Source: Candidatus Poribacteria bacterium
Lineage (GTDB): Bacteria > Poribacteria > WGA-4E > PCPOR2b
NCBI GenBank assembly: GCA_965215015.1
Contig: OZ244042.1
Span: forward strand, 704,001 to 768,000
DNA: 64,000 bases
Reading direction: 5' to 3'
Below, in pieces: positions 1 through 64,000 of this stretch; the stretch's first letter is position 1, and every line of letters begins with the position of its first letter. The notes beneath the pieces are model-generated. The model did no database searches. It saw nothing but the letters and a program-made list of their open reading frames with translations, and had not been told where the DNA came from. The translations under genes and the position numbers were made by a program.

Positions 1-1
1 C

Positions 2-556
2 ACCTTTGGCGAGGAGGTGTTCAATTTTATAGCGGCTGACTTCAAAAACAGCTCTGTTCAGATCCTGATAGGCAAGCACACGTACGGAATGTGCCTTCAC
101 GTGATTGCGCTTAGGTTCAGCAAAATCAGCAACATACAGGATTTTATCAGTAAGTGTCATCTTGCCGGAGCCGGTTGTGTGGATTCGGATGGCGTTGAGG
201 ATCTCAGCGTTGTCAACATCAAAGCGTGAAACAGCGAACTCCACCCCAATGAGCGCGTGCAAAAGCGACGGGTTGTGGCGTTCGACTTCATCAAGTTGAA
301 TCTCGTGGCTTGCCGCCGCTTTATACTGCTCTGAAGTCTTCATCCACTTGACACAATCGTGTAGAAGGGCAGCAAGGTTCACTTTTCGCAAATCCGCTCC
401 ATATTTCTTTGCCAAGTCGAGTGCCAACTCTCGAACAGATAGGACGTGAGTATACCGCTTCGGCGTTAATTTGGCTTTGAGATATGTCTCAATCTCAATA
501 GCTTTTGGTTCTGCAAATAGGGCTGCTTTTTCGATGTCGTCGTTATTCTTCTTCAT
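2..556 (-). CDS. yqeK: HD-domain Ap4A hydrolase (YqeK family); 3' end lies outside the window
   Basis: Not in the ORF track. Manual translation from ATG at 556 gives MKKNNDDIEKAALFAEPKAIEIETYLKAKLTPKRYTHVLSVRELALDLAKKYGADLRKVNLAALLHDCVK, with the YqeK R-x-x-H and LLHD motifs. It lies downstream of nadD, its usual neighbour. Confidence 0.85.
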   Translation of the reverse strand, partial: MKKNNDDIEKAALFAEPKAIEIETYLKAKLTPKRYTHVLSVRELALDLAKKYGADLRKVNLAALLHDCVKWMKTSEQYKAAASHEIQLDEVERHNPSLLHALIGVEFAVSRFDVDNAEILNAIRIHTTGSGKMTLTDKILYVADFAEPKRNHVKAHSVRVLAYQDLNRAVFEVSRYKIEHLLAKG

Positions 557-869
557 TTGTAATTTCGTCCACTTCTCCCGCATTAAGTAGAAACCGTGCA
601 AGTGCTTCTTTTTCTTTATCCGCCATCAGATCGGCATTCGGCAGCGGCGCACTGATCCGATAATCCTCGCTGAACCATTTACCGAGATCTACTGCCTTAC
701 AGCGCGCACTACAGAAGGGAAAGTTTGGCGGTAGCTTCCCACCGGGTTTGTAATCAAATTCGCAAACTGTTCCGCAGATACTACATTTGTGTTTCACCCT
801 GAAATCACCTACCTTGTGCGTGAATGAGCGACTCATTCGTTCGCCCCTCGGAAAACCCGATTTTTTCAC
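543..869 (-). CDS. yacG: DNA gyrase inhibitor YacG-like zinc-finger protein
   Basis: CxxC...PFCSxRCKxxDLGKW...YRI signature. The true start is probably downstream of 869. Confidence 0.8.
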   Translation of the reverse strand: MKKSGFPRGERMSRSFTHKVGDFRVKHKCSICGTVCEFDYKPGGKLPPNFPFCSARCKAVDLGKWFSEDYRISAPLPNADLMADKEKEALARFLLNAGEVDEITNEEE

Positions 870-1165
870 GATAGTTTTTATTATGGGATTTACGCGGTTG
901 AACGCTCAAATCAGCAGGAACACGTGAGATTTACTCTCTTGAGCTAAGGATGAAATATAGATTTCAGACTGTCATACGCGGCGTTCAATGCGCTCAATGT
1001 CTTAGATACTAGTTGTCAGCGATGTCTCTCCAGTTCCCGGAAGTAATTCGCTTAGATTAGCCGAGAATTGCTTATCCCACTTTGGCATGTTGCAACGGTT
1101 GTCGTTAGGGGGGGCCGGTAGAGATTGCCTGTTTTACCCATTGATGGTCGGTTGTAGTATGTGGA

Positions 1166-1264
1166 AGCCGCAATTAGAAAGTTGATAGAGTCATATTCAG
1201 TGCATTTGGGTGGATTCATAGCCGGTATTATAACCTATTTTCTAACCAAGTGCGTAACTCGTAT
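1166..1264 (-). mobile_element. Remnant of an IS701-family element (end plus first codons of the transposase)
   Basis: ATG at 1219 reads MNPPKCTEYDSINFLIAA, recalled as the N-terminus of IS701-family transposases. An end-like motif gtgcgtaactc lies at ~1250. Confidence 0.55.
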
Positions 1265-1291
1265 ATTGGAACAAAGATTTAGCTCTTCGGT

Positions 1292-1873
1292 TTACCTATA
1301 TAGCTGATGACGTTCAATATACTTCCAGACAGGTTCCGGGACAAGGTATCTAATGGAACAGCCAGATCGGATACGTTCACGAATCTGAGTCGCGGAGATG
1401 TCAACTCCTGTAATAGAAAAATATTGGACACGGTCCCGAAGGTCCAGAGGAACTTTGTCCAAGCAATAGTTGGGACGAGTAGTTGCGATAAAGCGACAAA
1501 TGTTGAGAATTTCATCATAATCTTTCCAGATTTTGAAGTCAATCAGTGAATCAGCACCGATAATAAATGCGAGATCACATTCCTTGCCGTAGAAAGCTTG
1601 TAACTCTTTGATAGTCTGAATAGCAAAGGAAGGCCCGATGCGATCTAACTCGATTCGCGATACCTCGAAATCAGAGTTATTCGATGTTGCGCGGAGGGTC
1701 ATCTGATAACGGTGTTCCGGATCAATGATGTCCCGTGAATCTTTATGGGGTGGACGGGCGGACGGGATAAAAAGAATCTTATCATAGCCCAAGCCATCAC
1801 GCACTTCCTCCGCACTCAGCAGATGGGCATAGTGGATGGGATTGAAGGTGCCGCCCATAATGGCAATTTTCAT
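1292..1873 (-). CDS. nadD: Nicotinate-nucleotide adenylyltransferase
   Basis: GGTFNPIHYAH, PPHK, IIGADS and ISATQIR motifs. Confidence 0.95.
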   Translation of the reverse strand: MKIAIMGGTFNPIHYAHLLSAEEVRDGLGYDKILFIPSARPPHKDSRDIIDPEHRYQMTLRATSNNSDFEVSRIELDRIGPSFAIQTIKELQAFYGKECDLAFIIGADSLIDFKIWKDYDEILNICRFIATTRPNYCLDKVPLDLRDRVQYFSITGVDISATQIRERIRSGCSIRYLVPEPVWKYIERHQLYR

Positions 1874-1959
1874 TTTTGTCCTCCACCTTTATCAACACCG
1901 GTGATTCAGATATAGTTCCCTGTCACGTTCTAATGTGCCTTTGAAAATAAAATACATTA

Positions 1960-3465
1960 TCAATAGGCTTTTTTGAATCCGTTTATTGGCTTTAGTAGAT
2001 ATGCCTTTTCGCTTTGTAAAAAAAAGCCTGTACTCCAGAGAATTAGAGGATACCCTAAAAAGAACAAGAGCTTCAGAATCACATTAATTTTTGCAGCCAT
2101 GTTACTAGCAACCAATAAAGATAGCCCGTAGAGTCCGAATCCGATTCCTGTAATATGTAAGAGTCTCCTAACTTCAAAATGGAGATTGTAGAATTTTGCC
2201 GAATAGTATGCTTTCAGGAAATTCCACACAATGTAGGATAGCATAGTGGCAAACGCAGCTCCTAATATACCCCAATAGGGCACAAAGAGAAAGTTCAACC
2301 CAATATTCACTAATGCCGCTATCAAAACGATTCCCGAAACATGGAACGATTTTTTCATCAATCCCATACCCCAACCAATGAAATTACCAATCCCATGCTG
2401 AACGTAGGAGTAGGTGATGATTGGGATGATGACCCAAGCTGCCCAGAACGCTTCCTGCCGCGCAAAAAGCATCAGAATTTCTCGACTGAAAAGCGAAATC
2501 AGTAGGCACGCAGCACATCCTATTAGATAGAAATAGGTAGCACCCAATCTTAGAAAATCCCGTATAGCTTCGGGATTATCTTCCTGCTTGAGAACAATCG
2601 GCTGAAGGGCTTGTTTCAGCGGCGTCACCAGAGCGGTTTGAAGGATTCCAGCAATTTGATATCCAAAAGAGTAGAGCCCCACTATGCTAACGGAGTTGAA
2701 GATTCTTAAAACATACCGATCTCCAGATTGGATGAGCAGATTTGAATATTCCGATAACAACAGCGGATAAGCGTATTTCAGCGGTGGCATAAGCACCGAG
2801 CGAGACAGCCTAAATGTCGATCCCTTGATAAAGACAGGAAGTATCGTGATTACCGTGACTATCAGACCGAACAAGTTTCCAACGATAGGTGCAAGCACCC
2901 CCTTTTTCAAAACAATAAGCAGATACAGTGTCAACCCCGCAGAGAGTAACAGGCTTAATATCGATGTGCAAACGAAGTATTTCGCCTTCTCCAACATGCG
3001 AAGCAAACAGAGAAACAGGGATGAAAACGGTTGTAAAAACAGTATCAACGCATATATCTTGAGGATATGAGCGAGGTTCCTATCTTGTAGAATGATCTCA
3101 GCGAGGTATTCACTGATTTTCCAAAATATAACCGCACAGCAACTAATTATTAGTAATGCCCATAAAAACAGGTTGAACAGCAAGATACCACTTTTCCCCC
3201 CATATTCTGGAGCATAGCAGAACCGAGTAAAGGCACTATTTATAGGCGATGACACAAACCGAGTCAACAAGTTAATGGTAATAGACATCAGCCCAATAAT
3301 ACCAAAATCCTGGGGTGCCAAGAACAAGGTATAGATTGGAAAAAGTAAAACGAATAACGCACCTTGAGATATGCTTCCTAAAAAATAAAGGCTACCGAGG
3401 GAAATTATCTTTTTGAAGCTGTTATTCATAGTTGGGGTTACGCAGTTGGTGTTAAAGTTTGACAC
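1960..3465 (-). CDS. Wzx-like oligosaccharide flippase
   Basis: About 12-14 hydrophobic segments; 'PIYT..LAPQDFG', 'DRY', 'VGLYS' and 'WGILGAAFAT' motifs; last gene of the glycan cluster. Confidence 0.85.
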   Translation of the reverse strand: MSNFNTNCVTPTMNNSFKKIISLGSLYFLGSISQGALFVLLFPIYTLFLAPQDFGIIGLMSITINLLTRFVSSPINSAFTRFCYAPEYGGKSGILLFNLFLWALLIISCCAVIFWKISEYLAEIILQDRNLAHILKIYALILFLQPFSSLFLCLLRMLEKAKYFVCTSILSLLLSAGLTLYLLIVLKKGVLAPIVGNLFGLIVTVITILPVFIKGSTFRLSRSVLMPPLKYAYPLLLSEYSNLLIQSGDRYVLRIFNSVSIVGLYSFGYQIAGILQTALVTPLKQALQPIVLKQEDNPEAIRDFLRLGATYFYLIGCAACLLISLFSREILMLFARQEAFWAAWVIIPIITYSYVQHGIGNFIGWGMGLMKKSFHVSGIVLIAALVNIGLNFLFVPYWGILGAAFATMLSYIVWNFLKAYYSAKFYNLHFEVRRLLHITGIGFGLYGLSLLVASNMAAKINVILKLLFFLGYPLILWSTGFFLQSEKAYLLKPINGFKKAY

Positions 3466-3573
3466 GATTGAGCTAGATCGGCACGAACCGCTTTACCGAT
3501 AATTGAGTTTTTGCCTTCAACCAACTTATATTATACCTTATTTTCGGTCCGCGTGCGTAACTCTTATACACAA

Positions 3574-5133
3574 TCAAGAAATCGTATAAACCACATATTC
3601 ATCATTCTCAAATACCTTGTTTAAGGCTTCAAAGTTGTAGTCAATTCCCTGCCTATGAACAACTATTAAATCTGATTTTTGTACGACTAAGGTATTGATA
3701 GCGTATTTCTGGCTGAAGTAGTTGAAATCAGGGCGGACAAATCGGTAAGCGACCATATCATCTTTCATATATTGGAAACCATCAATATCCTTGGTTACAA
3801 AATTGTAATAGAACAATGTATCGGAATGGTCCAGTGCTGTTGCAATCTTAAAACTTATTTTCGTAGGTATACACAGTACCCTTAGGTCCTCTTGCTGCTG
3901 TAAAAAGTTTATCAACGCCCTAAATGAGAGTTCTACTCCAATCCCTAAGGCCTTCAGCAATTCACTTTTCATAACAAAGAAGTAATTCGCACAAATGATA
4001 CAAAGTTGTATTACTACCAACCAAAAGACAATGTTAGATTCGATTCCTTGTTCCAACAGGAGATAGACAAACAATAGATTAATATAGAATGCACTGTATT
4101 CAAGATACCTTTCAGCTTCTCCCAAGAATAGGAATGGCTTGAGCGACGTAATAGCAAAAACAAGACAACTGGCAGAAGAAAGGGACAACAAATAGAAGAT
4201 TATCTTTTCGTCCGCTAAAGTTATCAACTTCTGCGGCGATTTTGCGAACCAAAATATCAATACAACCAATACAGGCATTGAATACGCCGCGATGATCGGC
4301 GTGATTTTCGTGAAAATCAGGTGTATGAATTTTCTAGGCTCCTTTACCAAATAGACCGGAAGGTATACGATGTCTTTCAGGTTATTCCGATCTTCAATAC
4401 CAACCCTCTCAGTCAGTTGAAAATACCAAAGGTAATGATTGTACTTGTGTCGAAGAATCTGTTTTATTCCTAAACCTGGGGTGATAGCCCCTATGATCAC
4501 AGTCGCTATTGCCAAGATAAACGGAATCGGGTGTAAATAGAAAATTGAGAGAACTATCGATGTAAATAACCAGTTCTGCAGCCCAAACTGAGATGACAAA
4601 ATGATAAGCGATCCCAGAACAAAACAGGGCAGGTAAAATAGCGGTTGACCAAACAGAAAGGCATATCCAAAAAAAACAAAATACAATAGATTTAAGAAAT
4701 TACCAACAACCCTCCCGCCCATCGCTCTTAATCTTGCCGTAACGGGGAAGAGTATAGGTGAAGTTGCCGACAAGAGTGTCGTAGCAACTTCTGGGGAGAT
4801 TGCATCATCAGTCTCAAATTCCCATATTTGCTGAAAGAGGATATATGATAGAAAATAAACTAAAACAAGACTTAAACAATCATAGACAATATTAAGCAGT
4901 TTCCCTGCTAAGATCCAATGCTTTTTAGGGAAACGGCTTATAAGATAATGGGGAAGTGTAGGATAACCTTTTGACCCTTCAATAAGGGTATTATTAACGC
5001 GGTGTGAGCCAAACTTCATTTTCGTGTATCTATTGACGTACCATAGATGCGTATCATCATCAGTGGATTTTGATAATATAAAAAGAAGTCTTAGAAAAAA
5101 GCCGAGTATAATTATTAGTAGGAGATATATCAT
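3574..5133 (-). CDS. Polytopic membrane protein, possible GT-C-fold transferase or glycan polymerase
   Basis: Many TM segments, an acidic DDD loop after TM1, GYPTL and ERY motifs; lies within the glycan cluster. Confidence 0.45.
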   Translation of the reverse strand: MIYLLLIIILGFFLRLLFILSKSTDDDTHLWYVNRYTKMKFGSHRVNNTLIEGSKGYPTLPHYLISRFPKKHWILAGKLLNIVYDCLSLVLVYFLSYILFQQIWEFETDDAISPEVATTLLSATSPILFPVTARLRAMGGRVVGNFLNLLYFVFFGYAFLFGQPLFYLPCFVLGSLIILSSQFGLQNWLFTSIVLSIFYLHPIPFILAIATVIIGAITPGLGIKQILRHKYNHYLWYFQLTERVGIEDRNNLKDIVYLPVYLVKEPRKFIHLIFTKITPIIAAYSMPVLVVLIFWFAKSPQKLITLADEKIIFYLLSLSSASCLVFAITSLKPFLFLGEAERYLEYSAFYINLLFVYLLLEQGIESNIVFWLVVIQLCIICANYFFVMKSELLKALGIGVELSFRALINFLQQQEDLRVLCIPTKISFKIATALDHSDTLFYYNFVTKDIDGFQYMKDDMVAYRFVRPDFNYFSQKYAINTLVVQKSDLIVVHRQGIDYNFEALNKVFENDEYVVYTIS

Positions 5134-5166
5134 TCTTTATTTTTTGCTTGGGTTATTCCACATGAT

Positions 5167-6156
5167 TCAGTCTATATTATTAGCTCCAAAATAGCGTTCA
5201 GCAACCTTGCGAAGCTTCTGAAACTCCTCGTCGCTTATGCGCTTGACATCTGTTGATTCAAATCGCTCTGGAATAAGGTCTGGCTTCCAATCAACTTCAA
5301 CCCCTATTTGTCTTACGGCTTCAACTACCCTGTTTACCTCCACTCTTGGCTGAGAATAAAGGTCATCATATAAGATGTGCAGAAAGCGTTCGGAGGAAAG
5401 AGAGGAGAAACTGGTCTCAATATCTTTCAAAGTATAATATATCTGCCCTGCTATCTGCTCATGCGGCGAGGTAGACAGGAGTTCGGTGTACTCTTTGGGG
5501 CGAAGTGACCACCAATTACCCGCGTCTCCCAATATTTCGCTGCGGGCTAACAATAAGGACTGCATGTTATAGACCGACTGCCGGCGACAGAGCACAAAAA
5601 TAGAATTCTCAAAGTGTTTTGCAAGAAAGGGGATGTGTAGCCCACAGGGTAGGTACTTAAAGCATAGGGGTTTATTATAAACGCTTTCTAAAGCAGCGAG
5701 CTCCTTCCGGAGGGCATCTAAATCTATTTCTTCCAATTCCTTGGCGTCCAGTTGATGCGTTTCTCCAAAGTGGAACCACCGAGACCAAAAGTAACCGTAT
5801 TCGTGAGGTCCTACCCACCCCTCTGTCACTCCGAATCTTGATACAAAAGCCTGATTATACTCCAATTTTCGGATACCAAGAGCATCTTCGATTAGCATCC
5901 CCACATAAGGTGCCCTCCAAAAACGCGCAACAAAATTACTGACGTACGAAAATGCCCCTGTTTGTGCCAAAGCCTGGGAGAGCAATGTTGAACCCGATCT
6001 CGGAGCACCGACAATAAACACAGTGGGCAGTCGGGGTCGATCAAAAACAGATATGAGTTGCCTTTCTAAGGGAGCCAAACGCGCATTCAGGTGCTTCAAT
6101 CGCTCCTCTTGTTCTGGGTCTTTGCGGTATTCTGGAGTTCTTTCAGGTTCATACAT
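5167..6156 (-). CDS. Sulfotransferase (PAPS-dependent)
   Basis: 5'-PSB loop FIVGAPRSGSTLL and a later R-x7-S 3'-PB-like motif. Confidence 0.85.
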   Translation of the reverse strand: MYEPERTPEYRKDPEQEERLKHLNARLAPLERQLISVFDRPRLPTVFIVGAPRSGSTLLSQALAQTGAFSYVSNFVARFWRAPYVGMLIEDALGIRKLEYNQAFVSRFGVTEGWVGPHEYGYFWSRWFHFGETHQLDAKELEEIDLDALRKELAALESVYNKPLCFKYLPCGLHIPFLAKHFENSIFVLCRRQSVYNMQSLLLARSEILGDAGNWWSLRPKEYTELLSTSPHEQIAGQIYYTLKDIETSFSSLSSERFLHILYDDLYSQPRVEVNRVVEAVRQIGVEVDWKPDLIPERFESTDVKRISDEEFQKLRKVAERYFGANNID

Positions 6157-6220
6157 AGTTTACAGCATCCCATACAACGCTCAGTTATAGGAATATAGAT
6201 TGCCTTGATATTGTTCCAAC

Positions 6221-7213
6221 CTATCCGGTCTGATGCCACGCATACGTTTCGCGAAAAATACCAATAGCACCAAAGCTTTCCTTAAACCGAAAGATATTGG
6301 GTCTCCCCTGCATCTGCGCCGATGATGTCCCAAAATCAAACCAGCGAAATCCTTCTTCCTGTGCGCGTTCTAAGGCTTCATATATCAGCAAACTTAGCCC
6401 TTGGGCTTGTTGCTTTTGCGGATCTTGGCAGAGGTAGAAGGAGCTATTGACATTCTGGTTGATGACAAAATATCCTACCCCAGCGATGGGGATTCCATCA
6501 AGAGAGGCTATATCCACATAGACACGTTCAGAATTACGTTCATGAAGCCATCGAAACTCGGCTAAGGTATGGGTCGGGTTGCTGCCGTGTTTCGCAAAAG
6601 TCATCTCTAGGATTTGCCAAAAATCCGTTATCGGTGCCTGCCGGACCACATTTATGCCCATCTTTCTCGCCTTTCGTGCCTTTCGTGCCGTATTGCGTGC
6701 CCGTGATGTCATCTCTTTCGATGTGGGATTGTTCTTATCCAAACACACCACGCTGGAGATATCTCGATTAATACATTGAAATCCCCATTCTAACAGTACG
6801 AATCGAAGTATCTCACTGTAACGCTGGTAACAGACTGAAATCGGTAGGGTCAGAGTGAGTTCACTTATCCCCTGAGATTTGAGGTATTCTAAAATTGCTT
6901 CAACGACCCCATGGCTGTCTTGGTAGTTTTGAGGTTTGCTAAATACAGGGCCTCCGTAGCTACCGCCATAGGGAGATTTTGCAACCCGTCGTCCATCCTC
7001 ATCGAAAATAGCAAGGGGCATTACGGCATGAACTGCCGGTCCCTTGTGGATAATTAGGTGATGCTCATTTTTACAGAATTTCTCACCATGATAAGCCAGA
7101 AAATCAAGGCGATGGAATAAGGTTCCTTCGTTTGAACTGTCAACGAAGTTGTCCCATCTATGGCTTTGACTGGATTGAAATTGCTCAACTGTAAACTTCA
7201 TAGCTCTAACCAC
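6221..7213 (-). CDS. GNAT/FemAB-like acyl- or aminoacyl-transferase
   Basis: GTLFH, PYGGSYGG, FDFG and FKESFGA motifs typical of FemAB-related GNAT proteins. Confidence 0.75.
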   Translation of the reverse strand: MVRAMKFTVEQFQSSQSHRWDNFVDSSNEGTLFHRLDFLAYHGEKFCKNEHHLIIHKGPAVHAVMPLAIFDEDGRRVAKSPYGGSYGGPVFSKPQNYQDSHGVVEAILEYLKSQGISELTLTLPISVCYQRYSEILRFVLLEWGFQCINRDISSVVCLDKNNPTSKEMTSRARNTARKARKARKMGINVVRQAPITDFWQILEMTFAKHGSNPTHTLAEFRWLHERNSERVYVDIASLDGIPIAGVGYFVINQNVNSSFYLCQDPQKQQAQGLSLLIYEALERAQEEGFRWFDFGTSSAQMQGRPNIFRFKESFGAIGIFRETYAWHQTG

Positions 7214-7249
7214 AATCTACCACTGTGTTCAAACGAGGTAAGCATCAGT

Positions 7250-8326
7250 TTATTTGCCAAATCCCATGGCGAGTGGGAGATTGTGCAAAACTTTTTTTTC
7301 TGCCTCAACTGGGTCAAGGCCTTCGAGGCGCGTCCGCGCCATTGCCTCACCAACTTTTAGTCCGGCGGTATGCAAAGCGATAACCGGCTTAGGACCCAGA
7401 TAGTCAGTTGCAACGCTCATGTAACCCGGTGCCGCCGATTGTTGCGGGACACACGGAATGGTGGCACTATCAATTTCTTCTCGATTTATATTTCCAGCGA
7501 TGTGGACAATCGACACATGCGGACTCAACATTAACAGTTCATCAACAGTCATCTGCCCTTTACTACCGATTAAGCAAACTGGGCTGTGATGTTCTACCGA
7601 AACAACGAGATCGGCATCGCGAAGTATAGATTTAGCAGATTCGGTGTCTAGGGAGTCGCCCGCAGACAGGTCAATGTATCCGATATCAGCATCCAACTTA
7701 TCAAATGCCTTGACGCTGTTTTCACCAAAGGCGCCACTCCCGACAACCACAATTTTCGATCTGTAAATTTCAATCTCCAGTTCAAATGCCAGTTTGACTG
7801 CCAAATAGCCAGCGTAGGTGAAAAGGTCCAGCGTTACCTCACGCTCATTTGTACCTAAAACCATAATTCCCTTGCCCCGACATTCTGAGAGATTCAGATC
7901 CGCTTCGCGAAATTCCCACGTCTCCCACATCAGCGGGAGGACAGCGGTTGGTTTTAGGTGGGCAATCATCTTTTTATCGATTGGGCGCACAAATCCAAGA
8001 TTTGTTACAATATCAACTTGTGACAGTATCGCTGGGGTTTTATCAGAGACGACCTCAATTCGATCCTCAACTCCCCACTTTTGTGCCAATGCAAGTGTGA
8101 AATTCCTCACATCAGCTGCTTTACCATGCCTTGAGTCCCGTGTGATTGCAAAAACTTGGTCTGAACCAGCTAACGCTGCAATTAAGGGGGTCACGACATA
8201 GTTGCCACTTGCCGCCTCCGTGAAAATAGTGAGTTCCGATAGGTCTAGATCGTATGTGTCTATTGCGGCACCAATGAGTTTCTCAATGCGTTTGATGTTC
8301 ATTTGATAAAATGTTTCAACCACCAC
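7250..8326 (-). CDS. Conserved hypothetical protein with a Rossmann-like motif
   Basis: Long ORF overlapping its neighbours; contains VVVGSGAFG. No confident family. Confidence 0.5.
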   Translation of the reverse strand: MVVETFYQMNIKRIEKLIGAAIDTYDLDLSELTIFTEAASGNYVVTPLIAALAGSDQVFAITRDSRHGKAADVRNFTLALAQKWGVEDRIEVVSDKTPAILSQVDIVTNLGFVRPIDKKMIAHLKPTAVLPLMWETWEFREADLNLSECRGKGIMVLGTNEREVTLDLFTYAGYLAVKLAFELEIEIYRSKIVVVGSGAFGENSVKAFDKLDADIGYIDLSAGDSLDTESAKSILRDADLVVSVEHHSPVCLIGSKGQMTVDELLMLSPHVSIVHIAGNINREEIDSATIPCVPQQSAAPGYMSVATDYLGPKPVIALHTAGLKVGEAMARTRLEGLDPVEAEKKVLHNLPLAMGFGK

Positions 8327-10411
8327 TCAAAACTCAACAGCGACCAGATTAGGAGTCGCTTGTTCTCTATACCAGCACTGTGAGTTTCAATGACCTGTTG
8401 CACATATTCGGGATTGAGATATTCGTTAATTCGCGCTCTATCTGCCAGTAACAGATCTCGTATATACTTTTTACTGCCACCACGGAACCACGATTCATCG
8501 GGTGCGCTGAAACCCTGTTTCTTGGCTTGCGTAATCGATTGGGGGATAATCCGTCCCATCGTTTTTCGCAGAATGTTTTTGCCGCCATCCGTCCGGTCCC
8601 AATCAATCTGCCCCTTGCGTGAATTATTCCCATCGGACGCTTTCCAGTTGTGCAAATTGGCAATTTTGTAACAGATGGGTGTCTGGCAAGCCAGATCGAC
8701 CAAGTCATTATCTAGGAGCGGCACTCTCGTCTCCAAAGAATGTGCCATCGACATTTTGTCTTCAACCACAAGCAACCCGTGTAGAAAAGTTTTGCATTCA
8801 AAGTAGAGCGAGTGGTTGATCTGCTCCTCTCGGCTATTGCACCGAATTTCTTCCGGATAGACATTCTGGAATGTCATCAAAGTATGATCTTTGAAGGGCA
8901 TAGCACCATCAATATCCATCTTACGCAATTGGTCTTCAACTTCTCGGTTGAAAAGTAAGGGTTTCTCTTCATTAGATACCAATCTCTGCCAATAGCGGTA
9001 ATAATTGTCCGTATAACTCTTGACGCTGTCTCCAATCGCTGTGGCATATCGCCAAGGATAACCCCCAAATAATTCATCGCCTCCTGTTCCAGACATGACC
9101 ACTTTAACAGACTTACTTGCCAACCGGGCCGCGTAGTAGTTCGGATAGCACTGACCAACACGCAAATCTTCCAAGTGCCAGATGATATCTCCTATGATAG
9201 CTTCCATATCGCCAGAATGCAACACGCGCTCGTGATGCGCTGTCCGAAATAGGTTTGCCAGATATTGGGCTAATTTTCGCTCGTCAAAGCTCAGTTCATG
9301 GGCAGCGGCTTCCGAGAGGTCAAAACCTATTGTAAATGTGGAGATTTGTCCGAAAATAGAGCTGGTGATAGCCGTTACGGTTCCTGAGTCCATGCCACCG
9401 CTCAAGTAGCTGCCAACCGGAACATCACTAACACACTGCCGCTTAACCGCCTGTGTCAATAGGTCGTAAAGTTGGTCCTCAAGTTCATTCGCGGGGACAT
9501 TCATCTCCTGCCCGAAGTCAAAGTCCCAGTATTTGGTCCTGGAAATTTTTTCCCCAATCGCAGCATCGGGATTCAAAGCAACATGCGACAAATCGAGTTC
9601 CAAGCAGTGTCCGGGCGGGAGTAACTTAATCCCCGAAAAGAGGGTGCGGTCACTAAAAATGTTTTGGAATGAGAAGTATTCGTTTAACGCTGCGAGATCT
9701 ACGTCCGGCGTTTCGGGTAGGTATTCCAGAATGGATTTAATTTCGGAACCAAACAGAAATGTGCCTTTATCGGTGAGGGTATAGTAAAGTGGCTTGATAC
9801 CGTAGCGATCACGAGCGAGCCAGATTTTTTGATTGCGACAATCATACAGCGCGAGGGCAAACATCCCGTTGAATCGGTGAATACAGCCTGTTCCCCATTC
9901 GCGGTAGGCGTGAATGATAACCTCGGTATCGGAGGCACTAGAAAAGTGGTAACCAAGTCCTTTCAACTCGTGACGTATTTCCCTAAAATTGTAGATTTCC
10001 CCGTTGTAGATGAGCCAGATCCCACGTGATTTATCACACATCGGTTGATGTCCACGTGGGGAAAGATCGATAATCGACAATCTACGGTGTCCAAAAAACA
10101 GATTCCATTTTTCTGAACGCAATCTGTTTTGTCCAGCAGCTGAATCGATTGCAGGCAGCAGCGGGTAAATGTTTTGGAATTGGCTATCTGTAAAATCCTG
10201 AAAATACCCATCCGTGCCGCGCGACTGTCCTGGCTCAATGAGCCCGAACGGTTGGAGGGGGGGGGGATGGTATCTGATGGGTGCCTGTCTGATAGACAAG
10301 ATAACCCGCATCGTCCGGGCCTCTGTGGGCAATGGCATCCACCATCGATTTCAAGCGTCCTACTTGGAGAGGTTCATGATTGAGAGATATTGCTCCGGCT
10401 ATACCGCACAT
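8299..10411 (-). pseudogene. asnB: AsnB-type (WbpS-like) glutamine amidotransferase, frameshifted at a G10 tract (10257-10266)
   Basis: The N-terminus MCGIAG...AHRGPDDAG starts at ATG 10411. The remainder (GHRRLSIID, YNGEIYN, LSGGMDS, SGTGGDELFGGY) is in the 8299..10338 frame. Deleting one G joins the two frames. Confidence 0.85.
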
Positions 10412-10414
10412 AGG

Positions 10415-11629
10415 TTAACCCATGACCTGCTGAAGACTTTGACATACCAATGCCTGTTCAACTTCTGTCATCTGTGCATAGAGGGGTAGCGTCAATCCCA
10501 ATCGATCTGCTAAATAGGCATTGGGAAACTGTTCAGGCTGTAGCGCGTATTTTTCCGTATAATAATCTTGAATCACCGGGGCGTGTGTGCCTTGGCGGGT
10601 CGCAATTCCTTTCGTCTCCAGTTGCATCATCAGTTCGTTACGCCCTTGGTGGAGTCGATTAACGTTGTTCAGGGTGGGCTCTTCAGGGCGAAACAAACAG
10701 ACATAAGCTTGATATCCGTGGACGAAACAATCGGGGACTTTCGGCGTTTCCAGCCATTCTACCTCAGTCAGCAGCTGATCGTAGTCCTGGGCGCGTTGCG
10801 AACGCGTTTCCAAGATCCACGCTGCCCGATCCATTTGTGTACAACCAAGCGCGCCTTGGATGTCTGTCATGCGATAGTTATAACCAAGATGATTATATTC
10901 CGATAATAGAAACCCAGCTTTGCCTATGTGGCGTGAGAGATCGGAACGTGAAGCCCCGTGATCTCGTAAGCTGCGTGCTAGCTGATCGGAATCCTCGTGT
11001 TGCGTCGCGATCATGCCCCCCTCGCCGGTAGTGATAGACTTGCGCGGGTGAAAGCTGAAGCAGCCCATCTCGCCAAACGTCCCTGCATATTTTTCGTGAT
11101 ACTGTGCACCGAATGCACACGCAGCATCTTCTACAACCCATAGATTATGCTTTTGGGCAATTTTCTGAATCGGCTGCATCTCCGCGCACAGTCCAAACAG
11201 GTGCACCGGGATGATACCCACCGTTTTTGGTGTAATCAGTCCTTCAATCTGCCCCACATCTATATTGAATGTGGACAGGTCAATATCGCAGAAAATCGGC
11301 TTCGCTCCCATGTATTCCACCACGTTAGCGGTGGAAATCCATGTGAAGGCAGGCACAATCACTTCGTCACCTGGCTTCAACCCTAATGCAGCAACAGCAA
11401 TGTGCAGTGCCGCTGTACAGGAACTGGTCGCAATCGAAAAACGTGATTCTGTGAAGGCTGAAAACTTCTCCTCAAATTGTCTGACAAAGGGCCCCTGAAC
11501 GACCCAACCACTATGTAAAGGAGCGAGGATTGCAGCCTCCTCCTCTGCCCCGAAAAACGGTTTGGTGATTGGTATCTTTTGAGGTGTTGTCTCATCCTTC
11601 AAGTGTAACATCGCCTTTTTTATGCACAT
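10415..11629 (-). CDS. DegT/DnrJ/EryC1/StrS sugar aminotransferase (WbpE-like)
   Basis: PVHLFG, EDAAC, FSFHPRKSITTGEGG and GYNYRM motifs. Confidence 0.9.
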   Translation of the reverse strand: MCIKKAMLHLKDETTPQKIPITKPFFGAEEEAAILAPLHSGWVVQGPFVRQFEEKFSAFTESRFSIATSSCTAALHIAVAALGLKPGDEVIVPAFTWISTANVVEYMGAKPIFCDIDLSTFNIDVGQIEGLITPKTVGIIPVHLFGLCAEMQPIQKIAQKHNLWVVEDAACAFGAQYHEKYAGTFGEMGCFSFHPRKSITTGEGGMIATQHEDSDQLARSLRDHGASRSDLSRHIGKAGFLLSEYNHLGYNYRMTDIQGALGCTQMDRAAWILETRSQRAQDYDQLLTEVEWLETPKVPDCFVHGYQAYVCLFRPEEPTLNNVNRLHQGRNELMMQLETKGIATRQGTHAPVIQDYYTEKYALQPEQFPNAYLADRLGLTLPLYAQMTEVEQALVCQSLQQVMG

Positions 11630-12590
11630 TCCGCCAATCTATTAATCGGCGCATCCCATCTTCCAGATCGACTTTCCACCGGAAGTCTAAATCCCGTTCA
11701 GCGGCTTGGGTAGAACCGATACGGTTTGTCACAAAAGTTTGACCGGCGGGGTGATATTGGATCTTAAGATTGCTGCCCGTCAACCGCAGCAACAACTCCG
11801 TCAATGCTCTGATCGACGTGCCGAGCCCCCGTCCAACATTGTAGTTTTTGTCAGTCACGTCAGCTTGCATAGCACAAATATTGGCTTGGGCAATATCGCT
11901 CACGTAGATAAAGTCGTATTGTTGGCTGCCATCCCCGTAAACAATTGGAGGTAATCCCTGATCAATGCGGTCCAGAATCTTCATCATGACAGCGGTATAA
12001 GCCCCCTTATAATCTTGGCGGGGACCGTAGGCATTCATGTAACGCAGCCCCACCCAACCCAGATTGCAGCGGTGGCCCAACGCCTTAAACATCTGTTCAC
12101 CAGCAATCTTGGTTGCCCCATAAAAAGTATAGTTATTATAGGGATGCTCCTCCGTCATAGGCAATTCGACAGCGTCCCCGTATACTGAAGCGGAAGAGGA
12201 ATAGACCACGCGCTCTACCCCCTGTTTAATCGCTGCTTCCAGCACGTTGAAAGTGCCGCCGACGTTGACTTCAAAGGCGGAGCGAGGGTATTCATGGCAA
12301 TGCAACAGCCAAAGTGCTGCCAAATGAAAAACACCGTGGACTCCCTCCATAGCCGCCTCCAATATATCACAGTGCAGTATATCTCCACCGTGGGGATATA
12401 CCGAAACTTTAGCGTCTTTCAACGCCTCCCGCAAATTTTCTTGGAGTCCTCGCGTGAAATTATCGTACACAATAATCTCAGCAACGTCTGTCTTGATCAA
12501 CCGATCAACGACATGGCTGCCAATAAAGCCGGCTCCACCAATAACCAAGATACGTTTATCTTTTAACTCCATTTCGTCCTTAATCGGCAA
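11592..12590 (-). CDS. NAD-dependent nucleotide-sugar epimerase/dehydratase
   Basis: [20 protein letters not shown] and YGPRQ motifs. Confidence 0.9.
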
Positions 12591-13158
12591 ATGTAAGTTG
12601 ATTATTGTGACACTGATATTCTCGATGACAGCAATTACAATGTACGAAATTGCCTATCAATTCCAAACGGGTTCCACATTGACACATCCAACCGTGTTGC
12701 CTCGCAGGGTTGCCATAAACCAAGGCGTAGTCAGGCACTTCCCGCGTTACCACAGCCCCTGCCCCGATGAAGGCATGTTCACCAATGGTAATGCCGCAGA
12801 CAATCGTCGCATTGGCACCAATTGTTGCGCCACGTTTTACCAACGTGGGATCATATTCATCAATTGCTCTGGGAATAGCACTTCTCGGATTAATCACATT
12901 CGTGAACACCGCTGAAGGACCACAGAAGACATCATCTTCCATGGTGACCCTCTTGTAAACAGAGACATTGTTTTGGATCTTGACGTTGTTGCCAACGCGC
13001 ACGCCGCTATCAATATTAACATTCTGCCCAAGTGTGCAATTTCGTCCGATTTGGCTGTCCTTCATAATATGGCAGAAATGCCAAATCTTGGTGCCATCGC
13101 CAATCGAAACGGGCTCATCGATATAAGAGGATTCATGAACAAAATAGGATTTTTCCAT
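12580..13158 (-). CDS. WbpD-like left-handed beta-helix N-acetyltransferase
   Basis: [30 protein letters not shown] and [10 protein letters not shown] motifs. Confidence 0.9.
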
Positions 13159-13200
13159 ATAGTCCCCCTCTCCCGACGACGTAGACGCTACGATTATACA

Positions 13201-14223
13201 TCACATTTTGATGTCCACCGGTTCGCCGTTCCGGTTGCGCGATTGTTGTGCCGCTTGTAGGACGCGCACGACGCGAAGCCCATCTTTCCCATCGCTTCTA
13301 GGCCTGTGATGATTCATAACACAATCGAGAAAGTGTTGACATTCCAACTTTAATGGCTCGGTCATTTTGATATATGGCATTGTGACATCGCCAAATCGCG
13401 GGCTTAAGGCTTCGCCATAGGAGGTATAGCCTGCCTTGTGATTGACCCCTTTGTTATAAATTTTAATCATTTCTGTGGTCTCTATATCGTCAAAAACGAC
13501 CATTTTTTTACTGCCAACAATTGTTGTTAGACGCAGTTTATGGGGGTCTAACCAACTCAATTGAATATGCGCCATTATCCCCCCGGGAAACTGAAGGTTG
13601 ACGAAGACCACATCGTCAATTCCCTCTCGCAGATAGGCTGCCCCGCGAGCGGATACGTTCTCCGGCTCAGCATCAAGCAGGTACATAGCGATAGATAAAT
13701 CATGGGGAGCAAGGCTCCACATCGCGTTTTCATCGCAGCGGATTCTCCCCAAGTTGACTCGTTGTGCATAGAGATAGTGAATCTGTCCAAGTTCCCCCGA
13801 CTGGATGAGAACCTTCAGTTTTTCAATCGCCGGATGATATTCCATCAGGTGTCCGACCATCAGGATTCGATCCGTATCCTCAGAGAGTTCTACCAATTCA
13901 ACAGCGTGTTGCACCTCCAGCGTTAGCGGTTTTTCGATGAAGAGGTGTTTACCGTGCTGAAAGGCTTTAAGGGCAAAGGTGTAATGCGTGCGCGCTGGTG
14001 TTGCGATAATAATCGCGTCGAGATCGGGGTCATCCAACAGAGCGTTATAGTTATCAGTGACCATGAGATACGGATATTGCTGTTTGACCCTAGCCAAACG
14101 ACTCGCATCTAGGTCGCAGCAAATTTTGACCCAACAATCAGGCAGTTGATCAAAGTTCCGAAGCAGATTTGGGCCCCAATATCCTAAGCCAACCATGCCA
14201 AGGATTATCTTGGATTTTTTCAT
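13201..14223 (-). CDS. Gfo/Idh/MocA oxidoreductase (WbpB-like position in cluster)
   Basis: GLGYWG, EKP and APHD motifs. Confidence 0.85.
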   Translation of the reverse strand: MKKSKIILGMVGLGYWGPNLLRNFDQLPDCWVKICCDLDASRLARVKQQYPYLMVTDNYNALLDDPDLDAIIIATPARTHYTFALKAFQHGKHLFIEKPLTLEVQHAVELVELSEDTDRILMVGHLMEYHPAIEKLKVLIQSGELGQIHYLYAQRVNLGRIRCDENAMWSLAPHDLSIAMYLLDAEPENVSARGAAYLREGIDDVVFVNLQFPGGIMAHIQLSWLDPHKLRLTTIVGSKKMVVFDDIETTEMIKIYNKGVNHKAGYTSYGEALSPRFGDVTMPYIKMTEPLKLECQHFLDCVMNHHRPRSDGKDGLRVVRVLQAAQQSRNRNGEPVDIKM

Positions 14224-14278
14224 ACTGTTATCTCAACCTACGCTTTGCAGTCGGTCCTTCTAACGAATAGTAGGTTGG

Positions 14279-14517
14279 CTAGGCTCTGTTGACATTTGGG
14301 TGTCGATATATGAATCTCAACCTACAGGCTACCTGCCGATATTGAACCGGGCGGGAGGGTCGGGCAAGATGTCCGACCTACGGGTGTGATTTTGGGTTTC
14401 ACTTAATCCATCTATAGGCGGCTGTTGTTGAAAAGCATAGGTTCTATTGTCGTTGATAGAGATTCGCTTTTACCGTTCAACCTAACCTACGTACTGTCAA
14501 ATGTCCACACGCCTTAG
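14279..14517. mobile_element. MITE-like element with CTAG/TTAG-bounded terminal inverted repeats
   Basis: Left end ctaggctctgttgacatttg, right end caaatgtccacacgccttag. Related ends occur at ~16757-16777, 33923 and 35831-35993. Confidence 0.6.
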
Positions 14518-14520
14518 TTC

Positions 14521-15468
14521 TTAGTATCCCTTTTGTTTGTCTACAACGTTTTCTAGTGGTTCGTCCTTGACATAACGATGTAAGTTGTCAACGAAGAGGC
14601 GCATAGCACGGGCACGAATGTGCTGCGAGGCACCTGCGCTGTGGGAGGTCAAGATTACGTTAGGTTCGGTCCATAATGGGCTATCCGGCGGGCACGGCTC
14701 GACGTAAGTCACATCCAACCCCGCTGCCGCCAATTTACCACTACGAAGGGCAGCAATTAAGGCCTCTTCATCAATGATTCTTCCTCGACTGACGTTGACG
14801 AGATAGCTGCCATCGGGCAATAGATTAAACTGCCTATGCGATAAGAGTTTATGCGTCTCGGGGGTACTTGGACAGCAAACCATCACCACGTTGGATTGCG
14901 TCATCAATTCTGGTAGCCAATCCAGCTTCCCAAGTTGAGTCACCGTATCTGGCTTTTCAATAGATTCTGGATCGACAGCAATCACATTAAATTCAAACGC
15001 TTTTGCCCGCGCGGCGACTGCGCGGCCGATGCCGCCAAGCCCCAGAATCCCCATTGTCATCCCTGCCAGTTCGATACATGGTACACGTTCCCAGTGCCTG
15101 CGTTTCATAAACTCTAGCTGCGTCGGGATGCTGCGCGTGAGCGAAAGCAAGAGGGCAAAGGCGTGTTCAGAAATCTGTTGCCCGTACAATCTTCGACAAT
15201 TTGTCAACACCACATCGCTTGCTTTGAAAGCAGGGTACATGAAGCCTTCAACACCTGCATGGGGTTGATGTACCCATCGCAGCGATTCGGCTTTGGGGAG
15301 ATCCGCTTCACCGATTGCCCCGTAGATAACCTCGATTTCGGAGAGGTGGTCACTAAGTTGTTCTCCCGGGGGTAGGAAGTGTACTTCAACCTCCGGTGGA
15401 GCATCGTTGAGCATCGCTTCAACTTCTGGTGTTTGACGGCTTGCAATGAGAGCCTTGGGTCTAGGCAT
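14521..15468 (-). CDS. D-isomer-specific 2-hydroxyacid dehydrogenase
   Basis: GLGGIG, NVSRG, AGLDVT..EP and TSHSAG motifs. ATG at 15468 follows an aaaggag RBS. Confidence 0.9.
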   Translation of the reverse strand: MPRPKALIASRQTPEVEAMLNDAPPEVEVHFLPPGEQLSDHLSEIEVIYGAIGEADLPKAESLRWVHQPHAGVEGFMYPAFKASDVVLTNCRRLYGQQISEHAFALLLSLTRSIPTQLEFMKRRHWERVPCIELAGMTMGILGLGGIGRAVAARAKAFEFNVIAVDPESIEKPDTVTQLGKLDWLPELMTQSNVVMVCCPSTPETHKLLSHRQFNLLPDGSYLVNVSRGRIIDEEALIAALRSGKLAAAGLDVTYVEPCPPDSPLWTEPNVILTSHSAGASQHIRARAMRLFVDNLHRYVKDEPLENVVDKQKGY

Positions 15469-15591
15469 GATAACTCCTTTCACAGATTGTATCGACATGC
15501 TGGAAAGCACTTTGAAGACGTTTAGGGGGTGGTAAGAAGATTCGTAGGCAATTGGGTAAAGTACCATCCCCAACACTTTTGCTAAAGTAAT

Positions 15592-16281
15592 TCAAGTTCT
15601 GTAGACTGTTGGATCCGCGACACCTGCTTCCTTAAATCCCTTTATTCGTAATAAACAGCTATCACACGCACCGCACGCCCTGCCTTGTGGATCGGGATCG
15701 TAACAGCTGAGGGTGAGTCCGTAGTCAACACCGAGTTCTGCCCCTTTCCGTATGATCTGCGCCTTAGTCATTAAGATGAGAGGGGTTTCAATTTTTAGCT
15801 TCGTTGTGCCTTCAACCCCAGCTTTCGTTGCCAGATTTGCCATTTGCTGATACGCTTCCATATATTCTGGTCTACAGTCGGGATAGCCGCTATAATCAAG
15901 CGCGTTGACGCCCATGAAAATTGTGTCGATTTCTAACGTCTCCGCCCAAGCGAGCGCAAAAGACAGAAATATCGTATTTCGTGCGGGAACGTAGGTAATC
16001 GGGATACCTGTTCCAATTTCCTGATCCGACCGTTGTTTGGGAACATCAATGTCATCCGTCAACGCAGAGCCGCCGAATGCACGCAAATCGATATCAAGAA
16101 TGACGTGCTTTTTTGCCGCCATCTTCCTTGAAATCTGTTCTGCACAGTCGAGTTCCAAAACGTGTCGCTGACCGTACCGGAAACTCATGGTGTATACATC
16201 ATACCCTTGGGATTTTGCAATTGCGAGTATTGTTGTGGAATCGACACCCCCGCTTAAAAGCACTACCGCTTTTTTTGCCAA
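15592..16281 (-). CDS. queC: 7-cyano-7-deazaguanine synthase
   Basis: [28 protein letters not shown] and CGACDSC motifs. Confidence 0.97.
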
Positions 16282-16305
16282 TCTGAATGCCCCCTTTGCT
16301 TATTT

Positions 16306-16790
16306 GTAACTCAAGTTGCTGGTCGAGTTTCGAGACTCAACAACTACTAAGATAACCTATCAGGTTTACTGTGCTAGGAACAGTGCTTTTCTTGATATAT
16401 CGCGCATCACCCCAATGCAACACACATGTCGCTCTGCCCCGATAAGATCGGGATTTCAAGCAATATGCCTACTACTAGCAACTTAGGGTATTTGTAAATT
16501 TGAAGTGTGGAATTTGATCCACCGATAGTTGAAGCTATCAACGTTGATTCAGGTACTTGATTATAGCCAAACATCAGAAAATTCTCAAGCGAAAAAGACT
16601 CGACTTTATTCGCCTAGAGATTTGTGAACGGAAAATAGAGTTGACATCGTAATAGGGTTATAATAACCTAAGCTGCTAGTAGTAAGCATACTCTGTCCCG
16701 ATGGATCAGGGCACGTCAGTTCAAAGCTTCTCGGAACGAAGATTGGTTCAATTCATCAAATGTCAACAGAATCTAGCAACTTGGTCTAAA
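16306..16790. repeat. Cluster of nested short inverted repeats or MITE ends
   Basis: An inverted pair of ~32 bp (atgcctactactagcaacttagggtatt ~16465 and aataacctaagctgctagtagtaagcat ~16662), repeated agcaactt/aagttgct motifs, and a caaatgtcaacagaatctag end. Confidence 0.55.
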
Positions 16791-16987
16791 CAAAGTAACG
16801 TCTTCCACGCGAAAATGTGCAAATTAAGCGTTTGGTCGCATTTAATTGTGTTATAAGTAATTACAAAAAATTGCATTTTGCTTTTATCTCAAAATTGAGA
16901 TTCTTGTTGTTAATTGCGGATTCAGATTGGATTTCCAGATACGCTCTTTCTGTGGAGTGGCTAACGGGATTTATCTCCATCGTTTGA

Positions 16988-17998
16988 TCAATTAGGTTTC
17001 ATGTGCTTCGATTTTTCAGCAGCATTGAGCACCTGATCAACTGTTACCGCTTCTATGACCGCACAACTAACCTTTCCACATCCGCCGGGACGCTTACCGG
17101 GATGGCACGGATTGCAACCGAGTTCAACTCCGCTGTGGACGACGATGTGTTCCTTGCCGTAGGGACCACTGCGATGGTGGTTTGTTGATCCGAAAATGGC
17201 GATGACAGGAGTCCCGACAGCAGCTGCGATGTGCATTGGTCCCGTATCATTGCCGATATAGAAATCACAGGCTGCGATAAGTCCGGCGACCTGACACAAA
17301 TCATCTTCTTTTACGCAGATCGGCTCCCAGCGCATCAGATTGGTAACTTTTGCTTGCAGCTGCCTCTCGTTGGGTCCAGCAAATAACAAAATCTGCGCGT
17401 TCCATTTTTCACACAACCCGTCCGCAATTTGTGCAAAGTTCTCTGGTCCCCACAGCTTGTAAATCCAATTCCCACCGGGGTGAATCCCGAGCAGCACCCG
17501 ATGCCGATCGACCCCATTTTCCGTTAAAAACGCATCGCGCTTTGCGACCCTTTGGGCGGTCAATCGAAGTTGCGGTCGTGCACCATCAACACTGAAACCG
17601 TGTCTCTGAAGCACATCAAGGTATCGGGTGACGGCATGGGTATCCTTTCGCCTTGGCCGCATACCCCAATGTTTTCCACCAACAAACCGTGACCAGAAGC
17701 TATCCCGGAGATCGACGACCAGATCGAACCGCTCACGGCGCAAAAATTTAATTAGGCGGATTTTCCCACGCCAGCCAGCGTGTTCACCAAGATTGTCGTA
17801 CACAAGGACCTGATCAATCTGGGGGTCGGCAATCAACAGATCGAAGGCACGGTCACCAACAAGGAAGGTAATCTTCGCATCGGGAAAGCGTTGGCGTAGG
17901 GGGCTAATAACCACAGTCGAGAGGACAGCATCGCCGATGAAGCTGAAGCTAAAGACCAGAATCTTTTTGATCATGATGTGTAATGGTAGTTCAGGCAA
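16988..17998 (-). CDS. Glycosyltransferase family 9 (LPS heptosyltransferase-like)
   Basis: IGDAVLS, HPG...KLW and GNDTGPMHIAAAVGTP motifs. Confidence 0.9.
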   Translation of the reverse strand: MPELPLHIMIKKILVFSFSFIGDAVLSTVVISPLRQRFPDAKITFLVGDRAFDLLIADPQIDQVLVYDNLGEHAGWRGKIRLIKFLRRERFDLVVDLRDSFWSRFVGGKHWGMRPRRKDTHAVTRYLDVLQRHGFSVDGARPQLRLTAQRVAKRDAFLTENGVDRHRVLLGIHPGGNWIYKLWGPENFAQIADGLCEKWNAQILLFAGPNERQLQAKVTNLMRWEPICVKEDDLCQVAGLIAACDFYIGNDTGPMHIAAAVGTPVIAIFGSTNHHRSGPYGKEHIVVHSGVELGCNPCHPGKRPGGCGKVSCAVIEAVTVDQVLNAAEKSKHMKPN

Positions 17999-17999
17999 A

Positions 18000-18640
18000 C
18001 TTCTGTAGCAAACGCTTCAATTAACTTGACATCGGTCGTTAAACCATCTTCCACCAATGCTCTTGCTCTCTCCGTCATTAATTGAAAAGAGATAACTTGG
18101 TTGATACGCTTTGCCAAAGAGAAAATTGTGAGGTACATATCCGACAAAGCAAATATTTTCAGGTAGGTCATCCATTCTAAGGTTTCCCCTACCTGTTTGA
18201 ATGATTGCGCGTTGACCGGCACGTTGCACCGCTTCGACGAGGAGGTTTGTGGTTTCGACATTTCTGCTTCCGCCCACCGAATCGAAGGTGATGATAATTG
18301 GCGATAATCCTTGATCTAAAAATTAAGGTCATACCCTTCCATTCCCCTGAAGCAGTCTTCGTACCATTTGTCCGCTTTGTAAAGCAGGCCTTCCTTCACA
18401 ATCGAGATTGCTGATTTTAGTGGACCTTAATCGGAACGATTGCATCCATCGCTTGATTCAAACGATCTGCGCTAAAAGAAACACTGACAGGGTAGAAATC
18501 AATTCCACGTTTGGCAAATCGATCTCGATAGATTTCAGATGTGCAAACACGGCCCTCGTGCCCTACTTTTAATAATCGCTCGGAGAGCGCGAGCAAAGGT
18601 TGGACATCACCGGTTGTTGCCTCATGTGCTGAGTACGATT
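18000..18640 (-). pseudogene. Fragmented GT1/GT28 (sterol-glucosyltransferase-like) glycosyltransferase
   Basis: Fragments in different frames: TTGDVQPLLALS..GHE (N-terminal) and QRAIIQTG..VGYVPHNFLF (C-terminal). Far shorter than a full enzyme. Confidence 0.6.
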
Positions 18641-18694
18641 CGGAGTTTCTTCTCTGGATTGTCGATTGTACATCGGCTTGATTGTATATTTCCA

Positions 18695-20170
18695 TTACTC
18701 GGTTACCGCATACAACTGAATTTGACTCCCCTTTTGACTGCGTAGGCAAACGATTAGTTCGGGCTGATCATCATTATCGGCATCGGCAATTTTCATGTCT
18801 ACAATTTGTCCATCAAGTAACGGGCTTCTCCAACCTTCCACATACAAGTCCCCTTTTCTTTCAAGGATAATAAACTGATCTGACAACTCGAGGGGACTGG
18901 GGAGGTTTTTCACTGTTGCAACAATCTCCGGCGTACCATCCCCATTCAGGTCGCCAACCCCAACCCCTTCACCGAAGATCGGTGGTGTCTGCCATAAGAG
19001 CCGAGTCGTGTTGTTGTCAATGTGATAAATTTGCAGATGTCCCTCCAAATCGATAGCGGCAACTTCGCTTGTGAATCGATCTATCGCTATCACGCGCGTG
19101 GCAATTGAATGGTAATTGACAGGCAACGGGCAGGGGTGTTTCAGATGGATTTTTCCCATCCGCCACACCCAACAGCTTGTCGATTGTCCACGATACATCA
19201 GTTGATTGGCATCGGTTCCCCCAAAGATCATCCGCTCCCCACCTTGGGCGAGACATATCGACTCCTCTGCAAAAATTGTTACCTCGCCGTCCGTCCCCCA
19301 TTCGACCCGCTGCGTTAGATTCGGTGGGATGCCGATATAAATTTCATCTCTGCCATCTTCATTCCGATCGGCGGCAAGCATTATCCGTCGGTGCCGTGCC
19401 AAAACCGGCGTCTCATCGGTGCCATATTGAGTCTCCGAGAGGTCAAGGTGTTTCCAAAAATCAACTCCGCTCCATTTCAATACTTTGACGCGTTTTTCGT
19501 CTGCCACCAGCACTTCGTTAAAGCCATCTCCGTCCGGATCTGACACCTCGATTGCCAGGGCGAAATAGTCGCTATCCGGCGCGCTTTGCCATTTAAGGAA
19601 GTAGGGGTGGAGGTTCGCGGCAGGGGCTGTCGTATAAAGCCCCGCCAACGTAGCTGTAGGTGATAACTGACGATTGGCAACATATCGGAGATACCCTGTT
19701 TTCACTTCCCACAAAAACAGATTAAGGTTGACTACCAGATCAAGCCCTGTGATTTGCCCCGTGATTAGCCACTGACATGCCAAGGATTTGCCATACCGCT
19801 TCACCTGCTCAGGAGTCAACAGACTGCCATCCGTGGGGTATTGACGCCAGTCCAAATGCTCTGGACCAATAAAAGTATCGCCGCTCTCCCCTTTCAACTG
19901 AGACGCAAGCAGGCTAGTTAAAACGCGGCTAACTGTTTTTAGATTTGGTTCTGTAACGTTTAGAGGAATCAACGCGACTCCAGCATCGCTGAAATCCTTC
20001 GGCAATTTCGCAAAAATCTCACCCGTAATACCTTCTACTACACGGTTCAAATCCCTCTCCGGCGCAGCAAAAGCGATCGTCATATAACAGTACAAAAGGA
20101 TAAAAACGGTGAGGGGAAAGCAAACTTTAATCTTAAAGGAATCCTGAGTCTCTATAGTATTTCGCGGCAT
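18695..20170 (-). CDS. Exported protein with a CsgG/FlgO-like N-terminal domain and FG-GAP/VCBS-like repeats
   Basis: Signal peptide ending AFA; repeated DxDGDGxxE motifs (DPDGDGFNE, DRNEDGRDE, DLNGDGTPE, DADNDDQPE). Confidence 0.65.
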   Translation of the reverse strand: MPRNTIETQDSFKIKVCFPLTVFILLYCYMTIAFAAPERDLNRVVEGITGEIFAKLPKDFSDAGVALIPLNVTEPNLKTVSRVLTSLLASQLKGESGDTFIGPEHLDWRQYPTDGSLLTPEQVKRYGKSLACQWLITGQITGLDLVVNLNLFLWEVKTGYLRYVANRQLSPTATLAGLYTTAPAANLHPYFLKWQSAPDSDYFALAIEVSDPDGDGFNEVLVADEKRVKVLKWSGVDFWKHLDLSETQYGTDETPVLARHRRIMLAADRNEDGRDEIYIGIPPNLTQRVEWGTDGEVTIFAEESICLAQGGERMIFGGTDANQLMYRGQSTSCWVWRMGKIHLKHPCPLPVNYHSIATRVIAIDRFTSEVAAIDLEGHLQIYHIDNNTTRLLWQTPPIFGEGVGVGDLNGDGTPEIVATVKNLPSPLELSDQFIILERKGDLYVEGWRSPLLDGQIVDMKIADADNDDQPELIVCLRSQKGSQIQLYAVTE

Positions 20171-20291
20171 TCATCGCTCCTTACATATCGCGCATCGCGT
20201 TTCACTTAAACTTTAGCTTGACAAAACCAAGCTGCGTGTGGAATTATAGAGTGTCTTTACATTCGCTGTCAATTGTACACGGCCAAACCAG

Positions 20292-21125
20292 ATGCAAATT
20301 CCAGACTACTACCGCACATTAGAAATAGATCGCCGCGCAACGGCGGAGGATATTAAACAGGCATATCGCAAGCAGGTGAAGCAGCACCACCCGGATAAAA
20401 ATCCGGGGAAGGAGAGGTATGCTGAACGCATGTTTCGCCGAATCTGTATCGCCTATGAAATTCTTAGCGATCCCCAACGGAAGCTGAAGTATGATCTCAT
20501 GCTCAAATCAGTAGATTTAGAGCACGCGTGGCAGCCCCGCCCTTTCAAAAATCTCCGGAAATCAAACCAAACCCGACACAAGTATCAGCTTATGTTTCAG
20601 GAGTTACTGAACGAAAATATTGAAGCGGGCATCCAACTTTATGAACAGCTGCAACGCGAAAAGAGAAAGGGCTGTATTGACGATTTTTTAGGCTATGCAG
20701 ACAGTCGGGACTGCGAATTTTTGATCGCAGAAGCCTACCAAACGCGTGGGGATTATCGGACGGCTATGACAATTTATGAATCGTTAATTGAGTCCGAAAA
20801 GCGGCATCCGTGTTTTCACCACTTCATTGATGAAATCAAGGAGCGGCTGAAACGGGTCTATTTCCATGTCCTAACGAACCCTCAGAACCTTGAAGATATT
20901 CCAACCGATTTAGAAAAGATTCGCGCTTTAAACCTGTCGAAACGTGAAACGGCATGGATTTATAAAAGGTTATCAGAATGCTACATTGATATCAACCAGA
21001 TTAGCCAAGCGAAAGAGATGTTGAGTATGGCATTTGAGCTCTACCCAGGCATGGCGGGCGCAAAAAAGATTTGCCAACAGCTAGGCATGGAACACTTGCT
21101 GTTGCAAAACGGTACACAGTGGTAA
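20292..21125 (+). CDS. J-domain (DnaJ-like) protein with a TPR-like C-terminus
   Basis: DYYRTL..IKQAYR..HPDKN..AYEILSD..YD J-domain with intact HPD. Confidence 0.85.
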   Translation: MQIPDYYRTLEIDRRATAEDIKQAYRKQVKQHHPDKNPGKERYAERMFRRICIAYEILSDPQRKLKYDLMLKSVDLEHAWQPRPFKNLRKSNQTRHKYQLMFQELLNENIEAGIQLYEQLQREKRKGCIDDFLGYADSRDCEFLIAEAYQTRGDYRTAMTIYESLIESEKRHPCFHHFIDEIKERLKRVYFHVLTNPQNLEDIPTDLEKIRALNLSKRETAWIYKRLSECYIDINQISQAKEMLSMAFELYPGMAGAKKICQQLGMEHLLLQNGTQW

Positions 21126-21344
21126 CCTGATCTTAACAGTCCCTCGGGTGAACCATCTCGTTTTGAACTGCAACTAGTATAATATCACAAAACCCCGTAT
21201 TTTTCTATTTATAATGCACTCGGTCAACGGCATATTGCAGCACACAGATGGAAAGGAAATCGGCTTAAATTGCTATACCGTTCAGTTTTAATCCAAAGCA
21301 TCTAAACGCCTCGGTTTCTACTCCACAACCAGCGATTTGCTTGA

Positions 21345-22598
21345 TTGCATGTTTTTGCCATGCTCCAACAAATAAACCCAACCTTAACAGTCAGAGGAAA
21401 TCTAGCTGTCGGACAATCCGGAGATCTATCGGCAGTATTCAACGCCTGCCTCTACGGCATAATCCAAGAGGCAAAGCAATACCCCGAAATCCAAAACATT
21501 TATGGTATGGTGGACGGCGTAGGAGGGTTGTTGAAAGGCAATCTAATCGATCTGGGCCGGCAGAAGCCTGCGATTCTTGAAAAACTAAAAAACGTTCCAT
21601 CTGCTGCGCTCCCTTCTAGCTACGATGCCCTTGTATATGAGGATTATGGTCGCGCTTTAGAAATCTGTAAAAAATATAAGATCCGTTTTGTTATCTACAT
21701 GGGTAATAAGGGGGCAATGTCTACTGCCAATCAACTTGCGGAATTTGCTGAAGGCGCAGACTACCCCCTCTGTTGCATAGGGATTCCGCACTCCGTGGAG
21801 AATACCCTCGGCTTCACAGATCACTGTTTTGGCTATGGCAGTGCCGCGCGAGCAAACGCTATCATGACACGAAATTTGGGACGTGATGCCGAAGCAATGG
21901 GTGCCACGGCAGGTGTGAAACTGATTGAAACAATGGGGCATAATTCCGGTTGGCTCGCCGCAGCAACCGCCTTAGCAAAAGATTCTGATGATAGCTCACC
22001 ACATCTAATCTATCTGCCGGAAAGTGGACTGGATCCAGTGCAATTCCTCACCGATGTGGCAGCGGTGTACCGGCGGTTGGGTTACTGTCTGGTCGTCATC
22101 AGTGAGGGGGTGAAAGGCAAGGATGGGCGTCCGTTTTACCCTAGTACTGGATTAGACGGAAGTGTAGGGGAATATCTGTGTACGCTTCTCGCCGAGCGAC
22201 TCCAACTCAAGGCCAGTTGTGACAAACTTGAGGATTTGTCTCGATTCGCAATACAGTCCGCCTCTGTGGTTGATTCGGGGGAGGCGTTGATGGCGGGGCA
22301 AGCAGCTGTCCGCCGTGCCGTTGATGGAATGAACGGTTTCATGATTACCATTTCTCGACACTTGGACCCCAACAAGCCGTATAGCTCTTTAATCGGTATG
22401 GTACGGCTCGGATTAGGAGCGCAGTCTGAGAAAGTGGTGCCAGAAACCTTTATTAACGAAGCGGCTAATTTTGTCACCGAGGCATTTGAGAAGTACGCAA
22501 CTCCGTTGATCGGGGGGAAGCTGCCTGATACTTTGCAGCCCGATCCTACCGGGGAGGAGGTACGGTTGGAGACTATTCCTGTTAACCGTCCTGACTGA
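21345..22598 (+). CDS. Phosphofructokinase-fold (PPi-PFK-like) protein with degenerate active-site motifs
   Basis: Overall motif order matches (GQSG, PSAAL, TDHCFGYGSAA, ETMGHNSGWLA, VISEG), but GGND reads GNKG and PKTIDND reads PHSVENT. Confidence 0.75.
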   Translation: MHVFAMLQQINPTLTVRGNLAVGQSGDLSAVFNACLYGIIQEAKQYPEIQNIYGMVDGVGGLLKGNLIDLGRQKPAILEKLKNVPSAALPSSYDALVYEDYGRALEICKKYKIRFVIYMGNKGAMSTANQLAEFAEGADYPLCCIGIPHSVENTLGFTDHCFGYGSAARANAIMTRNLGRDAEAMGATAGVKLIETMGHNSGWLAAATALAKDSDDSSPHLIYLPESGLDPVQFLTDVAAVYRRLGYCLVVISEGVKGKDGRPFYPSTGLDGSVGEYLCTLLAERLQLKASCDKLEDLSRFAIQSASVVDSGEALMAGQAAVRRAVDGMNGFMITISRHLDPNKPYSSLIGMVRLGLGAQSEKVVPETFINEAANFVTEAFEKYATPLIGGKLPDTLQPDPTGEEVRLETIPVNRPD

Positions 22599-22652
22599 CG
22601 CATCAGAACCCCTTGCATTCCCCCGCAAGCGGGGGGATAATGGAGGGTCATC

Positions 22653-23231
22653 ATGAGCATGTTTCGTGAACATTGGATCGGTGGATTGGTCACGTACACT
22701 TGGTTTTTCGCAATTTCGTTTGGAATAGCCCTGACCGGTGTTTTCGCTTTTCGACAGCCAACGGACTGGAATCCAACGGTTTCCCTTGAGCCCTTGAAAA
22801 TCATTGCGTGTTTTGCTATTGCCGTTCTCTCAGGGTTGTGGCCCGACGTGGACACCAAAAGCAAAAGTCAACAGATTTTTTATCGGCTCTTCCTCATCTC
22901 CAACGTCCTGCTGATTTATGAGGGATATTACTCTATATCAGCATTTCTCGGCTTATTTGCTATGCTCCCGCTCATCGGTAATCATCGGGGGTGGACGCAT
23001 TCTAAACTGACGATGCTACTGTTACCTGCGATTTTCCTGATTCTGCCAATCTATTTCCAGCGCGATCAGTTGGACCACAATGAGTTGTTGGCAGCACAGA
23101 ATCTGGTTTTGCTCAAAGGTGGTCTGCCTTTCTATACAGCTAGCTTAATCGGGTACGCGACGCATTTGCATTTGGACGGTATTTTGTTACGGTCTCGCAA
23201 GGCACAAAGACGCCAGGCGAGAGCAAGCTAG
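22653..23231 (+). CDS. Membrane-bound metal-dependent hydrolase (YdjM family)
   Basis: H near N-terminus, PDVD, HRGWTHS and HLHLD motifs. Confidence 0.85.
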   Translation: MSMFREHWIGGLVTYTWFFAISFGIALTGVFAFRQPTDWNPTVSLEPLKIIACFAIAVLSGLWPDVDTKSKSQQIFYRLFLISNVLLIYEGYYSISAFLGLFAMLPLIGNHRGWTHSKLTMLLLPAIFLILPIYFQRDQLDHNELLAAQNLVLLKGGLPFYTASLIGYATHLHLDGILLRSRKAQRRQARAS

Positions 23232-23381
23232 AGCGATCCATTTCTCCTCGTTTCGTTATGGTTATCACTAGGGGTGCTTGTATTGGAATCTTGTGATAGA
23301 AATGTCATGCGGATGCTACGATTCTGTAACATTTATCCGGTATACTTTTTGCCCGTCAAGGAGAGTTGATTTTTAATACAA

Positions 23382-25154
23382 TTGATTACTGAAAGAGAAA
23401 AGTTGATGGATTACAAACAGACGCATGTTTTGAGGGTTTTTAGTGTGCTGGTCTTAAGCATTGCAATTATTGGTAGTACCGCAGCACAAGCTCCGGATTT
23501 TCCGGCCCGGATGCCAATTGTCGAGCGGGCGTTCTCGGAAGATCCGGATAAATTCAGTTTCGCAATTATTGGTGATAAAACGGGGGGAGGGCTGGATAAG
23601 TGGCCCATATTTGACCGCGCAATCAGCGAAATTAATTCGCTGCAACCTGACTTTGCCATCATGGTTGGTGACCTGATACAAGGGGATACGATTGACCTAG
23701 AACGGCTTAAGGCGGAATGGGAGGAGTTTTGGCAGCATGAATCCCCTTTAGTCGTACCGTTTCTTCTGTTACCGGGGAACCACGATATTACCAATCGGGT
23801 GATGTATGACTATTGGGTTGAGCATATCGGACGGACCTATTCGGCTTTTACCTATAAAGATTGCTTGTTTATCATACTCAATACGGAGGAGAGACACGGG
23901 TTGCCTCAAGGCGTGGAGGACTGGTTTGGCAAGGTGCAGATTCACTATGTGGCAGCAGAATTAGAACGACACCCGGACGTGCGGCATACTTTTGTGCTGT
24001 TGCACAAACCTGCATGGCTACATGAAGGGTCCGGTTGGGATCAAATTGAGGAGGTGCTCGGTGACCGGGCATACACCGTTTTTGCTGGGCACTATCACAA
24101 CCTGACGCTGCACACACGCGATGACCATCGATACTTTGTTCTCAGCGCGACCGGCGGTGGGCTAACCCCCCGCGAAGTAAAAGAGTTCGGTGCATTTGAC
24201 CATTACAGCATTGTGACGGTGGATGGTGATGATGTCACCGTTGCGATTGTTGAACCGGGCAGTATTCATCCGGCAGACATCTCGACAGTTGCATTTAAAG
24301 AGAAGTTCAGAGATTTGCTCACCTACCAGCCTGACTTTGAGGTTGACAGAGCACAACCAGTTACCAGCGGGAAACTCGAAATCGAGTTACAAAACACGTT
24401 TGAAAAACTGGTAAAGGTTGAAATTGCGTTTGACCCAAGTGATAATTGGCAGATAACCCCAAACCAGCTTACTTTTGAGGTGAAGCCGGGGCAGGAGACA
24501 AAGAGTGTCGTGACTTTTTTAGGCGCGTCTGATGCGCTGCTTCCCTTACCGACGTTCCACTATTCCATCCTGTACGGTGGGGAACAGTTGTATAGCCGGA
24601 GCGAGAAGGTTAAGTTTGTCAATGAAGTAGATCTGCAGGCACTCAAAGATTGGCAGATTCTCGGTCCGTTTAACCTGGGTATGACAGAACGACCAACTAA
24701 CTCACAAACTGCGCCGCTACAGTTTATCGCTGAACAACTCCTGGGGGAGGGTGTAAGTGACAAAGCCTATTCGGGCAAAAATGGGCAAATCCACTGGCAA
24801 GAGTACCGCGCTGAGAGCGAAGTTATCAACTTAAACAAGGCGTTGGGAGAACCGGATTGGGCATTCGCTTACGCGGTAACCTATATCAAGAGTCCTGACG
24901 ACCGGACGGTTTTCGCTCAAATTCGATGGGGGAGTGAGTTGGGACGCCTCTCTGTCAACGATGTCGAAATCCAAGAGGCATCGTTGCCGGAAGCGGTACT
25001 GTTCTTCAATTGGGCTTATATTGAGTTGCCGCTGAAGGCTGGCTGGAATACCGTGATAGTCAAATCCGCAGATTATACAGGTGGTTGGGACTATCGGATG
25101 TGGGTTGAAAACCAGATGGATACCCTTGTCTTTTCTCATCAGATGTCACACTAA
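23382..25154 (+). CDS. Secreted calcineurin-like metallophosphoesterase with C-terminal beta domains
   Basis: Signal peptide; GD, VGDL, PGNHD, HKP and AGHYH motifs. Confidence 0.8.
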   Translation: MITEREKLMDYKQTHVLRVFSVLVLSIAIIGSTAAQAPDFPARMPIVERAFSEDPDKFSFAIIGDKTGGGLDKWPIFDRAISEINSLQPDFAIMVGDLIQGDTIDLERLKAEWEEFWQHESPLVVPFLLLPGNHDITNRVMYDYWVEHIGRTYSAFTYKDCLFIILNTEERHGLPQGVEDWFGKVQIHYVAAELERHPDVRHTFVLLHKPAWLHEGSGWDQIEEVLGDRAYTVFAGHYHNLTLHTRDDHRYFVLSATGGGLTPREVKEFGAFDHYSIVTVDGDDVTVAIVEPGSIHPADISTVAFKEKFRDLLTYQPDFEVDRAQPVTSGKLEIELQNTFEKLVKVEIAFDPSDNWQITPNQLTFEVKPGQETKSVVTFLGASDALLPLPTFHYSILYGGEQLYSRSEKVKFVNEVDLQALKDWQILGPFNLGMTERPTNSQTAPLQFIAEQLLGEGVSDKAYSGKNGQIHWQEYRAESEVINLNKALGEPDWAFAYAVTYIKSPDDRTVFAQIRWGSELGRLSVNDVEIQEASLPEAVLFFNWAYIELPLKAGWNTVIVKSADYTGGWDYRMWVENQMDTLVFSHQMSH

Positions 25155-25306
25155 TGTGTTATTCCCGGAATTTGCGTAAGGACGAGGGTGTCAATCGAAC
25201 CTTTCCACAGTATTTGGGTGAGGCACTCTCGCTCCTACCTCCACCGCAAGATCAGATCCTTCATAAATAGGTTGGCTCACAAAAAAAGAGAGCGCAAAAC
25301 GCTAAG

Positions 25307-25340
25307 AGACCCCGAGTTTTTCTTGAAAACTCGGGGTCTA
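25307..25340. repeat. Strong hairpin (REP-like)
   Basis: agaccccgagttttt-cttg-aaaactcggggtct is an almost perfect inverted repeat. Confidence 0.6.
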
Positions 25341-25383
25341 TTGCACGATGTCTTAACATGAACCAATAGGTTAAATAGCGAGG

Positions 25384-26190
25384 ATGTCAGTCATGTCAAA
25401 TTACCTAGAACCGATACATCATACAGACTGGAAAAACAATAACTACCTAAGAATTTCCGGCTTCTTCTCGGATGAAGAGGTGACGGCATTGCAAGGGTGG
25501 GTCAACGACATTGAGCACTGGAAACCGACCCATGACAAGTGGCTGCACCATTTTGAAGCCACCCCAGACGGGACACGGCTTTCCCGATCGGAAAATTTCG
25601 TGTCGTACCACGCAGGTCTGAACAAGATTTTGACGGGCGGAAAGGTGCTGGAAGTTGTTTCGGAATTGATGGGCGAACCGGCAGTCCTCTACAAAGAGAA
25701 AATTAATTATAAATACCCCGGTGGTGGCGGCTACGCCGCACATCAGGACGCGCCTGCCTACGAGTTCGTTACATTCCATATTACCTGCTTAATTTCCGTC
25801 GACGCAGCGAGTCCGGAGAGCGGTTGTCTCTCTTTCTCGCCGGGGCAATACGAGAAAGGTTTCATTGCGCTTGATGAAAAGGGTTGTATTGCAGAGGAGG
25901 TCGCTTCGGAGATGGAATGGGTTGAGGTGCCAACGGAGCCGGGGGACATCCTGCTTTTCGGGTCTTATATCCCGCACAAAAGCGGAATAAACAGCTCCAA
26001 TCAGCCTCGACGCATCATTTATGTGACCTACAACGCCCTCTCCGAAGGCGATTGGCGTGAGCGGTACTATGAGGACAAACGACAGACCTTTTTGGAGTAT
26101 ACCAAAAATAGCTCAACACAAGCAAGTCAAATCAGTAAAATTGGACATTTTCAGGGAAGGACAGTGCTAAACCATGAACAATCGGATTGA
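25384..26190 (+). CDS. phnY: PhnY-like Fe(II)/2-oxoglutarate dioxygenase (PhyH family)
   Basis: KEKINYKYPGGGGYAAHQD (HxD), PHKSGIN..R; overlaps a phnZ-like gene. Confidence 0.75.
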   Translation: MSVMSNYLEPIHHTDWKNNNYLRISGFFSDEEVTALQGWVNDIEHWKPTHDKWLHHFEATPDGTRLSRSENFVSYHAGLNKILTGGKVLEVVSELMGEPAVLYKEKINYKYPGGGGYAAHQDAPAYEFVTFHITCLISVDAASPESGCLSFSPGQYEKGFIALDEKGCIAEEVASEMEWVEVPTEPGDILLFGSYIPHKSGINSSNQPRRIIYVTYNALSEGDWRERYYEDKRQTFLEYTKNSSTQASQISKIGHFQGRTVLNHEQSD

Positions 26191-26770
26191 CCAAACGCTC
26201 GCGGAACAGCTGACAGGCATAACAGTAGCGGAGAAGGTTACCACGCTATTTGATTATATGGAACGCAGGGGACAGTCGTTTTACGATGAATCGGTAACGC
26301 AATTGCAACATGCGTGTCAATGTGCGAACCAGGCACAGCTGCACGGCGGAAGCACAACGCAGATTGTGAGTGCCCTGCTACATGACATCGGGCACTTTCT
26401 GTTAGATGAACATAACGCCGAGAGCGACTTTTTGGAGGAAGATCAGAATCACGAGGAGGTCGGCGCAGATTATCTGGAGCCGTTTTTCCCGGAGGCGGTT
26501 ACAACCCCGATTCGATTGCATGTGCCAGCGAAACGGTATTTGTGTACAACCGACGCATCATACTACGATGGCTTATCCGAGGCGTCGAAAAGGAGTTTCC
26601 ACCTTCAGGGTGGGGGTATGTCGGCAGAGGAACGGGCAGCGTTTGAACGCATCCTATATTATCAGGACGCGCTCCAGCTGCGACGGTGGGATGATCTCGC
26701 CAAAGTGAAGGGGTTAGAGACACCTGCAATTGGTACTTACCGCGAGATTGTGCAGGCGTGCCTGAAATAG
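26174..26770 (+). CDS. phnZ: PhnZ-like HD-domain diiron oxygenase
   Basis: Y.E.VTQLQH, ALLHDIGH, HEEVGA, HVPAKRY, LQGG and RRWDDLAK motifs. Confidence 0.85.
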   Translation: MNNRIDQTLAEQLTGITVAEKVTTLFDYMERRGQSFYDESVTQLQHACQCANQAQLHGGSTTQIVSALLHDIGHFLLDEHNAESDFLEEDQNHEEVGADYLEPFFPEAVTTPIRLHVPAKRYLCTTDASYYDGLSEASKRSFHLQGGGMSAEERAAFERILYYQDALQLRRWDDLAKVKGLETPAIGTYREIVQACLK

Positions 26771-26841
26771 CAGACGTTGCCATTTAGTAGAAAACGTTGC
26801 GAACCGAGAAGATGGGAATCAAGCACCGCTTGCAGTAGATT

Positions 26842-29423
26842 GCGGAACATGTCTGAATCAGGATTTTCAGGATGGAAGGATAAACAGGATAGCAACGGCA
26901 GCATCAAAAATTCCTGGGAATCCTAGAATCAGGTGAATCGAGCTTCTGACAATTTATACGGTCTCCTCCCTGAAGAAATGGCGATTGTGGAGTGTGCGGA
27001 ACATGTCTGAATCAGGATTTTCAGGATGGAAGGATAAACAGGATAGCAAGGGCAGCATCAAAGATTCCTGGGAATCCTAGAATCAGGTGAATCGAGCTTC
27101 TGACAATTTATACGGTCTCCTCCCTGAAGAAATGGCGATTGTGGAGTGTGCGGAACATGTCTGAATCAGGATTTTCAGGATGGAAGGATAAACAGGATAG
27201 AAGGGGCAGCATCAAAAATTCCTGGGAATCATAGAATCTTGTGAATCGAGATTCTGAGAGTGGCGGAACATGTCTGAATCAGGATTTTCAGGTTGGAAGG
27301 ATAAACAGGATAGAAGGGGCAGCATCAAAATTTCTTGCGAATCCTAGAATCAGGTGAATCGAGATTCTGGCAGTTGCGGGAGATGCGTGAATGAGATAAT
27401 GAGATAAGGTGTCTATTTGAATCGGTGTGCTGAATCAGGGTTTCGAGGCTGGAAGGATAAACAGGATAGCAAGGGCAGCATCAAAGATTCCTGGGAATCC
27501 TAGAATCAGGTAAATCGAGCTTCTGACAATTTATACGGTCTCCTCCCTGAAGAAATGGCGATTGTGGAGTGTGCGGAACATGTCTGAATCAGGATTTTCA
27601 GGATGGAAGGATAAACAGGATGGCAACGGCAGCATCAAAAATTCCTGCGAATCCTAGAATCTGGTAAATCCGGATTCTGACAGTGTCGGGAGATGCGTGA
27701 ATGAGATAATGAGATAAGGTGTCTATTTGAATCGGTGTGCTGAATCAGGGTTTCGAGGCTGGCGGGATAAACAGGATAGGGCAGCATCAAAATTTCCTGC
27801 GAATCCTAGAATCAGGTGAATCCAGATTCTGACAATTTATACGGTCTCCTCCCTGAAGAAATGGCGATTGTGGAGTGTGCGGAACATGTCTGAATCAGGA
27901 TTTTCAGGATGGAAGGATAAACAGGATGGCAACGGCAGCATCAAAAATTCCTGGGAATCATAGAATCAGGTGAATCCAGATTCTGAGAGTGGGGGGAGAT
28001 GCGTGAATGAGATAAGGTGTCTATTTGAATCGGTGTGCTGAATCAGGGTTTTGAGGCTGGCGGGATAAACAGGATAGCAAGGGCAGCATCAAAGATTCCT
28101 GGGAATCATAGAATCTTGTGAATCGAGATTCTGACAGTGGCGGAACATGTCTGAATCAGGATTTTCAGGATGGAAGGATAAACAGGATAGCAACGGCAGC
28201 ATCAAAATTTCCTGGGAATCATAGAATCAGGTAAATCGAGATTCAGACAATTTATACGGTCTCCTCCCTGAAGAAATGGCGATTGTGGAGTGTGCGGAAC
28301 ATGTCTGAATCAGGATTTTCAGGATGGAAGGATAAACAGGATAGCAACGGCAGCATCAAAAATTTCTTGCGAATCCTAGAATCAGGTGAATCCAGATTCT
28401 GAGAGTGGGGGGAGATGCGTGAATGAGATAAGGTGTCTATTTGAATCGGTGTGCTGAATCAGGGTTTCGAGGCTGGAAGGATAAACAGGATAGCAAGGGC
28501 AGCATCAAAAATTTCTTGCGAATCCTAGAATCAGGTGAATCCAGATTCTGAGAGTGGGGGGAGATGCCTGAATGAGATAAGGTGTCTATTTGAATCGGTG
28601 TGCTGAATCAGGGTTTTGAGGCTGGCGGGATAAACAGGATAGGGCAGCATCAAAAATTCCTGGGAATCCTAGAATCTGGTAAATCCGGATTCTGACAGTT
28701 GCGGGAGATGCGTGAATGAGATAATGAGATAAGGTGTCTATGTGAATCGGTGTGCTGAATCAGGGTTTCGAGGCTGGCGGGATAAACAGGATAGAAGGGG
28801 CAGCATCAAAATTTCCTGGGAATCATAGAATCTTGTGAATCGAGATTCAGACAATTTATACGGTCTCCTCCCTGAAGAAATGGCGATTGTGGAGTGTGCG
28901 GAACATGTCTGAATCAGGATTTTCAGGATGGAAGGATAAACAGGATAGCAACGGCAGCATCAAAATTTCCTGGGAATCATAGAATCTTGTGAATCGAGAT
29001 TCTGACAGTGGCGGAACATGTCTGAATCAGGATTTTCAGGCTGGCGGGATAAACAGGATAGCAAGGGCAGCATCAAAAATTCCTGGGAATCCTAGAATCA
29101 GGTGAATCGAGATTCTGAGAGTGGGGGGAGATGCCTGAATGAGATAAGGTGTCTATTTGAATCGGTGTGCTGAATCAGGATTTTCAGGATGGAAGGATAA
29201 ACAGGATAGCAACGGCAGCATCAAAGATTCCTGGGAATCCTAGAATCAGGTGAATCGAGCTTCTGACAATTTATACGGTCTCCCCCCTGAAGAAATGGCG
29301 ATTGTGGAGTGTGCGGAACATGTCTGAATCAGGATTTTCAGGCTGGCGGGATAAACAGGATAGCAAGGGCAGCATCAAAGATTCCTGGGAATCGTAGAAT
29401 CTGGTAAATCCAGATTCTGACAA
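26842..29423. repeat. Tandem array of 18 ~100-bp imperfect palindromic units with three alternating linker types
   Basis: ctgaatcagg unit starts at 26853, 27007, 27161, 27274, 27430, 27584, 27740, 27890, 28038, 28151, 28305, 28454, 28603, 28755, 28909, 29022, 29170 and 29324. No ORF of 60 aa or more in the track. Confidence 0.97.
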
Positions 29424-29463
29424 TTGTATACTATTGATGCATCTGTAAGCCGATAGCCCTCGC

Positions 29464-29675
29464 TTAACTCATTTACCCCCATTTTTTTTGGTTATAGATT
29501 TGATTTATTTTTATGATTTAGGATAGTGAGAATACTTGTGATTAAGGGTGTTGGCATGTATCTCCCCTGCACATTGGCAGTGTGAACCATATCTGACAAC
29601 CCTTTCTCACATCTAGACCTCTCTAAAACAACCAACATGACACCTCTAAAAAAAATGGGGGTAAGTGAATGTTAA
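29464..29675. mobile_element. MITE-like element with ~27-bp terminal inverted repeats and TTAA ends
   Basis: Ends are ttaactcatttacccccattttttt and aaaaaaaatgggggtaagtgaatgttaa. Confidence 0.55.
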
Positions 29676-29683
29676 TTATCCTC

Positions 29684-29712
29684 TTGACAAACTGAGGATA
29701 ATCGTCTAAAAT
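29684..29712 (+). promoter_or_regulatory. Sigma70 promoter of the tRNA cluster
   Basis: TTGACA-N17-TAAAAT, ending 12 bp before tRNA-Asp. Confidence 0.85.
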
Positions 29713-29724
29713 ATAAGTCTTGTC

Positions 29725-29803
29725 GGACCCGTAGTGTAGCCTGGTTAAACACATCTGCCTGTCACGCAGAAGATCGCGGGTTCAAATCCCGTCGGGTCCG
29801 CCA
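29725..29803 (+). tRNA. tRNA-Asp(GTC)
   Basis: GGACCCG/CGGGTCC acceptor stem, anticodon arm tctgc-ctGTCac-gcaga, GGTTCAAATCC T-arm, encoded CCA. Confidence 0.97.
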
Positions 29804-29916
29804 GCTATTTATCTTTTCGTATTAATTTAATATCTTTGCGGAATGTGCGTAAAAAGAGGCTTATGCCGCAATGAAAAGCAACCAAGATTAACCCCTGCGA
29901 ATCAAGGTTGGATTTT

Positions 29917-29993
29917 GGGCGGGTAGCTCAGTTGGCTAGAGCGACGGCCTTACAAGCCGTAGGTCACAGGTTCAAGTCCTGTTCCGCCTACCA
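29917..29993 (+). tRNA. tRNA-Val(TAC)
   Basis: tagctcagttgg D-arm, anticodon arm acggc-ctTACaa-gccgt, GGTTCAAGTCC T-arm, CCA. Confidence 0.97.
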
Positions 29994-30014
29994 GAAATAA
30001 AAGCGACCCTTGTC

Positions 30015-30093
30015 GGACCCGTAGTGTAGCCTGGTTAAACACATCTGCCTGTCACGCAGAAGATCGCGGGTTCAAATCCCGTCGGGTCCGCCA
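30015..30093 (+). tRNA. tRNA-Asp(GTC), second identical copy
   Basis: Sequence identical to 29725..29803. Confidence 0.97.
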
Positions 30094-30099
30094 GTTGTT

Positions 30100-30137
30100 A
30101 AAGCCACAGGCTGTGCTTAACAGTCTGTGGCTTTTTC
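30100..30137 (+). terminator. Intrinsic terminator after the tRNA cluster
   Basis: aaagccacaggctg-loop-cagtctgtggcttttt hairpin followed by a T-run. Confidence 0.75.
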
Positions 30138-30176
30138 ATATCTACAGATCGAAAATATAAGAAGGAGGGCGTTCTT

Positions 30177-31475
30177 GTGTTAGATCTCAAATTCATCCGC
30201 CAAAACCCCGATGCGGTTCGAGCGATGCTAGCCGCTCGTCGGATGACAGCACCGTTGGAGGAACTTATTGAGGTAGACAGCAAATGGCGTGAATCATTGG
30301 GGGAGACAGAATCACTCAGAAGTCATCAGAACAGGGTCTCAAAAGAAATTGCACAACTCAAGAGAAACAAGCAGGATGCCTCCGAGCAGATTGCCAAGAT
30401 GAAAACGGTGTCTCAGAAGATTAAGACGTTGAACGATCAATCACAGTGTTATAAAAGTGAGGTCGATAAGATTTTAATGCTCATCCCAAACATGCCGGAT
30501 GCCAGCACACCGATTGGAAATAGCGAGGCAGATAATATCGAGATTAAGCACTGGGGAGAAATCCGAAACTTCGATTTTGAGCCGAAGCCGCACTGGGAAC
30601 TTGCGGAGGCGTTGGACATCGTTGATTTTCAGCGGGGAGCGAAGGTCGCCGGCAGCAACTTTGTGTTATACAAAGGGTTAGGGGCGAAATTGGAACGTGC
30701 GCTGATCAATTTTATGCTGGATTTGCATGTCTCTCAACACGGGTACACAGAGGTCTCCCCGCCTTTTGTCGCTAACCGTCTAACGATGACGGGCACAGGC
30801 CAGTTGCCCAAATTTGAGTCAGATATGTATCGGTGCGATCGTGACCGAGAGAATGAGGAGACGGATCTCTTTCTCATCCCAACCGCAGAGGTGCCGGTCA
30901 CTAATATTTTCGCTGGGGAGATTTTGAACGGCGAGGAGCTGCCGATCTACTATACCGCATACACTCCCTGTTTCCGACGAGAGGCGGGTTCTTACGGTCG
31001 GGAAACCCGCGGATTGCAACGTCTCCACCAGTTTGATAAGGTCGAAATGGTGAAATTAACCCTTCCGGAGACCTCTTACGACGAACACGAATCGTTGCTG
31101 CGTGATGCCGAGGAGGTTTTGCAAGCCTTCAAACTTCCCTACCGAGTCATTCAACATTGCACAGTTGATCTCTCATTCTCAGCAGCGAAGTGTTATGACA
31201 TCGAGCTTTGGGCACCAGTTGACGCAAAGTTTAACCTGGAAATTTCTTCGTGCAGTAATTTTGAGGATTTTCAGGCGCGTCGTGCGAATATCCGTTTCCG
31301 TCGTGAACCGGGCGCGAAACCTGAATTGGTGCATACCCTCAACGCCTCCGGGACAGCACTGCCACGATTGGTCATTGCAATCCTCGAAACGTATCAGCAG
31401 GAGGATGGGAGCATTCGGATTCCAGAGGCTCTCATACCTTACATGGGTGGGGTTGAGACGCTTGAATTGACGTGA
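30177..31475 (+). CDS. serS: Serine--tRNA ligase
   Basis: MLDLKFIR, GQLPKF, PTAEVP, FRREAG, HQFDKVE, EISSCSN and HTLNASG motifs. Confidence 0.98.
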
Positions 31476-31838
31476 TACGTGAAACGTTGACCTCGTGGAA
31501 GAAAGGCAGAAGAAATTCAAGGTGTAAGTGGAGATCAAGCAGGACAACCCCACATTTCAATATGGGTGCTACTGGAAATCAAAAAACGTATATGAGAGAC
31601 AATATATGCTCAAGCCAGACGAGATTACGGGCGCGATTGAATCAATAAGCGGATCTGTCGCTTGGTAATCTCCTGTAACCGGTGCTCCCATTCCTTCCGT
31701 TCTGCCTCCAGTTCTGGGAGGTGTGAAGGTCTGTTCCTTTCTGTTGTTACCGTTCACTGTAGCGGTGCACCGTTGTTAGGCGGTTCAACCCTGTGAGTTA
31801 TAGGAGTGCGTTACATCCGAAAAAAGAAGGAGAATACA

Positions 31839-32672
31839 ATGAATGACAAAGGCTATGCTCATCCACAATTGCTGATTTCCGTTGAAGAGTTGATGAGCAG
31901 ACTCGACGACGGTTCAATCTGCCTTGTGGATGTTCGACCGACGCATGAATATGTCGAGGGACATATCCCCGGTGCTATCCATCTCGATCTATTCGCAATC
32001 AGCCTCAGCGACACGAGCGAACAGACGTTCAACGCGTTTATGTGGACGATTGCTTATCTCTTTAAGGATCGCGGGATTGACCCGACCAAGACAATCGTAT
32101 GGTACGAAAACGAATCTGGCGTTAAGGCAGCGCGCGGATTCTGGTTCTGTGAGTATCTGGGGCATGAAGATGTGCGAGTGTTGGATGGTGGACTCAGTGC
32201 TTGGTCTGCCGCTGGTGGGGAAGTGAGCACCGAAGCCGTAGCACCAGAGGAGGTCCCACAATTTTCGACCAACTCAAAACCAGATGCCCACATGGATGCA
32301 GAGACCATCCACGGGTTACTTGATGCCGGTGACTTTGCTGTCCTCGATACGCGTGCCGCTGCCGAACATTACGGCGATGTCGCGCGTTCTGCCCGGGGGG
32401 GTGCCATCCCCGGTTCCGTCCATATCGAATGGCTCAACAATCTGGACGAGAATGGCAAGTTCAGGGCTGCTGCTGAACTTCGTGCGCTCTATGAATCTGC
32501 GGGCATTACACCGGAGAAGCGTGTCATGTCCTACTGACAGGGCGGATACCGCTCCTCCCACAGCTATTTGGCGTTGCGGCTTTTGGGCTACCAGAAAGTC
32601 AGTAACTACATTGGTTCGTGGAAAGAGTGGGGAGATCGGCTGGATCTGCCGATCGAGATACCAGAAGCGTGA
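31839..32672 (+). CDS. Tandem-rhodanese sulfurtransferase (SseA/CysA-like), probable selenoprotein with TGA at 32535-32537
   Basis: GHIPGA and GAIPGS motifs. Reading through the TGA gives [37 protein letters not shown], so the TGA occupies the catalytic Cys position. Confidence 0.85.
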
Positions 32673-32701
32673 AATCGAAAACAAGCTACCCCTTGTTTGT
32701 C

Positions 32702-33892
32702 TTATGCCAACGCCTGATCAAGGTCTGCGATAATATCTTCCACTTCCTCCAAACCGACAGAAACCCTTACCAAACCATCCGTGATTTGGGCACGTCTCCG
32801 TGCTTCTGGGGAAACCTGCGAGTGCGTCGTCGAAGCGGAGTGACAGATTAACGTCCGTACGTCACCCAAGCTGACTGCAAGCGCGCACAGTTCAACTCGA
32901 TTCACCAATTTCTCTCCCGCCGATACACCGCCTTTGAGTTCAAAAGCGATCATCCCGCCGAAATCGTTCATCTGCTGTTTGGCAAGCGCATGCTGTGGGT
33001 GACTTGGCAGACCGGGGTAATGCACCCGTTCAATAGCCGAATGATTTTCTAGAAATTCCGCGAGCGTGCGGGCGTTGGCACAGTGGCACTCAAAGCGCAG
33101 CGGCAACGTGGCAATCCCGTGCAGCGTCAGCCATGCGTTGAACGGGCTAATGACACCCCCGAAGTGTCGTAAGGGACCTTTCCTTGCGCGATCGATAAAC
33201 TCCTTTGATCCAACAATCACGCCGGCAACCACCGTCCCATTTCCGCTGAGATACTTGGTCATACTGTGGACGACAATATCAATACCAAGAGAGATTGGCT
33301 GCTGTCCGCACGGCGTGGCAAAGGTGTTATCGAAAACTGACGTAACTCCGTGCGTACTTGCAATCTCCGCACAAGCAGCGATGTCAACCAGCTTTAGCGT
33401 TGGATTGACAGGACTTTCAAGATAGAGAGCTTTCGTATTCGGTTGGATTGCTCGCTCGACTGCGTTGGGATCGGTTGCATCCACAAATGTGATTTCAACA
33501 CCCATGCGGCGAAGTTCTTCGTCCAGGATATTGTATGAGCCAGAATAAAGAGAGTCCATCGCCACAACATGGTCTCCGTGAGCAAGTAGTGTCAACAGTG
33601 CCGTGCTCACAGCTGCCATGCCCGACGCTGTTGCGAGCGCGGCTTCACCACATTCCAATACGGCAATTTTACTTTCGAGCACAGATTGCGTCGGATTACC
33701 CCATCGTGTATAAACATAGCCCGAATCCTCGTCGGTGAACGCAGTGACACACTCCGCCGCTGTCTCAAACTGGAAGGTGCTGTTCTGGTAGATGGGTGGA
33801 CTGAGGGGCCCCGTTTTGGGAAGGGATTCTTCGCCGGCGTGGATAGCTTTGGTTGACCAGCCGGCAGATCTGGATTTGGTTGTCATAATCAT
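32702..33892 (-). CDS. PLP-dependent trans-sulfuration enzyme (methionine gamma-lyase / cystathionine gamma-lyase family)
   Basis: YTRWGNPT, ASGMAA, ESPVNP, DNTFATP, HSMTKY and AVSLG motifs. Confidence 0.9.
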   Translation of the reverse strand: MIMTTKSRSAGWSTKAIHAGEESLPKTGPLSPPIYQNSTFQFETAAECVTAFTDEDSGYVYTRWGNPTQSVLESKIAVLECGEAALATASGMAAVSTALLTLLAHGDHVVAMDSLYSGSYNILDEELRRMGVEITFVDATDPNAVERAIQPNTKALYLESPVNPTLKLVDIAACAEIASTHGVTSVFDNTFATPCGQQPISLGIDIVVHSMTKYLSGNGTVVAGVIVGSKEFIDRARKGPLRHFGGVISPFNAWLTLHGIATLPLRFECHCANARTLAEFLENHSAIERVHYPGLPSHPQHALAKQQMNDFGGMIAFELKGGVSAGEKLVNRVELCALAVSLGDVRTLICHSASTTHSQVSPEARRRAQITDGLVRVSVGLEEVEDIIADLDQALA

Positions 33893-33922
33893 TAATCCAT
33901 TAGTTATTCTTAACTGAAGTTT

Positions 33923-34282
33923 CTAGATTCTGTTGACACTTGACAAATTGAGCCAATCTCCGTTCCGAGAGTCTTAGATCTGATACACTGGAGACGACTT
34001 GGGACCGTCGTAGGGCTAACTCTTGTGGTTACCCTGTGGTCTGGAGGTTGTCTGCATCTTGGGCAGGCACAAGGGTTGCGCCTACACCGAGCTGTAAGTC
34101 AATTTTCCAAAATGGACAATACCGAGAACATAGCACGATAGAATACCAGATGCTGTTGCGCCCCATTGGTTCGATCCACCCGGAACATTGCGCTAGAGTC
34201 CGGGTGTTTTGTCGAGATATGAATCTCGACCGACAAGGCTTCGGGGGTTCAACTGCGTAAGTCCTATGATTAGCAACTGGGG
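33923..34282. repeat. Intergenic composite of MITE ends and REP-like hairpins
   Basis: Contains ctagattctgttgaca, a gtagggctaactcttgtggttaccct hairpin, a gtcgagatatgaatctcgac hairpin and a ctgcgtaagtccta end. Confidence 0.55.
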
Positions 34283-34288
34283 CTACTC

Positions 34289-35608
34289 TTATAATTTCTC
34301 CAAAACTTGTTCTGTAATCTCTATGGTGTGTTCGATGTCCGCCTCTGTGTGGGCAAAGGAGATACTCCCCTGTTTGGTGGGAAGTGGGAAATGAAAGATG
34401 CCCCTTTCAATTAAGAGTGTCCTGTATTTTTTATCGAGGTCCATATCGTGGGATTGTGCAATTTGCAGCCAATTGGTCGGCGTCTTGTCCATAAAATAAA
34501 CGACAAAGGCTGATCCTTGTCGAGCGACTATTGAGGGGAAATCTTTCTGAGACAGCAGGGTATTTAAGCCGTTCTCCATCATCTGGCCGAGGTGTTCCAG
34601 ATGACCATAAATCTCGCTTTCCTGCGCCTTCAATTTCTTTAAGGTTGCAATTGCCGCTGCCGTTGGGACAGGATGGGCACTATAGGTACCTGCGATTAAC
34701 ACCTTCTTTTCTGGCTGCGGGTGATTGAAATACTCCATATACTCCCGCTTTCCCCCGACGACGCCGAGCGGATAGCCGTTGGCAACCGCCTTTCCGAACA
34801 CCGACAAATCTGGCTGCACTCCACATATCGCCTGATAACCGCTCAAGGCGTGCCGAAAGCCTGTTTTTACCTCGTCGAAAATTAATAAGGAACCGTGTTG
34901 ATCGCACAGGGTTCGCAGTCCCCCTAGGTATCCAGCGTTAGGCTTGACCACACCGATGTTTTGTAGAATCGGTTCAAGGATAATACAAGCGATATTCTCG
35001 GTTTTTATCAGGTTTTCTACGGCGTCCAAGTCGTTGAACTGTACGACATGGACATGCTGAGAAGCGGACGCCGGCATACCGGCTGTAATCGGATAGAGCG
35101 GCAATTCCTTACCCTGCTGATAGCCTGCGATTCTCTCATGAGAATCCATCAAATTAAAAGCGACATCGTTATGCCAGCCGTTGTACCCGCCCTGCATGAT
35201 AATCACTTCGTCGCGCCCGGTGACCGCCCGAGCAACCCGCACTGCGAAAAAGGTCGCCTCTGATCCCGTATTGGTGATCTGTACTTGGTCTAGGGTGGGG
35301 ATACATTCTACCAGCAGATTCGCCACCTCCCCTTCCCAAGGGGTCGTTCCCGCACCTATCAGGGATTTGCTCTCCTTTATGGCTTGAATCACCGCCCCAT
35401 CAACATCCGGATCACTGTGGCCAAGCAGATAGGGCGAGAAGGCAGCGTGATAATCGATGTACTGCTTTCCACCGCCATCCCAGAGATAGGCACCCTCTGC
35501 TTTCACAAAAACGCGCATCGGATCGATCACTCGATTCAGTGAAACGACGCCACCGGGTATCACTTTTTTGTGTTGTTCCCAGACTGCTGCTATGTCTTTC
35601 TGTGTCAT
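34289..35608 (-). CDS. Class III aminotransferase (glutamate-1-semialdehyde aminomutase-like)
   Basis: IPGGV, TGSEAT, GGYNGW, FDEVKTGFR and FGKAVANGYP motifs. Confidence 0.85.
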   Translation of the reverse strand: MTQKDIAAVWEQHKKVIPGGVVSLNRVIDPMRVFVKAEGAYLWDGGGKQYIDYHAAFSPYLLGHSDPDVDGAVIQAIKESKSLIGAGTTPWEGEVANLLVECIPTLDQVQITNTGSEATFFAVRVARAVTGRDEVIIMQGGYNGWHNDVAFNLMDSHERIAGYQQGKELPLYPITAGMPASASQHVHVVQFNDLDAVENLIKTENIACIILEPILQNIGVVKPNAGYLGGLRTLCDQHGSLLIFDEVKTGFRHALSGYQAICGVQPDLSVFGKAVANGYPLGVVGGKREYMEYFNHPQPEKKVLIAGTYSAHPVPTAAAIATLKKLKAQESEIYGHLEHLGQMMENGLNTLLSQKDFPSIVARQGSAFVVYFMDKTPTNWLQIAQSHDMDLDKKYRTLLIERGIFHFPLPTKQGSISFAHTEADIEHTIEITEQVLEKL

Positions 35609-35830
35609 CGTCTTTTCTCTTTTGGATATATTATCTAAACTCTACTCTGTACACCTGTCGGCCCGATCGGGCACTAGCTTCGCTATACACATTGCGCTCC
35701 TCCCCGATAAATTAGGATTCAAAACTGGAGCGCAGAGATCAGAGGGATCGGCATTCTATAGATATATCGCTCCGCTGGAGCGAAAGAGGAACACTCAATT
35801 TTCACAGAAAACCGATGGATTTTTCAATAG

Positions 35831-35993
35831 CTAGGTTCTGTTGACATTTGGAAACCGTCTGTCTATTTTCCAAAATCGACCATACCTAGGCAATAGTGTT
35901 TGGTCGAGATATGAATCTCGACCGACAGGCACCCTGCCAACTTCGTTCCGAGGGACTCCGACCTACGTACTGTCAAATATTAAAGCGTCTTAG
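35831..35993. mobile_element. MITE-like element, same family as 14279..14517
   Basis: ctaggttctgttgacatttgg ... acctacgtactgtcaaatattaaagcgtcttag, with an internal gtcgagatatgaatctcgac hairpin. Confidence 0.6.
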
Positions 35994-36016
35994 CAACTTG
36001 GGTTATCTTATCTGAA

Positions 36017-36859
36017 CTACTGCTCCCTTTCATAGATTTGCGTTGGATCGATTACCGATTTCTCGTTATGCAGCTCTTCGGTCAGGATACCGGCTTGGAG
36101 TTGTGTTAAGCCATTACCGGTCATAACGAACAGGAGCGGATCCTTCCGGTATTCAGCGAGACCCACCTCAAGCGCATTGCGCGCCCGAAAGCGTCGCGCC
36201 ACGGCGTTACCTACCCTACCGACTTGAGCGAGCTTGCGTTTCTCTAGTATTGCTCCAAGTTTGTTGAAGTCGTTACCCACAAACCCCGGCTTGGGACTGT
36301 AGCCGAACATGGGGAGCGGTCGTTTTCGCCCATCTGGCTCTTGAACTCTGGCCTCGACTTCCCGCCACCGCCGGTAGCGCACTTGCACAAGCTGCTCAAT
36401 AACGTGAAAGAAGGTACAGCGGAGATAGGGAACACCTAGCATTAAGATGTGCCCATCCAGCTCATAGAGTTTCCAGAAGGGACCGTCGGCTGCCCAAGCG
36501 GAGGGTCCATGGACGGCGGTGATACTTTCCGCGTGGGCCCCCAAAGCAGCGACAGAGTGCAGCAGGTGATGGCTCCGCCGTGCCCCGGGGCGCGTCCGAG
36601 CCACCTCTGAGATACGTCCCATTTCCGACGCATCCCGAATAGGGTCAAACACCGGATTGAGTTTTCCGCCGTGGGAGAAGGTGAAGGTCGGCACGACGAG
36701 TGTACCCGTTGAACCGAGCACATCCAAGAATGCGTCAACCACAGCGTCCGCGCCACCTTCGACGTAGCCAATACTGCTCAACGAGCTGTGTACAAAGACA
36801 ATATGACCGGTCTGTACGCCTAGCGTTTGTAGTGCTTCAGTAATCTGTTCCTGTCTCAC
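36017..36859 (-). CDS. AAC(3)-family N-acetyltransferase
   Basis: VHSSLSSIG.V.GG, GTLVVPTF, MGRISE, RS.H and TFFH motifs. Confidence 0.85.
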   Translation of the reverse strand: MRQEQITEALQTLGVQTGHIVFVHSSLSSIGYVEGGADAVVDAFLDVLGSTGTLVVPTFTFSHGGKLNPVFDPIRDASEMGRISEVARTRPGARRSHHLLHSVAALGAHAESITAVHGPSAWAADGPFWKLYELDGHILMLGVPYLRCTFFHVIEQLVQVRYRRWREVEARVQEPDGRKRPLPMFGYSPKPGFVGNDFNKLGAILEKRKLAQVGRVGNAVARRFRARNALEVGLAEYRKDPLLFVMTGNGLTQLQAGILTEELHNEKSVIDPTQIYEREQ

Positions 36860-36862
36860 TGT

Positions 36863-38119
36863 TTATCCTAGCACCGCGTCCACTTTATTAATCGCCGCAG
36901 CCATCAATCGGGCGTGGTCTTCCTGCATATTGACATTGAAACCGAACCGTAAGGCTCTACCCAGAATTGACAGGGTCTGCGGGCACATATCCCGTGAATA
37001 TTCAACGCTCCCCTTGTAGGCAGGATCTTTCCACGGATAGCCCGATGGGTGGTGGGAATGCTTAAATAAGATTGAATCCCAGTAATAGTAGATGTGGCGG
37101 TCTGGAAATCCTTCGTTGTATGCTGTGCCTGCGCCCAGTCCTTCTGCCTGGAGTGCCTCGACATATTTCGGGGCGAGTTCCGAATCTTTAACGATGATTG
37201 CTGCGCTGATGCCGCATTCACCTTCGGGATCATCGACATGCTGTGGGATATACCCTTTCGGCTCGTCCAACTCCGCAAGGAACGCCTTTTTTAATCGACG
37301 GGTATGGCTCAAGATGTCCTCAAGTTTGGAAAGTTGCACTCGCGCAATTGACCCCATAATTTCACTTGGACGGTATCCCTGACGTGAAAAAGGTGGATTT
37401 TGCCACTCCTTATCGCTCATCCACATCGGCATCGCGGCATCGCTGGCGAACGCGGTGCGTTCATAGATGTCATAGTCATCCGTAAAGACCATGCCTCCTT
37501 CACCGCAGCTAATTACTTTGAAATAGTTTAGACTCCACGCCCCGGCTTCGCCCCACGTTCCGGTATATGCGCCTTTATATCGCCCACCAACGCACTGACA
37601 ACAATCTTCGACCATTTTGAGGTCATGCCGCTGGGCAATCGCGATGAGATTATCAAGACGACACGGCACCCCTTGCATGTGGACAGGAAGGATTGCCTTT
37701 GTATGTGGGGTAATCTTCCGTTCAACATCGGCGGGGTCCATGCCGAGCGATTCGTCAATTTCAGCGATCACCGGGATAGCACCCACACCAACGACCGCTG
37801 CCGCTGTCGCAATAAAGGTATAGCCCGGCAGAATCACTTCGTCGCCGGGACCGACGCCAATTCCTGTCAGCGCACAGATTATCGCACTCGTACCAGAATT
37901 GACCATCAGTGCGTGATTCACACCGATCAGTGCCGCGGCTTCCTTTTCAAACGCAGCCACGTGAGAATCCTCAACAAACCGGAACAGTCTGCCACTCCGT
38001 AACACCTCGGTGACTGCGTTGATTTCTCGTTCATCGATAGCACTTGGACCATGTACACCGCTGGGAATCGGCTCCGCAATAACCGGGGGTCCCCCATCAA
38101 TAGCCAATCGATCTGCCAT
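36863..38119 (-). CDS. DegT/DnrJ/EryC1/StrS aminotransferase
   Basis: PVHMQG, EDCCQ and SLNYFKVISCGEGG motifs. Confidence 0.85.
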   Translation of the reverse strand: MADRLAIDGGPPVIAEPIPSGVHGPSAIDEREINAVTEVLRSGRLFRFVEDSHVAAFEKEAAALIGVNHALMVNSGTSAIICALTGIGVGPGDEVILPGYTFIATAAAVVGVGAIPVIAEIDESLGMDPADVERKITPHTKAILPVHMQGVPCRLDNLIAIAQRHDLKMVEDCCQCVGGRYKGAYTGTWGEAGAWSLNYFKVISCGEGGMVFTDDYDIYERTAFASDAAMPMWMSDKEWQNPPFSRQGYRPSEIMGSIARVQLSKLEDILSHTRRLKKAFLAELDEPKGYIPQHVDDPEGECGISAAIIVKDSELAPKYVEALQAEGLGAGTAYNEGFPDRHIYYYWDSILFKHSHHPSGYPWKDPAYKGSVEYSRDMCPQTLSILGRALRFGFNVNMQEDHARLMAAAINKVDAVLG

Positions 38120-38301
38120 TTTTTCCCTCCAAGCCTTCGTTTGTGATATATGTTATCTCCCCTGATTGAGGCATGAAAACTATATCACAGCGCATAATCT
38201 CTGTCAACGGTTGTTTTTCATGGCAACCGTATCGCAGAAAGCAAACTTGACATTTTTTATATCCTAGCATATCCTATAGCTATCTCATTCTTTGGAAAGT
38301 T

Positions 38302-38584
38302 ATGATTAGTGCTATGCAGATTTCACAGGTTTCTATTGAACAGGCAATCAAAACCGTCGTTGTTGATGTGAGTCCGTCAATTGTTGCGGCATATCTTTTC
38401 GGATCGTACGCGACAGGGAGGGTTAGGACAGAAAGCGATGTGGATGTGGCACTTCTGTTGGGTGAGGTGGATGCGTCGAACTAGCCCTAGAGTTCTATAT
38501 ACGGTTTACGATGCCATCCATAACGATCTCGGGGATGTTGGCGATTTCTGCGCCGAGATTGCGAACTATCTTGATTCGCCGTAG
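38302..38584 (+). pseudogene. Internally deleted MNT-HEPN toxin-antitoxin remnant
   Basis: YLFGSYATG..ESDVDV (GSx10DxD) ends at a stop, followed directly by a DUF86-like C-terminal helix VYDAIHNDLGDVGDFCAEIANYL that lacks RxxxxH. Confidence 0.6.
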
Positions 38585-38703
38585 GGACAACCCTTGTGGT
38601 TGCCCTTTTGGGCAGGCACGAGATTTACCCCCTACAAGGCAATAAAATCTTCCGAAGATTTGGCAGCTTTGGAAGGTGAGTGTCGATTGGGGAGGATTAA
38701 TTT

Positions 38704-39459
38704 ATGCCGAATTTGCGTTTTGCAGCACCTAAAGAAAAACGGGTGGCAGTCATTACTGGCGGGGCTCGAGGTATCGGCGGTGCGAGTGCCATTCGGCTCG
38801 CAGAGGAGGGGCGGGATATTGTCATCGCGGATATCCTCGAAGAGGAAGCCGCCGATGTGGTCAAAGAGATTGAACAGATCGGGCAGCGCGCGCTATTTAT
38901 AAAAACAGACGTGACTGATTTCGATGCCGTTCAATTGACCGCCAATCAAACGGTTGAAACCTTCGGACGCCTGGACATTCTTGTCTGCTGCGCTGGAATT
39001 TTGGGGCTAGAGGCACCGTTCCATGAACAATCTGTCGAGCAATTCGATAAAGTCATGCGGATTAACATCTATGGCATTTACCACGCACATCAGGCAGCCA
39101 TCCCTCACATGTTGGCGCGAAGTTGGGGACGGTGTGTGACAATCTCCTCTGGAGCGCGTCGCGGCTCAACGAATCAGGTGCCGTATGGTGTCTCAAAGGG
39201 AGCTGTCTATTCGTTTATCGGGGCACTGGGCAATGCGTATCCCAAACAGGGGGTATTTGTAAATGGTGTGGAACCGGGCCGCGCGCTTACGGAGATGGTG
39301 GTCCCGCGTTTTTCCGCTGAACATCTTGCTGATCCGGGAACGCCGATCGGACGCTACTCAGACGCAGAAGAGTTGGCGGAAGTTATCGAGTTTCTCTGCT
39401 CGGAGCGCAATACTTATGTCACCGGTGCTGTCTGGAGCGTGAAGGGTGGAACAGGATAG
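38704..39459 (+). CDS. Short-chain dehydrogenase/reductase
   Basis: TGGARGIG and YGVSK motifs. Confidence 0.9.
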   Translation: MPNLRFAAPKEKRVAVITGGARGIGGASAIRLAEEGRDIVIADILEEEAADVVKEIEQIGQRALFIKTDVTDFDAVQLTANQTVETFGRLDILVCCAGILGLEAPFHEQSVEQFDKVMRINIYGIYHAHQAAIPHMLARSWGRCVTISSGARRGSTNQVPYGVSKGAVYSFIGALGNAYPKQGVFVNGVEPGRALTEMVVPRFSAEHLADPGTPIGRYSDAEELAEVIEFLCSERNTYVTGAVWSVKGGTG

Positions 39460-39510
39460 TGATTGAGCTGCGGGATTAACAATCAGTAACATAAGGAGGA
39501 ACAAGCCGCA

Positions 39511-40320
39511 ATGCGCGATAAACTTACAGAAAAACAGATTGAATTCTACCGGACCAACGGCTTTTTGGTCATTGAGAATTTCCTTGATGCCAATGAGTTG
39601 GAGGAGTGGCGTCGATGCACCGAGGAATCCGTTGCGGAGCGTCTGGGGGGTGCGGTGGATTTTTTGACAAATCAGATGGATCCAAACGCTTTTTACGCGA
39701 GAGTCTTCACTCAGTGCTTGCGGCTTGCCGATACGCACGAAGGCATGCATAAACTCATCCGTGATCCGCGAATCGGACGGATGGCTACCACATTGGCAGG
39801 TGTAGAAGGCATCCGGATCTGGCATGACCAAGCGTTGATTAAGCCGCCCCACGGGAATCCGACGGCTTGGCATTTGGACGTACCCTATTGGTCATTTGAC
39901 TCCCGCGATGCCCTATCTTTGTGGATGGCATTAGATGATATAACGCTTGCCAATGGATGCCTCTGGTATTTGCCCGGTGTACATCGGGTTGCACGATTTG
40001 AGAATGTCGGGATTGGAGAGAACTTGGGGGGATTGTTCAAAGTATATCCCGAATGGCGAGAGATTGAACCCCAGGCGTGCCCATGCCCCGCTGGATCGGT
40101 TGTCTGGCATAATGGTCTCACTGCCCATGCCGCCGGTGCAAATATGACAATTCGACCGCGCCGTGCGATGACGTGCGCCTTTATGCCTGACGGTTCAAGG
40201 TTTAATGGCAAGCAGAATATCCTGCCAGATGACCATTTTAATTCTCTAACGATTGGTGATTTACTAGACGACCCACAGCAAAACGAACTTATCTGGCATA
40301 ATTCATGGGCAGCCCAGTAA
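39511..40320 (+). CDS. Phytanoyl-CoA dioxygenase (PhyH) family protein
   Basis: WHLD, NGCL and HAAGAN..R motifs. Confidence 0.9.
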   Translation: MRDKLTEKQIEFYRTNGFLVIENFLDANELEEWRRCTEESVAERLGGAVDFLTNQMDPNAFYARVFTQCLRLADTHEGMHKLIRDPRIGRMATTLAGVEGIRIWHDQALIKPPHGNPTAWHLDVPYWSFDSRDALSLWMALDDITLANGCLWYLPGVHRVARFENVGIGENLGGLFKVYPEWREIEPQACPCPAGSVVWHNGLTAHAAGANMTIRPRRAMTCAFMPDGSRFNGKQNILPDDHFNSLTIGDLLDDPQQNELIWHNSWAAQ

Positions 40321-40369
40321 AATGTGAAACGTGATGCAAACCGCTCTGATTTACATTTGCGCGATGCGA

Positions 40370-41545
40370 TTATGAAATCGATACCGCCGGTGGATTGATG
40401 AAGTCGTGATATTTCTGTGCAACCTGCCCCGTTGCAGCATCGCCTGCGTGGATGAGTACACGGAAACGGAAATTCATCTCCTGACCACTTTTCAGCGTGT
40501 AAGAACCATCTTTGCTGGGATTGCCTTCAAACGTGCCGGTCCCGAAAATGTTTGTCGTCATTAAGCCGTAGTTACGGACATGCCAATATGTCGGATAGCG
40601 CGGGTTGGAAATGTGATCATATACAGCAATTCCAACGGGCGTTCCTTCGACGACTCCTGAGTAATCGCACCACTGTGCACGCACGCCCCATGTTTCGCCT
40701 TCGTTAATCCCGCCGTAAGCGTTTTCAATCTTTCCGCCCTCCGATGCGTTCATCGATGGATTGACCCGAACCGATATAATTCCGCCCTCTTTGGTGTCGC
40801 CGAAATGGACATCTCCTGCGGAAGCGATGAAGGTCAAATCCAGATCGATAATGGTTGCGGTCTCAGGGGTGTTATAGATGCGGAAGTGCTGTCGGTCTGA
40901 CATCAACTTTTCGCCTGCCTTACTGACCCAATCGTTTTCGGTATAGATTTTACCAACCACCGCTCCTCCGCTTTTATTCGTAAAGGATTGATGCACGACT
41001 TTACCAGAATTTTTGCCCTCTGCCCACACATCCACATCGTTGACCTCACCATAGGCTACGTACAGCGATCGGTGATGGATGTGGTCGCTGGAGTTTTCGC
41101 TAATTTCGCCGCGGGTTACCAAATTCCCTCCGGGTCCCAAGACCGGAAAGAAGTAAGGACGAAACCCATCTGTCCCATAGCGGAAGGTTGTAAACACCCT
41201 ACCATCGATTGTCACATCAATCGCATTGTCGCGTTCACTGAATACAACACCGCTACCCCCTGCAAGATCCCCCCGATAGATCGGGCTGCAAGTACCTGAT
41301 GAGAGGATATATGATCGTTCATGGCGGGCGTTGAGCCCATCCAAAATCCACGAGAGGGTCGCGGTTTTGCCATCGCTATTGAGGTCGGCGGGGATGACTA
41401 CGCCGCTCGCCCGATCCGTAAGAGTGACCGGTCCACCTGCAAGTGCTTGGGCCTCAGGATTGTCCACCTCAACGCTAACGGGGCAACCGTCTCGATTGTG
41501 TTCCCCTGCATTGACTATAACGGTAATACGATTTTTGTCTGTCAT
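40370..41545 (-). CDS. PmoA-like (PF14100-type) beta-rich protein
   Basis: RPYFFPV, DHIHHRS, DTKEGG, W.DYSG and WHVRNYG motifs. Confidence 0.65.
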   Translation of the reverse strand: MTDKNRITVIVNAGEHNRDGCPVSVEVDNPEAQALAGGPVTLTDRASGVVIPADLNSDGKTATLSWILDGLNARHERSYILSSGTCSPIYRGDLAGGSGVVFSERDNAIDVTIDGRVFTTFRYGTDGFRPYFFPVLGPGGNLVTRGEISENSSDHIHHRSLYVAYGEVNDVDVWAEGKNSGKVVHQSFTNKSGGAVVGKIYTENDWVSKAGEKLMSDRQHFRIYNTPETATIIDLDLTFIASAGDVHFGDTKEGGIISVRVNPSMNASEGGKIENAYGGINEGETWGVRAQWCDYSGVVEGTPVGIAVYDHISNPRYPTYWHVRNYGLMTTNIFGTGTFEGNPSKDGSYTLKSGQEMNFRFRVLIHAGDAATGQVAQKYHDFINPPAVSIS

Positions 41546-41629
41546 AGATAGCTCCTTGGAATTTGTGATTAATACACTTGCCCATTATATCATCTCCTTC
41601 ATCGTTTGGACAACTATCAAAATGAACAC

Positions 41630-43729
41630 CTACTTTTCCGCCCAACTGTCAGCGATACGTGCTTCCGCGACGATCGGCACTTGCCTTAGGACCGCCCCTC
41701 CCGCCGCTTCCATGGTCTGTTGAAGTATCTGGGCTGCCTCAGTGGCATTGGCTCTAGGTACTTCGATGATGACTTCATCGTGAATCATGGCGATGATTTT
41801 TGCCTCGCTTTTCTTCAAAGCCGCTGGGAGTTCTCCCAGCGCAATCTTCGCAATGTCAGCTGCTGTCCCTTGCACCTGTCTATTGATAAAGACCGTAAAC
41901 GAAGGAGGTATATCCTTCCAGATAAACCGCCGCCCGCATAGGGTCCTTTGCTTATTGGTATATTTCAACTCCCGCTCGGATTTCCGATGCCAAGCACGAA
42001 TCCCCGAATATACCTCAAAAAAGCGATTTCTAAAAGTCTTTGCTTCGGCCAAAGTCATTTCTACATCATAGCTACTCTTTGCCGAGTGCTTGAGGCCCCT
42101 TGGACCCATGCCAAAAATTAAACCGAAGTTAATCGCTTTTGCCGCTTGACGCTGTGCTGCAGTCACCTCATCAAGCGAAACCCCCTGAACCAATGAAGCG
42201 GTCAATTGGTGTAAATCTTCACCGTTCCGATAGGCTTGGGTCATCCGCGAATCTTCGCTGATTTCCGCGGCAATTCGTAATTCAATCTGTGAATAATCGG
42301 CGATCACCAGCTGATTGCCATTCTCAGCGACGAAACAACCTCGCACGCTGGCATCACGAGGCATCTGCTGGAAGTTTGGACTTGAGCAGGAAAATCGACC
42401 TGTCACGGCACCAAGTTGCCAATAATTTGCGTGGATTCTGCCTGTTTTGAGGGAAGTTGCCCGTGGTAACGGTTCAAAGAACACTGATACGAGTGTGGAT
42501 AGCTTCTTGTGTTCTAACAACAGCGGTATGCTTGGGTGGCGATCAATCAACGGTATTAACGCACGTCGGGCTGTGCTGTCAACATCAACGCCCATTTCGG
42601 CGAAAGCCGCTCTCACCTGATATGGGCTTGCCAAATTAATTTCGCCGAGATAATCGTATAGTGCCGCTCGTAGTTCGGCCCTTCGGGCTTCGACGCGATG
42701 GTAGTAGGCGTCTACTTTGGTGGAATGCAGCTTCATCCCTGTGTATTCCATCTCTGCGGTTGCACGGACACAATTAAATTCAATCTTGGCAATCTGAGTG
42801 AGATTCACATCCACCAACTCGGATTTTAGTCGAGTGCACAACCGTAATAACACCAACACATCACGTGCAGCATATAGCAACTGGGAATCAGTGAGGTCAC
42901 CACTCCAATCGCTGGCCTGCTCTGTCTTCGACAGGTACATATCGAGATAACGTTTGGCAATGTTGGCTAAACCGACACGCCCAGAGGAGCTGAGCAACTT
43001 CGCTGCTAGCATCGTATCGAAGATAGGTCCACTCACATCAATCCCTATCGCCCAGAGCATTTTGATATCAAAGTTGGCGTTGTGGAAGACCTTCACAGAA
43101 TCGTTCATCAACACTCGACAAAGTGCCTCTAGGTCCTGCAAGTTATCAAAAGCGTCTAAATCAACCATGACCGCCGGACAATTCTCAACTGCCAGTTGGA
43201 TTAGCCGGATTTTCGCCTGATGCGGATCGAGTCCCGCTCGTTTGAGCAGGCCCGTTGCGGTCTTAAGCTTCGCTTTTGCGGCTTTCAGTTGGTCTTTGAC
43301 AGCATTGCGTACCGCACGTATGGGTTGCTTTTCGGCGTTTGTTTTCGCGCGTTTAACAGCTTCTCTGACCCCCTCAAACTCAGCGGTTAGCTGCCTGAAA
43401 TGACTTTCGGCGCGTTCAACATCGGCTCGGACGTCGGCCGGCGCATAAGTTTCTGTGTCAATTGCAATCACATCAGCTGCGCTGAGCGACTCTATGACAG
43501 ATTCTAAAGCTTTCCGGCCGGTGACGATGGTATATTCAACATCTTCACCTTGCAGCAGCAGGTCTGCACGCTCATAGGCACCGGCGAGCCAATATTGTGT
43601 GGCTTTGAGGGCAACTTCAAAAGAGTGGCCCCGCGCGAGAGCAGTGTCTACAGCCTCAAGCCATCCATCAGAGCAGTCTGCTAGCACCTGTGTTAATTGG
43701 TCTCTGGCTTTATAGGAAAGACTTTTCAT
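41630..43729 (-). CDS. Stand-alone family A DNA polymerase with 3'-5' exonuclease and no 5' nuclease domain
   Basis: ExoI DTET, ExoII HNANFD, ExoIII YAARD; TGRFS, motif A DYSQIELR, motif B RxxxKxxNFG, motif C HDE. Confidence 0.92.
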   Translation of the reverse strand: MKSLSYKARDQLTQVLADCSDGWLEAVDTALARGHSFEVALKATQYWLAGAYERADLLLQGEDVEYTIVTGRKALESVIESLSAADVIAIDTETYAPADVRADVERAESHFRQLTAEFEGVREAVKRAKTNAEKQPIRAVRNAVKDQLKAAKAKLKTATGLLKRAGLDPHQAKIRLIQLAVENCPAVMVDLDAFDNLQDLEALCRVLMNDSVKVFHNANFDIKMLWAIGIDVSGPIFDTMLAAKLLSSSGRVGLANIAKRYLDMYLSKTEQASDWSGDLTDSQLLYAARDVLVLLRLCTRLKSELVDVNLTQIAKIEFNCVRATAEMEYTGMKLHSTKVDAYYHRVEARRAELRAALYDYLGEINLASPYQVRAAFAEMGVDVDSTARRALIPLIDRHPSIPLLLEHKKLSTLVSVFFEPLPRATSLKTGRIHANYWQLGAVTGRFSCSSPNFQQMPRDASVRGCFVAENGNQLVIADYSQIELRIAAEISEDSRMTQAYRNGEDLHQLTASLVQGVSLDEVTAAQRQAAKAINFGLIFGMGPRGLKHSAKSSYDVEMTLAEAKTFRNRFFEVYSGIRAWHRKSERELKYTNKQRTLCGRRFIWKDIPPSFTVFINRQVQGTAADIAKIALGELPAALKKSEAKIIAMIHDEVIIEVPRANATEAAQILQQTMEAAGGAVLRQVPIVAEARIADSWAEK

Positions 43730-43880
43730 CTCGAAGGGTTACAGTGTTTTTGGTGCCCCTTTGCCTTAACACATAAATACTATACGTAAATTAAGTATAA
43801 CATACACATAGTTGTATTTCAAGATGAAAAGGTTTCAAATACTCGCAAGATTAACGCACAATTTGATGTGGTAGGTATAT

Positions 43881-44636
43881 TTATCGCGCAACCCAACCGC
43901 CATCCACAGACATAGCGTGCCCGGTGACAAATGAAGCTGCATCTGATAACAACCACATTACAGCTTGGGCGACATCTGATGGATCCCCTATTCGTCCAAT
44001 TGGATGCCTTCCAAGCATCTGTGCCTTACTTTGAGGGTCGTTCATTCCCCGCTCGATCATTGGCGTGTTGATATGACCCGGACATACCGCATTGACTCGG
44101 ATACCCTCAGCAGCATATTCCATTGCAGTAGTCTTGGTCAACCCGATGACACCGTGCTTGCTCGCAACATACGCCGGTGCCCCACCGGCGGCGGCGAGTC
44201 CGTACGCAGACGACGTATTGACGATGGCACCACTGGATTGCTTAAGCATCTGGGCAATTTCATACTTCATGCACAGCCAGACGCCTGTGAGATTGACCTT
44301 GATGGTAAATTCCCAGTCTTCTTCTGTACAGTCCACTGTGCTGCCCCCTCTGCCGACACCAGCATTGTTGAAGGCACAGTCCAAGCGACCGTAGTTCTCA
44401 ACTGTCCTACTGACCATAGCTTCAACTGAGTCAACCTTCGACACATCTGTCTCCACAAAAATGCTCTCTCCGCCGGCACCTTGAATCAGGTGCACGGTCT
44501 GCTCACCGCCAGAAATATTGAGATCGGCAACGACGACCTTTGACCCTTCGCTTGCCAACATCAGAGCAGTTGCCCGACCAATTCCCGAACTGCCACCTGT
44601 CACCAGAGTAACTTTATCTTCTACCTGTCCTGCCAT
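43881..44636 (-). CDS. Short-chain dehydrogenase/reductase
   Basis: TGGSSGIG, NNAG and YVASK motifs. Confidence 0.92.
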   Translation of the reverse strand: MAGQVEDKVTLVTGGSSGIGRATALMLASEGSKVVVADLNISGGEQTVHLIQGAGGESIFVETDVSKVDSVEAMVSRTVENYGRLDCAFNNAGVGRGGSTVDCTEEDWEFTIKVNLTGVWLCMKYEIAQMLKQSSGAIVNTSSAYGLAAAGGAPAYVASKHGVIGLTKTTAMEYAAEGIRVNAVCPGHINTPMIERGMNDPQSKAQMLGRHPIGRIGDPSDVAQAVMWLLSDAASFVTGHAMSVDGGWVAR

Positions 44637-44794
44637 TTCAGTATCTCCTCAATTGATATGAAAGTTCTCTCAATTCATCAATCGTACCATGTTTTTAGGA
44701 ATTGATCAATCACCTCTTAATGTTTTGAATCTTGATTCATACAGCATTTTGCGCTATACTCAAGCGCGAAAGGGCACGAAAGGAGGATATATCC

Positions 44795-45586
44795 ATGGAC
44801 TTGGGATTGAATCAAAAAGTTGCTATCGTCTGCGCGGCGAGCAAGGGTTTGGGAAGGGCGTGTGCAACGGTGCTGGCTCGCGAAGGCGCGTACGTAGTTG
44901 TCTGTGCACGCAACGAGCAAGCACTCAATGAGGCAGCGGCAACAATACGCGCGGAAAGCGGCTCACGGGTATTGCCTGTCGTTTGCGATCTCACAAGAGA
45001 GGAAGACATTGAGCAATTGGTGGAAAAAGGCGTGGAAGAATTTGGAACTGTTGATATTCTCGTTACCAACGTTGGACACCCGCAGATGGGCGTATTCTCG
45101 GACCTAGTGGATGCGGACTGGCAGCATGGTTATGAAGGCGTCTTGCTCCCGGTTATCCGGCTCTGCCGCTTGGTCATCCCTCATATGCAGCAGGTGAATT
45201 GGGGACGCATCGTGCACATCACTAGCATTGCTGTTAGAGAACCCGGTACGCCTTACCTCATCTCCAGCGTTTTTCGAGCGGGTGTGGCGGCGTTGAGCAA
45301 GTCGCTCGCCAACGAACTGGGGCCCGCAGGGATTCTGGTCAACACCGTTTGTCCTGGACCGTCTCGGACACCCCTTGGCGAAGAATTGATACGACGGGCA
45401 GCGGTGGCACAGAATAGAACCTACGCAGAAATCGAATCAGAAACGACTCAAGCTTCCGTTATCGGTCGGATGGGTGAGGCGGAGGAGTTGGCTGCGTTTG
45501 TCGCCTTTTTATGCAGCGACCACGCTGCGAACACCACAGGACAGGTAATGTCAGTGGATGGGGGCACGGTACGTGGGTTATTTTGA
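44795..45586 (+). CDS. Short-chain dehydrogenase/reductase (FabG-like, lacking the canonical YxxxK)
   Basis: MDLGL..KVA..AASKGLG. ATG at 44795 follows an aggagg RBS. Confidence 0.85.
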   Translation: MDLGLNQKVAIVCAASKGLGRACATVLAREGAYVVVCARNEQALNEAAATIRAESGSRVLPVVCDLTREEDIEQLVEKGVEEFGTVDILVTNVGHPQMGVFSDLVDADWQHGYEGVLLPVIRLCRLVIPHMQQVNWGRIVHITSIAVREPGTPYLISSVFRAGVAALSKSLANELGPAGILVNTVCPGPSRTPLGEELIRRAAVAQNRTYAEIESETTQASVIGRMGEAEELAAFVAFLCSDHAANTTGQVMSVDGGTVRGLF

Positions 45587-45606
45587 GAGACCGATATTGA
45601 GTCAAA

Positions 45607-48600
45607 TTACTGTACGTTCAACAACTGATTAAACAACGTCCGTGTGGTTTCCGTGCACCAATGGTAGTCCTTCAAAAACCGTTGTGTTCCGTCTTCGTAG
45701 CCGAGTCGCTTGGCGAGCTGTTCCAAAGCGGGGGCTTTATCCGGCAGGGCTTCTAACGGTCGGTCATGAACGATTCGCAAGCTATTTTCCACATTCCTCA
45801 GAAATTCATACGTGAGGAGGAGCTGCTCCCGTTGATTTCGGGTTAAAACCCTTACTTCATGCAGCCGGTGAATCGCCTCAATGGTGTTCTGTACCCGCAC
45901 TTGCGGGTGTGCCGCACCATGGATTAACTGGAGTGTCTGAGTGACAAATTCGATATCGATGAGCCCCCCATATCCAGATTTCACGTCAATCCGCTGCTTT
46001 CTTCTCCGTCTCCGGCGGCGAGCGGTGGATGAAGTGAAGGCTGGGCGCGTCGCTTGCGCTTCTTTGCGCCGCCGATTATGGATAATATGTGCGGTCTGCT
46101 CAACGGTCAGAGGCTGACTGTAGGCAAAGGTGTGTGCCTGTTCAACAAACTTCTGCCCTAGCTCAACATCGCCAGCAACGGGTCGAGCGCGGATTAATAT
46201 CTGACGCTCCCATGTTTCAGCGTCTTTTTCGTAATAACTCCGATAGCCCGCTAGCGACAAGGCAATTGCTCCGCCTGAACCAAATGGACGGAGCCGCAGG
46301 TCAATGTCATAGATTCTGCCACTACCTATATTCCCCCTCATCCGATTGACCAGCTCTAATCCAAACTTGCTAAAGTAATCCGCGTTAGACATGCCTTGCG
46401 TCGTTTCGCCTTCGGCAGAATAGACCAACATCAGATCGAGATCTGCGCTGAAGTTGAGTTCCCGCCCGCCGAATTTCCCCATGCCAATCACAGCGAACCT
46501 CGCCAAAGGCAAATCTACGTCTATCTTTTTATTTGTAGAAGCAGTTTGCCTCTGACTCCCCCTCCTCTCCAGCGGTTTCCCGTATTCGATTTGCAATTCT
46601 GTATTGATGTGGGAATACATCGCCTGCAAGACCCCCTCGGCGAGATCGGAAAGTTCAGTCGTCGTTTCCCACAGATTTGTCTGTCCCAAAATGTTTCGCA
46701 TACCGATTCGTAGGACTTCGCTGTTTTTGTATCGCCTTAGCGGCTCGAACACCTGATTAGGTGTTCGAGCCGCGGTTTCCTGGAGTGCTTCCCCATAGAT
46801 CTCGGCCGCTGTCTTGGGCTGGTCCATCACCGCTGGGGCAGTCAATACATCAAAGGATTCCGGCTGCCCGGTTAGTAACTCAGCTAAGAAACGGCTAGTT
46901 CCACATAGCTTGGTCAATAACTCTAGGGTGGAGGGATGTTCATTGAACATCGCGTAGTGTGCACTACGCGCTCCTACCTTGCTTGCGAAGGTTTCAATAT
47001 AATGAAGTGCCATGTCAGGGTCCGGGGATTTACTCAATAGACGCAGCAGTGTTGACGCGAGATTGACAAACAGTCGACGGACATGCGGAGAAAATCGCAC
47101 CCCATCGGGTCCTTCCGCCATCAACCTCAATCGCCGATGGGCCTCACGTACATTAGCGAACTCAACAGGCCCCAGGAGGTCGCGTATTACGCTTGACTCG
47201 GTGGCTATGAGCACCGCTTCTATGTCTATCTCGCCCTCTGAAACTGGCGTTGCTAGGACCTTCCCAAAAATCAATCGAACGGCATCCGTATGGAGTGTGT
47301 AGTCCATCTCAAACGCTTCTAAAGCGGAACTAGCCTCACTATCTTGATACCCAATCCGCTTGGCAAGTTTCATCAGTTCAGGTTCCTTTGAAGGGAGGGA
47401 GTAGCGCTGCAAATCGGCTTGCATCTGGATACGGTGCTCAACCGTCCGCAGGAAACGGTAGGCATCGGCAAGGGTATCTCGATCTATCTGATCTAGCATC
47501 CCATGGCGATAGAGTAGGTCAATCGTTTGCAGCGAGTTGTAATTCCGCAACGCTGGGGTAGAACCCCCGTGAATCAGTTGGAGGCACTGGATAGTAAACT
47601 CGATATCACGAATACCGCCGATACCGAGCTTAACATGCGCCATCACGTCATCGCCCTGCTCCCGGAGTTGGCTTTCAATCTGCGCTTTCGTCCGGCGAAC
47701 GTCCCGTTTTATCTCCGTAATAGATTGTTCATCGAGGTAGCGGCGATAGACAAACGGCTGAACGGTGCGAATAAACTGCGCGCCTAACTTGAGGTCCCCG
47801 GCAACAGGACGGGCTTTGATCAATGCCTGGCGTTCCCAAATCTCGCCCCATCCCTCGTAGTAAGCCTCGTAGCTGTCAATGGATCGGGCAATTACCCCCA
47901 CCCGGCTCTCAGGACGCAGCCGGACATCAACCCGGAAGACATAGCCAGCCTTGGTGACTTTGCTCATCCCGTTGATGATGAACTCGCAGAGTTTGGCAAA
48001 GTACTCCCGGTTCTCGATGCCTTGATCTGTTACCCCATCGTGTGAGTAAACGAACATCACATCGATATCCGAACTGAAATTGAGCTCATATCCCCCAAAC
48101 TTGCCCATCGCTATTACAGTGAGTGTGCTCGGAACCTTTTCACCGGTCGGGAGTTCGCCCCAAGGTGCACCCATTTTTAGGGTCAGTTCAGCCGTACCAA
48201 TTTCATAGCAGACCTGTAGTGCTGCCTCCGCGAGGTTTGTCAATTCTTGCGTGGTCGTCTCAAGGTCGGCGTCGCCTAACAGATCCCGCAGACCGAGGCG
48301 TAGACTCTCCTTCCGCTTATAACCACGAATCGCGTTCAACTTTTGTTCTGCTAAATCAAACGGGCGTACCGCTTGGGACAGCTCACGATACATCGTTTCA
48401 CAGTCTTTTGGGTTATTCATCACCCCGGCATCAATGAGTTCGTAAAAATATTCAGGATTCCGCACCAAAATATCTGAGAAATAGGTGCTAGATCCAAAGC
48501 AGGTCGACAATATTCTCAGCAGGAAGGGGGCATCATGCAGCAAGCGATAAAGCCAAAGTCGATCAAAAGTCACGCTGACAAAACGCTCAAAATTGTTCAG

Positions 48601-48822
48601 TGCTGCATCCGGATCCGGTGAATCCGCTGCTGCGCTCAAGAGATGACTGACAATTTCGGCAAACGCCTCGCGATATGGGGGGGTGTCCGCTAAGTTGTGT
48701 AGTCGGCGATTTACGCCGCGAACGTCCTGAAATCCATACAGCCCGAGGATTTGATCAACCGTTTCGGTTGAGAAGTCGTCGGGCGAAAGAACCAGATTTT
48801 TTGGAGTGAGATTTGAAGTCAT
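45607..48822 (-). CDS. glnE: Bifunctional glutamine synthetase adenylyltransferase/deadenylylase
   Basis: Two nucleotidyltransferase halves: MGKFGGYELNFSSDID and MGKFGGRELNFSADLD, each with D.RLRP, WERQ and GG..DIEF. Confidence 0.95.
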   Translation of the reverse strand: MTSNLTPKNLVLSPDDFSTETVDQILGLYGFQDVRGVNRRLHNLADTPPYREAFAEIVSHLLSAAADSPDPDAALNNFERFVSVTFDRLWLYRLLHDAPFLLRILSTCFGSSTYFSDILVRNPEYFYELIDAGVMNNPKDCETMYRELSQAVRPFDLAEQKLNAIRGYKRKESLRLGLRDLLGDADLETTTQELTNLAEAALQVCYEIGTAELTLKMGAPWGELPTGEKVPSTLTVIAMGKFGGYELNFSSDIDVMFVYSHDGVTDQGIENREYFAKLCEFIINGMSKVTKAGYVFRVDVRLRPESRVGVIARSIDSYEAYYEGWGEIWERQALIKARPVAGDLKLGAQFIRTVQPFVYRRYLDEQSITEIKRDVRRTKAQIESQLREQGDDVMAHVKLGIGGIRDIEFTIQCLQLIHGGSTPALRNYNSLQTIDLLYRHGMLDQIDRDTLADAYRFLRTVEHRIQMQADLQRYSLPSKEPELMKLAKRIGYQDSEASSALEAFEMDYTLHTDAVRLIFGKVLATPVSEGEIDIEAVLIATESSVIRDLLGPVEFANVREAHRRLRLMAEGPDGVRFSPHVRRLFVNLASTLLRLLSKSPDPDMALHYIETFASKVGARSAHYAMFNEHPSTLELLTKLCGTSRFLAELLTGQPESFDVLTAPAVMDQPKTAAEIYGEALQETAARTPNQVFEPLRRYKNSEVLRIGMRNILGQTNLWETTTELSDLAEGVLQAMYSHINTELQIEYGKPLERRGSQRQTASTNKKIDVDLPLARFAVIGMGKFGGRELNFSADLDLMLVYSAEGETTQGMSNADYFSKFGLELVNRMRGNIGSGRIYDIDLRLRPFGSGGAIALSLAGYRSYYEKDAETWERQILIRARPVAGDVELGQKFVEQAHTFAYSQPLTVEQTAHIIHNRRRKEAQATRPAFTSSTARRRRRRRKQRIDVKSGYGGLIDIEFVTQTLQLIHGAAHPQVRVQNTIEAIHRLHEVRVLTRNQREQLLLTYEFLRNVENSLRIVHDRPLEALPDKAPALEQLAKRLGYEDGTQRFLKDYHWCTETTRTLFNQLLNVQ

Positions 48823-49134
48823 ATTGTTTCCTCCCCGATGCTACGATCGGTTCCGATTTCGTTGTTCCGAAAGAATTTACGAAATCGTGAATCCCGATCC
48901 TTGATTGGGAGATTCAAAGCAACTTGTTTGTCAGGAATTGAAACAGATTCTTCGATAGGCACGTTATCATCGTATGCACCCTAGAGGTCGAGTAATACAG
49001 AAAAATGTAAAAGGTCAAAATTCGATTTGCTCATTTACATAAATCATGTGTTCTGTGAGAACGACTCGCTTCGGGGTTCGCTAGGTAAATGGGTTTACAC
49101 GTGCTCACCCCAAACTGTGGAAAAGGAGTACACA

Positions 49135-49575
49135 ATGGAAATCGATGAAACATTTATGAAATCAACAGAAGCCCTGCAAATCATACCAATGTCAAGTCCA
49201 AGCGATTGTACACATCAGTCCTCGTTGGAGGACACCGAGCTCGTTCACTTGCAAGTGCTGGTCCGCGAAAAAGCTGCGCTGATTGAAAAATTGACGGAAG
49301 AGAATCAGTACCTCTACGCCCAAATTGAACGGCTAGAGGAACACATAAAATCGGAAATTAAGCGATCGGATGCTATGATTGGGCAGATGCAAGCAGCGTC
49401 TGAGGAATCGGACAAACACGCTCAAGCAATAATTATACACTTGAGTCAACAGGTTGCACAACAAGCAGAACAGATTGAGATTTTGCAGGAATTGCAGGGT
49501 TTTAGCGGCGCAGTCCGCCAAACTGTCAGGCAACTGAAATCACGTATGCTACGCGAACGACTCGCCGCAGGATAG
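49135..49575 (+). CDS. Coiled-coil hypothetical protein
   Basis: Heptad-rich Q/E/L sequence. ATG at 49135 follows an aaggag RBS. Confidence 0.55.
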   Translation: MEIDETFMKSTEALQIIPMSSPSDCTHQSSLEDTELVHLQVLVREKAALIEKLTEENQYLYAQIERLEEHIKSEIKRSDAMIGQMQAASEESDKHAQAIIIHLSQQVAQQAEQIEILQELQGFSGAVRQTVRQLKSRMLRERLAAG

Positions 49576-49780
49576 AAATATGGATATGAGGTTGCCTCAT
49601 GTTAGGAAATCGTGCAACAGCACATCGTGAAACGTGAGGCGTGAGCAGATGAGTGAAAGCCAATGTTTTCATAGTAGGCGCGGACGGGAAAACCTCGTCC
49701 CTACAGTCTCGTTCGCGTTTTGTCCCTTCTTTTTCTGCGCGCCTCATAGATCAGGCCTCCTATCCCGTCCCCCCAATGAA

Positions 49781-50725
49781 CTAATTATTTTCACGTTCCA
49801 CAGCACGACAGACTGCCTCTGCCATAACTTCTGCTGCGATAATGCCAACGGTATTAACCGGTGTGTCGTGCGTTCCGATCGAAAGCGCGAAAATTGTGTC
49901 GCCATCAAACATGGTATGCACCGGGCGAATCGTCCGTGCCAAGCCATCGTGCGCTATCTGTGCGATTTTCGTGACTGCTGTTGGGGAGAGGGCAGCGTTT
50001 GTTCCGACGACACCGATGGTTGTATTTGTACTAGGCGTTTGAGATAGCTCCTTTTCTTCCTGTTCAGAGAATCTCTCCACAATATCCACAAACTCCCCTG
50101 TCTCAGGATGTTTTGCCCCTGTCATAATCTTTCCAGTCGTTGGATCGACGACGTTTCCGACTGCGTTAACGACGACAATCGCCCCAACTATCAGGCCCGA
50201 TTTCAAAGCGCGACACGCCGATCCGACGCCACCGTTTGATGGCTGAAATCCTGGCACCTTCCCAACCGTTGCGCCTGTACCGGCACCTACCTGCCCCATC
50301 TTGACCCGAGCACTAGTGGCGTTCAGGGAAGCACGATAACCCATCTCCCTGTCCGGACGCACCTTCGGGTCTCCGACACCTAGATCGAAGATAACAGCAC
50401 TCGGCACAATTGGCACACGCACTGGTCCCGCCGGGAATCCAACGCCACGTTCCTCAAGAAACTGCATCACCCCACCCGCTGCATCCAATCCAAACCCGCT
50501 GCCGCCTGTGAGTACAACCGCGTGGATTTCCTCTATCAATCCACCCGGGCGAATTGCATCGGTTTCCCTGGTGCCGGGTGCAGCTCCTCGAACATCAACT
50601 CCAGCGACGGCTCCGGACTCACAAAGAATTACTGTGCAGCCCGTACGTGCGTTTTCGTTCGTGGCATGACCAACTTTGACGCCGTTGATGGCAGTAATCG
50701 TATCACTTTTTAATGGAGTAGCCAT
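49781..50725 (-). CDS. Peptidase family S58 (DmpA/P1)
   Basis: VGH, TGCTV, RGAAPGTRET, GAGTGA, NTTIG and DGDTIF motifs. Confidence 0.92.
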   Translation of the reverse strand: MATPLKSDTITAINGVKVGHATNENARTGCTVILCESGAVAGVDVRGAAPGTRETDAIRPGGLIEEIHAVVLTGGSGFGLDAAGGVMQFLEERGVGFPAGPVRVPIVPSAVIFDLGVGDPKVRPDREMGYRASLNATSARVKMGQVGAGTGATVGKVPGFQPSNGGVGSACRALKSGLIVGAIVVVNAVGNVVDPTTGKIMTGAKHPETGEFVDIVERFSEQEEKELSQTPSTNTTIGVVGTNAALSPTAVTKIAQIAHDGLARTIRPVHTMFDGDTIFALSIGTHDTPVNTVGIIAAEVMAEAVCRAVERENN

Positions 50726-50753
50726 TTTAATCCGATACTATGTTGGATAGGTG

Positions 50754-51713
50754 CTAAATCAACTTATGCAGCTTCTCAAAATAAGCACGGATGCCAGCCA
50801 TCCCCCAATGCACATCCACCCCCAGCCTTTTTACTTTCTCAGAACTTATTGCGGCGGACTTTGGGAGTTTATGTTGAACAACTTCGGCTTTGCCGCCGGT
50901 TACCTCGCGTGCCAATTGTGCCAGTTCTTGGTTATACACAAACATATCACACAGGTTAAAGACCTGACCAAATGCCGCGGGGTTATCCACTGCCGCTGTC
51001 AGTGCCGTTGCAACATTATCGACAGCGACAACATCGCATCCGAATGTGCTTTCGTATTTTACATCCCCTTGGACTGTCTCAAAGATGTCCCGCCAGACGG
51101 TCTTCTCCAGATGGGGATGGACGCCATATATCCATGCACAACGGAAAGCGGTTGTATGCAGCTCGAATTGTGCATAGTACGTCCGACACGCTGATTCTAA
51201 GATGGTGTTGTGCACGACATAGGTATTTTGAGGAGAAATCAGCGGTGAATTCTCTGTAATCGGAATCTGGCACACATCCGCCGGTGTATAAACATCGGAA
51301 CGGAGGGAGTAGGTACTCGTCGTACAGATGAACTGACGGACTTTGGCAAGGCGAGAAAACTCAAGCAATGTCAGTGATCCAAAGATATTGGAACGAAGGT
51401 ATTCAAGTTGTCGGTGCTCTGTCGTGGAATCATAGGCGGTATGGATGACAACGTCCGCCCCCTCAACGAATGTGCATAGTGCATCGTCATCGGTCATATC
51501 GCCCCTGCATATCTCGACCCCCAATTTTTCCAGCCAAGAGGTTTCTCTTACTGGGCGCACAAACGCGCGGATACGGTGTCCTGCCTCGACAAGCGACCTA
51601 ACTGTATGCGATCCGACAAATCCTGTAGCTCCTGTCACTGCAACGTACATGTAATGCTCTCTTACTAAAAAAATATTATTGTCTCGACGGTTAATATATG
51701 TTAAATGTATCAT
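50754..51713 (-). CDS. NAD-dependent epimerase/dehydratase family protein
   Basis: TGATGFVG motif. The real start is probably the MYVAV Met. Confidence 0.85.
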   Translation of the reverse strand: MIHLTYINRRDNNIFLVREHYMYVAVTGATGFVGSHTVRSLVEAGHRIRAFVRPVRETSWLEKLGVEICRGDMTDDDALCTFVEGADVVIHTAYDSTTEHRQLEYLRSNIFGSLTLLEFSRLAKVRQFICTTSTYSLRSDVYTPADVCQIPITENSPLISPQNTYVVHNTILESACRTYYAQFELHTTAFRCAWIYGVHPHLEKTVWRDIFETVQGDVKYESTFGCDVVAVDNVATALTAAVDNPAAFGQVFNLCDMFVYNQELAQLAREVTGGKAEVVQHKLPKSAAISSEKVKRLGVDVHWGMAGIRAYFEKLHKLI

Positions 51714-51856
51714 ATTTGGCGGGAAATGTCAACGCTCCAATTCGGAGGGTTAGGGTTATTTAGCTTTCGGCTTTCTCTCTGTCTAAGCGATATGTCGGGA
51801 TTCGGAGCTCCCTCCTACAGGAGAACTAAATGCCCCCAATTCTTGCGACTTACCGA

Positions 51857-51885
51857 TTGACAGGGGTTTGGCTAGACTGTATAAT
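51857..51885 (+). promoter_or_regulatory. Consensus sigma70 promoter
   Basis: Exact TTGACA-N17-TATAAT upstream of the phyH gene at 51938. Confidence 0.85.
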
Positions 51886-51937
51886 AATATGTGCGTTTTA
51901 GGCAACCTTTTAACCATCCCAATCAACGAGGCAATCT

Positions 51938-52828
51938 ATGCCAACTGAGATCAAACCCTTTGTCGAATCGAATGACCTACTCGATCAACCCGATATGCTA
52001 AGGGTCCGGGCGAAACGAGACGGGTATCTTTTCTTTCGTAACCTGATTGACCCCGACACGATTCTCCAACTCCGCCGAGATTTTCTCGAAATCTGCAATA
52101 GATACGGTTGGATTAAGGAAGGAACGGATTTGATGGATGGGATCCGAAACGGAGGTCCGTACATGGAAGGACAGGAAGAATACTGGCCCATCCTCAACGA
52201 CTTTCAAAGCTTGGAATCTTTCCACGCCTTCGCCCACTACCCATCAATCCTTGATGTTTGCGACAAACTATTTGGCGAACCGACGCTTCCCCATCCACGA
52301 AATATCGGACGAATCATGTTTCCCGAAAATATCAAGTATACGACACCTGCCCACCAGGACTATATCCATATTCAAGGCACGGAGGAGACCTATACCGCTT
52401 GGATTCCCTTGGGCGATTGTCCACAATATTTCGGGGGCTTAGCAGTGCTCGCTGGGTCCCATAAGTTTAATGTTCTACCGACGAAGCGGGCTGATGGTGC
52501 CGGCGGCTTGGGTGTGGAAACCGACCATTTAAACCTCACATGGGTCTCGGCGGATTATCGAATTGGCGACTTTTTGCTTTTCCAAAGTCTCGCTGTTCAT
52601 AAGGCACTTCCCAATCAAACGAAAGATCGGCTCCGTCTTTCCGTCGATTATCGCTATCAAGGTCAATCTCAACCGATTACGGAAGGCTCGCTCCTGCCAC
52701 ACTTCAATCGCATGTCATGGGAAGAAATCTATAAGGGCTGGAAATCAGAGGAATACCAGTACTATTGGAAAGATTTGGATCTGAAGTGTGTGCCTTTTAC
52801 CAGGAAATATCACGAAGCCAAACGTTAA
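51938..52828 (+). CDS. Phytanoyl-CoA dioxygenase (PhyH) family protein
   Basis: TTPAHQD, TAWIPLGD and HKALPN..RLSVDYRY motifs. Confidence 0.9.
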   Translation: MPTEIKPFVESNDLLDQPDMLRVRAKRDGYLFFRNLIDPDTILQLRRDFLEICNRYGWIKEGTDLMDGIRNGGPYMEGQEEYWPILNDFQSLESFHAFAHYPSILDVCDKLFGEPTLPHPRNIGRIMFPENIKYTTPAHQDYIHIQGTEETYTAWIPLGDCPQYFGGLAVLAGSHKFNVLPTKRADGAGGLGVETDHLNLTWVSADYRIGDFLLFQSLAVHKALPNQTKDRLRLSVDYRYQGQSQPITEGSLLPHFNRMSWEEIYKGWKSEEYQYYWKDLDLKCVPFTRKYHEAKR

Positions 52829-52871
52829 TTCCACTCCCCTCTTAAAGGCAAAAACTCATCAAGGAGAAACC

Positions 52872-54086
52872 GTGAAGATTACACAGATCGAAACCATCCG
52901 CGTTAAAGCCCAGCCACATAATATCTGGGTCCATGTCCACACCGATTCTGGTATCGTCGGCTTGGGGGAAACCTTCTATGCTCCATCGGTTGTTCGGGCG
53001 GCGATTCATGACTTTTTCGGGCCCCTCTTGATTGGTCGTGATCCATTCGAGATTGAGCGGCATTGGGAGGCGATGTTCCGCCTGTCTGACCATGCCGGGT
53101 ACGGCGGCGCAGAGATGCGGGCGATTTCGGCACTCGACATCGCTCTCTGGGATATAAAGGGTCAAGCGGTCGGATTGCCAGTCTACGAACTCCTCGGCGG
53201 TGCGGTTCGCAAACGCATCCGTGTCTACGCCACCTCGATGCCTTATGAAGGTGCAGGGGATGCAGCAAAACAGCTGCTTGATGAGGGCATCACCGCAATT
53301 AAAGGTGGACCTACTATCCCACTAGCAATTGCGAGCGATGGTCAGTTTCTCTCGCCGAAAGACCTCGACCGTGCACTCAAGCCAATCCGCGAGATTCGGG
53401 ATATGGTTGGTATGGAGATGCAGATTGCCAACGATGGTCACGGCAAATGGACGTTGCCCGTAGCGATTCGGATTGCACAGGCGATGGAACCGTACGACAT
53501 GATGTGGCAGGAGGACCTGATGCCGCTGCTCAACCCAGAAGCCCTTTTACGACTCCAAGAAGCCACAAAAACACCAGTTTGCATTTCTGAACGTCTACTC
53601 AGCCGGTGGCAACTTCGACAGTTCATTGAAAACGGCTCAGCTCGTATCGTTATGCCGGATTTAATCTGGACGGGCGGCGTTTCTGAAACGCACAAGGTTG
53701 CCATCCTTGCCTCGGCGCATCAGGTGCCATTTGCCCCGCACGATGCCACGGGACCCGTGAACATCTTTGCCTGTGCCCATATCTGCGTGAGTTCTCCAAA
53801 CGCTATGATACAGGAGCATGTGCCAAGTTTCTACAAGGGTTGGTATAACGATTTCGTTGATCCGAACCTTGACATCCGTGACGGCTTCCTCTACGCCCCG
53901 CAACGACCAGGAATCGGCACACAGCTGAAGCCCGAAGTTCGAGACAGATCAGATGCCGTTGTGACTGTGAGTGACGAACCGAGTCAGAGCACCATCGACC
54001 ATTGGGGGCCAACGTCGGTACGTAGCGCGGAGACAGAGGCAGAAGTCCAGCGGCTGCGGGAGGAACGTCTCCCACAATCTACATGA
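52872..54086 (+). CDS. Mandelate racemase/muconate lactonizing enzyme family dehydratase
   Basis: GLGE, SALDIALWDIKGQ, D.HG, E.., SE, PD..WTGG and PHD motifs. GTG start follows aaggag. Confidence 0.88.
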   Translation: MKITQIETIRVKAQPHNIWVHVHTDSGIVGLGETFYAPSVVRAAIHDFFGPLLIGRDPFEIERHWEAMFRLSDHAGYGGAEMRAISALDIALWDIKGQAVGLPVYELLGGAVRKRIRVYATSMPYEGAGDAAKQLLDEGITAIKGGPTIPLAIASDGQFLSPKDLDRALKPIREIRDMVGMEMQIANDGHGKWTLPVAIRIAQAMEPYDMMWQEDLMPLLNPEALLRLQEATKTPVCISERLLSRWQLRQFIENGSARIVMPDLIWTGGVSETHKVAILASAHQVPFAPHDATGPVNIFACAHICVSSPNAMIQEHVPSFYKGWYNDFVDPNLDIRDGFLYAPQRPGIGTQLKPEVRDRSDAVVTVSDEPSQSTIDHWGPTSVRSAETEAEVQRLREERLPQST

Positions 54087-54233
54087 GGAATGTAACGCAA
54101 ATGCAAGGGCGCAAGGATTTTTTTGCGCCCTTGCATTTGATTTTCTTCCGCCTAAACGGTCGTTTAGCCTCGTCTCGGATGGAACATGGGTTCAAGAGTT
54201 CATGGGTTTATTCACGCATAAGGAGATCTAATC

Positions 54234-55007
54234 ATGAGTATCAGAACGAATAAGTTGAAGCAAAAATTAGCAGAAGGCGGATTGGTACTAAGTGGTGGTG
54301 TACGCCTACCTGAACCGGGTCTTGTTGAGGTGATGGGATATGCCGGGGTTGATTATGTCCTGATTGACGCAGAGCACGGCTCTATGGGTTGGACGGAAAT
54401 AGAGCGGATGGTTCTTGCTGCCTATGCGGCGGATACCACACCCATCGTTCGCGTCCACCAGAACGATGAAGCGAGAATTATGCGTGCGCTCGATCTGGGC
54501 GCGATGGGAGTGCTTGTCCCGCACATCCGCAACGCTGAAGAGGCGCAGCAGGTCGTGGACGGTGCATACTACCCGCCGCAGGGCAAACGCGGTGTGGGTC
54601 CCAGTCGAGGCATCAAGTTTGGAGCGGTGTCGTCGGCAGACTATTATGCCAATATCAACAATGAGGTCTCCGTCTCGTTGATGATCGAAGATGCCGAAGC
54701 AATCGACAATATTAATAAAATTGTGGAGGTCGAAGGCATTGATGTCCTGAATGTAGGAACAAGCGATTTGGCGGCTTCGTTGGGTGTGCCGGGGCAGCCG
54801 TTGCACGCGAAGGTCGCCGCAGCCTCCGAGAAGGTGCTCGCCGCTGCGGCGCGAAAAGGCATCGCTGTCGGTTATCCGACCCGCAGCTTGGAAGATGGGG
54901 TACAAGCGATAAAACGCGGGTTCCGCGTGCTGTCTTGCGGTAACGCAGCTCCAATACTTTTTGAAGCTGTCCAGCAAAAGCTGGAGGTATTGCGAGGCGC
55001 GCTGTAA
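54234..55007 (+). CDS. HpcH/HpaI class II aldolase
   Basis: IDAEHG, YPPQGKRG, MIED and GTSDL motifs. Confidence 0.9.
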   Translation: MSIRTNKLKQKLAEGGLVLSGGVRLPEPGLVEVMGYAGVDYVLIDAEHGSMGWTEIERMVLAAYAADTTPIVRVHQNDEARIMRALDLGAMGVLVPHIRNAEEAQQVVDGAYYPPQGKRGVGPSRGIKFGAVSSADYYANINNEVSVSLMIEDAEAIDNINKIVEVEGIDVLNVGTSDLAASLGVPGQPLHAKVAAASEKVLAAAARKGIAVGYPTRSLEDGVQAIKRGFRVLSCGNAAPILFEAVQQKLEVLRGAL

Positions 55008-55112
55008 CTCGGCATTTTTAACGCAAGGGCACCGGGGTGCAAAGACTCAAAATCTTTGCGTCCTTGAGTTGACATCTTTCTCAACCGACCATTTAGAAAG
55101 GCAACAAGAGTT

Positions 55113-56090
55113 ATGGAATATGTGAACTTCGGAAAAGCGGGCGTTCAAGTGAGTCGATTGGCACTCGGTTTAGGGTTCAGAGGACAGGGGGATGAAGCTG
55201 AGGCGCAGCGAGTCATCGAACACACAATTGATCAGGGAATCAACCTGATTGACTGTGCCAACGTATACGGGACAATGGACGACCGTGCCAACATCGGTCG
55301 TTCAGAAATTATTCTGGGGAAAGCCCTGAAGGGTAAACGTGACGATGTTGTAATTACCTCAAAGGTTGCTAGCCCAATCGGCGATGGACCAAACGACCAA
55401 GGGTTGTCTAGATTCCATATCATGCGCGAAGTTGAAAAATCGCTAACTCGTTTGGACACAGATCATATTGATGTTTACCTCGTCCATACATTTGATGAAT
55501 CCACTCCCCTTGAGGAGACGATTCGCGCATTGGATGACATAGTTCGTTCAGGCAAAGTCCGCTATGTTGGATGTTGTAACTATGCAGCATGGCAGGTCTG
55601 CAAGGGCTTGTGGGTCGCGGATCGGTACAATGCGACGCCGTATATGTGCGTCCAGAATCAATACAATCTGCTGACCCGGCAGCTTGAGGGCGAAATGTTC
55701 GCGCTTGTGCGGGACCAAGGATTGGGGGTCATGGTATACAGTCCGTTGGCGGTGGGCCTTTTAAGCGGCGTCTATTCACCAGACCGCCCTGCACCGGAGG
55801 GAACCCTCTGGGCAACACGGCTGCGGGAGGAATTTCCAGCAGCAATACAGGGAGCTGCAAGTCAGGTTATATCAACTGTGATTGAACTTGCGAAAGAATT
55901 GGGGGTAACACCCGCACAATTGGCACTCGCTTGGGTGCTATCCCACCCAGAAATCACGGTCGCGATTACGGGTGGAGACACCATCGAGCACCTGAACGAT
56001 AACATCGGTGCGGTTGGCTGGAGGCTTGACGACTCGGTGCGGGAAACCCTCGACACTGTATCAGAAGCGTTCAGGTTCACGGGTGGGTAG
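55113..56090 (+). CDS. Aldo/keto reductase
   Basis: DCANVY, SLTRLDTDHIDVY, GKVRYVG, QNQYNL and YSPLA motifs. Confidence 0.92.
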   Translation: MEYVNFGKAGVQVSRLALGLGFRGQGDEAEAQRVIEHTIDQGINLIDCANVYGTMDDRANIGRSEIILGKALKGKRDDVVITSKVASPIGDGPNDQGLSRFHIMREVEKSLTRLDTDHIDVYLVHTFDESTPLEETIRALDDIVRSGKVRYVGCCNYAAWQVCKGLWVADRYNATPYMCVQNQYNLLTRQLEGEMFALVRDQGLGVMVYSPLAVGLLSGVYSPDRPAPEGTLWATRLREEFPAAIQGAASQVISTVIELAKELGVTPAQLALAWVLSHPEITVAITGGDTIEHLNDNIGAVGWRLDDSVRETLDTVSEAFRFTGG

Positions 56091-56387
56091 CCTTTGAAAA
56101 GATTGGGCGTTAACCTGTCGTATGTGCATAGTCAAAAATCGATATGTTATCCACAATTAATTTTCTAGTACAAGTTGCTCCTAAACCGGGAAGAACATCA
56201 CTTACGCAGAACGTTCAGGAGTGTTATAGCTGCTTGGGTTCCCTCACATACCACTCCGTTGGAGCGAAAGATTGAACCTTTCAACTTTAACGGAAGACCG
56301 ATGAAATTTTTAATAGACACCGACTCAAGTTAATTCAAGCAAAACCTTCCCGACAACTTCCATTTCAATTGTGCGTGATCGGAGATT

Positions 56388-57551
56388 ATGGACTCAACGA
56401 AAAATAGGATCGAACCTATCTGGACAACGATAGATGATAAAACGAGGTATCCCATCTATATTGGAACTGATATTATTTCCGAATTTGGGGGTCTCTTTAA
56501 GGAGCATCTGCCGCGTTGCTCTCAGGCGTTATTGGTGACCAATCAAACCGTTGAAGAAGTTCATGCCGCTAAAATCTCCCAAATTTCTGAGAACCTCGCA
56601 AATCTCGGAGTAGACCTAATCGTTGAAGCGATTCCAGAAGGGGAAAGAACAAAATCCTATTGGGGCCTTGGGATGTTGTACGATTTCTTCGCGGAGCATC
56701 AGTTGGATAGGCAATCTGTCATTATCGCAATGGGAGGCGGCGTCATCGGCGACTTGGCGGGATTTGCTGCGAGTACGTTTTTGCGTGGGCTTCCATTGAT
56801 TCATATTCCCACCACACTCATCGCTCAAGCTGACAGTAGCCTTGGCGGGAAGGTCGCCATCAATCTGGCGAGACTAAAGAACATCGTCGGCGGGTTTTAC
56901 CATCCAGAAATGATCTTCATGGATGTCAGCTTTCTGCAAACCCTCAACTTGCGAGAGTTAAGGGCGGGTCTTGCCGAGGTGGTCAAGTACGCTGTAATTA
57001 TGGACGGAGAGCTATTTAACTATTTAGAGGCTAACGTAGAGAATATAATCGCGAAAGATTCTGATGTTTTAGAAAAACTGGTTAGAAGATGTTGTGAACA
57101 TAAAATTGCAGTTGTGGAGGCGGATCCGGAAGAAAGAACCGACCGCCGGGCTATTCTAAATTATGGGCACACGATTGGACATGCCTTAGAATCACTCTAT
57201 CACAGATACTTACACGGCGAAGCGGTTTCTGTGGGCATGGTTGCAGCCTCACACCTTGCAGTTAAAACGCAGATTTTCCCTCCCGCAGATGCTGAGAGAC
57301 AATCAAAGTTATTATCTAGAATTGGCCTGCCGACCGAGGCGTTAGGCGTTTCGATAGATCCGTTGCTTCAACCGATGTTATATGATAAAAAGCGGCGGGG
57401 GAACACTTTGCGATTTGTGTTGCCGACAAAAATTGGGGCAATAACCATAAAGGACGTACCCAAAAAGGATCTCCCGGATTTGCTTCAATACTTGGTAGAA
57501 AAGAGGGTCTTTAGTCCGTCAGAAAATGCTATCGCTACCTATGGGGGATAG
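56388..57551 (+). CDS. aroB: 3-dehydroquinate synthase
   Basis: GE..K, GGGVIGD, PTTLIAQADSS.GGK, LNYGHT.GH, HGEAV and DKK motifs. Confidence 0.93.
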   Translation: MDSTKNRIEPIWTTIDDKTRYPIYIGTDIISEFGGLFKEHLPRCSQALLVTNQTVEEVHAAKISQISENLANLGVDLIVEAIPEGERTKSYWGLGMLYDFFAEHQLDRQSVIIAMGGGVIGDLAGFAASTFLRGLPLIHIPTTLIAQADSSLGGKVAINLARLKNIVGGFYHPEMIFMDVSFLQTLNLRELRAGLAEVVKYAVIMDGELFNYLEANVENIIAKDSDVLEKLVRRCCEHKIAVVEADPEERTDRRAILNYGHTIGHALESLYHRYLHGEAVSVGMVAASHLAVKTQIFPPADAERQSKLLSRIGLPTEALGVSIDPLLQPMLYDKKRRGNTLRFVLPTKIGAITIKDVPKKDLPDLLQYLVEKRVFSPSENAIATYGG

Positions 57552-58276
57552 TTTTTATGTCGAAATAACGCAAGTTGCTCCATTGGAGCTTTTCGTTAGT
57601 TCATTGAATATATATAGTACTCCCTTTCTCATAAGATTGGGAAATTCAAAACAAGCATCGGGCAACCAGCCAGAAACGAAGTGCTTGTCCACAATTGCCT
57701 CAAGCACATTAATCCATATTTATTACGACTTACGCGCTCCGATTGTGAAAATCGTTAACCCTATTTCATACCACGCATGAATATGACTTTGACATACGAC
57801 AATGGAAATCCAATCGTGGACACAGGTTTTCCAACCTGTGGTCGCCGGCAGGTTAGGCAACTTACCCCATGACGGGGTTCCCCCAAGGTTCTGATTGCTT
57901 CATCTGCGTGAGCCCTATTCATATCTCAATATCTCAATGCCGATTTTGGAAAATCAACCGACAGCAGGGTAGCTGCACCAATGAACTAGTTGTTTTCACG
58001 TTTGACGCCTCACGCGCTTCGCGTATTGCACTTTCTTTCGTAATGAGTAGTTATTGGCTTTTCTCTGAATTTAACGCAACATTGCACCCCCCGCAAGCGG
58101 GGAGAGGGGGAGGCGGGAAGCCGGTTCTCTCGTTTTCTTTTTTTGGCATCTTAGCCCCCTTGCATCTTTGCGTTTTATTAAAAGCTAGTAACAACTTATC
58201 CCCTTTCTTTTAACATGAACCTTGAAATGTTAGGAGAGAATCCCTAAAATTCGACACTCAGAAATGGAGGAATATA

Positions 58277-59476
58277 ATGTCCGAAACGATGCAAACCAGT
58301 TTCGATCTGTTACTTAAAGGTGGCCACGTCATTGACCCCAAAAACAACATCGATCAGACGATGGATGTTGGGATTGCGGATGGGAAAATCGCACGCGTGG
58401 CAGAGAACATTCCGGAGGTTGAAGGAGAAAAGGTTGTTCATGTCGATGGGCTTTACGTCACGCCCGGCTTACTGGATATACACGTTCACGCCTACGCCGG
58501 CACCGGTCAGCGAAACGCCTACTGCGGCGATAATTCCCTATATCCCGATGGATACCATTTTCGCACAGGTGTGACGACGGTTCTTGATGTTGGAAGCTCA
58601 GGGTGGCGAAATTTCCCCGATTTCAAAGACCGCGTCATTGACCGAGCGAAGACCCGCGTTTTTGCACTGCTCAACATCGTGGGACACGGCATGGGTGGCG
58701 GTGCCATCGAGCAGAATATAGCGGATATGGAGCCCGAAGCAACGGCGAAAGTCGCTGAACGATACCCCGATATTGTTGTGGGAATTAAGACCGCACACTA
58801 CGCAGGGCCTGAGTGGATCGGGGTTGACCGCGCTGTGGAAGCTGGGCGATTGGTGAGCTTGCCGGCCATGATTGATTTTGGCGCATTTCGTCCGGAGCGT
58901 CCTTATCCAGAGATGATACTTGAGCATATACGCCCCGGCGACATCAGCACTCACATGTACCAAGCCGCGATACCCATGTTCGATGAGAAGGGGAAGTTGC
59001 AGCCATACTTTGCAGAAGCTCGCGAGCGCGGAGTCAAGTTTGACGTGGGACACGGCGCTGGAAGTTTCGTATGGAAACATGCAATACCTGCCATCGAACA
59101 GGGGTGGATACCAGATTCCATTTCGACAGACCTCCACACCGGTTGCATGAATGCCGGGATGAAGGACATGGTAACAACGATATCAAAGATTCTGAATCAA
59201 GGCGTTCCTCTGTTCGATGTCATCAAAATGTCAACGATTAATCCGGCCTTAATGATCAATCGCCCCGAATATGGCCACTTGAGTGTCGGTGCGACAGCGG
59301 ATGTCGCCGTGCTCAAACTAAATGAGGGCGAATTTGGATTTCTAGATGTCAGCAGGGCACTCTTCGTAGGGAATCAGAAGCTAGAGTGTGAGTTGACTTT
59401 GATCGATGGACAGGTTGAGTGGGATCTGAACGGACGCGCTGGTGTGGATTGGCAGGAGTTTTATGCCACGGCGTAG
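58277..59476 (+). CDS. Amidohydrolase/deacetylase-family metallohydrolase (dihydroorotase-like)
   Basis: PGLLDIHVH, GVTTVLD.GS, THMY, FDVGHG and ISTDLH motifs. Confidence 0.85.
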   Translation: MSETMQTSFDLLLKGGHVIDPKNNIDQTMDVGIADGKIARVAENIPEVEGEKVVHVDGLYVTPGLLDIHVHAYAGTGQRNAYCGDNSLYPDGYHFRTGVTTVLDVGSSGWRNFPDFKDRVIDRAKTRVFALLNIVGHGMGGGAIEQNIADMEPEATAKVAERYPDIVVGIKTAHYAGPEWIGVDRAVEAGRLVSLPAMIDFGAFRPERPYPEMILEHIRPGDISTHMYQAAIPMFDEKGKLQPYFAEARERGVKFDVGHGAGSFVWKHAIPAIEQGWIPDSISTDLHTGCMNAGMKDMVTTISKILNQGVPLFDVIKMSTINPALMINRPEYGHLSVGATADVAVLKLNEGEFGFLDVSRALFVGNQKLECELTLIDGQVEWDLNGRAGVDWQEFYATA

Positions 59477-59717
59477 GTGTATTTAAGTAACCCTCTTGCT
59501 AAAAAGTCAATTGATTGAAGGGTGCTCATAAAGTGGTAGGCACGCTCCGTCGTGCCGTAGACCCCACAATCGTTACGGGATATGGCTTGGTTAACACCCA
59601 ACTGCCACTAAACTCGCACCCCGAGTGGGGACAAACAAAATATCCCCAACCCTGTCGGTGCGGCAGCTTGCCCCATCTACCACCTGAGACCAATAATGGA
59701 AAGCCAATCACAACCGA

Positions 59718-60730
59718 CTATCTCCCGGCTGCCTTAATCTGTCCCCAATATGTGGCGACATTCCCCTCCAACGAGACAGATAAAGCATGAACCGACCAAT
59801 CCGGTGAAAAATCAATCCGCGCCGGATGATCAACCAACTGGACAATTTCCTTTGTCTCAAAGGTGTATCGATAAATATCGTAAAAGTTCCTTCGATTTAC
59901 TTGAGGGCCCCCTCCAAAGAGAAGGTGCTTTCCATCCGGAGACCAACAAAGCGTGTCCAACAAAAATCCCTCCGGCAACGGCAGTGCTACCCGCTTGTGC
60001 TTCCAACGCTTGGCCCTCACTCTCGTGGCAAGCATCAGCGTCCCAGCCCAGACTTTATTATCTTTCCAAGTGAAATACGCAATCTGTGTTCCATCCGGGG
60101 ACCATTCGGCATTCCCTTTACCAAACCTCTCCTCCCGTGGGCTGACGGGGTGTATATTTTTCCCATTGGGGCTCATTAAATAAATCCCACTGCCGCCAAA
60201 CTGAACCCGTTCAAAGGCAATCCATCTACCATCCGGAGACCACACCGGGTTAGCGGTAAACTAAACTCTCTATCGCGTCTATAATCGGTCAACCTACGGA
60301 CATTCTGACCATCGGCGTCCATAACGTAAGTATTGATACCACCATCGCGATTACTGAGAAAGAGAATCTGCTTCCCGTCGGGAGACCAATCGGGAGAGCC
60401 ATCGAGACCGGGGTGTTGAGTGAGGTTACGCACGTTGCTCCCATCGGCATCCATCACATAAATATCATCGTCTCCAACAAGAATCTCTGGATTTTTAGAA
60501 CGGTTGCTTATAAAAGCGATTTGCTTCCCGTCAGGAGACCAGTCGGCACGAAAATCACGAGCCGGGTGTTGGGTGAGGTTACGTAGGTTACCACCATTGG
60601 CATCCATCACATAAATTTCCGCGTTTCCATCACGGGTGGTCTCAAAGACAATTTTACCATTTAGGGCAGTTACTTGCCCTACTACGATAGAAAGCAGAAA
60701 CAGTACCAACAGAAAAACAGCGCGTTGCAT
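59718..60730 (-). pseudogene. TolB-like (PD40 repeat) exported beta-propeller, frameshifted by a 5-bp duplication
   Basis: WSPDG repeats occur in both ORFs. Removing one AAACT copy at 60258-60267 restores DREFTANPVWSPDG. Confidence 0.8.
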
Positions 60731-61457
60731 GATATACCTCCTTATGAGTTGAAAAGGTAGGGGATAACGATTATTATCCCCTACAGTTGAAAGTCGCTTG
60801 ATACCAAGGGACCTCTAGAGGAAAAAATCATATACCTCACTGGCTTTGGGGGTGCTAAACAAGTGTGTTGTTAGCCCACCCTCGACTGTTCTCACTCGCA
60901 ATTGGGTGTATGCTCTGATCCTATGCAGCCCGACTCGGCCGGAGACATCTACCATGTTCCACCACCAGTTAATATCATTTTCGCCGTTGTCCAGTGTGTC
61001 TGCACCCGGGGGTGCTACCTGGTCTATCGTGTCATCGTCAACGAATTGCTCCTGGGCATTGGGAAGAATCTGGTAGACCTTGTGTGAAAACTCAAAGGAG
61101 CGAAGTCAATTCGCCTGTGCGAATTAGTCTCGAATTGGATTGTCCACAATCGAGCGTTGAAACACAACACAATGATGCAAGTACCATGCCAATACTCGAT
61201 ATGCCGTATCTATTGAGGGCACCCGCATGTAAATATTTTTCTTGGCGATAGCAGGAATTGAGGTAATGTATAAACCCTTCAAACCGATAAGGAGCACATC
61301 AAATGGCTGATACACCTATGACTTCCATAGAAACCCATTTTTCCGAATTAATAGTCCCATTGTCCGCGTTGGTGTTCAGTAAGTGACCAGAGGTGTTCAT
61401 AAAATAGCCAAGGTGAGGGAAACTTTGTATGCACTATCAGATCCCACACGCATGAGT

Positions 61458-63155
61458 CTAACTTCCGGTAAAGGCACTTTTCCGTTCGATGATGTATTCC
61501 GTCAAAGGGCTGGGAGATGCCTGAATCCGCACGTTGACTAATGCGGGTTTGTCCGAAGCGAGGGCCCGTTCCAGGGCACCGGGTAGTTGATGCACCTCCT
61601 CGACATACTCGCCGTGGGCACCGAGTGCCTCCGCCACCTTGTCGTAACGCGAGGGCAGCAGCTCGGTCGCCACACTTTTTCCGAAGAGTTGCACCTGCTG
61701 GTGGTAGTCAATTCCCCAGACGCTATCGTTTCCAATCACAATGACCACGGGCAAGTTGTGCCGCACGGCGGTGTCCAACTCCATGCCGCTGAACCCGAAG
61801 GCACCATCTCCGGTGAGTACCACTACTTTGGATTGAGGGAGCGCGGCTTGAGCACCGACGCCATAGGATACGCCCCATCCAATCATTCCGAGCGTGCTAT
61901 TGGTAAACCAGCGTCTAGGACGAAGGCTGGGATAGTAGGGGGTCCCATAGAAGGAGAAGTCACTGCCCTCGAAGATTAAACAGTCATTCTCGTCTAGAAG
62001 GGAGCGTAGATGCTTGTGAACGGACATTGCGTGTAACGGGGTGGTGCTCGCTGCCCGGTTGTCCAAATCTTGCTCTTGGGCATCGCGGGTGGATCTGAGT
62101 TCTTCAACGATTGGCTGTTCGTTCCACCGATACCCCTCGGCTTCCTGCGCCAACTGCTTTACCACCGCGCCGACATCTCCTAAAATGCCAACATCAACGC
62201 TGCGTGGGAGACCAATCTGCTCCGCTGACGGATCCACTTGGATGATGTGTACGTCAGCGGCAAGGGTCGGTGGACCGCCGAAGGAGACGGTGAAGTCCAA
62301 TTTCTTACCGAGAAGTAGCACAACATCCGCTTCTTCCAGGCGACGTGAGACAATATTGACCCTTCCGTCCGCGAATCCGAAGCAGTAGGGGTGGGTATCG
62401 GGAACAAGTCCGCGGGCTACCTCCTCGGTGAACAGCGGAAGCTGCGTTATTTCCAAGAACCGCTGCAAATCTTCCTGATTTACGGAGTCCGTTGCATTGC
62501 TCGCTAACACCATAGGACGTTGTGCGCTCTGGAGCAATTCTATCGCTTCCCGTACAAGGGTCGGGTCCCCCATGACTCGACCGGAGCGGCGGTACACTTC
62601 GGGTGAGTCAAAATGTACCCGACTCGTATCCACTTCAGCATTTTGGACATCTACGGGTATGGTCAAGTGAATAGGACCCCGCCTACCTGCTAAGGCGGTG
62701 CGGAAAGCGCGGGCGAAAAACTCTGGGATTCGGTACGGGTCGGAGATGAACCACGCCCCTTTTGTGATGGGTTTCGCCATTCCAACCTGATCAATCTCTT
62801 GCTGTGCGATACCCTGTCCCAGTTGGTTCTGCGCTGCACAACCTGTGATGTTAATGACCGGCGATTCCATGTGATACGCCAACGCCAGTCCGGGGATAGC
62901 GTTCACATGCCCCGGCGAGGTAAACATCGATATTCCGGGGGAGCCGGTGATTCGACCCCACGCATTTGCCATGTCTACCGCAGCCTGCTCGTGACGGGTA
63001 TCAAAAAACTGAAAGCCCTCCTCCGCCATAACGTCCATCAGATGTAGGGTGTGATCACCCGCTAGGGTAAAGATTTGCTCTACCCCTTCCGCCTGCAACG
63101 CTTGGACGATAAGGTGTGAACCTGTTGCCTTCATAATAAATTTCTCCTTGTACAA
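61458..63155 (-). CDS. Thiamine-diphosphate-binding enzyme (ALS / oxalyl-CoA decarboxylase / HACL-like)
   Basis: RHEQAA, QEIDQ, GDGAFG...N and RYD motifs. Confidence 0.9.
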   Translation of the reverse strand: MYKEKFIMKATGSHLIVQALQAEGVEQIFTLAGDHTLHLMDVMAEEGFQFFDTRHEQAAVDMANAWGRITGSPGISMFTSPGHVNAIPGLALAYHMESPVINITGCAAQNQLGQGIAQQEIDQVGMAKPITKGAWFISDPYRIPEFFARAFRTALAGRRGPIHLTIPVDVQNAEVDTSRVHFDSPEVYRRSGRVMGDPTLVREAIELLQSAQRPMVLASNATDSVNQEDLQRFLEITQLPLFTEEVARGLVPDTHPYCFGFADGRVNIVSRRLEEADVVLLLGKKLDFTVSFGGPPTLAADVHIIQVDPSAEQIGLPRSVDVGILGDVGAVVKQLAQEAEGYRWNEQPIVEELRSTRDAQEQDLDNRAASTTPLHAMSVHKHLRSLLDENDCLIFEGSDFSFYGTPYYPSLRPRRWFTNSTLGMIGWGVSYGVGAQAALPQSKVVVLTGDGAFGFSGMELDTAVRHNLPVVIVIGNDSVWGIDYHQQVQLFGKSVATELLPSRYDKVAEALGAHGEYVEEVHQLPGALERALASDKPALVNVRIQASPSPLTEYIIERKSAFTGS

Positions 63156-63173
63156 CTTGGCTGTGGAAAGCCC

Positions 63174-63995
63174 CTAAACCTCCACGCGCACCGCCCGCCC
63201 AGATTCCCCAGACTCGATGATGGCGTTCAAGGTAGCGAGGACCGGCAGGTTGTTGCGACCACTAGTTTCCGGTTCAGGGCCGCCGTTCACCCAGTTGGCA
63301 AACGTGGCAGCAACGTGTTGGTCAAGTTGACGTGAGTCAGCGAAACCCGGATCAATTTCTGTCTCACTTAGTCCAGTCCCCTGATTTGTCCCGATGAGCA
63401 AAGTTTCCTGACCGCCGAAGCCTCGTGGACTGTGCAAGACAACTGCACCGTGTTCACACTCAGCGCGGAATTCACCGGTGTTCACACGGGCATCGGAAGT
63501 GGATACAATTACGAAACGGGCACCATTATCGAAGGTAATTTCAGCGACAGCAGTGGATTCGCGATTCCATGTCGTTGCCGGTGGTCGGTAAGAATGACCA
63601 AATACCTCCACCACGCGCCGGTTCACCATCGCAATCAGCGAATCAATTTCGTGGACGGTCATCTGCCAAAGTTGCGAGTGCTCGGAGTCGGGATACTCCC
63701 CACCACGGGCTTTGTAGGTAAACATGTGTCCGGTCTGTGGTTCGCCATAAGCCCCCTCGGTCATCAAACGTCGCACCGTGCGCTGTCCGGGCAGGTATCG
63801 CCACTGTTGCGTTACAACGATTTTTAGCCCACGAGCCTCCGCCCTCTCGGTCAATCGTTTAGCGGGTGCAAGTTGCAGCGTAAAGGGCTTTTCCACCATA
63901 ACGTGCTTGCCGGCTTCAATTGCTTCCTCAACTAATTCATCATGCGTACGCGCCCAAGTGGCGATAACAACACCATCACAGTGGGATTGTTCCAA
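63174..63995 (-). CDS. Gfo/Idh/MocA oxidoreductase; 5' end lies outside the window
   Basis: GKHVMVEKP and VHEID motifs; the ORF runs to the window edge. Confidence 0.8.
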   Translation of the reverse strand: MEQSHCDGVVIATWARTHDELVEEAIEAGKHVMVEKPFTLQLAPAKRLTERAEARGLKIVVTQQWRYLPGQRTVRRLMTEGAYGEPQTGHMFTYKARGGEYPDSEHSQLWQMTVHEIDSLIAMVNRRVVEVFGHSYRPPATTWNRESTAVAEITFDNGARFVIVSTSDARVNTGEFRAECEHGAVVLHSPRGFGGQETLLIGTNQGTGLSETEIDPGFADSRQLDQHVAATFANWVNGGPEPETSGRNNLPVLATLNAIIESGESGRAVRVEV

Positions 63996-64000
63996 CGCCT

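What the first reader, a model, noticed from the sequence alone, without database searches (positions are those of the whole stretch)
26842..29423. 2.6-kb array of 18 hairpin units joined by three re-used linkers in irregular order
Seen: each ~100-bp unit is an imperfect palindrome. The left arm is TGTCTGAAT plus four AGGAT-like boxes 8-9 nt apart. The right arm is four ATCCT-like boxes plus ATTC(T/A)GACA, which is complementary to the left end. The 17 junctions use only three linkers: A (tttatacggtc...gtgtgcggaaca, 7 times), B (...ggagatgcgtgaatgagataaggtgtctatttgaatcggtg, 7 times) and short C (gtggcggaaca, 3 times). Their order is A A C B A B A B C A B B B A C B A, with periods of 113-156 bp, and C recurs every sixth unit. 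The array has no long ORF and sits between phnZ and a tRNA cluster. It is not CRISPR (spacers recur, repeat too long) and not a simple satellite. Inference: a recombination-driven cassette array whose hairpins act as folded-ssDNA sites, a multimeric structured ncRNA, or a multivalent protein-binding platform. The cognate enzyme is not in this window. This is the best candidate here for an undescribed system.
Basis: partly seen in the sequence, partly recalled or inferred. Interest (0 to 1): 0.85.

Follow-up and report, generated by a model that had tools for sequence, protein, structure and literature searches.

The report
Tandem foldback repeats carrying restriction-gene tails
This 2.6-kb stretch is non-coding repeat DNA: 18 copies of a small foldback element joined by leftovers of the end of a restriction-enzyme gene, and its 41-base core is shared by bacteria of several phyla although nobody knows what spreads it.

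Summary
It is one of about 92 loci in a genome-wide repeat family (329 core copies).

Each unit starts with a sharply bounded 41-nt module (window 26850-26890): TGTCTGAATC plus four GGAT boxes spaced 9/8/9. A degenerate inverted copy follows.

Linker A is a fossil of the last 18 codons of a Type IIG restriction-modification gene. The stop codon lies inside the next module. B and C look like derivatives of A.

At 8 of 11 sister loci the same unit abuts the stop codon of such genes, whose recognition domains are swapped between paralogs.

The window copy is an orphan. It is absent from 12 of 12 syntenic loci in congeners, and its end cap and flanking MITE match a sister locus almost exactly.

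Variants are reshuffled across the whole unit (Rm at least 11). This fits homologous unequal exchange, not one site-specific crossover.

There is no support for an RNA, promoters, terminators or covariation.

The module also occurs in seven phyla by my assignment, often as foldbacks or tandem arrays. No partner protein was found.

The scan earlier noted GGAT-core repeats on other DNA.

The parts
25384..26190 (+). PhyH-family dioxygenase gene (PhnY-like by inference)
   Evidence: Pfam PF05721, E 1.8e-25.
26174..26770 (+).
   Evidence: Pfam PF01966, E 8.9e-5. Orthologs at 82-89% identity lie in 12 of 12 syntenic loci.
26771..26849 (+). Leader of the inserted block. It is unique in the genome, and its last ~20 nt resemble the tail of linker A.
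   Evidence: BLAST of 26771-26849 finds only itself plus two weak matches.
26850..26890 (+). First copy of the 41-nt GGAT-box module (left arm): TGTCTGAATC plus four GGAT boxes spaced 9/8/9
   Evidence: Loose ends of contigs in four runs cluster at 26850 and at 26890/26891, and depth is about 100 times the flank. nhmmer finds 329 copies in the genome.
26850..29423 (+). Array of 18 head-to-tail units (module + centre + degenerate inverted module + linker A, B or C)
26912..26951 (+). Right arm of unit 1: a degenerate inverted copy of the module
   Evidence: Weak opposite-strand nhmmer hits to right arms in the array (13-20 bits).
26954..27010 (+). Linker A read as a fossil gene tail, LYGLLPEEMAIVECAEHV-stop. 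The stop TGA (27008-27010) lies inside the next module.
   Evidence: Translation. 49 of 57 nt are identical to the 3' end of the Type IIG gene at C1:3497058-3500684, and all 7 A linkers keep the frame.
29424..29470 (+). Terminal cap shared by the distal ends of sister arrays
   Evidence: 41-47 nt at 93-100% identity at six other array ends.
29467..29670 (+). About 205-nt MITE made of the two ends of an 8-copy DDE_Tnp_1 insertion sequence
   Evidence: The two halves match both flanks of the 8 IS copies at 87-94% identity. The whole MITE is 98% identical to C1:5660004-5659794, next to a sister array.
29684..29712 (+). Sigma-70-type promoter of the tRNA cluster (TTGACA, 17 nt, TAAAAT); conserved in relatives
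   Evidence: alignment of the spacers.
29725..30093 (+). tRNA-Asp, tRNA-Val, tRNA-Asp
   Evidence: ARAGORN; Rfam RF00005.
30177..31475 (+). Seryl-tRNA synthetase gene, used as the synteny anchor
   Evidence: Pfam; orthologs at about 90% identity in 16 of 19 congeners.

Best explanation
The array is non-coding repeat DNA of the REPIN/BIME/MITE kind. It is not a gene and not a dedicated recombination system.

Shown:
- Each unit is a foldback. It consists of a 41-nt GGAT-box module and a decayed inverted copy, followed by a linker.
- Linker A is the fossil last 18 codons of a Type IIG restriction-modification gene. The stop codon sits in the first bases of the next module.
- In its home setting this unit lies at the 3' end of Type IIG and DUF1156-type genes.
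- The Type IIG paralogs share the enzyme body and the C-terminal helix but carry unrelated recognition domains.
- The window block is absent in congeners.

Inferred:
- The window block (array, 45-nt cap, IS-derived MITE) was copied from such a locus into an insertion hotspot between the HD gene and the tRNA promoter.
- RecA-type unequal crossing-over and gene conversion between units then expanded it and shuffled variants A, B and C into an irregular order.
- At restriction-modification loci the repeats may serve as the 3' homology for swapping recognition domains.
- In the window the array probably has no product and no function.
For: - Family size: nhmmer finds 329 module copies in 92 clusters, nearly all outside ORFs. 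235 of 329 lie in same-strand runs of three or more.
- Other arrays: the module heads arrays with periods of 100, 103, 112, 128, 144, 181, 228 and 365 nt. Their units include whatever sequence lies next to the module, even gene 5' pieces.
- Linker A: translates to LYGLLPEEMAIVECAEHV-stop and is 49 of 57 nt identical to the end of the gene at C1:3497058-3500684.
- Home setting: 7 restriction-modification-type ORFs end with their stop inside the module. 8 of 11 loci of this unit type lie 0-37 nt from such a stop. 16 of 26 large restriction-modification-type genes have a module cluster within 500 nt of their 3' end, against 84 of 4407 for all ORFs.
- Relatives: in 16 of 28 loci of this gene family the stop is inside the module, and in 2 more the module starts 2-3 nt after the stop.
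- Paralog identity profile: 85-96% over the body, 17-30% over the recognition domain, 73% at the tail.
- Orphan status: 12 of 12 syntenic loci in congeners have a 76-407 nt spacer and no module, against 2954 nt here.
- Segmental copy: the cap and MITE are 98-100% identical to C1:5660040-5659794.
- Mosaicism: 31 informative sites, 347 of 561 pairs fail the four-gamete test, and the minimum of 11 exchange intervals is spread along the 104-nt core.
- Precedent: tandem clusters of REPINs that include flanking sequence are described in Pseudomonas fluorescens (PMC3116915, passages read).
Against: - The module is nearly identical in seven phyla by my assignment and has sharp ends. That points to a specific trans-acting factor, which neutral satellite dynamics do not explain.
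- Tandem runs headed by the module recur in 10 of 80 foreign loci. Array formation may therefore be intrinsic to the element rather than accidental.
- Recurrent mutation could inflate the four-gamete count.
- How the block reached this locus is not shown, and no target-site duplication was seen.
- Copy-number variation between strains, which this model predicts, could not be measured.
- RNA contigs of one metatranscriptome contain the module, so transcription is not excluded.
Confidence: 0.6

Rival explanations
1. The module is the site of an unknown site-specific or replicative mobilisation system (cassette-like or rolling-circle-like). Units of 'module plus neighbouring DNA' are excised and re-inserted at other modules. 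This builds arrays and moves genes such as restriction-modification genes between modules.
For: - Sharp module ends in four runs.
- Near-identical module in seven phyla by my assignment.
- Arrays of 'module + local sequence' at many loci here and in 10 of 80 foreign loci.
- 15 of 21 neighbouring cluster pairs are direct repeats. In 11 of those 15, all enclosed genes are co-oriented with the modules.
- In 7 congeners a module sits 3-14 nt after the stop of the same conserved gene, and the DNA beyond it differs between species.
Against: - Exchange points in the window array are spread over the whole unit.
- No target-site duplication or common core was evident by eye in the foldback copies.
- No recurrent neighbouring protein appears in 80 foreign loci.
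- No element with inverted modules around a transposase was found.
- Candidate proteins do not track the module across 41 genomes. The multi-copy tyrosine recombinase is present in genus g10 4 of 4 where the module is all but absent (only a weak match in 1 of 4 genomes, E 2.4e-4), and it was not found in five carriers. XisH is present in 7 of 19 congeners.
- The Y1 transposase genes are not flanked by the module.
Confidence: 0.15
2. The module is a docking platform for a DNA-binding protein that reads four to five direct GGAT boxes at a 9-bp pitch (RHH-type or nucleoid-associated). The array is a multivalent binding site.
For: - What is conserved across phyla is the set of boxes and their 9/8/9 spacing. 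The spacers and the pairing between arms are not conserved.
- There is no covariation for a stem.
- The boxes recur in a CGGAT/CAGAT variant at the same gene ends in relatives.
Against: - The array is absent at this locus in 12 of 12 congeners.
- Orientation relative to genes is close to random (downstream gene co-oriented in 59 of 92 clusters).
- Neighbours are ordinary genes here and in other phyla.
- No candidate protein was identified.
- CsrA, whose RNA sites resemble the boxes (a recalled resemblance), is not found in this closed genome.
Confidence: 0.15
3. The array encodes a multimeric structured RNA or a battery of small RNA genes, as in tandem sRNA arrays of cyanobacteria.
For: - The + strand folds better than the - strand (-32.1 against -22.3 kcal/mol).
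- The array is co-oriented with the genes on both sides.
- RNA contigs of one metatranscriptome hold the module.
Against: - No Rfam match at gathering score, and only chance hits at E about 1.
- No promoter-like or terminator-like site inside the array (1 site found, at the tRNA promoter; shuffles give a mean of 5.2).
- Fold z-scores of -1.7 and -1.35.
- The consensus fold is -7.2 kcal/mol, with 0 of 13 pairs compensatory.
- The RNA contigs match only the 41-nt module of a relative, not the rest of the unit.
Confidence: 0.04
4. Assembly artefact: the true locus holds only one to three units.
For: Short-read contigs of runs X1 and X5 stop inside the first module, so short reads cannot span the array.
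Against: - The genome is one 5.94-Mb contig without N.
- Units differ at 31 informative sites in a non-periodic order.
- Ten sister loci have the same architecture.
- Word depth over the unit centre is about 30 times the flank in run X1, which is a rough measure.
Confidence: 0.03

Closest known systems
REP / REPIN elements and their tandem clusters (Pseudomonas fluorescens SBW25; Bertels and Rainey 2011, PMC3116915, passages read)
   Same: - A short repeat occurs as singlets, as inverted doublets forming a hairpin, and as ordered tandem clusters that include flanking sequence.
- The copies are extragenic, and there are hundreds per genome.
   Different: - The 41-nt module is not itself a palindrome and lacks the GTAG head (a recalled feature).
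- No RAYT is linked to it. The two Y1_Tnp hits are partial and not flanked by it.
- The array has 18 units, against a largest cluster of four REPINs in that paper.
- The module is shared across phyla, whereas REPs are lineage-specific (recalled).
- A separate GTAG-headed REP-like family exists in this genome.
BIMEs of enterobacteria and BOX elements of pneumococci (recalled, not read here)
   Same: Mosaic elements built from a few re-used modules and linkers in variable numbers and orders.
   Different: - BIME units alternate in orientation, whereas these units are head to tail.
- BOX has the A-Bn-C order.
- Neither carries a fossil gene tail.
MITEs (the window itself holds a classical one at 29467-29670)
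   Same: Small, non-coding, inverted arms of about 40 nt, many dispersed copies, and presence/absence between congeners.
   Different: - No target-site duplication was seen (by eye).
- No autonomous partner with the same ends was found.
- Solo arms and tandem runs dominate (235 of 329 copies in runs).
Movement of target recognition domains by recombination at flanking repeats (DOMO; Furuta et al. 2011, PMC3077401, passages read)
   Same: The adjacent Type IIG family has a conserved body and tail around unrelated recognition domains. This is the pattern expected from exchange at flanking repeats.
   Different: - In that paper the repeats lie inside the specificity genes. Here the 3' repeat extends beyond the stop codon into a non-coding foldback array.
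- The window array has no such gene next to it.
Integron cassette arrays (attC)
   Same: Imperfect palindromes of about 100 nt directly after ORFs, with the stop codon overlapping the site, and arrays of sites.
   Different: - No conserved core pair sits at the unit ends.
- Exchange points are dispersed.
- Units within an array are near-identical rather than distinct cassettes.
- No integron integrase is linked. The multi-copy tyrosine recombinase scores far below the NCBIfam cut-offs and does not track the module.

Membership tests
CRISPR array | Short direct repeats (about 23-55 nt) separated by unique spacers of similar length | tested here: not met
   The conserved part is about 100 nt. 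The 'spacers' are only three recurring sequences, used 7, 7 and 3 times.
MITE | Terminal inverted repeats | tested here: met
   The unit starts TGTCTGAATC and ends GATTCTGACA or GATTCAGACA. Some foreign copies have near-perfect arms of about 42 nt, for example L070. 25 of 80 foreign loci hold such pairs.
MITE | Target-site duplication | tested here: inconclusive
   None was evident by eye at the foldback copies printed. No formal test was run, and no empty-site pairs were found for single insertions.
MITE | Autonomous element with the same ends | tested here: not met
   In the own genome no inverted module pair encloses a single transposase gene. No recurrent neighbouring protein was found in 80 foreign loci.
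REP/REPIN | Associated RAYT (Y1 transposase) flanked by the repeats | tested here: not met
   There are two partial PF01797 hits. Neither has the module or the REP-like element within 1.5 kb.
REP/REPIN | Singlets, hairpin doublets and ordered tandem clusters that include flanks | tested here: met
   compared with the passages of PMC3116915 read.
BIME | Palindromic units in alternating orientation joined by a small set of linkers | tested here: not met
   A small linker set is present, but all 18 units have the same orientation. The BIME definition is recalled.
Integron cassette array | One fixed crossover point in each site | tested here: not met
   The minimum of 11 exchange intervals is spread over the 104-nt core.
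Integron cassette array | Integron integrase next to or tracking the array | tested here: not met
   There are 11 PF00589 hits in the genome and none near the window array. The multi-copy family scores 63 bits against cut-offs of 220-330, and its distribution does not follow the module.
Tandem sRNA gene array | A promoter and a terminator in every unit | tested here: not met
   No promoter-like or terminator-like site lies inside 26850-29423. The scan covers the sigma-70 consensus only.
CsrB/RsmZ-type protein-sponge RNA | CsrA encoded in the genome | tested here: not met
   PF02599 and PF02623 were not found in the closed genome (98% complete). Controls were positive.
Minisatellite evolving by unequal homologous exchange | Head-to-tail units with variants in mosaic combinations | tested here: met
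   347 of 561 site pairs show all four combinations.
Minisatellite evolving by unequal homologous exchange | Copy number varies between strains | not testable with these tools
   Only short-read contigs were available, and they break in the first module.

The most novel reading that the evidence does not exclude
The 41-nt GGAT-box module is the cis site of an undescribed, cross-phylum mobilisation or amplification system whose protein is still unknown. The system copies 'module plus adjacent DNA' into tandem arrays. In Poribacteria it has become the 3' boundary of exchangeable recognition-domain cassettes of Type IIG restriction enzymes.
Probability: 0.2. Interest if true: 0.8.

Novelty: new variant of a known kind. 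Interest (0 to 1): 0.5.

Why it matters
As a single locus it is ordinary selfish or neutral repeat DNA, and it should not be annotated as a gene, a CRISPR array or an RNA. Three side results could matter.

1. A 41-nt module with fixed GGAT-box spacing is nearly identical in seven phyla by my assignment: Poribacteria, Latescibacterota, Bacteroidota, Chloroflexota, Desulfobacterota, Cyanobacteria and large sulfur bacteria. It repeatedly seeds foldbacks and tandem arrays. No transposase, recombinase or RNA family explains it. Some carriers are cultured isolates by their record titles (Pontibacter, Dolichospermum strains), so the question is experimentally testable.

2. In this genus the module is welded to the stop codon of a multi-copy Type IIG family whose recognition domains are swapped. 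This is a concrete case of non-coding repeats serving as the outer homology for diversifying defence specificity.

3. Arrays that contain fossil gene tails show how such repeats are born and moved.

Tried and rejected
- CsrA-sponge idea. The boxes read CAGGAU and resemble CsrB repeats (a recalled resemblance). CsrA and FliW were not found in the closed genome, so the idea was dropped.
- Promoter-type element. Module orientation relative to flanking genes is close to the random expectation.
- Full-length transposon bounded by inverted modules. None was found.
- Multi-copy tyrosine recombinase with a module about 170 nt upstream. Its distribution over 41 genomes does not follow the module.
- XisH, a guess from the recalled phyletic pattern. 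It is present, but in only 7 of 19 congeners, and also in two genomes without the module.
- PDDEXK_2. Only sub-threshold hits.
- IS1595 transposase between modules. A single copy, not pursued.
- General link to restriction-modification genes outside Poribacteria. One cyanobacterial locus (L113) has an MmeI-type gene followed by a 6 x 83-nt module array. No other foreign locus showed such a gene with my queries. The ten proteins beside foreign module clusters that I scanned were ordinary proteins (six had a Pfam match) or had no Pfam match (four).
- Viral carriage. Only 2 matches in the viral collection.
- Literature. Four sequence words of the module matched 35 papers. The 20 listed were about unrelated subjects, and the other 15 were not seen. 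'Poribacteria' with repeat terms gave nothing on this. The Elhai 2008 paper on small dispersed repeats is not held, so I could not check whether it shows this module. Supplements were closed.
- Read laying. Contigs cover the left junction in runs of three DNA studies. Parts without RNA cover are not evidence of silence.
Full report
**Observation**

The region 26842-29423 is a head-to-tail array. Tandem Repeats Finder reports overlapping rows with periods 113, 148-154 and 306. Anchoring on CTGAATCAGG gives 18 units with periods of 113-156 nt.

No + strand ORF of 50 aa or more lies inside. Rfam finds only the three tRNAs in the whole window. The array lies between an HD-domain gene that follows a PhyH-family gene and tRNA-Asp/Val/Asp and serS.

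**The unit is not a strong hairpin**

- One unit folds at -32.1 kcal/mol (z = -1.72; 13 of 200 shuffles fold as well) on the + strand, and at -22.3 kcal/mol (z = -1.35) on the - strand.
- RNAalifold on 28 units (18 from the window, 10 from sister arrays) keeps only 13 pairs. These are three short box-to-box helices at -7.2 kcal/mol, with 0 compensatory changes. The copies are too alike for this to be a strong test.
- An E-value Rfam search of 26800-27600 gives only chance snoRNA hits at E about 1.
- The promoter/terminator scan finds nothing inside the array. It finds only the tRNA promoter at 29684-29712.

**A genome-wide family**

The window lies in a single 5.94-Mb contig. Earlier notes of this scan call the organism a Poribacteria bacterium.

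- A 117-nt unit finds 152 matches in this genome.
- Most matches cover only the first ~42 nt. A profile of that left arm finds 329 copies in 92 clusters, almost all outside ORFs.
- 235 of the 329 copies lie in same-strand runs of three or more.
- The module heads many other tandem arrays, with periods of 100, 103, 112, 128, 144, 181, 228 and 365 nt. The rest of each unit is unrelated local sequence, including duplicated 5' pieces of genes.
- Of 92 intergenic tandem arrays with a period of 60 nt or more, 39 contain the module. The others carry different small modules or look like CRISPR arrays.
- Orientation relative to neighbouring genes is close to the random expectation (downstream gene co-oriented in 59 of 92 clusters).

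Contigs of four public runs were laid on the left junction. They place loose ends at 26850 and at 26890/26891, and they show about 100 times the flank depth over that interval. The module is therefore a discrete 41-nt unit, TGTCTGAATCAGGATTTTCAGGATGGAAGGATAAACAGGAT.

**What the linkers are**

ORFs that occur in several copies include four families of large single-chain restriction-modification or methyltransferase proteins:
- Eco57I + N6_Mtase + TaqI_C;
- Type ISP;
- Eco57I/MmeI_Mtase;
- DUF1156.

Of 26 such genes, 16 have a module cluster within 500 nt of their 3' end, against 84 of 4407 for all ORFs.

For the unit type seen in the window there are 11 loci. Eight lie 0-37 nt from the stop of such a gene, in the same orientation.

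The gene ends read, for example, LENEIDQIVYLLYGLTPEEIGIVDCAEHV-stop, with the TGA inside the TGTCTGAATC of the module. Linker A of the window translates to LYGLLPEEMAIVECAEHV-stop. It is 49 of 57 nt identical to the end of the gene at C1:3497058-3500684. All seven A linkers keep this frame.

Comparing the unit sequences, C looks like a shortened A tail. B looks like that tail followed by a stuttered start of the module. This is my reading of the alignments, not a formal test.

One DUF1156-type gene has its own C-terminus replaced by the tail IVEGAENV-stop of the unit.

**The gene family next to the sister arrays**

- Eight Type IIG paralogs are 85-96% identical (the six that carry the unit) over the first ~800 alignment columns. 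Identity falls to 17-30% over the next ~450 columns (the recognition domain) and rises to 73% in the last 50.
- In 40 related genomes the family has several paralogs per genome. Matches mostly stop at residue ~776-849 of the query.
- In 28 fetched loci, 16 ORFs end with the stop inside the module, and 2 more have the module 2-3 nt after the stop. Six complete ORFs lack it and four run off the locus. In most of these the boxes are a CGGAT/CAGAT variant.

This is the pattern described for movement of recognition domains by recombination at flanking repeats (PMC3077401, passages read). Here the 3' repeat runs on into the foldback array.

**The window copy is an orphan**

Twelve closed or near-closed congeners keep the gene order YdjM, metallophosphoesterase, PhyH, HD, tRNA-Asp, tRNA-Val, tRNA-Asp, serS. 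Their HD-to-tRNA spacers are 76-407 nt with no module hit, against 2954 nt here. About half have only a minimal spacer with the conserved tRNA promoter. Most of the others carry larger, unrelated inserts at the same spot, so this is an insertion hotspot.

On the right of the array:
- A 45-nt cap (29424-29470) recurs at six other array ends.
- 29467-29670 is a MITE made of the two ends of an 8-copy DDE_Tnp_1 insertion sequence.
- Cap plus MITE are 98-100% identical to C1:5660040-5659794, beside the array at a DUF1156-type gene.

The block is therefore a segmental copy of a restriction-gene-associated array. How it moved is not shown.

**How the irregular order arose**

Among the 18 cores there are 31 informative sites. 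347 of 561 site pairs (including the flanking linker types) show all four combinations. The minimum number of exchange intervals is 11, spread from the first to the last column.

This is what repeated unequal crossing-over and gene conversion between units produce. It is not what a recombinase with one crossover point produces. C at every sixth unit is not part of a higher-order repeat, because the linkers between the C units differ.

**The module beyond this genome**

- It is found in 19 of 19 congeners, in 3 of 5 other genera of the family, and in 4 of 6 genomes of a second family.
By record titles these are Poribacteria, Latescibacterota, Bacteroidota, Desulfobacterales, heterocystous cyanobacteria, Thiomargarita/Thioploca, Dehalococcoidia and Caldilineaceae. 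The phylum assignment is mine.
- In the 80 loci held, 25 contain foldback pairs and 10 contain same-strand runs of three or more.
- The arms share the boxes and their spacing but not the spacers (L110; window units).
- No protein family recurs next to the module. The ten proteins I scanned beside foreign module clusters were ordinary ones, for example phosphoribulokinase and SAM synthetase, or had no Pfam match.
- One Dolichospermum locus has an MmeI-type gene followed by six 83-nt module units. That is a single case among the non-Poribacteria loci.
- Only two matches occur in the viral collection.

**Search for a partner**

- No transposon bounded by inverted modules was found.
- The two Y1 transposase hits are partial and are not flanked by the module.
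- A multi-copy tyrosine recombinase has a module upstream but does not track it over 41 genomes.
- XisH does not track it either.
- CsrA is not found.

In seven congeners a module sits 3-14 nt after the stop of the same conserved gene, and the DNA beyond it differs between species. In this genome a Type IIG gene plus foldback lies there. This keeps a boundary or recombination role possible.

**Comparison with known elements**

Tandem clusters of REPINs that include flanking sequence are described in P. fluorescens, with up to four REPINs per cluster (PMC3116915). BIME and BOX mosaics are similar in spirit (recalled).

The present family differs in four ways:
- a non-palindromic 41-nt module with phased GGAT boxes;
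- the lack of a RAYT or any identified partner;
- its spread across phyla;
- fossil gene tails inside the units.

Searches with words of the sequence and with Poribacteria repeat terms found nothing on it. The Elhai 2008 paper was not available, and supplements were closed. I did not test that link.

**Verdict**

The array is best read as an orphan, amplified copy of a foldback repeat with restriction-gene tails, shaped by homologous exchange and probably without a product (confidence 0.6). The open and more interesting question is what recognises the cross-phylum 41-nt module.

Noticed in passing
G000 C1:377639-381040, 3333297-3336842, 3497058-3500684, 3797369-3800935, 3804632-3808249, 5414668-5418174, 3373953-3377579, 3377839-3381318: Eight paralogous Type IIG restriction-modification genes. 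They share a near-identical body and C-terminal helix but carry unrelated recognition domains.
   Followed up: partly
window 29467-29670: A MITE of about 205 nt built from both ends of an 8-copy DDE_Tnp_1 insertion sequence (for example C1:2232699-2233829). It may be the MITE family noted earlier in this genome.
   Followed up: partly
L041, L042, L047, L049, L052 (syntenic loci of congeners), just after the HD gene stop: Other inserts of about 250-330 nt, unrelated to the array, at the same spot. By eye they have inverted ends starting CCTAAGTTG... This makes the spacer an insertion hotspot.
   Followed up: no
G000, e.g. C1:5334832-5335526, 3780946-3781877, 170771-171516: A second dispersed family: a GTAG-headed palindromic REP-like element of about 28 nt. 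A loose pattern finds 150 matches. It also heads tandem arrays.
   Followed up: partly
G000 C1:180360-180600 and 1617426-1617700: Runs of a G/C-rich hairpin module directly after the stop of DUF1156-type genes.
   Followed up: no
G000 C1:7730-7950: Upstream of a tyrosine recombinase gene, a copy of the 41-nt module is interrupted by a tiny hairpin insert of about 29 nt. This suggests very small mobile elements nested in repeats.
   Followed up: no
G000 C1:5162340-5163774 and 4392745-4393596: Tandem arrays (365 and 228 nt) whose units contain the module plus the duplicated 5' part of the neighbouring gene.
   Followed up: partly
G000 C1:1173188-1186869, 1347739-1351040, 3453511-3455158, 4938426-4956640: Arrays with periods of 65-74 nt that look like CRISPR arrays. 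They were not examined further.
   Followed up: no
L113:223-2829 (Dolichospermum record): An MmeI-type Type IIG gene ends 13 nt before a tandem array of at least six 83-nt units. Each unit is headed by the same 41-nt module.
   Followed up: partly
L013-L019 (seven congeners) and G000 C1:3495659-3503239: A module sits 3-14 nt after the stop of a conserved 388-aa gene, and the DNA beyond it differs between species. By eye that DNA includes TIR-like, ATPase-like and TPR genes. This looks like a variable island bounded by the module.
   Followed up: partly
G000 C1:111579-111974: A XisH homolog (152 bits). The family rings in none of the 14 control genomes and in 13 of the 41 genomes searched, this genome included.
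   Followed up: partly
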